The notes: generated by a model not told the origin, from the letters alone. 64,000 nt of DNA from Tubulanus polymorphus (GCF_964204645.1 NW_027437462.1:1-64000), one strand, 5' to 3'; positions 1-64,000 are shown, counted from the first letter of the stretch. Numbers and translations are program-made.

Positions 1-3000
1 TCAATACGCCTTTACTCATCTGTTCAGATTGAATCCATCATCTTCAGAACCAAAAGCAGCCAGAAAATTCTGTTTCTTTCCACCTATCTATTTGAAATCA
101 GTTCAATACGCCTTTAATCATCTTTTCAGATTGAATCCATCATCTTCAGAACCAAAAGCAGCCAGAAAATTCTTATTCTTTCCACCTATCTATTTGAAAT
201 CAGTTCAATACACCCAAACCCATCAATTAAGATAGAATTCATCATCTTCAGAACCATATTTAGCTAGAAAAATCTGTATCTTTCAACCCATCTACTCGAA
301 ATAAGTTCAGTTTACCTTAACCTATCATTTCGGATCGAGTCTATCATCTTCAGAACCAAATGCAGCCAGAAAATTCTGATTCTTTCCACCTATCTATTTG
401 AAATCAGTTCAATACGCCTTAACCCATCTTTTCAGATTGAATCCATCATCTTCAGAACCAAAAGCAGCCAGAAAACTCTGATTCTTTCCACCTATCTATT
501 TTAAATCAGTTCAATAAGCCTTAACCCATCTTTTCAGATTGAATCCATCATCTTTATAACCAAAAGCAGCCAGAAAATTCTGTTTCTTTCCACCTATCTA
601 TTTGAAATCAGTTCAATACGCCTTTACTCATCTTTTCAGATTGAATCCATCATCTTTTGAACCAAAAGCAGCCAGAAAATTCTGTTTCTTTCCACCTATC
701 TTTTTGAAATCAGTTCAATACGTCTTTACTCATCTTTTCAGATTGAATCCATCATCTTTATAACCAAAAGCAGCCAGAAAATTCTGTTTCTTTCCACCTA
801 TCTATTTGAAATCAGTTCAATACGCCTTTACTCATCTTTTCAGATTGAATCCATCATCTTTTGAACCAAAAGCAGCCAGAAAATTCTGTTTCTTTCCACC
901 TATCTATTTGAAATCAGTTCAATACGTCTTTACTCATCTTTTCAGATTGAATCCATCATCTTTAGAACCAAAAGCAGCCAGAAAATTCTGTTTCTTTCCA
1001 CCTATCTATTTGAAATCAGTTCAATACGCCTTTAATCATCTTTTCAGATTGAATCCATCATCTTCAGAACCAAAAGCAGCCAGAAAATTCTTATTCTTTC
1101 CACCTATCTATTTGAAATCAGTTCAATACACCCAAACCCATCAATTAAGATAGAATTCATCATCTTCAGAACCATATTTAGCTAGAAAAATCTGTATCTT
1201 TCAACCCATCTACTCGAAATAAGTTCAGTTTACCTTAACCTATCATTTCGGATCGAGTCTATCATCTTGAGAACCAAATGCAGCCAGAAAATTCTGATTC
1301 TTTCCACCTATCTATTTGAAATCAGTTCAATACGCCTTTACTCATCTTTTCAGATTGAATCCATCATCTTCAGAACCAAAAGCAGCCAGAAAATTCTGAT
1401 TCTTTCAACCTATCTATTTGAAATCAGTTCAATACGCCTTAACCCATCTTTTCACATTGATCCATCATCTTTAGAAACAAAAGCAGCCAGAAAATTCTGT
1501 TTTTTTCCACCTATCTATTTGAAATCAGTTCAATACGCCTAAACCCATCTTTTCAGATTGAATCCATCATCTTCAGAACCAAAAGCAGCCAGAAAATTCT
1601 GATTCTTTCCACCTATCTATTTGAAATCAGTTCAATACGCCTTTACTCATCTTTTCAGATTGAATCCATCATCTTTAGAACCAAAAGCAGCCAGAAAATT
1701 CTGTTTCTTTCCACCTATCTATTTGAAATCAGTTCAATACGCCTTTACTCATCTTTTCAGATTGAATCCATCAATTTCAGAAGCATAAGTAGCAAGAAAA
1801 TTCTGAATCTTTCCACCTATCTATTTGAAATCAGTTCAATATGCCTTTACTCATCTTTTCAGATTGAATCCATCATCTTCAGAACCAAAAGCAGCCAGAA
1901 AATTCTGATTCTTTTCACCTATCTATTTGAAATCAGTTCAATACACCCAAACCCATCAATTAAGATAGAATTCATCATCTTTAGAACCATATTTAGCTAG
2001 AAAAATCTGTATCTTTCAACCCATCTACTCGAAATAAGTTCAGTTTACCTTAACCTATCATTTCGGATCGAGTCTATCATCTTCAGAACCAAATGCAGCC
2101 AGAAAATTCTGATTCTTTGAACCTATCTATTTGAAATCAGTTCAATACGCCTTTACTCATCTTTTCAGATTGAATCCATCAATTTCAGAAGCATAAGTAG
2201 CAAGAAAATTCTGAATCTTTCAACCTATCTATTTGAAATCAGTTCAATACGCCTTTACTCATCTTTTCAGATTGAATCCATCATCTTCAGAACCAAAAGC
2301 AGCCAGAAAATTCTTATTCTTTCCACCTATATATTTGAAATCAGTGCAGTACATCCTAACCCATCAATAAAGATAGAATTCATCATCTTTAGAACCATAT
2401 TTAGCTAGAAAACTCTGTATCTTTCAACCCATCTACTCGAAATAAGATCAGTTTACCTTAACCTATCATTTCAGATCGAGTCTATCATCTTCAGAACCAA
2501 ATGCAGCCAGAAAATTCTGATTCTTTTCACCTATCTATTTGAAATCAGTTCAATACGCCTTAACCCATCTTTTCACATTGAATCCATCATCTTTAGAACC
2601 AAAAGCAGCCAGAAAATTCTGTTTCTTTCCACCTATCTATTTGAAATCAGTTCAATACGCCTTAACCCATCTTTTGAGATTTAATCCATCTTCTTCCAGA
2701 ACCAAAAGCATCCAGAAAAATCTGATTCTTTCAACCTATCTATTTGAAATCAGTTCAATACGCCTTAACCCATCTTTTGAGATTTAATCCATCTTCTTCC
2801 AGAACCAAAAGCATCCAGAAAATTCTGATTCTTTCTGCCAATCTATTGAAAATCAGTTCAGTACACCCTAACCCATCGATTAAGATAGAATTCATCATCT
2901 TTAGGACCATATTAAGCTAGAAAAATCTGTATCTTTCAGCCCATCTAACTGGAAATCAGTTCAGTTTACCTTATCCTATCATTTCAGATCGAGTCCATCA

Positions 3001-3130
3001 TCTTCAGTAGCATAAATAGCAAGAAAATTCTGAATCTTTCCACCTATCTATTTTAAATCAGTTCAATACGCCTTAACCCATCTTTTCAGATTGAATCCAT
3101 CAACTTCAGAAGCACAAGTAGCCAGAAAAC
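1..3130. repeat. 102-bp tandem satellite (~30 units, continues beyond the left edge) with a recurrent divergent sub-block
   Basis: Unit tcaatacgcctttactcatcttttcagattgaatccatcatcttcagaaccaaaagcagccagaaaattctg...gaaatcagt recurs every 102 bp (1, 103, ...). A divergent block 'cacccaaacccatcaattaagatagaattc...cggatcgagtc' recurs at ~211, 1129, 1944, 2352 and 2863. Confidence 0.95.
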
Positions 3131-5446
3131 AGCGCGACCAAAATCAGTAAATTAATTCAACCAAATAAACCAGAAACCCAGGTACCACAGGAATAGGACC
3201 CGACCGGGTGGGGCGGGTGCTGTCTGAACCTGAAACCAGTTGTACGTAAGTAAATGTCATTTGTATTTTATAAGAAGTAGAGTTCAACAGTTCAACTCTT
3301 CATCTTAATCAAATCACACTTAACTCACAAACTGTCAAACATTTTCAATCCAGTTCAATTGTAAATAAATGCAACTTTTATTGTCAAAAAGTTCCACTTG
3401 AAATTACAACTGCATTTTATATCAACAGCTGAAATTATGTTCTAATTCACAGATTTATCAAATAACTATTCTAACCTAACCTATATATTCGGCCTACCTA
3501 TTCGGGCTCGGGTTTAGGGGTTAGGGAGGGGGATACTGAAATAGAGACATGTTATACAGATCCCACCGGAATTCTTCAGTCACTCTGTCATCATCATTCA
3601 ACTTCAGGTTCAATCTTCTGTGACTAGGGGGTCTTGGTCTTCACACTGAAATAGAACATACAGGCCGCACCTGAATCGGGCCACTCTGTTGTGTGCTGGG
3701 GGTGAAGACACGTCCTCTGTGGCCTAGTCTTCTGGGGTCTTGTCTCAGCGATGACCCTGAAATTGTCATGTTTATTTCAAGTAAATTTTTTACATAATAG
3801 GCGTTGTCTAGTAAAGCAAAAGATTTAAAAAACCGAAATTCTGAAAAAAAGAAAAACACCTGAAAATAGAGAGAAACCCTGGAAAAAAGAAGCATGAAAT
3901 ACAGGATCCTGAAATTAAGATATTAAGCATCAAAATAAACAAACAGCTTCCTCCAACTGAGAACTCCCAGGACACCACGCATAGCACCCTAATTTCATCA
4001 CTTAAATTAACCCATTATATTTCCATGTAATACTATAACTTACTAACTCACCGAGTAAGTTCCTAATAACTAACTAAACCTATAAAACATAATTTCAGCT
4101 GTTAATGTTTTTCTAACTTACAGTTTATCCAATCCTGTGTGTGTTGAATCCAATGATAATCTTTGAGTCAATTTGAATCCTCGTGTTTTCAATAACGTGC
4201 CGGAATCCTGAATGAGAAATTTAGTTTCCAGTAACAGTTCACAGTTTTTGAGAACAGGTCATATTAATCGATTCCATTCACAATCAATCCGTATATATAT
4301 GTTCACAAGATGTAGGTATGTTAAAATGTCTGATTTTTACTGTAGACATGACGTGCGAGCACCTCTAAGTCCGACAGTCATATGAATAATGTACACTTGA
4401 CACCCAGATTTAATAATCTGTGCTGGACACAACGAACGACAAGAATGGTCGAACACAATGAAGCTTCATATTTCATACATCTAACTATTGGGTCACTGGT
4501 CATAATCCATCTTCGCTCTATAAACTGCGCGGCTCTGGTGAAATCAATCCATTCCGAACTGCATGAAGTATGTATCAGTATAAATCAGATACTATAGAAA
4601 TATCTTATAGCAATTGATTTAACTTGAAATTTGAATTTTAATGATTAATTTATATTTTCATGAGGCGTCGGCGCCGCCAACACCGGGTCCAGCTTCCAAA
4701 ACATCCTCATCAATGATTCGACGCATAATTAGTCATACTCGTCAGTGATTGGATACAAAGTTAGTTATACTCGTCGGTGTTTGGCTAACTGGTACAAAAT
4801 ATGAATATCTAAACTGGATGAAATCGTTTGAACGCGCATCACGTAGGCATTTGTATCGTATTGTCCCAGAACAATAAACAATGACATTTGACACATTTCA
4901 CGAGACTATAAATCATCTTCTTTACATCGTAAACTCAATGCAGGTCACTATACGCTAATCATTAACAATACAATATCAATATCATCTCAAACTGGACCGT
5001 TTTAATACTGAATGTATCTGTGTATGATTTTGTGACAGGTTCCTGCGTGATGAACTAATGCAACACCGCTATCGTAGTTTTATTAGTTGAAAATCATTTA
5101 ACTTGAATTTATTTCGAATGTCCAATTTAACCAATGTATAAACTTTAGATCAGTAAATTAATATGTGTAACAAATTTGTCGATCATACAACTTTAAGCTA
5201 ATCAAACCCTGGAAAACATAACGCAGTCTACAAATTGTCTCATTTTGTCATAACTGATTCATACTGAAACGAGTGAAACTAGTTCTGCAGTCTGCTATCT
5301 ACCCCTGATGCCAGTACAAATCCCTACTGCCCTCGACTTTTCTTTATATCAAGAATCAAACTAGTATAATGAGTTACTGTAAGAGCTGATCAGTGATTAT
5401 CAGCAAAATGAGATGTAGTTGATAATAGAGCGCGACCTCAAACACA

Positions 5447-5785
5447 GCTTACCCCGCCCTGTGTCTCTAATGCGGCACCGCTCTCTTACCCCGCCCTGTG
5501 TCTATAATGCGGCACCGCTCTCTTACCCCGCCCTGTGTCTCTAATGCGGCACCGCTCTCTTACCCCGCCCTGTGTCTCTAATGCGGCACCGCTCTCTTAC
5601 CCCGCCCTGTGTCTCCAATGCGGCACCGCTCTCTTACCCAGCCCTGTGTCTATAATGCGGCACCGCTCTCTTACCCCGCCCTGTGTCTCTAATGCGGCAC
5701 CGCTCTCTTACCCCGCCCTGTGTCTCTAATGCGGCACCGCTCTCTTACCCCGCCCTGTGTCTCTAATGCGGCACCGCTCTCTTAC
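5447..5785. repeat. 37-bp GC-rich minisatellite (~9 copies)
   Basis: cttaccccgccctgtgtctctaatgcggcaccgctct repeated head-to-tail. Confidence 0.95.
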
Positions 5786-6419
5786 TGAGTCTCTCTCAAA
5801 ATATTCCTCAGTTTAATTCCTATTATTTTATTCACGTAAATTCAACTCGTATAAACTATCAAACCGAAATAAAAACACAGTTCATCATCGTAACGCAGTT
5901 TGTTGTTTTACTGTTACGTAATTTGTATCAGTCAACTAGACACCCAGATTAATGAGGATGACTGAGGTTTTTTAAAGAGAAATATCGCGCAGAATTTATG
6001 CATAAAGCACTATATTGATTGTTGGGTCAAATTAAGTCCAGTCGCGAGTAAATTTAAGTTGCATTTTGTAACAAGCAAAGTTCAACCTTTACCTTACTTT
6101 CTAGATATAGTTCAAGAAAAACATATCCGTAAAATATAAAACAATAAATCCGTCGTTGATACAAAAAAACTTACTTTTCACAACTGCAACTTTTCCTCAG
6201 ATTCCGACGTGGATCCAGCGATTATCTAACTTCATCCAGTCCCACGTTTTAAAGTAAATTTAATTCCGTATGAAGTCTTAGAATTTTCATGAAATCCATT
6301 CGCAAAATGGCAATATTTCTATCAAATTTCGATTGAAAGTATTCCATATTTGCATTCAAAAACCTCCTCTAAAACACTTTCTCCGTATTATATTCCTTTC
6401 CGAGTGAAATCCAATCGTA

Positions 6420-6540
6420 ATAGCGAAAGATGGCGCACGATTCGACTGATATTACGATTTATTGATGAAATCGCATTTCCCGGCGCCTGCGACAAGCCCA
6501 GACACGCTTTATAGTACGCGGCCGCTGATTGGCTAATCGA
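6420..6540 (-). promoter_or_regulatory. Putative leftward Pol II promoter (TATA + CCAAT, CpG-rich)
   Basis: Minus-strand TATAAAG at 6507-6513, AGCCAATCAG at 6525-6534, YY1-like AAGATGGCG at ~6427, local CpG enrichment, and a minus-strand GTAAG donor at ~6174. No CDS identified. Confidence 0.35.
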
Positions 6541-8138
6541 TCTCAATTGGGGGATATCGTCTATTGCTAGTGCACGGGATATTTCAATTGTGGCGTGTTC
6601 TATTGTGTTGTTACAATAGGGGGATGAGCTATTGCGACAGCGGGATGCGGGATGGGCGCATTTGTTACATATCTCGTGAAATATCGAGTCGGGGGTTGTT
6701 TCATCCTTGATACTTAACTGATTGAGGTTTTAGGGGTGTTTATAAAAGTTTATGGTAGTTTTTTATGACATTCTGGAAGTCGGAACTTGAAGACGCCGAC
6801 TTCCCTCTCACTGGGCGAGTCTATGTTTGTGATCTCATTATAGAGACGGCGTCGTACACGAGACGATGTGACATAAAAACTGACTGAAGAAATCATATGG
6901 AGGGCATATAATTGTCTCGATAAACTATCGGGCGACGAACGTGCAGCGAACAGGTTCGTAGAGACTCCTTCGATACGATTAGGCGCTTAATACTGGTCTC
7001 ATGAGATACTGTTTACATCTACGTCACTTTGATAAATCGGGATTTGGTGTGAGACTCAAAGTTACTGATCAAATTACTCAAAACACGTCAACCTCCCCCT
7101 CGATGTGGCCTGATAATGACTCTTTTAAAAGAAAAATACAGATATCTTTTCTTAATCTATTTATAGACTGATTCTGAAGAAGAGGAGAACACAAATAACA
7201 GTTTTCATCATCATCATCATCATCTGTGCGGTCTGAAGTATCTAGAGGTCACCCGGACTCAACATTACCCCTTTCATATCATTCGAGGTCAAATTTCATA
7301 TTTCTGTCACAAATTTCTATGAAATATTTTGCTCAAATAAATTCATTCTCCTTGTCATTTCAATGAAAATAAGTGAAGTTATTCATTTCTTGGCTCTGTT
7401 TTGAGGAATTACTATTTTTCCAGACATCGGATCCAGAATTTCACCTTGCCATCACCATGACAACGCACCAGTCAAAACAAACAAAAATCATTCAGAAATG
7501 AAGCCATGTAGATTCTTAAATTTCGTTTAAAGTTATTTTACTTTGGTTGAGTAGATTCTGAATGATGCAAAGTTTACCAGAGACACTGGTTTTATCAAAT
7601 TCATCTCTGGAAGACAGTGCCAATCCTGGAAGGGTTTTAATAGTCGCTCAGATATTGTGTTACACTACATTCAGATCAAACCAACAGTTCAGACTCAATT
7701 TGAGAAATATTTTGTGTTTATCTAAAATCAATTTCACGTTTAATTTGACAATCAAGATATTAATTTCTAAATTTCCAATAGATGGCGTCTGTGATATACA
7801 GTTCAATCCAATAATTTGGTAGTTTAGCAGAATTCCAATAGGTGGCGATCATGTCGTAGTAACTATTCATCAGTATATATCAGACACCCTGGTTTATCAT
7901 CTGATCAGAATCACTGGGTTTGAATGGGACATCCCTCCAAATTCTCTAATCAGCATGAAACATCACCATTTAGAATCAATAATTCATTCATTTGACGCGC
8001 AGTCAATTTCAGGTGTAGACATGTCGCAGGTTTCAGTTATTGAGATCCTCCTCCATTAGACTGAAAATAAATCAAACAACATTCATTATAACATCATTAG
8101 AGCAATTAAAAAAAATCAAATCAAATATTCGAAATAAA

Positions 8139-9315
8139 CTAGGGGTCCAGGAACACCATGCCCGCTTGGGAAGTGGTTCCAAATGCTCAACAATCTAACA
8201 ATTTCAATATTCAACGCCCCCTGGTGACCATATACAAAAACCAATGACCTTGAAACTCACCAGAATCATAGATCATGTCAGCAGCTACGATTTTGTAATT
8301 GATTGTGATAACAAAATACGCCTCGTTACCAATTTAATATGGAAATACTAAGTTATTCTACTATTTAACGCCCCCTGGTGACCATATTCAAAACCCAATG
8401 ACCTAGAAACTTACCACAATCATAAAACATGTCATGAACTACAACTTTGCATTTGGTAACAAAATATGCTATTATTGCTAAAATATTAGAATAACTAATG
8501 TCCTTAAAACTCGCAACAATCATAGTGATGTCATGAGCTACAACTTTCCAATTGATTGTGGTTACAAAATATGCATAGGTACGAATATAATATAGAAATG
8601 CTAAGATATTGCATTATTCAACAGCCCGTGGTGGCCATATAAAAAATCCAATGACCTTGAAACTCACCACAATCATGGAACACGTTATGAGCTACAACTT
8701 TCTAAATGATTGTGGTATCAATATAATGTGGAAAAACTTTTTTCCACTTACGAATGAGAACTGGTGACACCAAGATGGCCACCAATTGCGTCATAATTGG
8801 CTGATGAAAAATACCTGTCTCAGGTTTAAAACATCCCTTTACAAAGAATACCCATCACAAATTGCAATGAGAAATGGTAAACCAGTAGGAAGGACTCAGA
8901 ATTCGGGCCATAATTAACATTTTTGGCCACTAAAAAGGTCATAGGACGGCCATCTTGAGTCTGATCGACGCAATTTTTGTTATGCTGATGGGCCCTGAGA
9001 TGATTCACATATATCCGAAAGATCAAGGTAATTGATCAAAGCGTCTTCAAAATTTCCCTCAAAAAGTTCAAAAATGTGTAAAAAGTGCTGATTTTGGCGA
9101 ACAACAATTGCTGCCAGTCGGCCATCTCGAATCTGACAGGGCCAGTTTTTGGGCTGAAGATGTGTATAGGGTAGATACATGTGTAACCGAAATATCAAGA
9201 CATTACCTTGAAGCGTCTTCAAAACTTCCCAAAATAACTGAATTCCGTCTACGGACGGACGACGGACGAAAAGTGAACGCAATAGCCCGCTGGGACTTAA
9301 GTCCCAAGTGGGCTA
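8139..9315 (-). mobile_element. Non-autonomous Helentron/Helitron2-type element (HINE/DINE-1-like)
   Basis: Absent from the paralogous sites at ~13046, 16777, 20508 and 22318 (empty sites visible). Minus-strand 5' end TTAGCCCACT-TGGGACTTAAGTCCCA-GCGGGCTA (subTIR + hairpin), followed by a (GTCC)-like microsatellite. 3' subTIR CAAGCGGGCA, a short hairpin and a CTAG|T terminus. Internal ~120-155-bp repeats at 8210-8720. Confidence 0.8.
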
Positions 9316-11412
9316 ATGAGAGTAACTAAACGAACCTGATCTGAACATCACCTTCTTTGAGTAGAATAAACAAATCTCTAGCGTTACGCCTACATCTGAA
9401 ATAATACAAAACACTGAAAATCATTATTTCTTCATCAGATAAAAAATGAAAACAGATTCAACAAGATTCAAAATGCTTTTAGTGCCAACAATTTTCAGTG
9501 TTACAATTTTTTTTAATTGGTTCAGACTCAGAGCAGGGAACACTATATGAATTTATTCCCACACCGTCTGAAATTACAGATTTCACAATGAAATTTGCAG
9601 CGTGTTCGTTGCTCAGCTGCAGGTGAATCGCACCATTCAAACATGTTTGATATTTCCAAAGTAAATTGAGCCGCAATCTTTGACAAGCTTTCAAATCATG
9701 ATGGCATCAATGATTTGAGAACGGCGCTGAAAACCTGCTTTGATTTTGGTTAACTCGGTTTTAAAACACCACAGTTTTTAACTTCGAAACTGCTTCTAAT
9801 GGTGTCGGTAGGCATCGCGTTGCTTGTCGACATAAGTCAGACTTAATCCTGCTTTCTCAGAGAACTGCTCTTCCTTCCCTTTTAGATTTTCCTAAATCTG
9901 CACCCGTACCTTCGCCGTGCCCTCCTCCAATTTTCCAGGGGATCCTCGTGATTCGTGAGATTGTAGTCGGGAAAATCTCTTACCTGTTTTGGAATCCGCT
10001 AGGTCCGGCAACCGCGCTTCCCGATAAACTACCGTTCAAACTGGAGCCAGCAATCGCTCTGTTACCGGCCGATTCGCGATCGCTCTCATCGCGGATTTTC
10101 CCGACTCGGTCGATGTGGCTTCCGCTAGCGCTAAGACTGCCAGTCATAGCCATAGACATCTCACCGATACTAGGTCCGGTACTGGGGTTCGCTACCCGGT
10201 CACTGGTCGTTTCTATACTGTGAGAATCAGCTACAACAAATATAAACATTCACTCATACTAGTACTGAACTAACTTAAATGACGTCATAGGGGGATATAT
10301 ATAGCAGCCACACCAGACAACATGGCTTTATCAGTCAATCCCCTTATGACATCATCAAATTATCTTTCTCTTAATGGCTAAAGTCCATTTATTTAGTTCA
10401 ATTTTCGAGAATATTCATCAATCCTTCTGAACAGTATAAAATTGATATAAAAACGATGATTTATCTGGACTGCACAACACTGCTGATTCGATTAAGACCT
10501 ATTTGAGGAATGCACACCAAAAATTAAGCGAAATATCCCAAAAAGATCGTGGACAATCAAAAATAAATAGACATTTAGTCTATACAAAACCTAGAAAAGT
10601 TGGTCACCTCCAATAAATCCCCCTATGACATCATCAAATTATCCCCTAAGATTCCTAGAAAGACAGCTGATTCCGGACCCTGCGCTATATGAAAAGTATG
10701 GTTTAAGTACTTACGGGCGTAAGGCCCCGATGGGCCACTTCCTTCGTTCTCTTCGAACTCAAATCGAACTCCGCCCGGAGTCAGTCGTCGATACGCCGCA
10801 ACCACCGCTGCGACACAGCGATATCGGTACCACGCCGTAAACATACGCCAATAATATCGGTACACCGATACCAACGGCTAAACTAGCGACAACTGGCGCT
10901 ACGATAACAGACGCAGTTACACCACCGGCTATTACCATATTCCTCTTGTGCTGTGGTAGGTGACCGTAACGTGTATGTAACTGAAACACAAGATAAACAC
11001 ATGAGAAATAGCATTTTTCATGGTTAAATTTGCAATAAAAATCTCGCGCAGGGTGGACGTAGGTTCCAATTTCCGGTTCTGACTAGTGCCATCAAGCGAG
11101 TAATTTCAGAACTTGAATTTGTCGATCTCCTGTATTTCACCCGATAAGCCTTATCATATGTCCTTGTCATTACGGTTAAATGACAGTAACCACTTGATAC
11201 AGTTTATGCGCAGTATTTAGAACTAGGATTTTGACAAAACAAATCAATAAGGATTTATTACTTCTAAGTGTTGGTTATTCAACGTCACTCTGTGAATTCA
11301 ATTCGAATACAGTCTATATTAAATCCCAGTTTTTGGCTATATTCAATTATTGCAAAACTGGGATTGGCATTGACAATCCCAGTTTTTTGGGTAGTTTTAC
11401 TTTGACACTGGA

Positions 11413-11568
11413 CCCAGTTTCACAGTTGTGTGGGTTTAATTGAGACTCTGGATCCAGTTCCACAGTTGTGTGGGTTTAATTTGATCCAGTTCCACAGTTG
11501 TGTGGGTTTAATTTGATCCAGTTCCACAGTTGTGTGGGTCTAATTGAGACTCTGGATCCAGTTCCACA
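11413..11568. repeat. ~32-41-bp minisatellite in an RNF19 intron (also 15144-15299, 18875-19030)
   Basis: gatccagttccacagttgtgtgggtttaatt repeated. Confidence 0.85.
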
Positions 11569-11619
11569 TTGCAATGATATCCCATAATCACTAGGGCTAG
11601 TGTGGCCAGTTTGTTTACA

Positions 11620-11963
11620 TCAGGTGACCAGCTCCAGCCAATCAGAAGCTAGGGTTAGGGTTATTGACCATGTGCTTGGGGCTATTTGCATATATCAGGT
11701 GACCAGCTCCAGCCAATCAGAAGCTAGGGTTAGGGTTAGTGACCATGTGCTTGGGGCTATTTGCATCTATCAGGTGACCAGCTCCAACCAATCAGAAGCT
11801 AGGGTTAGGGTAAGTGACCATGTGCTTGGGGCTATTTGCATATATCAGGTGACCAGCTCCAGCCAATCAGAAGCTAGGGTTAGGGTTAGTGACCATGTGC
11901 TTTGGGCTATTTGCATATATCAGGTGACCAGCTCCAGCCAATCAGAAGCTAGGGTTAGGGTTA
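11620..11963. repeat. 75-bp minisatellite containing TTAGGG, CCAAT, octamer and E-box motifs (also 15351-15694, 19082-19425)
   Basis: caggtgaccagctccagccaatcagaagctagggttagggttagtgaccatgtgcttggggctatttgcatatat starts at 11621, 11696, 11771, 11846 and 11921. Confidence 0.95.
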
Positions 11964-12776
11964 TAACTGTTCCTAGGTGTAGAGGAGGTGTTTACATATA
12001 GTGACATCAGTTGACAGCCTCCTATAGTCAGTCAATTATAGATCTACAATTGACTTTGTTTTGAGTTAAACAGTTGTGTGGGTTTAATTTCAACATGAAA
12101 GGACATTTCAAAGGACATAATAATATCTGTAATGAGGCATTCAATGAATGAACATTTTGAATCCCAGTTCATCTGTTTGGGTTAAATTCCTTTAGTTCAA
12201 CAATTTAATCAAATTGAAAAACTGTAGTCAGAAAGCTGACCTACCACACATATTAAGCTATCATTTTATGTCTCACGTGGTCAGCCTGTGTGATAGGCCT
12301 AACATATAAAAGACTTTCAGTTATGTGTCCATGCGTATATGTTCTCGGAATTCAGACCAAAAATGACCTTTTGGGCACGAGGCCCTTGTGACTCTTGTGG
12401 AAATATAATAATGATCACTAAATTGAGATTCTCACAGACAGACGGCAGATGGATTCCTAATATTAGTCGATAATTTACCTTGCGTCTGACCCAGACGGGA
12501 ATCCCTATGATCATCGCGGGAACTGCGATTCCAGCGACAGTCCGATACTGACCGGAGCGCCAACTAACGTGCCAAGTTGCCACAATATCTTCTTCTTTCG
12601 GCTCCAAGACTTTTTACTTTAATTATTACTCAATTTCTAAGGACTTATAAACCTTTATCATCGATTAAAAGCCGAGCTCGGGTTTACAAGGAAGGACCAT
12701 AAATATCAATGGATTCATTCTATCACTTGCAACCATTTGATTCAGAGCTCTGACAACTAGAGAATCGCCATGTGTG

Positions 12777-12920
12777 CAGGGGCCAGTTGCATAGTCATGG
12801 CTTAGACTTAAGACTAGTCTAAGACCAACTTAGTTCTATAGCTAATCTAACAACTTAAGACCAGTCACAAGATTTAAGACCACTTTTGGACTTAAGTCAC
12901 GACTGTGCAGCTGGCCCCTG
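12777..12920. mobile_element. 144-bp MITE (PIF/Harbinger-like ends), copy 1
   Basis: ~29-bp imperfect TIR caggggccagttgcatagtcatggcttag / ttaagtcacgactgtgcagctggcccctg, with CWG at both termini. Confidence 0.75.
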
Positions 12921-13714
12921 GTGTAGACGTGTCGCAGGTTTCAGTTATTGAGATCCTCCTCCATTAGACTGAAAATAAATCAAACAACATTCATCATAAC
13001 ATCATTAGAGCAATTCACAAAAATCGTATCAAATATTCGATATAAATAAGAGTAACTAAACGAACCTGATCTAAACATCACCTTCTTTTGAGTAGAATAA
13101 ACAAAACTCTAGCGTTACGCCTACATCTGAAATAATACAAAACACTGAAAATCATTATTTCTTCATCAGATAAAAAATGAAAACAGATTCAACAAGATTC
13201 AAAATGCTTTTAGTGCCAACAATTTTCAGTGTTACAATTTTTTTTAATTGGTTCAGACTCAGAGCAGGGAACACTATATGAATTTATTCCCACACCGTCT
13301 GAAATTACAGATTTCACAATGAAATTTGCAGCGTGTTCGTTGCTCAGCTGCAGGTGAATCGCACCATTCAAACATGTTTGATATTTCCAAAGTAAATTGA
13401 GCCGCAATCTTTGACAAGCTTTCAAATCATGATGGCATCAATGATTTGAGAACGGCGCTGAAAACCTGCTTTGATTTTGGTTAACTCGGTTTTAAAACAC
13501 CACAGTTTTTAACTTCGAAACTGCTTCTAATGGTGTCGGTAGGCATCGCGTTGCTTGTCGACATAAGTCAGACTTAATCCTGCTTTCTCAGAGAACTGCT
13601 CTTCCTTCCCTTTTAGATTTTCCTAAATCTGCACCCGTACCTTCGCCGTGCCCTCCTCCAATTTTCCAGGGGATCCTCGTGATTCGTGAGATTGTAGTCG
13701 GGAAAATCTCTTAC

Positions 13715-16350
13715 CTGTTTTGGAATCCGCTAGGTCCGGCAACCGCGCTTCCCGATAAACTACCGTTCAAACTGGAGCCAGCAATCGCTCTGTTACCGGC
13801 CGATTCGCGATCGCTCTCATCGCGGATTTTCCCGACTCGGTCGATGTGGCTTCCGCTAGCGCTAAGACTGCCAGTCATAGCCATAGACATCTCACCGATA
13901 CTAGGTCCGGTACTGGGGTTCGCTACCCGGTCACTGGTCGTTTCTATACTGTGAGAATCAGCTACAACAAATATAAACATTCACTCATACTAGTACTGAA
14001 CTAACTTAAATGACGTCATAGGGGGATATATATAGCAGCCACACCAGACAACATGGCTTTATCAGTCAATCCCCTTATGACATCATCAAATTATCTTTCT
14101 CTTAATGGCTAAAGTCCATTTATTTAGTTCAATTTTCGAGAATATTCATCAATCCTTCTGAACAGTATAAAATTGATATAAAAACGATGATTTATCTGGA
14201 CTGCACAACACTGCTGATTCGATTAAGACCTATTTGAGGAATGCACACCAAAAATTAAGCGAAATATCCCAAAAAGATCGTGGACAATCAAAAATAAATA
14301 GACATTTAGTCTATACAAAACCTAGAAAAGTTGGTCACCTCCAATAAATCCCCCTATGACATCATCAAATTATCCCCTAAGATTCCTAGAAAGACAGCTG
14401 ATTCCGGACCCTGTGCTATATGAAAAGTATGGTTTAAGTACTTACGGGCGTAAGGCCCCGATGGGCCACTTCCTTCGTTCTCTTCGAACTCAAATCGAAC
14501 TCCGCCCGGAGTCAGTCGTCGATACGCCGCAACCACCGCTGCGACACAGCGATATCGGTACCACGCCGTAAACATACGCCAATAATATCGGTACACCGAT
14601 ACCAACGGCTAAACTAGCGACAACTGGCGCTACGATAACAGACGCAGTTACACCACCGGCTATTACCATATTCCTCTTGTGCTGTGGTAGGTGACCGTAA
14701 CGTGTATGTAACTGAAACACAAGATAAACACATGAGAAATAGCATTTTTCATGGTTAAATTTGCAATAAAAATCTCGCGCAGGGTGGACGTAGGTTCCAA
14801 TTTCCGGTTCTGACTAGTGCCATCAAGCGAGTAATTTCAGAACTTGAATTTGTCGATCTCCTGTATTTCACCCGATAAGCCTTATCATATGTCCTTGTCA
14901 TTACGGTTAAATGACAGTAACCACTTGATACAGTTTATGCGCAGTATTTAGAACTAGGATTTTGACAAAACAAATCAATAAGGATTTATTACTTCTAAGT
15001 GTTGGTTATTCAACGTCACTCTGTGAATTCAATTCGAATACAGTCTATATTAAATCCCAGTTTTTGGCTATATTCAATTATTGCAAAACTGGGATTGGCA
15101 TTGACAATCCCAGTTTTTTGGGTAGTTTTACTTTGACACTGGACCCAGTTTCACAGTTGTGTGGGTTTAATTGAGACTCTGGATCCAGTTCCACAGTTGT
15201 GTGGGTTTAATTTGATCCAGTTCCACAGTTGTGTGGGTTTAATTTGATCCAGTTCCACAGTTGTGTGGGTCTAATTGAGACTCTGGATCCAGTTCCACAT
15301 TGCAATGATATCCCATAATCACTAGGGCTAGTGTGGCCAGTTTGTTTACATCAGGTGACCAGCTCCAGCCAATCAGAAGCTAGGGTTAGGGTTATTGACC
15401 ATGTGCTTGGGGCTATTTGCATATATCAGGTGACCAGCTCCAGCCAATCAGAAGCTAGGGTTAGGGTTAGTGACCATGTGCTTGGGGCTATTTGCATCTA
15501 TCAGGTGACCAGCTCCAACCAATCAGAAGCTAGGGTTAGGGTAAGTGACCATGTGCTTGGGGCTATTTGCATATATCAGGTGACCAGCTCCAGCCAATCA
15601 GAAGCTAGGGTTAGGGTTAGTGACCATGTGCTTTGGGCTATTTGCATATATCAGGTGACCAGCTCCAGCCAATCAGAAGCTAGGGTTAGGGTTATAACTG
15701 TTCCTAGGTGTAGAGGAGGTGTTTACATATAGTGACATCAGTTGACAGCCTCCTATAGTCAGTCAATTATAGATCTACAATTGACTTTGTTTTGAGTTAA
15801 ACAGTTGTGTGGGTTTAATTTCAACATGAAAGGACATTTCAAAGGACATAATAATATCTGTAATGAGGCATTCAATGAATGAACATTTTGAATCCCAGTT
15901 CATCTGTTTGGGTTAAATTCCTTTAGTTCAACAATTTAATCAAATTGAAAAACTGTAGTCAGAAAGCTGACCTACCACACATATTAAGCTATCATTTTAT
16001 GTCTCACGTGGTCAGCCTGTGTGATAGGCCTAACATATAAAAGACTTTCAGTTATGTGTCCATGCGTATATGTTCTCGGAATTCAGACCAAAAATGACCT
16101 TTTGGGCACGAGGCCCTTGTGACTCTTGTGGAAATATAATAATGATCACTAAATTGAGATTCTCACAGACAGACGGCAGATGGATTCCTAATATTAGTCG
16201 ATAATTTACCTTGCGTCTGACCCAGACGGGAATCCCTATGATCATCGCGGGAACTGCGATTCCAGCGACAGTCCGATACTGACCGGAGCGCCAACTAACG
16301 TGCCAAGTTGCCACAATATCTTCTTCTTTCGGCTCCAAGACTTTTTACTT
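13715..16350 (-). pseudogene. RNF19: RNF19 fragment, copy 2
   Basis: Copy 1 shifted by +3731, with the same frameshifts. Confidence 0.92.
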
Positions 16351-16507
16351 TAATTATTACTCAATTTCTAAGGACTTATAAACCTTTATCATCGATTAAA
16401 AGCCGAGCTCGGGTTTACAAGGAAGGACCATAAATATCAATGGATTCATTCTATCACTTGCAACCATTTGATTCAGAGCTCTGACAACTAGAGAATCGCC
16501 ATGTGTG

Positions 16508-16651
16508 CAGGGGCCAGTTGCATAGTCATGGCTTAGACTTAAGACTAGTCTAAGACCAACTTAGTTCTATAGCTAATCTAACAACTTAAGACCAGTCACA
16601 AGATTTAAGACCACTTTTGGACTTAAGTCACGACTGTGCAGCTGGCCCCTG
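16508..16651. mobile_element. 144-bp MITE, copy 2
   Basis: Identical to 12777-12920. Confidence 0.75.
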
Positions 16652-17445
16652 GTGTAGACGTGTCGCAGGTTTCAGTTATTGAGATCCTCCTCCATTAGAC
16701 TGAAAATAAATCAAACAACATTCATCATAACATCATTAGAGCAATTCACAAAAATCGTATCAAATATTCGATATAAATAAGAGTAACTAAACGAACCTGA
16801 TCTAAACATCACCTTCTTTTGAGTAGAATAAACAAAACTCTAGCGTTACGCCTACATCTGAAATAATACAAAACACTGAAAATCATTATTTCTTCATCAG
16901 ATAAAAAATGAAAACAGATTCAACAAGATTCAAAATGCTTTTAGTGCCAACAATTTTCAGTGTTACAATTTTTTTTAATTGGTTCAGACTCAGAGCAGGG
17001 AACACTATATGAATTTATTCCCACACCGTCTGAAATTACAGATTTCACAATGAAATTTGCAGCGTGTTCGTTGCTCAGCTGCAGGTGAATCGCACCATTC
17101 AAACATGTTTGATATTTCCAAAGTAAATTGAGCCGCAATCTTTGACAAGCTTTCAAATCATGATGGCATCAATGATTTGAGAACGGCGCTGAAAACCTGC
17201 TTTGATTTTGGTTAACTCGGTTTTAAAACACCACAGTTTTTAACTTCGAAACTGCTTCTAATGGTGTCGGTAGGCATCGCGTTGCTTGTCGACATAAGTC
17301 AGACTTAATCCTGCTTTCTCAGAGAACTGCTCTTCCTTCCCTTTTAGATTTTCCTAAATCTGCACCCGTACCTTCGCCGTGCCCTCCTCCAATTTTCCAG
17401 GGGATCCTCGTGATTCGTGAGATTGTAGTCGGGAAAATCTCTTAC

Positions 17446-20081
17446 CTGTTTTGGAATCCGCTAGGTCCGGCAACCGCGCTTCCCGATAAACTACCGTTCA
17501 AACTGGAGCCAGCAATCGCTCTGTTACCGGCCGATTCGCGATCGCTCTCATCGCGGATTTTCCCGACTCGGTCGATGTGGCTTCCGCTAGCGCTAAGACT
17601 GCCAGTCATAGCCATAGACATCTCACCGATACTAGGTCCGGTACTGGGGTTCGCTACCCGGTCACTGGTCGTTTCTATACTGTGAGAATCAGCTACAACA
17701 AATATAAACATTCACTCATACTAGTACTGAACTAACTTAAATGACGTCATAGGGGGATATATATAGCAGCCACACCAGACAACATGGCTTTATCAGTCAA
17801 TCCCCTTATGACATCATCAAATTATCTTTCTCTTAATGGCTAAAGTCCATTTATTTAGTTCAATTTTCGAGAATATTCATCAATCCTTCTGAACAGTGTA
17901 AAATTGATATAAAAACGATGATTTATCTGGACTGCACAACACTGCTGATTCGATTAAGACCTATTTGAGGAATGCACACCAAAAATTAAGCGAAATATCC
18001 CAAAAAGATCGTGGACAATCAAAAATAAATAGACATTTAGTCTATACAAAACCTAGAAAAGTTGGTCACCTCCAATAAATCCCCCTATGACATCATCAAA
18101 TTATCCCCTAAGATTCCTAGAAAGACAGCTGATTCCGGACCCTGCGCTATATGAAAAGTATGGTTTAAGTACTTACGGGCGTAAGGCCCCGATGGGCCAC
18201 TTCCTTCGTTCTCTTCGAACTCAAATCGAACTCCGCCCGGAGTCAGTCGTCGATACGCCGCAACCACCGCTGCGACACAGCGATATCGGTACCACGCCGT
18301 AAACATACGCCAATAATATCGGTACACCGATACCAACGGCTAAACTAGCGACAACTGGCGCTACGATAACAGACGCAGTTACACCACCGGCTATTACCAT
18401 ATTCCTCTTGTGCTGTGGTAGGTGACCGTAACGTGTATGTAACTGAAACACAAGATAAACACATGAGAAATAGCATTTTTCATGGTTAAATTTGCAATAA
18501 AAATCTCGCGCAGGGTGGATGTAGGTTCCAATTTCCGGTTCTGACTAGTGCCATCAAGCGAGTAATTTCAGAACTTGAATTTGTCGATCTCCTGTATTTC
18601 ACCCGATAAGCCTTATCATATGTCCTTGTCATTACGGTTAAATGACAGTAACCACTTGATACAGTTTATGCGCAGTATTTAGAACTAGGATTTTGACAAA
18701 ACAAATCAATAAGGATTTATTACTTCTAAGTGTTGGTTATTCAACGTCACTCTGTGAATTCAATTCGAATACAGTCTATATTAAATCCCAGTTTTTGGCT
18801 ATATTCAATTATTGCAAAACTGGGATTGGCATTGACAATCCCAGTTTTTTGGGTAGTTTTACTTTGACACTGGACCCAGTTTCACAGTTGTGTGGGTTTA
18901 ATTGAGACTCTGGATCCAGTTCCACAGTTGTGTGGGTTTAATTTGATCCAGTTCCACAGTTGTGTGGGTTTAATTTGATCCAGTTCCACAGTTGTGTGGG
19001 TCTAATTGAGACTCTGGATCCAGTTCCACATTGCAATGATATCCCATAATCACTAGGGCTAGTGTGGCCAGTTTGTTTACATCAGGTGACCAGCTCCAGC
19101 CAATCAGAAGCTAGGGTTAGGGTTATTGACCATGTGCTTGGGGCTATTTGCATATATCAGGTGACCAGCTCCAGCCAATCAGAAGCTAGGGTTAGGGTTA
19201 GTGACCATGTGCTTGGGGCTATTTGCATCTATCAGGTGACCAGCTCCAACCAATCAGAAGCTAGGGTTAGGGTAAGTGACCATGTGCTTGGGGCTATTTG
19301 CATATATCAGGTGACCAGCTCCAGCCAATCAGAAGCTAGGGTTAGGGTTAGTGACCATGTGCTTTGGGCTATTTGCATATATCAGGTGACCAGCTCCAGC
19401 CAATCAGAAGCTAGGGTTAGGGTTATAACTGTTCCTAGGTGTAGAGGAGGTGTTTACATATAGTGACATCAGTTGACAGCCTCCTATAGTTAGTCAATTA
19501 TAGATCTACAATTGACTTTGTTTTGAGTTAAACAGTTGTGTGGGTTTAATTTCAACATGAAAGGACATTTCAAAGGACATAATAATATCTGTAATGAGGC
19601 ATTCAATGAATGAACATTTTGAATCCCAGTTCATCTGTTTGGGTTAAATTCCTTTAGTTCAACAATTTAATCAAATTGAAAAACTGTAGTCAGAAAGCTG
19701 ACCTACCACACATATTAAGCTATCATTTTATGTCTCACGTGGTCAGCCTGTGTGATAGGCCTAACATATAAAAGACTTTCAGTTATGTGTCCATGCGTAT
19801 ATGTTCTCGGAATTCAGACCAAAAATGACCTTTTGGGCACGAGGCCCTTGTGACTCTTGTGGAAATATAATAATGATCACTAAATTGAGATTCTCACAGA
19901 CAGACGGCAGATGGATTCCTAATATTAGTCGATAATTTACCTTGCGTCTGACCCAGACGGGAATCCCTATGATCATCGCGGGAACTGCGATTCCAGCGAC
20001 AGTCCGATACTGACCGGAGCGCCAACTAACGTGCCAAGTTGCCACAATATCTTCTTCTTTCGGCTCCAAGACTTTTTACTT
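17446..20081 (-). pseudogene. RNF19: RNF19 fragment, copy 3
   Basis: Copy 1 shifted by +7462, with the same frameshifts. Confidence 0.92.
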
Positions 20082-20238
20082 TAATTATTACTCAATTTCT
20101 AAGGACTTATAAACCTTTATCATCGATTAAAAGCCGAGCTCGGGTTTACAAGGAAGGACCATAAATATCTATGGATTCATTCTATCACTTGCAACCATTT
20201 GATTCAGAGCTCTGACAACTAGAGAATCGCCATGTGTG

Positions 20239-20382
20239 CAGGGGCCAGTTGCATAGTCATGGCTTAGACTTAAGACTAGTCTAAGACCAACTTAGTTCTA
20301 TAGCTAATCTAACAACTTAAGACCAGTCACAAGATTTAAGACCACTTTTGGACTTAAGTCACGACTGTGCAGCTGGCCCCTG
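20239..20382. mobile_element. 144-bp MITE, copy 3
   Basis: Identical to 12777-12920. Confidence 0.75.
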
Positions 20383-21176
20383 GTGTAGACGTGTCGCAGG
20401 TTTCAGTTATTGAGATCCTCCTCCATTAGACTGAAAATAAATCAAACAACATTCATTATAACATCATTAGAGCAATTCACAAAAATCGTATCAAATATTC
20501 GATATAAATAAGAGTAACTAAACGAACCTGATCTAAACATCACCTTCTTTTGAGTAGAATAAACAAAACTCTAGCGTTACGCCTACATCTGAAATAATAC
20601 AAAACACTGAAAATCATTATTTCTTCATCAGATAAAAAATGAAAACAGATTCAACAAGATTCAAAATGCTTTTAGTGCCAACAATTTTCAGTGTTACAAT
20701 TTTTTTTAATTGGTTCAGACTCAGAGCAGGGAACACTATATGAATTTATTCCCACACCGTCTGAAATTACAGATTTCACAATGAAATTTGCAGCGTGTTC
20801 GTTGCTCAGCTGCAGGTGAATCGCACCATTCAAACATGTTTGATATTTCCAAAGTAAATTGAGCCGCAATCTTTGACAAGCTTTCAAATCATGATGGCAT
20901 CAATGATTTGAGAACGGCGCTGAAAACCTGCTTTGATTTTGGTTAACTCGGTTTTAAAACACCACAGTTTTTAACTTCGAAACTGCTTCTAATGGTGTCG
21001 GTAGGCATCGCGTTGCTTGTCGACATAAGTCAGACTTAATCCTGCTTTCTCAGAGAACTGCTCTTCCTTCCCTTTTAGATTTTCCTAAATCTGCACCCGT
21101 ACCTTCGCCGTGCCCTCCTCCAATTTTCCAGGGGATCCTCGTGATTCGTGAGATTGTAGTCGGGAAAATCTCTTAC

Positions 21177-22165
21177 CTGTTTTGGAATCCGCTAGGTCCG
21201 GCAACCGCGCTTCCCGATAAACTACCGTTCAAACTGGAGCCAGCAATCGCTCTGTTACCGGCCGATTCGCGATCGCTCTCATCGCGGATTTTCCCGACTC
21301 GGTCGATGTGGCTTCCGCTAGCGCTAAGACTGCCAGTCATAGCCATAGACATCTCACCGATACTAGGTCCGGTACTGGGGTTCGCTACCCGGTCACTGGT
21401 CGTTTCTATACTGTGAGAATCAGCTACAACAAATATAAACATTCACTCATACTAGTACTGAACTAACTTAAATGACGTCATAGGGGGATATATATAGCAG
21501 CCACACCAGACAACATGGCTTTATCAGTCAATCCCCTTATGACATCATCAAATTATCTTTCTCTTAATGGCTAAAGTCCATTTATTTAGTTCAATTTTCG
21601 AGAATATTCATCAATCCTTCTGAACAGTGTAAAATTGATATAAAAACGATGATTTATCTGGACTGCACAACACTGCTGATTCGATTAAGACCTATTTGAG
21701 GAATGCACACCAAAAATTAAGCGAAATATCCCAAAAAGATCGTGGACAATCAAAAATAAATAGACATTTAGTCTATACAAAACCTAGAAAAGTTGGTCAC
21801 CTCCAATAAATCCCCCTATGACATCATCAAATTATCCCCTAAGATTCCTAGAAAGACAGCTGATTCCGGACCCTGCGCTATATGAAAAGTATGGTTTAAG
21901 TACTTACGGGCGTAAGGCCCTGATGGGCCACTTCCTTCGTTCTCTTCGAACTCAAATCGAACTCCGCCCGGAGTCAGTCGTCGATACGCCGCAACCACCG
22001 CTGCGACACAGCGATATCGGTACCACGCCGTAAACATATGCCAATAATATCGGTACACCGATACCAACGGCTAAACTAGCGACAACTGGCGCTACGATAA
22101 CAGACGCAGTTACACCACCGGCTATTACCATATTCCTCTTGTGCTGTGGTAGGTGACCGTAACGT
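21177..22165 (-). pseudogene. RNF19: RNF19 fragment, copy 4 (truncated inside the middle exon)
   Basis: Identity breaks at ccgtaacgt|attcac (22165). Confidence 0.9.
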
Positions 22166-23920
22166 ATTCACTTGACGCGCAGTCAATTTCAGGTGTAGAC
22201 ATGTCGCAGGTTTCAGTTATTGAGATCCTCCTCCATTAGACTGAAAATAAATCAAACAACATTCATTATAACATCATTAGAGCAATTCACAAAAATCGTA
22301 TCAAATATTCGATATAAATAAGAGTAACTAAACAAACCTGATCTAAACATCACCTTCTTTTTGAGTAGAATAAACAAAACTCTAGCGTTACGCCTACATC
22401 TGAAATAATACAAAACACTGAAAATCATTATTTCTTCATCAGATAAAAAATGAAAACAGATTCAACAAGATTCAAATGCTTTTAATGTCAAGAATTTTCA
22501 GTGTTACAATCTTTTTTCATACAAGACTTAACGGTAAATTGGTTCAGACTTAGAGCAGGGAACACTATATGAATTTATTCCCACACCGTCTGAAATTACA
22601 GATTTCACAATGAAATTTGCAGCGTGTTCGTTGCTCAGCAGCAGGTGAATCGCACCATTCAAACATGTTTGATATTTTCACAGTAAATTTCATTGCAGCG
22701 AAATTTTTGTTTAGTCCCAAAAACAGTAAATTGAGCCGCAATCTTTGACAAGCTTTCAAATCATGATGGCATCAATGATTTGAGAACGGCGCTGAAAACC
22801 TGCTTGGATTTTGGTTAACTCAGTTTTAAAACACCACTGAAACTGGTTTTTAGAGGTCTTTGATTAGGGCCTAAGATATATCTACCTGAATTGAGGGATC
22901 ACTTGTTCACTTCATTGCCAAACAGTTATTTTTCCTTGAACTTCCTGATGACTGCAGTTTTTTTTGTAGAGCATCACCCTGCCCCTGGGCCTGAAATAAA
23001 CATAGAAACCTGTCAGAGAAAGCACTCTAAAATCCAGGGTATCCGCGGGGTCAAATGCCTCATCTGTATTGATAGTAATGGTTTATATTAGGCTCTCTTA
23101 TGTTATTGATACTTTTTATTGAACGATGGTTTTACAGCACGCATCAGTGAATAGAGATTGCTGCTGCTCGTGGGGTTAAACCGGAGTGTTTTATGTCGCT
23201 CTCCATCTCGAATCACCTTCATACATCACAAGTATTCGATTCATAAGTAAATTTAATTACTGTATTTCAATGTTGAAATGGTCTGAAGACATTCTGTCGC
23301 TTCTGCGTTGAAAGTGAAGTTTCTAAATATTTCAAGTGAAAATTGCGATTGATTCGTCCGCCATCATTCTTAAATGGGACATACTCCACTTGGGAGGGCT
23401 AGTTCTGTAGACCGCGCAGATCGAGGTCGACTAGGACTCAGGTGCATGAGCGCTCCGGGCACCAACTAAAGAGTTTACGGTAGTTCCCGTGGTAGACTTT
23501 ACATGCCGCTAATCTAAACATCACCTTCTTTTGAGTAGAATAAACAAAACTCTAGCGTTACGCCTACATCTGAAATAATACAAAACACTGAAAATCATTA
23601 TTTCTTCATCAGATAAAAAATGAAAACAGATTCAACAAGATTCAAAATGCTTTTAGTGCCAAGAATTTTCAGTGTTACAATCTTTTTTTCATACAAGACT
23701 TAACGGTAAATTGGTTCAGACTTAGAGCAGGGAACACTATATGAATTTATTCCTACCCGGAAATAAACAAAGCACTCTAAAATCCAGGGTATCCGCGGAG
23801 TCAAATGCTCCATCTGTATTGATAGTAATAGTTTAGGCCTCGATCCACTCTTTACGTATGTTATTTATACTTTTTACTGAATGATGGTTTTACACGCATC
23901 AGTGAATTAGAGTTTGCTGT
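22166..23920. repeat. Diverged partial duplicates of the array leader (22166-22838, 23511-23756) and a duplicated block (~23015-23165 vs ~23765-23920)
   Basis: 22166 matches 7986 onward and retains segments deleted in the tandem units. aagcactctaaaatccagggtatccgcgg occurs at ~23020 and ~23770. Confidence 0.85.
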
Positions 23921-24599
23921 AGTTTCCTAATCGTTGTTTGTAAGGTTTTTATAATCGGATGCGCTTATACCAACGTTAGGGATGACAAGGGCCAAGACAC
24001 CGCTCTCTCTCTCTGGTTTCAGGATGGATCTACGTAGATTGAGAGCTCTAGCTAATCAAGCTAGACTCACATTAAGTCCAGCTTATGATGTGTTCTTACT
24101 TCAACTGCAGAGAATTAAAGCGAAATTCTAGACTATTGTAGATGTTTAAAACACAGTCCTTCTCTTAGAGTTAAGGTTAAATCATCATCCTCCACTCCAC
24201 ATACTTCAAAATCTTATTCATTCATTCAAGACGAATTTTAGTTTTTGTTTTAGAGTCCATGTTTCCATGCAACTGGATCCTATATACAGTTGTCAATTAA
24301 TCCGTTCTTGACGTCATTAAAACAGCCATATGTTTGGAAGAAACGAGAAACTGTCGCGACCGCAGCCGCAGCCTGTAGACCCTACACTGACAGATCAGTC
24401 TCACTGGAGTCTTACTGCAACCATCCTACAGAAGAGTCCTACATCAGAGTCCTACAGCAGAGTCCTACATCAGAGTCCTACAGCAGAGTCATAGCGAGAG
24501 GTAGTCAATATCAAACACGTTCGATGAGTTTAATTCAATAATTGAAGCTTTAGAAAATATACACAAAGTAAAGAAGTTTTTGATTCAGTTTCAGCAGAG

Positions 24600-27214
24600 A
24601 TGAAGTTTATTTTGTTGATGTTTATTTGGTTCGTGGTGGAAAATGTTACGGCAGAATTATGTAAGTAAAACTAACCGGGAAGGTTATTAGAAGGTGAAGT
24701 GAGTGAAATAGTTCGGGCAGGTGCGAGTGAAATAGTTCGGGCCAAAGTTTGACACTTGACTAATCCCTTAGGATTTTTATTATTGTCTTGAAAACTATAA
24801 ATCCAAAATATTTCTTATTAATCCGAGACATAAACTGAACCAGTAACAAAAGCAAATAGACATCGAAAAACCATTGGTCAAAACATGCCCGTTTAGGAAT
24901 TCCCAGTGAATAGAGTTGTATGTATTATGAACATACAACTGCTATCGATTTATGCATGTTTTATAAATCATAACAGTATCCTTGGAAATTGTAGTGATTT
25001 TCAGTAATAAGACAATCAATTAGATAATCAATTAGATAACCAATTATGGATGTTATTTATTGTGGGTAGAAGATTTCAGGTCAACAGTGATTCTGATAAA
25101 TTCGAATTACTACCATTGGAAACCAGAATCAAAAATGGCGTCGTCACAAATTCGAACTGTATTAAAAATATTTTCCACGATATTTTGACTCCTTTTTCTT
25201 TCAGTAATGTAATTATATTTTAATGATCGACTAGTCAGTTTCTAAGGCGCAATTCTGACTGGCCATTTTGAATAATGTCATTTTGAATGCATGGAGAAAT
25301 TACCCACTAATATAGATTATAGATTACTTTAAATATCTTAAAATATCAACTAATTAATTTTCGAATCTTTTAATAACTGATTTGAAACAAAATGATAACA
25401 ATTTTCACAGGGACACACCGTATACCGTGGAACCTCGTCATAACGATTTATCGGTTTTAACCTAGAATTTCATCCCAAATAAACCATTCTAATAATTTCA
25501 TACTGAATATAACGAACATCAGTTATAATGAACAGATTTCATTTTCCCCGGAAGTTCGCTGCACTGTAAATATAAATTGGGTGGAGAAACCGCCGCGAGT
25601 AATGTGTGAGATATTGATGCAGCTGCTGCTGCTGCTTATATTGCGATTTTTACACATTGTTTCCCGTGATTTACATAGTAAGTTATCAAAACTCAATAAT
25701 CGATAGTAAATCTGTTGGAAGCTTGTTTCAGACAATCTGCGGAGGTTAGGGGTAGGGGTATCGAGTTATCGGTAACACGAAACTATTGTCCTCAATATTT
25801 GTGTCGCGTGTTTAAACGTATAACACTTAAACAATTACATTCGGGTATTATTTCATCAACAGGTGCTCGAGATTGTCACGTGACATTGAACTGCGAATTT
25901 TGGAGGGATAGTACTCCAGGTTTTGGTGCAGCAGCATGGCCACCGGGATTTGCGGCCATGATGGGCATTCAGAAACGTGAATGGTACACAGACTATAAAC
26001 CAGGAACAGATTGTAATAAATGCGACGAATGTAAAACAGATTTCGTGAAAGATTCAGTGGCGCGAGGTTTCTGTGTGAATCGTGTTTCATCACAGAAACA
26101 ATGCAAAGAACCGTGCACGTGTCGGGGTAAACATATATATGTAAGTATCTACTAAACATCCCCCGCATCCTACATCTACATCCTACATCTACATTCTACA
26201 TCTACATCCTACATCTACATACTACATCTACATCCTACATCTACATCATACGTCTACACGTCTTGCAGAAAGATGAAACGTGCCTCATGCCAGAATCGTA
26301 TTGTGAAATTTGCACGTGTGGTGATGGCGGATCAGTGCTTGGAAAACAATGGACGTGTCGAATAGCTGATAACTGTACTACTACCACTGCTAAACCGACT
26401 ACTACCACTGCTAAACCGACTACTACCACTGCTAAACCGACAACTACCACTGCTAAACCGACAACTACCACTGCTAAACCGACAACTACCACTGCTAAAC
26501 CGACTACTACCACTGCTAAACCGACAACTACCACTGCTAAACCGACAACTACCACTGCTAAACCGACAACTACCACTGCTAAACTGACAACAACTACCAA
26601 GAAAGTTGAACGTAAGGCATGATCGGTTTTTTCCACGTAATAATAAATTTCCTGTTTATAAATTTCTAATTTTCATACCGTTTACAGCGAGAACATTTTG
26701 GAGCATCCAACGTAAATATGCATTAAATTTGTTCCGATCAGAATTTAAACAAAACGCGACAATAACGGGCTGGGATTACAGCTATTACCCGCCGCCGAGT
26801 GGCGCTGCTAGCGGCCAGCCGATACAACCTGTATACGCAGTTGTTTGGAGACCGACGGGAAAAGAGCTCGAGTATAAACTAATTGGGAAAGTGAAACTCG
26901 ACCCTCAGACACAACTGACCGATCTAACCAAATTGACCCCTGCAACTGCCACTTCCGGTATCAATATTGACGTCATACCCGGTGATACAATAGGATTGCT
27001 ACATTCCGGTGGTCTGATTAAACAAACATTTATTGCTTATAAAGCCAGTAATGTTAAGTTGCCCAAGTTCGAAACATTTCTACAAGTTGGAGGAAAAACC
27101 GCCGCTAACGTTAATATCGATGACATCGTTAAATTCCGACCGTCAAATTCAGCATCAGGAAAACTGATATATCGTTATTATAGCGGGTTCGAACCCGTAT
27201 ATATCAATAAATAA
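24600..27214 (+). CDS. Secreted protein: signal peptide, Cys-rich/VWC-like region, (TTTTAKP)n mucin stalk, C-terminal globular domain
   Basis: Exons 24600-24660 (MKFILLMFIWFVVENVTAEL), 25863-26140, 26269-26611 and 26688-27214, with GT-AG junctions in consistent phase. CTCRG..C..CEICTC..C..C pattern and a 21-bp coding repeat. Confidence 0.85.
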
Positions 27215-27969
27215 TTACAGGTATAAATCACTTTAAACTTCACTGGATTTGAACCCATTGGCTAAACAATAAACAATATCAATTTCAATATCATATTATT
27301 TCGAATCCGAAACACTAACACTAGGTTCGAAAAATTGCGTAACACGTTTTTGGGGATATTTCGATACTTCAATTATTTGCTAAAATCTTTATTACGGTAA
27401 TTGAAACAATGCTCACTTGGAATTAGGAACTAAAGCATTTATTATTAGAAAATAGTCTAAGATCCTGAGGGTCCTTATGAGCACCCCCTCCCCTTGTCAC
27501 AATAATGTAACAAACGTTTTGACCCCCGAACCACGCGTTTTTCGAATAGCTTCATGTAGCATACGCACCAGCTACACTTCAATTCAAGCGCATCGATGGG
27601 TTCTGCTGTGCATCGGGATTTCTCCAACTTTATAGCGCGCCGGGAATTCATGGTTCATTCTGTATCTATACGACTTAATAAATCCTAAATTTGAACCGAA
27701 TTACGCAAAATAAAATCTGCTGTTACAATTAAATATTGTGTCTCAGTAATATATTCATTATTCGTCAACGGTGTTGCTCACACCTGCTCGGAGCCCTCCC
27801 ATTCACACCTGATTTCAGGGTGCCGCACCTGCCAGGAGTCCCCTTGTAAGGCCTCCACCTCACCTGCCAGAAGCCCATGTGAACCCTCCGTCTCGATGAA
27901 TGGTCTATTTACTATATGTAAGTGGTTGTGCCTGCACACACGACACACACACACATGTAGTCGTGCAAT

Positions 27970-28914
27970 ATGCATGAATTTATAACGAGTCATATTGGAG
28001 CGATTATAGGTTATATATTAGTTATACTGATCCCTGGAATACATATTGGTACGTATAAACACCGCTAGATGTCACTATGTATGTTAATCGCGCTCAGATT
28101 TAAATACTCTTTGTTTATTTCAGGATCAATACTGTATTTTTGGACGCCATATAAACGCGATTTGGTAGATACCCTCACTTGCCGGTGCCCGTGTTTTGAT
28201 ACTATATTTAAAGGTAATGTTTTCTCATGAATCATTCGTTGGGGTCCTGGTGCTGCCACCTATAACTACTGATCTGTAAACTATCTATTTTCAGGTTCGT
28301 ACGAGAATTTTCCCTCGAAATATAAACATATATACTTCAACGCCACCTGGAATACATGGAAGATTTGGTCGATAACATTTCTCGCAGGGGTCGTTCTTTA
28401 CGAAGCGGTTAAACGATTAATTCATCTGTTCACCACTAGGAGGCTACGCTGGCAGTTTTTAATGTTATTCATAGTCGCGTTTTATTCGCACTATTTTTCG
28501 TGGTGGGTTTATTTTAATTATCTGAATGATGATTTCTATAAACAATGGTTCCATCAGTTATTTTTCACGGTCTCTGAATTCGTTTCAAGTTTCATCGTTT
28601 TTCAATTATGCGATTGTAATATTGAAATCACGTGGTATAAATTATTGATTATAATTACGATCAGTTTAACACATATCGTAATCAGCTGCGTTGATCAATT
28701 TATTCAACATATATTCTATTCTAAAGGTTGGCGTCATCAGATAATCCGTGACTTGGGTTTAATGATTCCCGATTTGTTACACTTATTCATTCCTTTATTT
28801 CATGTATTAAAATGTTTAAATCAATCAGGGATTAAACGACGTCAGTTAATTAAAGATTTAATAACAGCTTTAATTTTCATTGTTGTAATTGTACCATTGA
28901 TCAGTTTTCTGTAA
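27970..28914 (+). CDS. Uncharacterised multipass membrane protein
   Basis: Exons 27970-28048 (MHEFITSHIGAIIGYILVILIPGIHI), 28124-28213 (..CRCPCFDTIFK) and 28295-28914 (..HYFSWWVYFNYLNDDFYKQWFHQLFF..), in phase. A short extra upstream exon at 27900-27917 is possible. Confidence 0.8.
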
Positions 28915-29204
28915 AAATAAATTCAGGTATTTTTGTATAATCTATTATTTCCTGTATCATTTTTCAGCCCCTGTCCCTATAATTCAACTCTAACCGTGGT
29001 ATTTTTATTGTGGTCCAACATTCAACAAAAACAAACGATTTCTGAAAATATCACAGTAATTTTTTCTATTTCTAAATCAATTACAAAAGTTTTATTAACA
29101 ATAATATAATTGGACGGATTAACAATAGATGGCACTAGTGTAGTAAGTAGTAAGGCACACGAGGTCTATATAAATGAGATTGATAATAGATGGCGCTTTA
29201 AGGA

Positions 29205-35557
<6,353 letters not shown>

Positions 35558-37495
35558 TTTCACTCTTTTTACAAAACTGTAATTAAATAATAACATCACA
35601 ATCAGACGCTGGGTTTGGGTTAAAACCAGCAGAGATTTTGGAGAGAGGTTGGTGATGAGGTGGTAATATAAAATGTATTGAATTGGAATTGATCGGATGA
35701 AAACATTATTCCTCATACCTAACGAGCGCGTAATAATCACTAATCCGGCTTGTTAATCCATTATAATCCGACCCATTAATCTATTCTAATCCGCGCTTAA
35801 TTCTATTATGTATTTATAATCGTATCAGTAGCAAAAATCATTTGAGCAGAAATTCGAAGAAATAATAGTGAGTGCATCGCCTAATATTCATGCACGGCTA
35901 CAAATAGATCATAATAAAGTACGTGTAAAATTCAAACTGTATCAAATAAATCGAGTTCCTAATTCAACTATAAATAAATATCGATTAAGACAATTTATCA
36001 CGTATCTAATCAATCATAGACATACATTTTAATTAAAAACGTATCAATGCGCTTCTGTAATTCGGTCTCATCGTAACTAAGGCGACCATCTCTGATGTAT
36101 CGAGTTCGAATCCCATATTTATTGAATAAACCACAGGCTCGGGTTTACTACTCACCTGGCGAATTGTTTTGGATTAGTAACAGATGATAATTTTTTCTGA
36201 GTTGATTCCGCCATTATAAACTCCTGCACAGACAGGTCTCTCCTCTGACTTCCTTCCAATAACTATAATAGAAGTTTTAACTCAACAACACGCGCTCTCT
36301 CTATTTGAAAGTTATATTTACACGATCAATAAAACTAAGAAATCACGAAATATTGACATTTTGAATATAATAAACTTTTATTTCGTATAGTTCTATATCA
36401 TTACATACAAGTGTTTTAATAGTAAATCGACTCGACTCAATAATATCCCGAGAATATCAATATGTTTAGAGAATCTCGATATATAACAAGAATCTCAATA
36501 TATCTCGAGATTCAGTATATATCAAGAATCTTAATATATCGAGAGACTCTCAGTATATATAGAAATAATAAAGAGAATCTCGATGCATTTTGAGAATGTC
36601 GTCAATATATCGCATGAATCTCAGTTTATATTGAGAATCTCGATATACGTTTCACTGCACTAAAAGTTTCAAACACTAAATAGAGGGTTAATATTCAACA
36701 CTTAAGGAGTTAATTGAGAGATAATTCGTTTTTAACATCAAATTCTTTGATCAAAAGTTTGAAGTGTTCTGATTGGTTAATTATGAACACAAAACAACCC
36801 GAAATTATCTCGCAATAAATACCTCAAATAGATATATATTATATATACATATATTTACAGCGCCATCTAGGGGCATATTCAGGAACTTCATTCACACCCG
36901 ATTAAAACTGGTCCCGCAGTGGTCCCCGAAACAGTAATCTATTATCTCCACGGATACCGGTAGTTACTGATCTAATTGTTAGACAATAATCGAAACCGTA
37001 AAAACAAAGAATTGTAAATTCGAAAATCAAATCTAAAACTAAAACCTAAACACCGACCCCTCCCCCCTCCCTTGATGCGTACGTAATATATGAATGACCC
37101 CCTAAACATGTTTCGTCATTTAAAACATTTATATAAACAAATATGAATTTAAAAATTCAGTGATCATCGTTAGAAACAACAGACAAACTATAGAATCTCC
37201 ATAGCAACGAGCAACAATATTACTCTGTATCTATAGACTATATATATATATACAGTACAACATAGTAACAATTCAGGAGTTGAGGACACCAGTCCAACAA
37301 TTTCAGGACACCAGTCTAATAAAGACGACTCCTAGTCATGTGGCGCCGTCTTTGATATATTACTCGAACCATAATTAAACTGTACAAACATTAAAATCGT
37401 CAATGATTGCTGGTATTATATTCCTGTTGTAACGCTACAACGGTTGTCAGGGTTTTCTAATCCGGGATTAGTAACTATGATAGTCGTCGTGGTCG

Positions 37496-40400
37496 TTAAT
37501 CCGGCGGTAGTAGCTCATGTAGATGGAATCGATTTTTGATATGAGGACGAACGTCTTCTTTCTGAAAAAATTCATCTCATTTTATAAGAAGATATTTGAT
37601 AATCACAAAATCTCGTTAATCTCGCATTAATTCTTACCATGGAAACTAAACTTTCTAAAAACGGTAACATTTTCATTAATTCACTATCGTTATTATCGGT
37701 GAACCAACTTTCAATCGGTATTCCATTCCATAACTACAAATAAACAACAAACAATCATTAATCATGAATCAGTTCAAAAACAAACGACAATCGCAGCTTA
37801 CGATCGTTTTGTTGTTACCTGGTAACCGAATGCTTGCGGCGAATTATCAACAATGATCGTTTTTTCGAGATCTCGACCGAGAATTTTCAGATCCTTGATA
37901 TAATTACCGTTAACACAAACGCAATGTTCACGAAACAGACGATGCCTAAAAAATATCAAATCATTATTATTATCGATATAGCGTTATTGGATATATCGTG
38001 AGGCATCTAGAAATATCTTACTTGATCCATTTTTTATCCGGATCTAAAAGATTCATCAATTTATCGGCGTAAACTTTCTTCGAAGCAGTAAATAGAATCA
38101 CTTCGAATAATTGAGAAACTCGGTTGAGAAATTCTTTAAAAAATGGTCGCGTTCGAACAAACACCTATAAATAATCAATAGTCAATCAATAATCAATCAA
38201 TAATTGAACGCTATGGTTTATTGATTACTGGTGTGTAAATAAATACCTGATACGTGACATCTTGAAATACAACAGGAAAAACAAAAGCAGCTTCATCCAT
38301 TTTATTCAGACTACAGTGAACTAATGTCTCATCCTATAATAAAACATGATTATATAACAAACAGTCGCTCCACGTGATCCACGTAGCTCCACGTGGATAA
38401 AACAACACAATACATACCAAATCTAGAACTAGTGAGAATTCTGGAGTACTGCGAGTTTTCAGAGGTAAAGCTGGAGCTCGTGCCCTCATTTCATCTGTTA
38501 ATGGTGGAAGATGCTTTATAAAATAATACCTGAAATTTAAAAGGACACAAATGAGGAGGTTGTTCAAGTAGGCAGTAGGTTCAAGTAGGTTGTAGGTTCA
38601 AGTAGGTTGTAGGTTCAAGTAGGTTGTAGGTTCAAGTAGGCAGTAGGTTTAAGTAGGCTGTAGGTATGAGTCAGGCTGTAGGTATGAGTCAGGCTGTAGG
38701 TTCAAGTAGGCTGTAGGTACGGCAGTAGGTACGGCTGTATGACATGCTGAAATACTTACGGATCAAACGTTTCAAACTCCGCATTTTCAACCGTTTCTTG
38801 CTGCGAATCGTCATCGTTGTCATAGTTACCAGTTGTATTGTTGTAAACGTCCTCAGTTTCTGGGCACGGTAACAACAATGGAACGGGTTGATCAATAGGT
38901 GGCGCCTCGTTCTCTTTACACGATGATTCACTACTCGAACCGGAATCATTCAACGATTCATCATCGTCATCGCTGAACTCTTTCGCTAATTCATCTTCAT
39001 CTTCCTCGTCTCCTAGTAACACAACAATCGCAGTCAGTTCAATTCAATTTTCAAATGAGTTTCACCCCCTGGTGTTGAAAAAACTCACCATCTTTATCGA
39101 AGTATTGAAACACCGGTGAAAACAGCTGACCTAGAATAGTTCCCTTAGTGCGTACAGGTGTCGCCGGTGGTTTCGTCGTGGTCGTTCGTTGTTTACCTAT
39201 GAGAGATGAAACTGCCGCTATCAATCTCCATTCGCTAATAGGTGGCGCTGATACCGCTACTGCTGTAAACATACACACATTCATTCACACTCATACACCA
39301 TGCATTCACCACTAGGGGGAGCTGCTGTCAGGGGATTCACTTACCTGTACTACGAGATCTGGCTTTTTGTTTTTTAGGCTGCGGTGACGATGTTATGAGA
39401 TCAGCGCCCTCTATCTGTCGTTTGTTCACCTATCAATAATATATAGATATATAATTACCACGGAAATGATTGATAATAGTTGACGTAATAGATTGTTGGA
39501 GGGGGGCGCGTTACGGACCTGTTTAACCCCAGTCGATGACCACGGAATTAAATTCTTGATTGTTGTAAATAAACCAGCAGCAGCAGCAGCGGCGGTTGTC
39601 GACGACGACGACTCCTGCAAAACAATCACACATTTTTATTACAACACCACAGAATGTGAGCGTATGACTGATCAGTCTGACTCAAGGGAGTCTGACCTGA
39701 AGGATCAGTCAGACTCAAGGGAGTCTGACCTGAAGGGTCAGTCAGACTCAAGGGAGTCTGACCTGAAGGATCAGTCAGACTCAAGGGAGTCTGACCTGAA
39801 GGATCAGTCAGACTCAAGGGAGTCTGACCTGAAGGGTCAGTCTGACTCAAGGGAGTCTGACCTGAACGATCAGTCAGACTCAAGGGAGTCTGACCTGAAG
39901 GGTCAGTCTGACTCAAGGGAGTCCGACCTGAAGGATCAGTCAGACTCAAGGGAGTCTGACCTGAAGGATCAATCAGACTCAAGGGAGTCCGACCTGAAGG
40001 ATCAGTCAGACTCAAGAGAGTCTGACCTGAACGATCAGTCAGACTCAAGGGAGTCTGACCTGAAGGGTCAGTCTGACTCAAGGGAGTCTGACCTGAACGA
40101 TCAGTCAGACTCAAGGGAGTCTGACCTGAACGATCAGTCAGACTCAAGGGAGTCCGACCTGAACGATCAGTCAGACTCAAGGGAGTCTGACCTGAACGAT
40201 CAGTCAGACTCAAGAGAGTCTGACCTGAACGATCAGTCAGACTCAAGGGAGTCTGACCTGAAGGATCAATCAGACTCAAGGGAGTCCGACCTGAAGGATC
40301 AGTCAGACTCAAGAGAGTCTGACCTGAACGATCAGTCAGACTCAAGGGAGTCCGACCTGAACGATCAGTCAGACTCAAGGGAGTCTGACCTGAAGGGTCA

Positions 40401-41269
40401 ATCAGACTCAAGGGAGTCTGACCTGAACGATCAGTCAGACTCAAGGGAGTCTGACCTGAACGATCAGTCAGACTCAAGAGAGTCTGACCTGAACGATCAG
40501 TCAGACTCAAGGGAGTCCGACCTGAACGATCAGTCAGACTCAAGGGAGTCTGACCTGAACGATCAGTCAGACTCAAGGGAGTCCGACCTGAAGGGTCAGT
40601 CAGACTCAAGAGAGTCCGACCTGAACGATCAGTCAGACTCAAGGGAGTCCGACCTGAAGGATCAGTCTGACTCAAGGGAGTCCGACCTGAAGGATCAGTC
40701 AGACTCAAGAGAGTCCGACCTGAACGATCAGTCAGACTCAAGGGAGTCCGACCTGAAGGATCAGTCTGACTCAAGGGAGTCCGACCTGAACGATCAGTCA
40801 GACTCAAGGGAGTCCGACCTGAAGGATCAGTCAGACTCAAGAGAGTCTGACCTGAACGATCAGTCAGACTCAAGGGAGTCTGACCTGAAGGGTCAGACAG
40901 ACTCAAGGGAGTCTGACCTGAACGATCAGTCAGACTCAAGGGAGTCCGACCTGAACGATCAGTCAGACTCAAGGGAGTCCGACCTGAACGATCAGTCTGA
41001 CTCAAGGGAGTCTGACCTGAACGATCAGTCAGACTCAAGGGAGTCTGACCTGAAGGGTCAGTCAGACTCAAGGGAGTCTGACCTGAAGGGTCAGTCAGAC
41101 TCAAGGGACTACAAAAGGAATCTGAAATCGATATAAATTTAATCCTAACCTGTTTTTTATTCTCTAACAATAAAACAGCGTTCTGTTTTTTAACTTTCAC
41201 TAAATTCGTCCTTTTAGTCGTTCTCAACGGTTTATCAGTGCTGTTACCATGACGACTGCGTAACTTCAT
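37496..41269 (-). CDS. CTDSPL2: CTD small phosphatase-like protein 2 (SCP4)
   Basis: MKLRSR start; [32 protein letters not shown]|DETLVHCS (DxDxT motif), [40 protein letters not shown]; C-terminus [19 protein letters not shown]. Confidence 0.95.
39665..41110. repeat. Intronic 33-bp hairpin-forming minisatellite (~44 units)
   Basis: gatcagtcagactcaagggagtctgacctgaa(c/g) inside CTDSPL2 intron 39615-41149. Confidence 0.95.
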
Positions 41270-42401
41270 TGTTGGTGTTGGTCGATCGCAGTACAGTACC
41301 ACGTCCTGTCGCCTGGTATTGTATTGTTCTGAAATAAATCTCAAACCTGTTTATAACTTGTCATTGAACCTACAGTTTGATCTTATCAATACTTATCAAG
41401 TTCATCTTATCAGTGTCTAAACAAACAATAGAAGTTCAATTGAATATTGGCAGATTACCTAAATCTGAAGAAAGGTTAGGATGAAGAATGGTGGGGAGGG
41501 AGGGGAGGGGGGAGGGGGGTACTGATCTGGTTCTTACTTACATCAATAAAATTAAAGTAAAAACATTTCACCTGTAACAGACTATAATCTAGTGTAAGTT
41601 CCATTGATTGCGATTGGTTGTAATGATCTGTGCTTACTGCTGGGCTGATGTAACGACAGTCCTCATTGGCTTACTAACCCTAACCCTAGGTCCAGGCCTC
41701 TGATAGGTCACTGATTGTTAGTGTGTGTCACACACTGACAGTTGTAAACAGATGATTTAGGGACCCATTCATAAATTTGTGTAAATCCAGTTTGGTTTCA
41801 ATTCATAAACATTACTTAAATAAATATAATCCAAATAAATTTATGAATTAAAATGTTTAAAACTTTTACTAATTGATTACTTTACCCTAATCCTGACTGT
41901 CCTTTAGTACAAACATTAGATAACCTGTATCATCACACACAGAGTTTATATAGAAGTCTTACCTTGTGAAACACATAAATATATCCAATAACTATTTGAC
42001 AATAATCATTAGTGTAAATAGTGATTGAGATGTTGAGTAGAGCTGATTAGTCACTAACTGAACAGCAGCAGCTGGATACCAGTGTGAGTAGAGGGTGGAT
42101 AGACTGAACCACCCAAACCATCCACCAAACTGTCAATAATTAGTGAGTGACACTAATTAACAGTTAGATGAGCATCATCTATATCTGAGTATTCACCCCC
42201 CCCCCCCCCAAAGAGCCGTATAGCCTGTTATAGGAATTATTATCAAACTTGATAGATCAATCAGAAATTGACTACCTATAATCTATTGAATCTCGTGGTT
42301 GGTTTCATTTTCTCATCCACCAATTTTAGGTTAGATTCATTCCATTACATAGCTCGACTCTGTGTATAGAGCAGCCCTAGGGCTGGAGAGCTTTAGGTTA
42401 G

Positions 42402-42432
<31 letters not shown>

Positions 42433-42639
42433 CCAGCAGCAGCACCAGCAGGGTTTGAAGAGGCAGAAAATCGATGAAACTATGGCTCGAATTCCAAGTC
42501 GTTTTTTCTACAGTTTAAACCGATTTATCGCTATCAAAACATTCGCGATCTTTTACTGCAGATACTAAACAGTAAACATTACTTACTGAAACTGTTAATT
42601 CGCGAGCATTTGAACGTAAAATCCCGGGTAATTTAAAAC

Positions 42640-42720
42640 AGCAGCAGCAGCGTCGCTTCCTCCCTCTTCACGCCATTACTACGGCTATTATTCATCGCGC
42701 ATGCGCTAATCCTCATAGCC
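42640..42720 (-). promoter_or_regulatory. Putative CTDSPL2 promoter / first non-coding exon region
   Basis: NRF1-like CGCGCATGCGC at ~42697, YY1-like CGCCATT at ~42671, and minus-strand GTAAG donors at ~42587 and ~41962. Confidence 0.5.
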
Positions 42721-43262
42721 GATCAATTAAATTAGTTAATTTTTAGACGAATTAAACAAAAAACAATCAAAGAACAAAAATATTGGGTGAAAAACGATTT
42801 ATTTATGATCTAAAAGTGGACGGAAATAAGGCGCGATCGTCGGAGAATATAAATCAATCTATAAATATAACTTACAGAAAATACCGAGTAGTTTCGATCG
42901 ATAACTGCAGATGGCAGCACCTACTGGCAAGTGCGTTTTAACTCTCATCATTGTAAACATAATAAAATAATCTTGTTCTTTTATACAATTGCACAAAATA
43001 ATTATAATTTCAACAATTTTTACAAAATATATTATAAAACGTCATCCTAACAACAACAGTAACAACAAATAACCCTAAAAAAGTTGAGTTGAGCTACAAT
43101 AATAAAACTGTATCAATTACAACAACTTTCAGGCAAAGATAGTGTGATATAAATAACCCTGCATTGACAATATAGGGAGTATTATGTGGGAAGGGATATA
43201 AGGGAGCGAGGGGAGTGAGGAGGGGGGAAAGAGGGAGTTAGGGGGGGCGGGCTGAGCATTGA

Positions 43263-46200
43263 TCACTGATCAGAACTCGATTGTTCTCTCTTCTTGCGGC
43301 TGCGTCGAGCTCTCAGTTTTTCCTGAAGTCCCTGATCCATTCTTAACTTATTCATTTCTTGAGCTCGTTGGAAATCTTCCATTTGTTGTTCGTGTTGAGC
43401 TTGAAGAGCTGATATATCACCTGTTAATATCAATTATCATATTTCAGATCAAAATATCAAAATATCGAATGTAGTCACACAAGTTTTTGAATAAAGATTT
43501 TTACCGAATAAATCTTCTTGCGTCGGAGCAGGAGCTAATTCAGAAAGAGGCAGCGGAGATGGAGTCTGATCAATAGCGGCGCCACCTGCAGGAATATCTG
43601 CTGCAACAGGTGCAGAATCAGAAACATCTTCATCAACGGTTTCATCAGTTTTAGAAATATCTGGAGCTGCATCATCACCCTAAAATATACATAACAGATA
43701 GACAGTGTTAGTGACAGCTACTGTCACAGATAGACAGTGTTAGTGACAGCTACTGTCACAAATAGACAGTGTTAGTGACAGCTACTGTCACAAATATACA
43801 GTGTTAGTGACAGCTACTGTCACAGATAGACCGTGTAAGTGACAGCTACTGTCACAGATAGACCGTGTTAGTGACAGCTACTGTCACAGATAGACCGTGT
43901 TAGTGACAGCTACTGTCACAGATAGACCGTGTTAGTGACAGCTACTGTCACAGATAGACCGTGTTAGTGACAGCTACTGTCACAGATAGACCGTGTTAGC
44001 GACAGCTTTCACAGATAGACAGCTAAAAGTCACATACTGTCACCAATAGTGACAGTAACTAAACTTACCGATTGTAAATCACCAGCATGAGAAACGTCAT
44101 CAGCAGTAAACAATAACATAACGTCATGTGACTGATCTTCAGATGATTTCAATACAGTAAATTCATCTGTAAATAAATAAAACAACTACAATTATAATCA
44201 GTGAGGCTGGACGGATAAATAGAGAGATAATCAGTGAGGCTGGACGGATAAATAGAGATAATCAGTGAGGCTGGATGGATAAATAGAGAGATAATCAGTG
44301 AGACTGGATGGATAAATAGAGAGATAATCAGTGAGGCTGGATGGATAAATAGAGAGATAATCACTGAGGCTGGACAGATAAATAGAGAGATAATCAGTGA
44401 GGCTGGATGGATAAATAGAGAGATAATCAGTGAGGCTGGACGGATAAATAGAGAGATAATCACTGAGACTGGACAGATAAATAGAGAGATAATCAGTGAG
44501 GCTGGATGGATAAATAGAGAGATAATCAGTGAGGCTTGGATGGATAAATAGAGAGATAATCAGTGAGGCTGGATGGATAAATAGAGAGATAATCACTGAG
44601 GCTGGACAGATAAATAGAGAGATAATCAGTGAGGCTGGATGGATAAATAGAGAGATAATCAGTGAGGCTGGATGGATAAATAGAGAGATAATCAGTGAGG
44701 CTTGGATGGATAAATAGAGAGATAATCAGTGAGGCTGGATGGATAAATAGAGAGATAATCAGTGAGGCTTGGATGGATAAATAGAGAGATAATCAGTGCT
44801 GCTGGATGGATAGATAGAGAGATAATCAGTGAGGCTGGATGGATAAATAGAGAGATAATCAGTGAGGCTGGACGGATAAATAGAGAGATAATCAGTGAGA
44901 CTGGATGGATAAATAGAGAGATAATCAGTGAGGCTGGACAGATAAATAGAGAGATAATCAGTGCTGCTGGATGGATAAATAGAGAGATAATCACTGAGGC
45001 TGGACAGATAAATAGAGAGATAATCACTGAGGCTGGACAGATAAATAGAGAGATAATCAGTGAGGCTGGATGGATAAATAGAGAGATAATCAGTGAGGCT
45101 GGATGGATAAATAGAGAGATAATCAGTGAGGCTTGGATGGATAAATAGAGAGATAATCAGTGCTGCTGGATGGATAAATAGAGAGATAATCAGTGCTGCT
45201 GGATGGATAAATAGAGAGATAATCAGTGAGGCTGGATGGATAAATAGAGAGATAATCAGTGAGGCTGGATGGATAAATAGAGAGATAATCACTGTGACTG
45301 GATGGATAAATAGAGAGATAATCAGTGAGGCTGGATGGATAAATAGAGAGATAATCAGTGAGGCTGGATGGATAAATAGAGAGATAATCAGTGAGGCTTG
45401 GATGGATAAATAGAGAGATAATCAGTGAGGCTTGGATGGATAAATAGAGAGATAATCAGTGAGGCTTGGATGGATAAATAGAGAGATAATCAGTGAGGCT
45501 GGATGGATAAATAGAGAGATAATCAGTGAGGCTGGATGGATAAATAGAGAGATAATCAGTGAGGCTTGGATGGATAAATAGAGAGATAATCAGTGAGGCT
45601 TGGATGGATAAATAGAGAGATAATCAGTGAGGCTTGGATGGATAGATAGAGAGATAATCAGTGAGGCTGGATGGATAAATAGAGAGATAATCAGTGCTGC
45701 TGGATGGATAAATAGAGAGATAATCAGTGAGGCTGGATGGATAAATAGAGAGATAATCAGTGAGGCTTGGATGGATAGATAGAGAGATAATCAGTGAGGC
45801 TGGATGGATAAATAGAGAGATAATCAGTGCTGCTGGATGGATAAATAGAGAGATAATCAGTGAGGCTGGATGGATAAATAGAGAGATAATCAGTGCTGCT
45901 GGATGGATAAATAGAGAGATAATCAGTGAGGCTGGATGGATAAATAGAGAGATAATCAGTGAGGCTGGATGGATAAATAGAGAGATAATCAGTGAGGCTT
46001 GGATGGATAAATAGAGAGATAATCAGTGCTGCTGGATGGATAAATAGAGAGATAATCAGTGAGGCTGGACGGATAAATAGAGAGATAATCAGTGAGGCTT
46101 GGATGGATAAATAGAGAGATAATCAGTGCTGCTGGATGGATAAATAGAGAGATAATCAGTGAGGCTGGACGGATAAATAGAGAGATAATCAGTGAGGCTT

Positions 46201-49200
46201 GGATGGATAAATAGAGAGATAATCAGTGCTGCTGGATGGATAAATAGAGAGATAATCAGTGAGGCTGGATGGATAAATAGAGAGATAATCAGTGAGGCTG
46301 GATGGATAAATAGAGAGATAATCAGTGCTGCTGGATGGATAAATAGAGAGATAATCAGTGAGGCTTGGATGGATAGATAGAGAGATAATCAGTGAGGCTG
46401 GATGGATAAATAGAGAGATAATCAGTGCTGCTGGATGGATAAATAGAGAGATAATCAGTGAGGCTGGATGGATAAATAGAGAGATAATCAGTGAGGCTTG
46501 GATGGATAAATAGAGAGATAATCAGTGAGGCTGGATGGATAAATAGAGAGATAATCAGTGAGGCTTGGATGGATTAATAGAGAGATAATTCAGATATTTT
46601 TTTACCGTCTCCAAGATTTAAATCTACTGCTCCTTCTCCTTGAACTTCTTCGATTTTTGCTTTAATCAAACTCAATCTTTCATTTCTCAATTCTTTCTCT
46701 TTTGTTTTACAATTCAAAGTCGCGCTTTCGATGTCTTTATCGATCGTAGTTTGAATCACCTGAAACCAAACGACAACAATGTAAACCGTTTGATCGCTAT
46801 AGCGATTGAGATTGAGCTCGACGTAAACTTACGTAATCGAACCATTGAACTAAAGCAGCACATCGTTTATATGTAACGATATAACATTGCCAGGCGTGTT
46901 TATGACGATCGATATTCTGTAAATCGATATAAATATTCTCCGTCGCTCGTTCTAAAGTTTTTATCTCATCCGGTTTACAATACGGGAACGGAATATTATT
47001 CAAATATCTCTGAGCCGCTGTTATATTCTGAGACGCAGCCATCAAATTATTACGAGTTTCCGTGGCAACTTGGTATCTCAATTGTTGATTTCTACAAATT
47101 GAAATGAACATACTATATGAGATCGTAACGAGGGGTGATCGTAACCACGACGACAGCTGGTTGTATTGTTACGTACGTTTGAGGAGTTTGAAGTACATCT
47201 GCCCAGCGTTTAGTGGCAAACGCCAATTGATTGACAGCGTGAGCCAATAAGACACGCCCATTCGTCCATTTATATTTCGCTATAGCGATTCTTTGCTTTT
47301 TGTCTAACAATAAATCTAATTCAGATTCGAGTTTATTTTCTAATTGACTTCCGTAATTTCCATCAAATATTCCAGCTGTAAAATAAAGGGTGAAACTGAG
47401 GAGACTGATTTTGAGAGGATGTGATCTGAAATTAGGAATTGCTTTACCTAAAAGTTCATCTTGTTCCTGATAGATTTTATACAAATTTTCAGCTTCTGAT
47501 TTCAAACTTTCGACTTCTTTCACAAGTTTCTCATGTTGTTCTCGAACTCCGTGTAATTCTTTTTCCGCAATTTCTTGTTTATTCAACGCTTCCAAATATT
47601 CCTCCTATAAATTACAGTAACCCGTGACAACAGTAACCGATGACAACAGTAACGAGGGCGATGGAGAGAATATTTACCTGTTCTTTAGACATTTGAGTAT
47701 CAAATGATTCTTGTGTGTGGAAATAAGCTCGGACTGAAGGGTTCTGTAACTTCTCTACATCAGATCTTTCCTTCTCCCTAAAACACATACATTTACTTAT
47801 ACTGAATCAGACACTGGCACGCGAGCGAACTGAATCAGACACTGGCACGCGAGCGAACTGAATCAGACACTGGCACGCGAGCGAACTGAATCAGACACTG
47901 GCACGCGAGCGAACTGAATCAGACACTGGCACGCGAGCGAACTGAATCAGACACTGGCACGCGAGCGAACTGAATCAGACACTGGCACGCGAGCGAACTG
48001 AATCAGACACTGGCACGCGAGCGAACTGAATCATACACTGACACGCGAGCGAACTGAATCAGACACTGGCACGCGAGCGAACTGAATCAGACACTGGCAT
48101 GCGAGTGATTTACTTACGTTTGTGTTAAACATTGTTGATGATGCTGTTCTAACTGTTTTAATGTCTGTTCCACATCTTTTGCCGTATCTTGTTTCAGTTT
48201 CAAATTTCTAACGATATTTTGTGATTCGTACATCAATAATTTCTTCTCTAATTCGATATATCGTTTTAAAGTATCGATATTTAAATCCACAGGTTTATAC
48301 TGCAACAGATAAGATATCAGTGATAATTCTAAGATACAATTTGAAAGGATTCTGAGTGGAATCATTCAGTAGTGGAATCAGTGGGAGTGGAATCATTCAG
48401 GAGTGGAATCAGTGGGAGTGGAATCATTCAGTAGTGGAATCAGTGGGAGTGGAATCATTCAGTAGTGGAATCAGTGGGAGTGGAATTATACCTGTATATC
48501 TGTCTTTTCTTCTTGTTTCTGTAAAATTTTAAGCAAACGCAAAAATCGGTTAAAATTCAGTTAAATTGCGTCGAGCAAAAAGCAACATAAAAATACAATT
48601 GGTGTTAGAACAGAGGAATCTGTGGCAAGTGAGGATGAGGAGTCTGTGGCAAGTGAGGACAACACTTTCTTATTTACTACATTCTATAATCACCGATGAT
48701 CGATCTTGCTGCCATGGCGATGATTGTTGATTAACTGTTAGAGTATTGAACAAGTTTTCATTGTTGATGGTCGTCATGGAATCATGAATATCTTTATAAT
48801 CTGAAGCGGTAGATGAAGGTCGAGGGGTGGAAGGTATATATGAAGGTTGGGGGGTGGCAGGTAGTTGGTCAATGGATTCTTCTTCAGTGTCTCGATGCTG
48901 ATTGGTTGAATTGTCTTGTAACAATTGACAATCACCGGTTGTTTGTAATCTCCTATAGATGGCGATATCTTCATCAACAGTTGCCGTGGTGATCATGGCG
49001 TGGCTGACTATTGGTTTATGTTGCCGTAGTAACGCATTCCTCACAAACATTCGACATAGATTCAGATTTTCATCCCTGTTTCCATCGCTTTGATTCGTAT
49101 CTCTACCACCAGTTGGAGTATGATATAGTGAACTGTGAGCGGATGTTATACTAATTCGAGGAATATCGCAGTGCTGCCCTCTATTAGCGACCCCGGTATC

Positions 49201-49802
49201 AACTAATCTATTAAGCGGGGACTGTAAAATTTTGGAAATAAAGATAAAAAGATTTAAATGCGTTAGAGACAGAATTTGAATGTTACAATATTTACCCGCA
49301 CAGCTTCTGGATCTGCACCCCCAGTATCTGATTCATCATTGGCCACTAGAGGGGGCTGCTGAAATATCATACAAATATATTCACATACAAGAATTCAAGG
49401 GGTGTTGGGGGAAGTTTGGAGGGGGAGTTGGGGGTGTTTAGAGGGGGGAGGGTTAGGGTTAGGGTTATACGGAGTGCTTACCTTCTCAGGTGTAGTCGGT
49501 ATATTATGTTGTTGTGATGTTGAATTATTCTGTTGTTGAGGAGGAACGTTCGCTATCGGACGATCAAACTGCTGCTGCTGCTGAGGAGGAGGAGGCACCT
49601 GTTGTTGATGATGAGGAGGAGGCACCTGCTGTTGATGAGGAGGCACCTGCTGTTGTTGCTGATGATAAAATTGCTGCTGCTGCTGCTGCTGGTGATGCTG
49701 ATGTTGATAATGCTGTTGTTGTGGATATTGTTTATGTCCCACGTGTCCTTGAGCTCTAACAGATACTGGTGATCCTGCTGAAGTGCTTACACCACAACCC
49801 AT
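43263..49802 (-). CDS. Uncharacterised N-myristoylated/palmitoylated (MGC) coiled-coil protein with a Q/P-rich N-terminus
   Basis: In-phase GT-AG exons from MGCGVSTSAGSP (49802-49482) through YKPVDLNID.., EEYLEALNKQE, IFDGNYGSQLE..KWTNG, FPYCKPDE, ..WFDY, to LQEKLRARRSRKKREQSSSDQ* (stop 43263-43265). Exon 49222-48694 may be alternative. Confidence 0.8.
43694..44015. repeat. Intronic 32-bp palindromic minisatellite (~10 units)
   Basis: acagatagac(a/c)gtgttagtgacagctactgtc. Confidence 0.93.
44195..46590. repeat. Intronic 33/34-bp minisatellite (~70 units)
   Basis: ataatcagtgaggctggatggataaatagagag fills intron 44167-46605. Confidence 0.96.
47801..48105. repeat. Intronic 28-bp minisatellite (~11 units)
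   Basis: actgaatcagacactggcacgcgagcga. Confidence 0.95.
48354..48486. repeat. Intronic 31-bp minisatellite (~4 units)
   Basis: gagtggaatcattcagtagtggaatcagtgg. Confidence 0.9.
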
Positions 49803-49869
49803 GATGCTGACCCTGGCCTCTGTCCCCTGCAGTTGCTGGCTGGTGCTGTATGTAAAAGTGTTGTTGTAA

Positions 49870-50660
49870 ACCTCTCTCTCTCTCTCTCTCTAAGATAGCA
49901 GAATTGAGATGAGACCGTGTAGGCGTAGGCCACTTTTAAATCCAGTTCAACCTCGGAATAAACTTAAGGCCACAATTAGAGTTTCTGGTGAATGGATAAC
50001 AATCAAATTTAATACCTCGTTTTGAAGTTTAAGCCTCAAAAACTGATATCACAAGTCGCCATGTTATCAAAATATTTATATAAATGACGTAGTCATGGCA
50101 ACCACGTCAATATCTAGGACGTATTTTGATAAATTTTATTGAAATTTTGTTTCCATCGATCGATTTCATTATAAGGTATCCCTTTTTCAAAAGGTAGAAA
50201 AAACATTTATTATGAATTAGTATGTGAAAATTTACCAATAAAGTTAATTTACGATTTATCTCTGGTGCTTAGGATTTAACCACTCACCGGGTTTTGTTTC
50301 CTTGCATCTAACCCTACAGGTGCTGCCATCTATCGACAATAACCCTAACCCTAATATCAGTGCTGCCATCTATCGGCAATAACCCTAACCCTAATTCTCC
50401 GTAACCCTAACTTGAATCGACGCATGCGCAGATCGGAGGGCGTAGATCCGCCATATTGGATTTCCGTGGATTAGAATTTCGCAAAAAATAAACAGTATCG
50501 GTGTTAATCGAAGCCATCATACATCGAATCAGCATCGAAATATAACCGAAAATATTTCACGAGTTCAAAATTTATTAAAATTTCTACCGTTTCCGTCCTC
50601 GATCTCAGTTTATCACCGGAAATCTAAACACTTCCGGGTTAGCTGTCAAATAAACAAAAC
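49870..50660. promoter_or_regulatory. Divergent promoter region between the MGC gene and Rab11
   Basis: ATGs 865 bp apart head-to-head. NRF1-like CGCATGCGCA at 50421, YY1 CCGCCATATT at 50448, ETS-like CACTTCCGG at 50629, TAACCC repeats at 50340-50411. Confidence 0.6.
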
Positions 50661-50666
50661 GTCAAA

Positions 50667-53278
<2,612 letters not shown>

Positions 53279-53611
53279 ATTAAACACCTATAGGTGGCGC
53301 CGCCAGTTCCGGTTCGTAAATTGTATAAAAATACTTCATGAATCACTCAATAGATGGAGTTACAATCACGTGTAGTTGTTAGTTGTATCGTGTAAATGTA
53401 GATGGCGTTAGTTATCAGAGTTTGCACTTTTAGTGGTACCTTTTTACACCGACTTTTCCTCCCTCTATCAATAAATATAAATAGCATGTTTTATTATTTT
53501 CTATTCCTACCTGTTTTCTGTTGCTATGGTGTTTGTCGTGTGTTCGCTCGTCGCTCACCGGTTGCTATGTGGCTCACTAGTTGCTATGGTTATATCGTTA
53601 TTCTGTTACAG

Positions 53612-53748
53612 AGATCTATCGTATCGTATCTCAGAAGCCGTTGCCGTCAGCAGACGATGAGAACATCAGTTCAAACGTACAAACAATTCGCGTCGAACCG
53701 ACTGAAAATATGAACGAACGTAAAAAAATATTCTGTTGTAATATGTAA
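53612..53748 (+). CDS. RAB11: Rab11 alternative last exon B
   Basis: ttacag| (E)IYRIVSQKPLPSADDENISSNVQTIRVEPTENMNERKKIFCCNM*, same phase as exon A. Confidence 0.9.
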
Positions 53749-54417
53749 CCAATGACGACGACGGCGACAACAATTTGGATTCTTTCACCGTGGCAACAAT
53801 GATGACAACTGATGATAAAACGTGTGCATGAACTATAACAATACGTGGAAGCGGTTTGTTGTTGTTGCTATGGTTACGGCGGACTGTACAGTAGTGTTTC
53901 TGTACTTAAAATACATATCAAACATTGACGTTTAGCGCGGCGTGGCTGATTAGGGGTTAACGTCCGGGGTCGACTGACTTGTATTTTACAGGAGAATGTG
54001 ACATTCCAATTACACACCCCTCTCTCAACTGATATAGTGTCGTCATCTGTAGTTTTCATTTATTGACATAAAGATGGCGCCACGTGTAACTGGCGCACCG
54101 TGTTATCTTTAAAATAAATATAAATTATATGAAAATTGATTATTATTATTAATTATAGAGAAGAATTGTAAGATATAAAACACTAAAAAAACATTCATTC
54201 ATTTTTTGCTTCTGTCAATAAAAATATTGTAAATTTATTACCAAATATTTCGACTTTCATCCAGTATATATCGGTTCTTATTGTTGCTGCAAGATGGCAG
54301 CACTATCTACTATCGGGTTATTTCTGCAACGAATGAATACACTACTAGCTCCATCTTGTGGTAACGTTTATAATTAGATATTGGAAGAGTTATTGTTGTA
54401 TTTTTGTTTCGTTGCAG

Positions 54418-54551
54418 AAATTTACCGTATTGTAAGTCAGAAACAAATCCGGGATAGTTCGGATAACGAATCTCCTAGTTCGAACAGTCAACCCGTAATA
54501 CCGCTCACAGATGGCGCCGGTGATCGCAAAAAACAATGCTGTTCTACCTGA
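54418..54551 (+). CDS. RAB11: Rab11 alternative last exon C
   Basis: ttgcag| (E)IYRIVSQKQIRDSSDNESPSSNSQPVIPLTDGAGDRKKQCCST*, same phase. Confidence 0.9.
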
Positions 54552-57159
54552 TGGATATCGTCGTCGTGGCAACAACTTTAAACATTCAACAAAATAATTA
54601 ACTACCGCGCGTTACCATGATTACAATTATTGGATCAATTCTACAATAATGTGTATTAATCTAGAATCATTATACGGTTGCCATAGAAATGGCTTATTTA
54701 CTGTGTAACAATGCTTGCCGAATTATTGCACAAACACTTTTAACCCTGTAATTATGAAAACTTATCCAGAATTAATTATTTCGCTAATTCTCATTTTCGC
54801 TAGAATTAATGATAATCTTTGTATAATTTTCCTGCACATTTTTCATCATGGAATTTTTGTCTTGTTTATTTTTAATTGGTTTATTATTGATTCATGTTAC
54901 TATTGGGGATGTATATAAGTATGTATTAGTGGCGAGTAAGAATTGGATGAAGAGTTTTATAAAGAATGGATAATGATGAATCTAAGATGGCTGCTATACG
55001 ACCCTCAACTGTTAATATGTACTTCTTACAGTGTGGCTTATTGAATTGATTAGTACGGACGGTGGCGCCCCCTATTGACCTCCGGGCTCCCCGCGTCCCG
55101 CTCCTCTCTATAATTTAGTGTAAGTCTGTGTATATTGTGAATGTATGTATGCTGAAATATAAACTATATCAAATATAAACGGTTTTGTTCATTGTATTTA
55201 AATCTGCTGTTGCTGGTGGCGACATCGCTAAGGAGGGACAACTACAGGGGCCGTGTGAGGATGAATGCCACGTAAAAGCCTAGTATGAAATAATGTTTGT
55301 TTGGCTTCTGATTATTTGATCAATATTTTGTATCACTTCACTAATGCCGTGACAAAATTGTGAAAAGAAAGCGCAGATTAGGGCCTTGAAAATTTGTTTC
55401 CAAAAACTGACACTTAGCACTTGCTGCAAACCATGATAGAATACAAGGAACTTACTTTATAAATAGTAAGTTACAACTACTACTACAACGTTTCAGAGTG
55501 ATGTTTTCACTTTAGCGTGCGAAGTGACTCGTGTTCCTAACGCAGTATGCAGCACGGCTTGAAGAATATCATCAGGCCGCGTAGTCAGTAACCTGTCTGT
55601 GGTTTAGTTTAACGATCGGATATTTTCACATACCACATTGGTATAAGCCCATCCGATAATAAAAAGCTTACCACTAACGATTAGGTAACTAACTAGTACG
55701 GGCGGCCTAGTGTCCGACGAGTGACCGAGGCGGAGAGAAAGTGGTGGAAGCTGACTAACAGGTTATTGACACTGGAGGTCCCTGCTGTATCTGTGAGGGC
55801 ACAAAATCTCATGAATTCTTATCTTTTTAACCAATATCAGAATTCGTACATTGAGAATCATTGCGGCTTTTAAGTCTTTATCAATTGAGAGACTTAGTTT
55901 CACTGTAAATAAAGAATTAGCGATTGAATTGAGCGCGCTCCACCGTGCGCAATTTCCATATCGACCGTCAAGTTTTGCCCCTATGTATAACGATAGCGGG
56001 GAAAACGTGAACTAATATGATACTCGCTTGCCAGAGTCTTTAAACGTTAGTAATGGACGAACTAATTACCGATTTGCGGGCCGGATTCCTAAGAAAATTC
56101 TCAAAATCTTTAGCTGCCCTGAAACAATTGAACCAAAAAATTTTTCTATAAAAGAATTAACCTTAAAAGAGTAAATTTGAATCGGGATATTTCTAATATC
56201 GTCTGGCAGAGAGCGACAGGTGTTTGTATGTTCTCCGCTTATTTGCACGCAACTAAAATAATATCGAAGGAAGATATGGAGATTTTGATTATTCACATGA
56301 TAAATGATCATTCAAAAATGTAAATGAATAATTTATTCTGTATATAAATACTAATTAATTGATGTGAAGTGAATTTTAGCTAAAAAAATTGAATATCGTT
56401 ACCTAAAAAATAAGGAAATATCATTCAAAAATTATAACATATTCATGGTATCATATTTAATCAGAATTAGGCGACACAGTTGTCCGTATTGTACGTAATA
56501 ATGAGATGTATATTCCAGCGGTAAATATGCGCCGCTATTTTAGTTCGCAGAAATTCCGCTATCGTTATTCATAGGGGCAGCACTGTACGGTTGAGATTTA
56601 GCTTAACCTCACTATCATACTATGGCATGCGAGCAATATGGATATTTTCTTAGCCGGATTTCGTTCATAATTTAACTCGATTTAATTGTGTATAAATAGT
56701 ACTATCACATTTTAAGCTTTATCTAAGAGGATCTCATTTTTAAAACGATTTATAAGCCATTTTTGATGGAACTCGTTTGTTAGCGGAATGTATTAGCATC
56801 CGGTAAAGCGGCCGACTCACTTGCCACAGGGAGAATTTGAGGCAAATTAAATTTTATTCTCCAAAGTTGTGCATTCAACCAACGCTACCATTAACGTTGC
56901 AGCACATGAACCATTAAACTTCCTATTTAGGTCGGCCCTTCTTGGTCAGGGTTAAAATCAAATTCTCCCTTATGAAACCAACTACAAATTTGGGCCAAAA
57001 ACTGGAAAAACTTCAGTTGAACCTCGTTAATACGACAAATCTGTGTAAAGACGAAACCAGAAAAAAAAATTCAGTAACAACCACCACAAAATTAGTGAAT
57101 AATTTATAGATAGATTTATTCATTTCAGTGAAAAATGTATCATGCATCAGAGTTAAATA

Positions 57160-57561
57160 TCAAACTAAAGTCTTGCATAAAGCGAACATGTGATCAACTC
57201 CGCAATGAACTGACTGAACTAACCCAGGAATCGAAACCTGAAATCAGATTTACAATATCAGACATCAGATTTACAATATCAGACATCAGATTTATGACGC
57301 ATCAGTTTCACACATGTTTCTGGTGCGTTATGTTATTACAGTACAGTAGAGTCTGTTCCTAACTCAACAACTCTGAACCGTCGTGGAGAAATAAACTTGA
57401 AATTAAATTTCTTTCCAAAATATGGAGTGAGTGATGTTTTAGGAGTGTTTTAAATCTAGAGAAATCGAGACTTACCTTAAACGGAAAGAATTCATCGTCC
57501 ATGTTTCCTAAACCTAAGGAGCCATGTTTATTTCTACCCCACACGTACAGATCATTGTTAT
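57160..57561 (-). pseudogene. RCC1L: RCC1L (WBSCR16) last two exons; upstream exons not found in the window (gene fragment, or end of a gene with a very long intron)
   Basis: 57561-57476 NNDLYVWGRNKHGSLGLGNMDDEFFPFK and 57237-57160 VSIPGLVQSVHCGVDHMFALCKTLV* match the recalled RCC1L C-terminus. Confidence 0.65.
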
Positions 57562-58074
57562 CTACAATATAATAACACTGTAAACAATGTAACATCATTC
57601 TAGACACTAAGCTAGGGATTGATAGAGAGAGGGAGCAGGGTTTATGTATAGAGGGGACCAGGGAGTTTCACAGAGTAAGTAGGCTTAAGAATAGAGATAG
57701 TGTGTCTCAGAAATCCCTATCCCTATGAACTAGCATGTCTCCAGCCTCGATTGCCTACGTACCTATTGATAACTATTAAAATGAGACATTAATTGCTAGC
57801 ATTTCTTCCATTAGTCACGGCTCTACTTGGTCCATCCTGGTTCATCTTGGTTTATCTGGGTTCGTCCTGGTTCATCTTGCACCATCTGCTCCACTGCATC
57901 AATGTCTGTATAATGTTCAAATCAATTATGGTAAAGGGGGAATCTGTGACCACCATAACATCCATCAATAGTTCCACCATATTGATGACAAACATCCTAA
58001 AAATATACATTAACTTTATAAATGTGAGTTAGAGTTAGAGTTAAGTCTAGTTACCGGTGTATCAGAGAAATGGC

Positions 58075-58875
58075 AATCTAAGGTACCCCCCAAAATGAGG
58101 GTTAGGGGTCAAATATTTACTGTCTCCAATTTCGATGAAATTTAGTATAGACATGTATTCTGGGGTACTGATCACAAATCTGAAAGAATTTTTAGGATCC
58201 GAGGCCCCAAAAATGAGAAATTCGAATTCTTAGGGGCATCCCCTAAATTTTCAAAAGGCCCTGGACCCAAGAGTTTTCGAGATATCCGAAATCTGATAGC
58301 AGATCTGGAATCAGCACCCCTGAAAATAGTAAGGACTAAAATTTTAAGCAAATCGAAGAGATTCGATTTTTTGGCCAAAAACGGCAAAAATCTAAGGTGT
58401 TAGTCCAGGAGTTTTTTTTGGGCAAAAAATTTTTTTTCCCCGATTCCTTCGAAACTTGGTAGGAAGATGTATTCCGAGGTGTTGATTCCGGATCCGCAAT
58501 CAGATTTTGAATCGGAATTCATCTTCATGGGCAAATAAGGGTTTTAATGCCCAAAACATGCACCCCAAAAATGGGGTACAAAGTCAAAATTTTTTTTTTG
58601 CCCAATCTTAATAAAATTTACTAGAGACATGTTTTTTGGGGTGCTGATCACGAAAATGAAGTTAGTTTTTGGATCCGAGGCCCAAAAAATGAGAAATTCG
58701 AATTTTTTGGAGGGACCCCCTAAATTTCCAAAAAGCCTTGGACCCCAGATCTTTCGAGATATTCAAAATCTGATTGCAGATTTGTAATCAGCACCCCTGA
58801 AAATAGAAAGGACTAAAATTTTAAGCAAATCGAAGAGATTCGAATTTTTGGCCAAAAATTGCAAAAATTTAAGAA
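58075..58875. mobile_element. Probable non-autonomous DNA-transposon remnant with a ~477-bp internal direct repeat
   Basis: ggatccgaggccc..aaaaatgagaaattcgaatt..aatcagcacccctgaaaatag..ttggccaaaaa occurs at ~58195 and ~58671. Termini not resolved. Confidence 0.5.
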
Positions 58876-60255
58876 AGAAAGTTTTTGGATTGAAGTGCCA
58901 AACAAGAGAAATCCAGGATCTTATGTTTTTAGCCCCTTCAAATTGACCTGTAGATGTTTTTTTACAGCTGATATCAAATATTAGATCAATTTCAGATAGA
59001 AATTGATCAATTAACTAAAACCCATCAATTTTAGTAACTATCACGTGGTTTCAGACATCTACAAACATCTCTTTTCTCAAGAAGAAATTCAGTTATAACC
59101 ACGCACACAATTACTCAATGTATTAATGCTCGTATCTGTATCAAATACAATCAATGAAGCTAATAATTCCTAGTCACATTTTGTAAATTAAATTAATATT
59201 CAATTGTTGATGATCTTATTGATTTGTGTTTAAAGTCATAATTCAGTCAGAAGAATTCGAGTCTAGCTCAGTCTCAGTTAGTGCACTATCGCAGTAAATT
59301 TACCAGAATTAACTTTGTTTATAATTACAGGGGTTTTCAAAGATGTCACCAGTTGGAATTAAACTGTCTTGTTGTATTTGAAGTTATAAATGTGGGTATG
59401 TACAAGAAATAAGATTTTTTATTGTTTTCACTTTGGCCTTTAACTATTTTTTTCAATTTATCAGACAAATTAATTATTTGAGTCAATCAATTAATAAGTT
59501 GTCCGCACTCTTCTGACCCGCCACAAAACACTCAATGCTGTACAGTTTCTTGTGCCGTGGTCACGACTAGTATTTGTGATTGAATTGAATTGGTCACTTC
59601 AATACGTAATTTTGGATTTGGATTAATTAGGCGAAAATATTCACTGCAATCGATCTATTTACTCAATTTCTCATTATAATCGTTCATATTTCTTCTTTAA
59701 AACATCTAAATCGCTCCGAAATCAGCATTTATAACGAATAAATTCGGTAAAAACGGCAGAAATAAAACCGCGGAAGTCCACATAATCTACGAGTCGCGCG
59801 TCTAGAAACCTCGCATACCTAGGCTAGGCAGACCGTATTGTGCTGCTCTCAATGACTGCGGAGATTGGGTGAACTAATTACCAAACGACATACAAATTAG
59901 CTTGATCTGAGTCTATTATTCTTTTAGTTTATTTTAAATCCCATTACACATGAAATAAAAACAATATAGAGATGTTCAACAAATTTCACTCCGATACTAC
60001 ACTGTACGGTACGGTGCTGCCACTAATTTTGAGTTGGCGGCGACCTCGCGTACCTGTGTCACCTAACTGCTGTTTCACCGTACGGTGCTGCCACTAACTA
60101 CATCGACGGTTAACATAAACACTATCAGCTTTTCGAGACTAACTGCAGGCCGCGAGGAATAATACATGCCATTTAGAGCATTTCCTGAAAGATAACGATA
60201 GATGGCGCGGCTGTCTATATCGGATGATCTGTGCGTACGCCGTAGTTGTTACCTG

Positions 60256-61242
60256 ATGAATCCGTTTAAAACTGAGGTAAGTTGCATACAGTGTGGTAAT
60301 CCAGTGTAAGGGGGCAATCCAGTGTTAGGTGGTCAAGTGTCAGGAGGCGCCTCCTCATCTGTGCAGACACTACTACAGACAGTGTCATTCGCTGACTGAC
60401 AGACAGTAGTGAGTGGAGTCCATGCACCTCTCTCTCGACTCGAGTCTATAGATTGGAACTGGAAGATGATGTCGTCGGTCAATCAGTTTTTGACTCAGGC
60501 TGTTGTTGATTCAAACTGATATTTTTTCTCCTGTGTTTTCAGGTTTTATCGATATTTAAACGGTTGCACAGAACGCGATTGTTGACATTCAGAGGAGACG
60601 AACAAGCTTTAATCGGTAAATAGTAGAACCTGCTGCCACGCCTTCATGCTGGCAAAGGAAAGTTTTTTACATAAATTGTGAAATTTTAATTTTTTTGAAG
60701 CCGGAAGAAAAAAAATCAACGACGAATTTAAAAAGTTTAAAGAAACGAAAGAATTGGAAACAATTAAATACGTAAGTATTACCCTTTATTATGTGGCGCC
60801 CCCTACTGGATCTCCTGACCGTCGTATATCGTTATGTAGCTAGCGCCCCCTGGTGTGTCCCGGGTGACTAACTGTAACATAGATTTCACCACTTCCTGTA
60901 TTATAGTTATTGAAATCAGCGGAAGAAGCCGAGGAATATTTGAGGACGTCTGTGATTCAAGCTACTCAATCTAATCCCGGTGTATTCTGTAAGTATTCTC
61001 AATCTAATCCTGGTTTATTCCTAACCTAATCCTGGTCTATTAATCTAATCGAGGTTTTAAATTGATTTTCTTGTATTTTTAATTGTTGTATATTTTTAGC
61101 CGCTGAAATAACTGAAAATACAAAGTTATTAGACAACACACCTTATAAATACTCCCCCGAGGAGACAATGCGCAGGACTGAAAAACAGATACAACGACGA
61201 CGTACCAATAATAGAGACTGCGGTTGCCAGGAGAAACAGTAA
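60256..61242 (+). CDS. LYRM7: Complex III assembly factor LYRM7 (MZM1L)
   Basis: Exons 60256-60276, 60543-60615 ([20 protein letters not shown]), 60701-60771 ([12 protein letters not shown]), 60907-60988 ([10 protein letters not shown]), 61100-61242 (LLDNTPY..CGCQEKQ*), all in phase. Confidence 0.9.
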
Positions 61243-61244
61243 CT

Positions 61245-62079
61245 ATGTCTATATTTACACCGACCAATCAGAAACGGCTGACGAATGTTTCGGTCGTTCG
61301 AATGAAGAAAGCGGGAAAAAGGTTTGAAATCGCTTGTTACCCGAATAAAGTGAAACCATGGAGAAATAAAATAGAGACGGATATCGACGAAGTCTTACAA
61401 ACACATAACGTATTCATCAATGTATCTAAAGGTCAAATAGCGAAGAGCGATGAATTAAAGAAAGCTTTCGGAACAGATAAACACAGCGATATCTGTATGG
61501 AGATATTGAGTAAAGGTGAGATGCAAGTTACTGAGAAAGAACGTCACGCGCAATTAGAAGAGTCGTTTAGAGATATCGCAACAATCGTAGCCGATAAATG
61601 TGTGAACCCGGATACGAAACGTCCGTACACGGTAACGATGATCGAGAAATCAATGAGAGACGTTCATTACTCGGTAAAACCGACGAAATCCACCAAACAA
61701 CAAGCTTTAGACGTGATCCGTAAACTGAGAGAAACCGATACTATAAATGTAGCACGAGCTCAGATGAGGGTTAAAGTTACTGCTCCCCGAAGGGAGGCTG
61801 GAAAAATACGTCCTAAACTGAGAAAACTTGCATCAAAAGTAGAAGAGGAACAGTTCGAAGATGAATTAGAAATGGTAATTACTCGTAACTACTACTACTG
61901 CCACCTGTTGTCGATTTTAGGTAATTAATACTGCCCTCTATTGTTAATTTCAGGTAATACTCGTCGACCCTGGTTGCTATAGAGAAATCGATAGTTTACT
62001 ACAATCAGAAACGAAAGGTAAAGGTTCATTAGAAATATTGAGTTTAAAAGACGTCGAAGAAGGTGATGAGAAACTATAA
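61245..62079 (+). CDS. SBDS: Ribosome maturation protein SBDS
   Basis: [36 protein letters not shown]..; exons 61245-61874 and 61954-62079 (..[19 protein letters not shown]); AATAAA at ~62165. Confidence 0.98.
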
Positions 62080-62636
62080 ACGAACACCAGATGGCGCTGT
62101 TTGAATGATTGTTTTTGTAGTCAGGTCTTTAAAACCTAGTTTTGCTAATCCTGCGTTCAAATTAAATAAAGCTTTTTCTACAGTTGATATTTTTAAGTCT
62201 TTGTTTCATTTATTTCTGTGGAAGGAATTTGAGGAATTTTAATCATTGAGGAAATTTAACAACATGAATTAAAGACGAATCCCTCGACCTCCTTAAATAA
62301 TCGCTCTATTTTGTCAAATTGTCAATGTATTGAATTTAGTCCGTTGGCGCAGTCCGATCCGGAACGAACATACTGCGGTAGCCGTATCACTATTAGATCC
62401 TAGCGCTAGTTTATGTAGTGCATATACAAAGATGAATTACATTTTAAAAACACTTATGATTCACTAATGAGATGTGATTTACCTCGTAAAATACAAACCT
62501 CAATAAATTTGTAGAATTTTAAGATTCTTTATGGAGCTGAAATATTTTGAATCGACGATGAGAGAATTGAAAGTAGTTCTAGGCGCTGGATGATGACATT
62601 GACAGTTCTGTCAAAATATTTTACTAGATTGAAATA

Positions 62637-63374
62637 ATGTTTAGCAGAAAACGTGAAGCTAAACCGGATCGGACCAGTAGTAGTAATGAGTTGATGTCTC
62701 AATTCGGTTTGTTGGATCCAATCGGTGAGTTTTAAATGTCATCGTCAATCTAAGCGCAGTTGGGCGTACATTGCACTAATTAGCGACAATAACCGTTGTT
62801 GTGTAAATGTATGATGGTGTTTTTAGGAGGTCCTGGTGATGCAGGGGTGAATGATGCAGATTTAGAGGCTGAACTCGCTCTACTGATGGGTGAATCACCA
62901 GTAGCGCCACCTAGCAGTAAACGGGCGCCTAAACGTCTCAACGCGGATCAAACTGGTGTCGATATATCTCAAATAAATCGATTGGCTCTCGATAGTTTGA
63001 ACAACATCGAAGATGATGATAATGATATATCAGATACTGAAGATAATCCTGATTTATTAGCTGAATTAGCAGGTACTATGATATTAAACATCAAGTCACT
63101 GTCTAATTAATGCTGTCTAATCACTGTCCAATATCGCTGTCATCAATTAATTACAGAATTATCAGCAGAGTCACCTGTAGTTAGCGCTGCAGTAAGTCCT
63201 GATCATCAGCATATTTACACACAACCACCTACACCACCAGGTGGTGCTACTATACAACCACCTGCACCACCAGGTGGCACTTCTACGGCTGATCCGAAAT
63301 CATTGGTGAAAGAACGTATGGATAATTATACGGAGGCTTTGAGGAACGCGCAATCAGCAAATGAGTCGTCTAAA
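62637..63374 (+). CDS. CC2D1: CC2D1 / lethal giant discs, 5' exons (continues beyond the window)
   Basis: Exons 62637-62724 (MFSRKRE..SQFGL), 62827-63072 (DADLEAELALL..DNPDLLAELA), 63157-63374 (start of DM14: VKERMDNYTEALRNAQSANESSK). Confidence 0.8.
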
Positions 63375-63393
63375 GTATGTAGTAGTCCACATC

Positions 63394-64000
63394 CAGATCC
63401 CCTTGTATCCCTCTCTGACTCCCTCCCACTATCAGATCCCCTCGTATCCTCTCTGACTCCCTCCCACTATCAGATCCCCTCGTATCCCTCTCTGACTCCC
63501 TCCCACTATCAGATCCCCTCATATCCTCTCTGACTCCCTCCCACTATCAGATCCCCTCATATCCCTCTCTGACTCCCTCCCACTATCAGATCCCCTCATA
63601 TCCCTCTCTGACTCCCTCCCACTATCAGATCCCCTCATATCCCTCTCTGACTCCCTCCCACTATCAGATCCCCTCATATCCTCTCTGACTCCCTCCCACT
63701 ATCAGATCCCCTCATATCCTCTCTGACTCCCTCCCACTATCAGATCCCCTCATATCCCTCTCTGACTCCCTCCCACTATCAGATCCCCTCATATCCTCTC
63801 TGACTCCCTCCCACTATCAGATCCCCTCATATCCCTCTCTGACTCCCTCCCACTATCAGATCCCCTCATATCCCTCTCTGACTCCCTCCCACTATCAGAT
63901 CCCCTCATATCCCTCTCTGACTCCCTCCCACTATCAGATCCCCTCATATCCTCTCTGACTCCCTCCCACTATCAGATCCCCTCATATCCCTCTCTGACTC
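63394..64000. repeat. Intronic 38-39-bp C-rich minisatellite
   Basis: ccctcccactatcagatcccctcatatccctctctgact repeated to the window end. Confidence 0.95.

Follow-up and report, generated by a model that had tools for sequence, protein, structure and literature searches.

The stretch analysed here, hereafter the window, comprises 64,000 nt of one strand of the genome of the ribbon worm Tubulanus polymorphus (GCF_964204645.1, NW_027437462.1:1-64000), and near its 3' end two genes follow each other with almost nothing between them. The first is a LYRM7-like gene, whose coding sequence of 390 nt is spread over five exons on the + strand with GT-AG at every intron, splice phases having been tested. 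The second is SBDS, whose 756 coding nt lie in two exons separated by a 79-nt intron and specify 251 aa (Table 1). [quoted passage not shown] A preliminary description of this DNA had already placed them 2 nt apart in the same exon, and on this point the rebuilt exon models and the RefSeq proteins agree: XP_074661957.1, the annotated LYRM7-like protein, also ends at TAA 61240, and not in another exon.

Table 1. Features of the LYRM7-SBDS locus, with the contexts of its start codons (positions are those of the window).
Feature	Position	Strand	-3	+4	Remarks
AGATGGCG motif over ATG 60202	60200..60207	+			candidate promoter-proximal element of the LYRM7-SBDS unit
LYRM7-like exon 1	60202..60276	+			alternative starts ATG 60202 (RefSeq) and ATG 60256 (preliminary description)
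AUG 60202	60202		T	G	
Out-of-frame ATG in LYRM7-like exon 1	60224	+	C	A	10-codon ORF; stop TGA 60254-60256 overlaps ATG 60256
AUG 60256	60256		C	A	
LYRM7-like exon 2	60543..60615	+			LYR-motif helix; Pfam Complex1_LYR
LYRM7-like exon 3	60701..60771	+			exon model, agrees with RefSeq protein
LYRM7-like exon 4	60907..60988	+			exon model, agrees with RefSeq protein
LYRM7-like part of shared exon	61100..61242	+			ends in TAA 61240-61242; holds the sole internal AUG (61168)
AUG 61168	61168		A	C	in frame; 24-codon ORF to the LYRM7 stop
Intercistronic spacer, CT (2 nt)	61243..61244	+			read from the sequence
SBDS AUG	61245		A	T	
SBDS coding exon 1 (210 codons)	61245..61874	+			counterpart of five separate exons in the Owenia, Liolophura and Lingula genes
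SBDS coding exon 2 (C-terminal domain)	61954..62079	+			stop TAA 62077-62079; follows the only ancestral intron kept
AATAAA with T/GT-rich downstream element	62165..62170	+			likely common poly(A) signal

Gene identity and copy number

The identity of the downstream gene is clear. Its two-exon model is identical at every residue to XP_074661955.1 (ribosome maturation protein SBDS-like, Tubulanus polymorphus), it contains SBDS_N, domain II and SBDS_C in order (PF01172, E=3e-33; PF09377, E=7e-29; PF20268, split across the two exons), and named SBDS proteins from many animals share 64-73% identity with it. For the upstream gene, the 46-aa peptide of exon 5 was used as a query against a representative protein library and retrieved XP_074661957.1 (complex III assembly factor LYRM7-like isoform X2, 147 aa), which our model matches from residue 19 to the C-terminus. 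This protein hits the Complex1_LYR family (PF05347) at residues 25-81 with 24.8 bits, exactly the curated cut-off (E=2.2e-5), and the Atlas clusters nearest to it bear the names LYRM7 and Mzm1 (score 0.91-0.92, with 207-214 features in common). A word search with the same protein matched itself only. Taken singly, the exons of this gene, which are too short for family scans, gave no match in Pfam, nor did they in the PDB, and exon 5 alone gave none in the Atlas search.

In the 268-Mb assembly, SBDS and two LYRM7 exons each have this locus as their sole match. Both genes are therefore single copy and, being essential, must be expressed from here.

RefSeq also lists an isoform X1 of the LYRM7-like protein, of 148 aa, with one extra Glu at the junction of exons 2 and 3. 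It needs exon 3 to start at 60698, which is preceded by TG and not AG (region 60696-60701), and is either a case of non-canonical acceptor or an annotation artefact. On the other side of the pair, some 700 nt 3' of the SBDS stop, an ORF of 104 aa, acidic and with no Pfam match, occupies 62796-63110 (+) and is probably exon 1 of the following gene.

Start codons, AUG content and local motifs

The LYRM7 protein of RefSeq starts at ATG 60202, in frame and 54 nt upstream of 60256, the start adopted in the preliminary description and called weak there. This qualification is right for 60256, with its C at -3, but the start may be 60202, where the T at -3 is accompanied by a G at +4. For either start, when contexts are graded by the -3/+4 rule only and not by a Kozak matrix of this genome, none of the three exon-1 AUGs has a purine at -3 and the AUG of SBDS does; the A that had been reported at -3 of SBDS is present.

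The LYRM7 coding sequence of 390 nt had also been said to contain one internal ATG, in frame, and 60256 and 61168 are indeed the only ATGs in it. The 387 nt that follow 60256 have 1 AUG versus 5.3 expected at the rate of the window (Poisson P=0.03) and 6.9 expected from base composition, and SBDS exon 1 has 15 per 630 nt. When the protein is held fixed, out-of-frame AUGs in LYRM7 number 0 versus 1.2-2.6 expected, with P depending on the null used (synonymous permutation, 0.15; codon-usage resampling, 0.03; codon shuffle, 0.04). Counting from 60202, three further AUGs precede SBDS (P=0.15). The introns of LYRM7 are slightly poor in AUGs too (6 per 597 nt), and from about 60836 to SBDS the one at 61168 is alone. 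Such a paucity of AUGs fits selection for scanning, without being strong evidence by itself. The signature of leaky scanning that had been recognised at this locus is present in part only. The exon-1 AUGs have no purine at -3, but the RefSeq start is 60202, the depletion is nominal (P 0.03-0.15) and AUG 61168 has an A at -3.

ATG 60202 lies within a motif that is frequent in the window. The octamer AGATGGCG, which we take to resemble the vertebrate YY1 site, has 15 copies versus 1.1 expected. Of these copies 12 are on the + strand; their flanks are unrelated, and the extended consensus is roughly (A/T)AT-AGATGGCG-(C/T). The sites include 6428, 29188, 33171, 48957, 54509, 60200 and 62089. The copy at 60200 overlaps the annotated LYRM7 start, that at 62089 lies 10 nt past the SBDS stop, and there are zero copies from 60208 to 62088. 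Elsewhere in the window, the ATG inside the motif mostly opens just 3-17 codons. Given this enrichment and these short ORFs, ATG 60202 may exist owing to the DNA element.

Other local elements were observed in and around LYRM7. Upstream, perfect 17-nt direct repeats of TACGGTGCTGCCACTAA occupy 60010-60026 and 60081-60097, 71 nt apart and 105-190 nt ahead of ATG 60202, and are candidate promoter elements. Intron 3 has two matches to GCGCCCCCTRSTGG, the reverse complement of the CTCF-type consensus, at 60796-60809 and 60843-60856, in the same orientation and 47 nt apart; there is another at 39309-39322 (-), and chance would give none in the window. The 23 nt at the end of LYRM7 exon 4 are followed, in the region 60965-61057, by 3-4 degenerate copies of themselves in tandem, which take up the 5' half of intron 4. 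Each copy has TAATCC or a variant of it (TAATCG in the last), and the sequence of this intron looks derived by duplication of exon sequence.

Signals at the junction and routes to SBDS

The preliminary description had stated that the junction leaves no room for a poly(A) signal, a promoter or a splice acceptor. This is true of the 2-nt spacer. Yet the coding sequences beyond it could hold such signals, and they were examined for that reason. Two AATAAA hexamers, at 61344 and 61365, lie within the SBDS coding sequence, where they spell the codon pair Asn-Lys twice. The 50 nt after these hexamers are 18-22% T, versus 58% T and 72% G+T after the AATAAA at 62165. The latter, which had been pointed out as the candidate signal following SBDS, is the first past the LYRM7 stop to have a T-rich downstream element, as a genuine site should. 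Since no convincing poly(A) site follows LYRM7 before 62165 is reached, its transcripts most likely extend through SBDS.

A transcript covering both genes might be an operon that is split by spliced-leader trans-splicing, as in nematodes, tunicates and flatworms, with SBDS receiving a capped leader. The spacing would suit this, as some trans-spliced operons, such as those of tunicates, have very short or no intercistronic regions, and an AG is present at 61238-61239. However, the six AGs that lie up to 60 nt ahead of the SBDS start (61188-61239) are preceded by 30-45% pyrimidines over the 20 nt ahead of the AG (positions -21 to -2), versus 60-85% at the five real acceptors, and the lack of a pyrimidine tract at any AG of the junction counts against spliced-leader processing. 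Furthermore, cleavage at 61239 would take away the stop codon of LYRM7, no poly(A) signal with a downstream element precedes the junction, and a full-text literature search yielded no account of spliced-leader trans-splicing from nemerteans. We regard such an operon as very improbable.

Ribosomes might instead translate the whole LYRM7 ORF of a single bicistronic mRNA, terminate, and reinitiate at SBDS. The stop-start distance of 2 nt fits the geometry of reinitiation after long ORFs, for which spacings of up to 20 nt are known (PMC10275272), and the process would fix the LYRM7:SBDS ratio. In caliciviruses and influenza B, where stop and restart codons also lie a few nt apart after a long ORF, termination-reinitiation requires pairing of a TURBS with 18S rRNA (PMC10275272). 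Unlike these viral junctions, the one in Tubulanus has no UGGGA core (TGGGA in the DNA) in the last LYRM7 exon up to the SBDS start (61100-61244), and the 171 nt around it fold no better than shuffles (z=0.61). The known long-ORF cases need an element of the TURBS type. Termination-reinitiation as the main route to SBDS is hence improbable in our view.

Several further possibilities were set aside. An IRES-like or TURBS structure was rejected on the fold and the lack of a UGGGA core. A fusion of LYRM7 and SBDS by frameshifting was considered, as SBDS is in the +2 frame, which is open from 61224, but there is no slippery heptamer of the X XXY YYZ type before the stop. Readthrough of the LYRM7 stop, whose context is TAA-C, would add 12 codons and then meet a TGA in the wrong frame for SBDS. 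A scan for promoters and terminators of bacterial type was discarded as uninformative for a eukaryote.

The explanation that we tentatively prefer, at slightly under an even chance, is that of a single bicistronic LYRM7-SBDS mRNA in which SBDS is reached mainly by leaky scanning, perhaps with some short-ORF reinitiation. We infer the single mRNA and the route of translation as follows. One transcription unit would have its promoter just upstream of 60202 and be polyadenylated after the AATAAA at 62165, and splicing would leave an mRNA with both complete ORFs, 2 nt apart. Translation of LYRM7 would begin at one of the exon-1 AUGs, which all lack a purine at -3. Some scanning 40S subunits would bypass these AUGs, traverse the 390-440 nt or so of AUG-poor coding sequence and initiate at the SBDS AUG. 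Those captured at AUG 61168 would read 24 codons only and terminate 2 nt ahead of SBDS, where short-ORF reinitiation could rescue some of them. The agreement of the RefSeq models on the geometry, the single-copy genes, the poly(A) and acceptor signals, the start contexts, the single AUG in the 387 nt after 60256 and the lack of further AGATGGCG copies inside the unit all point this way, and precedents in other bicistronic genes favour leaky scanning by analogy. Other observations seem at odds with it. The G at +4 of AUG 60202 speaks against leakiness, and AUG 61168, with its A at -3, should catch many of the leaky subunits. Expression as a second cistron also seems costly for SBDS, an essential housekeeping factor. 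Finally, AUG depletion is weak once the protein is fixed, and the introns of LYRM7 are not rich in AUGs themselves. One could speculate, as the preliminary description did, that LYRM7 and SBDS are co-translated, and that the two factors might be functionally linked.

Origin of the arrangement and comparison with known systems

Linkage of LYRM7 and SBDS in other invertebrates had been put forward as a point to check, and it is absent from the three genomes compared: those of the annelid Owenia fusiformis, the chiton Liolophura sinensis and the brachiopod Lingula anatina. In these genomes no LYR gene is annotated beside SBDS, and tblastn with XP_074661957.1 within 8 kb of SBDS returned noise only; the weak matches upstream of the Lingula gene were rejected on their translations. 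Five Logan transcript contigs contain uninterrupted SBDS ORFs that are 65-73% identical to that of Tubulanus, and upstream of SBDS they have stops in all frames or unrelated sequence, with no LYRM7. The SBDS tree is unresolved around Tubulanus. The absence of linkage from the three genomes and five contigs suggests that the association of the two genes is derived, as far as this small sample of taxa shows.

The intron positions give some hints on how this came about. The SBDS genes of Owenia, Liolophura and Lingula each have five introns, which follow residues 43, 87, 154, 182 and 211 or so. In Tubulanus the first four of the five are lost and the last alone is kept. Hence, SBDS lost four adjacent introns precisely in the portion that abuts LYRM7, and LYRM7 itself retains four introns in 390 nt. 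This pattern suggests a cDNA-mediated event that may be linked to the origin of the arrangement.

The ordinary monocistronic SBDS of the five contigs and three genomes argues against a bicistronic reading in Tubulanus. The two genes may instead have overlapping but separate mRNAs. LYRM7 RNA would still reach the common poly(A) site, and most SBDS would come from a shorter mRNA whose promoter would lie within LYRM7 (intron 3, intron 4 or exon 5), the tail of LYRM7 thereby serving also as the 5' leader of SBDS. NCBI lists two genes with separate protein records, which fits, and a housekeeping gene is expected to retain efficient cap-proximal translation. In the contigs of SBDS orthologues, 118-598 nt precede the ATG and contain no other cistron; the stretch from AUG 61168 to the end of LYRM7, 77 nt, is comparable in length. 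A leader starting at about 60836 would have this AUG as its only one before SBDS. The two CTCF-like motifs of intron 3 and the TAATCC-containing tandem repeats of intron 4 could be regulatory. However, an mRNA begun upstream of 61168 would carry a uORF of 24 codons in good context that ends 2 nt before the SBDS AUG. The unit also lacks any internal promoter motif of the kind found at 60200, an absence that speaks weakly, and for that type of promoter only, against an internal start. We see separate mRNAs as a serious but rather doubtful possibility; should SBDS have its own internal start, the locus would be an extreme case of overlapping genes and nothing more.

A single bicistronic mRNA can be extended into a stronger proposal, which we hold to be quite possible though on balance not likely. 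The sole SBDS gene would be expressed obligately from second position on a capped mRNA that begins with LYRM7. In the Tubulanus lineage, the intergenic region would have collapsed and four of the five SBDS introns would have been lost to give this arrangement, which would be part of a wider set of bicistrons in this genome that pair a small gene with a large one. If SBDS is obligately second, this ribbon worm would be a natural system for an essential ribosome-biogenesis factor that relies, downstream of a mitochondrial assembly factor, on leaky scanning or reinitiation. The loss of four introns hints at how bicistronic units originate. Even in its simpler form, the bicistronic reading would tie the output of an essential 60S maturation factor, probably inversely, to initiation on a complex III assembly factor, an unusual coupling between cytosolic ribosome production and respiratory-chain assembly.

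Bicistronic genes are a known class in animals, with 196 annotated in the fly (PMC9681215), and LYRM7 with SBDS is probably an addition to it. Our literature search found no paper reporting these two genes on one transcript. If true, the pair would be a spiralian example, made of the orthologues of two well-known disease genes, in a class studied mainly in flies and green algae.

In human, a bicistronic transcript encodes L0R8F8 together with MID51 (PMC7657662), so that there too one transcript carries the ORF of a small mitochondrial assembly factor ahead of that of a larger, unrelated protein. Yet L0R8F8 is the 70-aa product of a uORF in the MIEF1 5' leader, and not LYRM7. L0R8F8 is itself a LYR-motif protein. 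The Drosophila genes stoned and Snapin and the bicistronic loci of green algae combine a weak first Kozak context with few AUGs (PMC11291117). They resemble the Tubulanus pair in this suboptimal first context and in the order of a small ORF followed by a larger one. In those loci both the single transcript and leaky scanning were shown by experiment, whereas in Tubulanus they are proposed from the DNA, with an AUG paucity that is nominal.

The closest parallel, the Drosophila sloth1-sloth2 gene (SMIM4 and C12orf73 in human), has a spacer of 5 nt, a weak first Kozak context and leaky scanning demonstrated by reporters, and both of its products act on complex III (PMC9681215). For the Tubulanus pair leaky scanning is a proposal drawn from the sequence. 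In the fly, two paralogous peptides of 79 and 61 aa form one complex, and their linkage is ancient, from choanoflagellates to lamprey, whereas the proteins of the Tubulanus pair are unrelated (a LYR protein of 129-147 aa and an SBDS of 251 aa), belong to different compartments and are encoded by genes unlinked in the other taxa checked. The likenesses are nevertheless several. Two complete ORFs share one exon, separated by 5 nt in the fly and 2 nt in the ribbon worm; the first start is suboptimal and the second better; the protein encoded first acts in mitochondrial complex III; and the orthologues are unlinked in jawed vertebrates.
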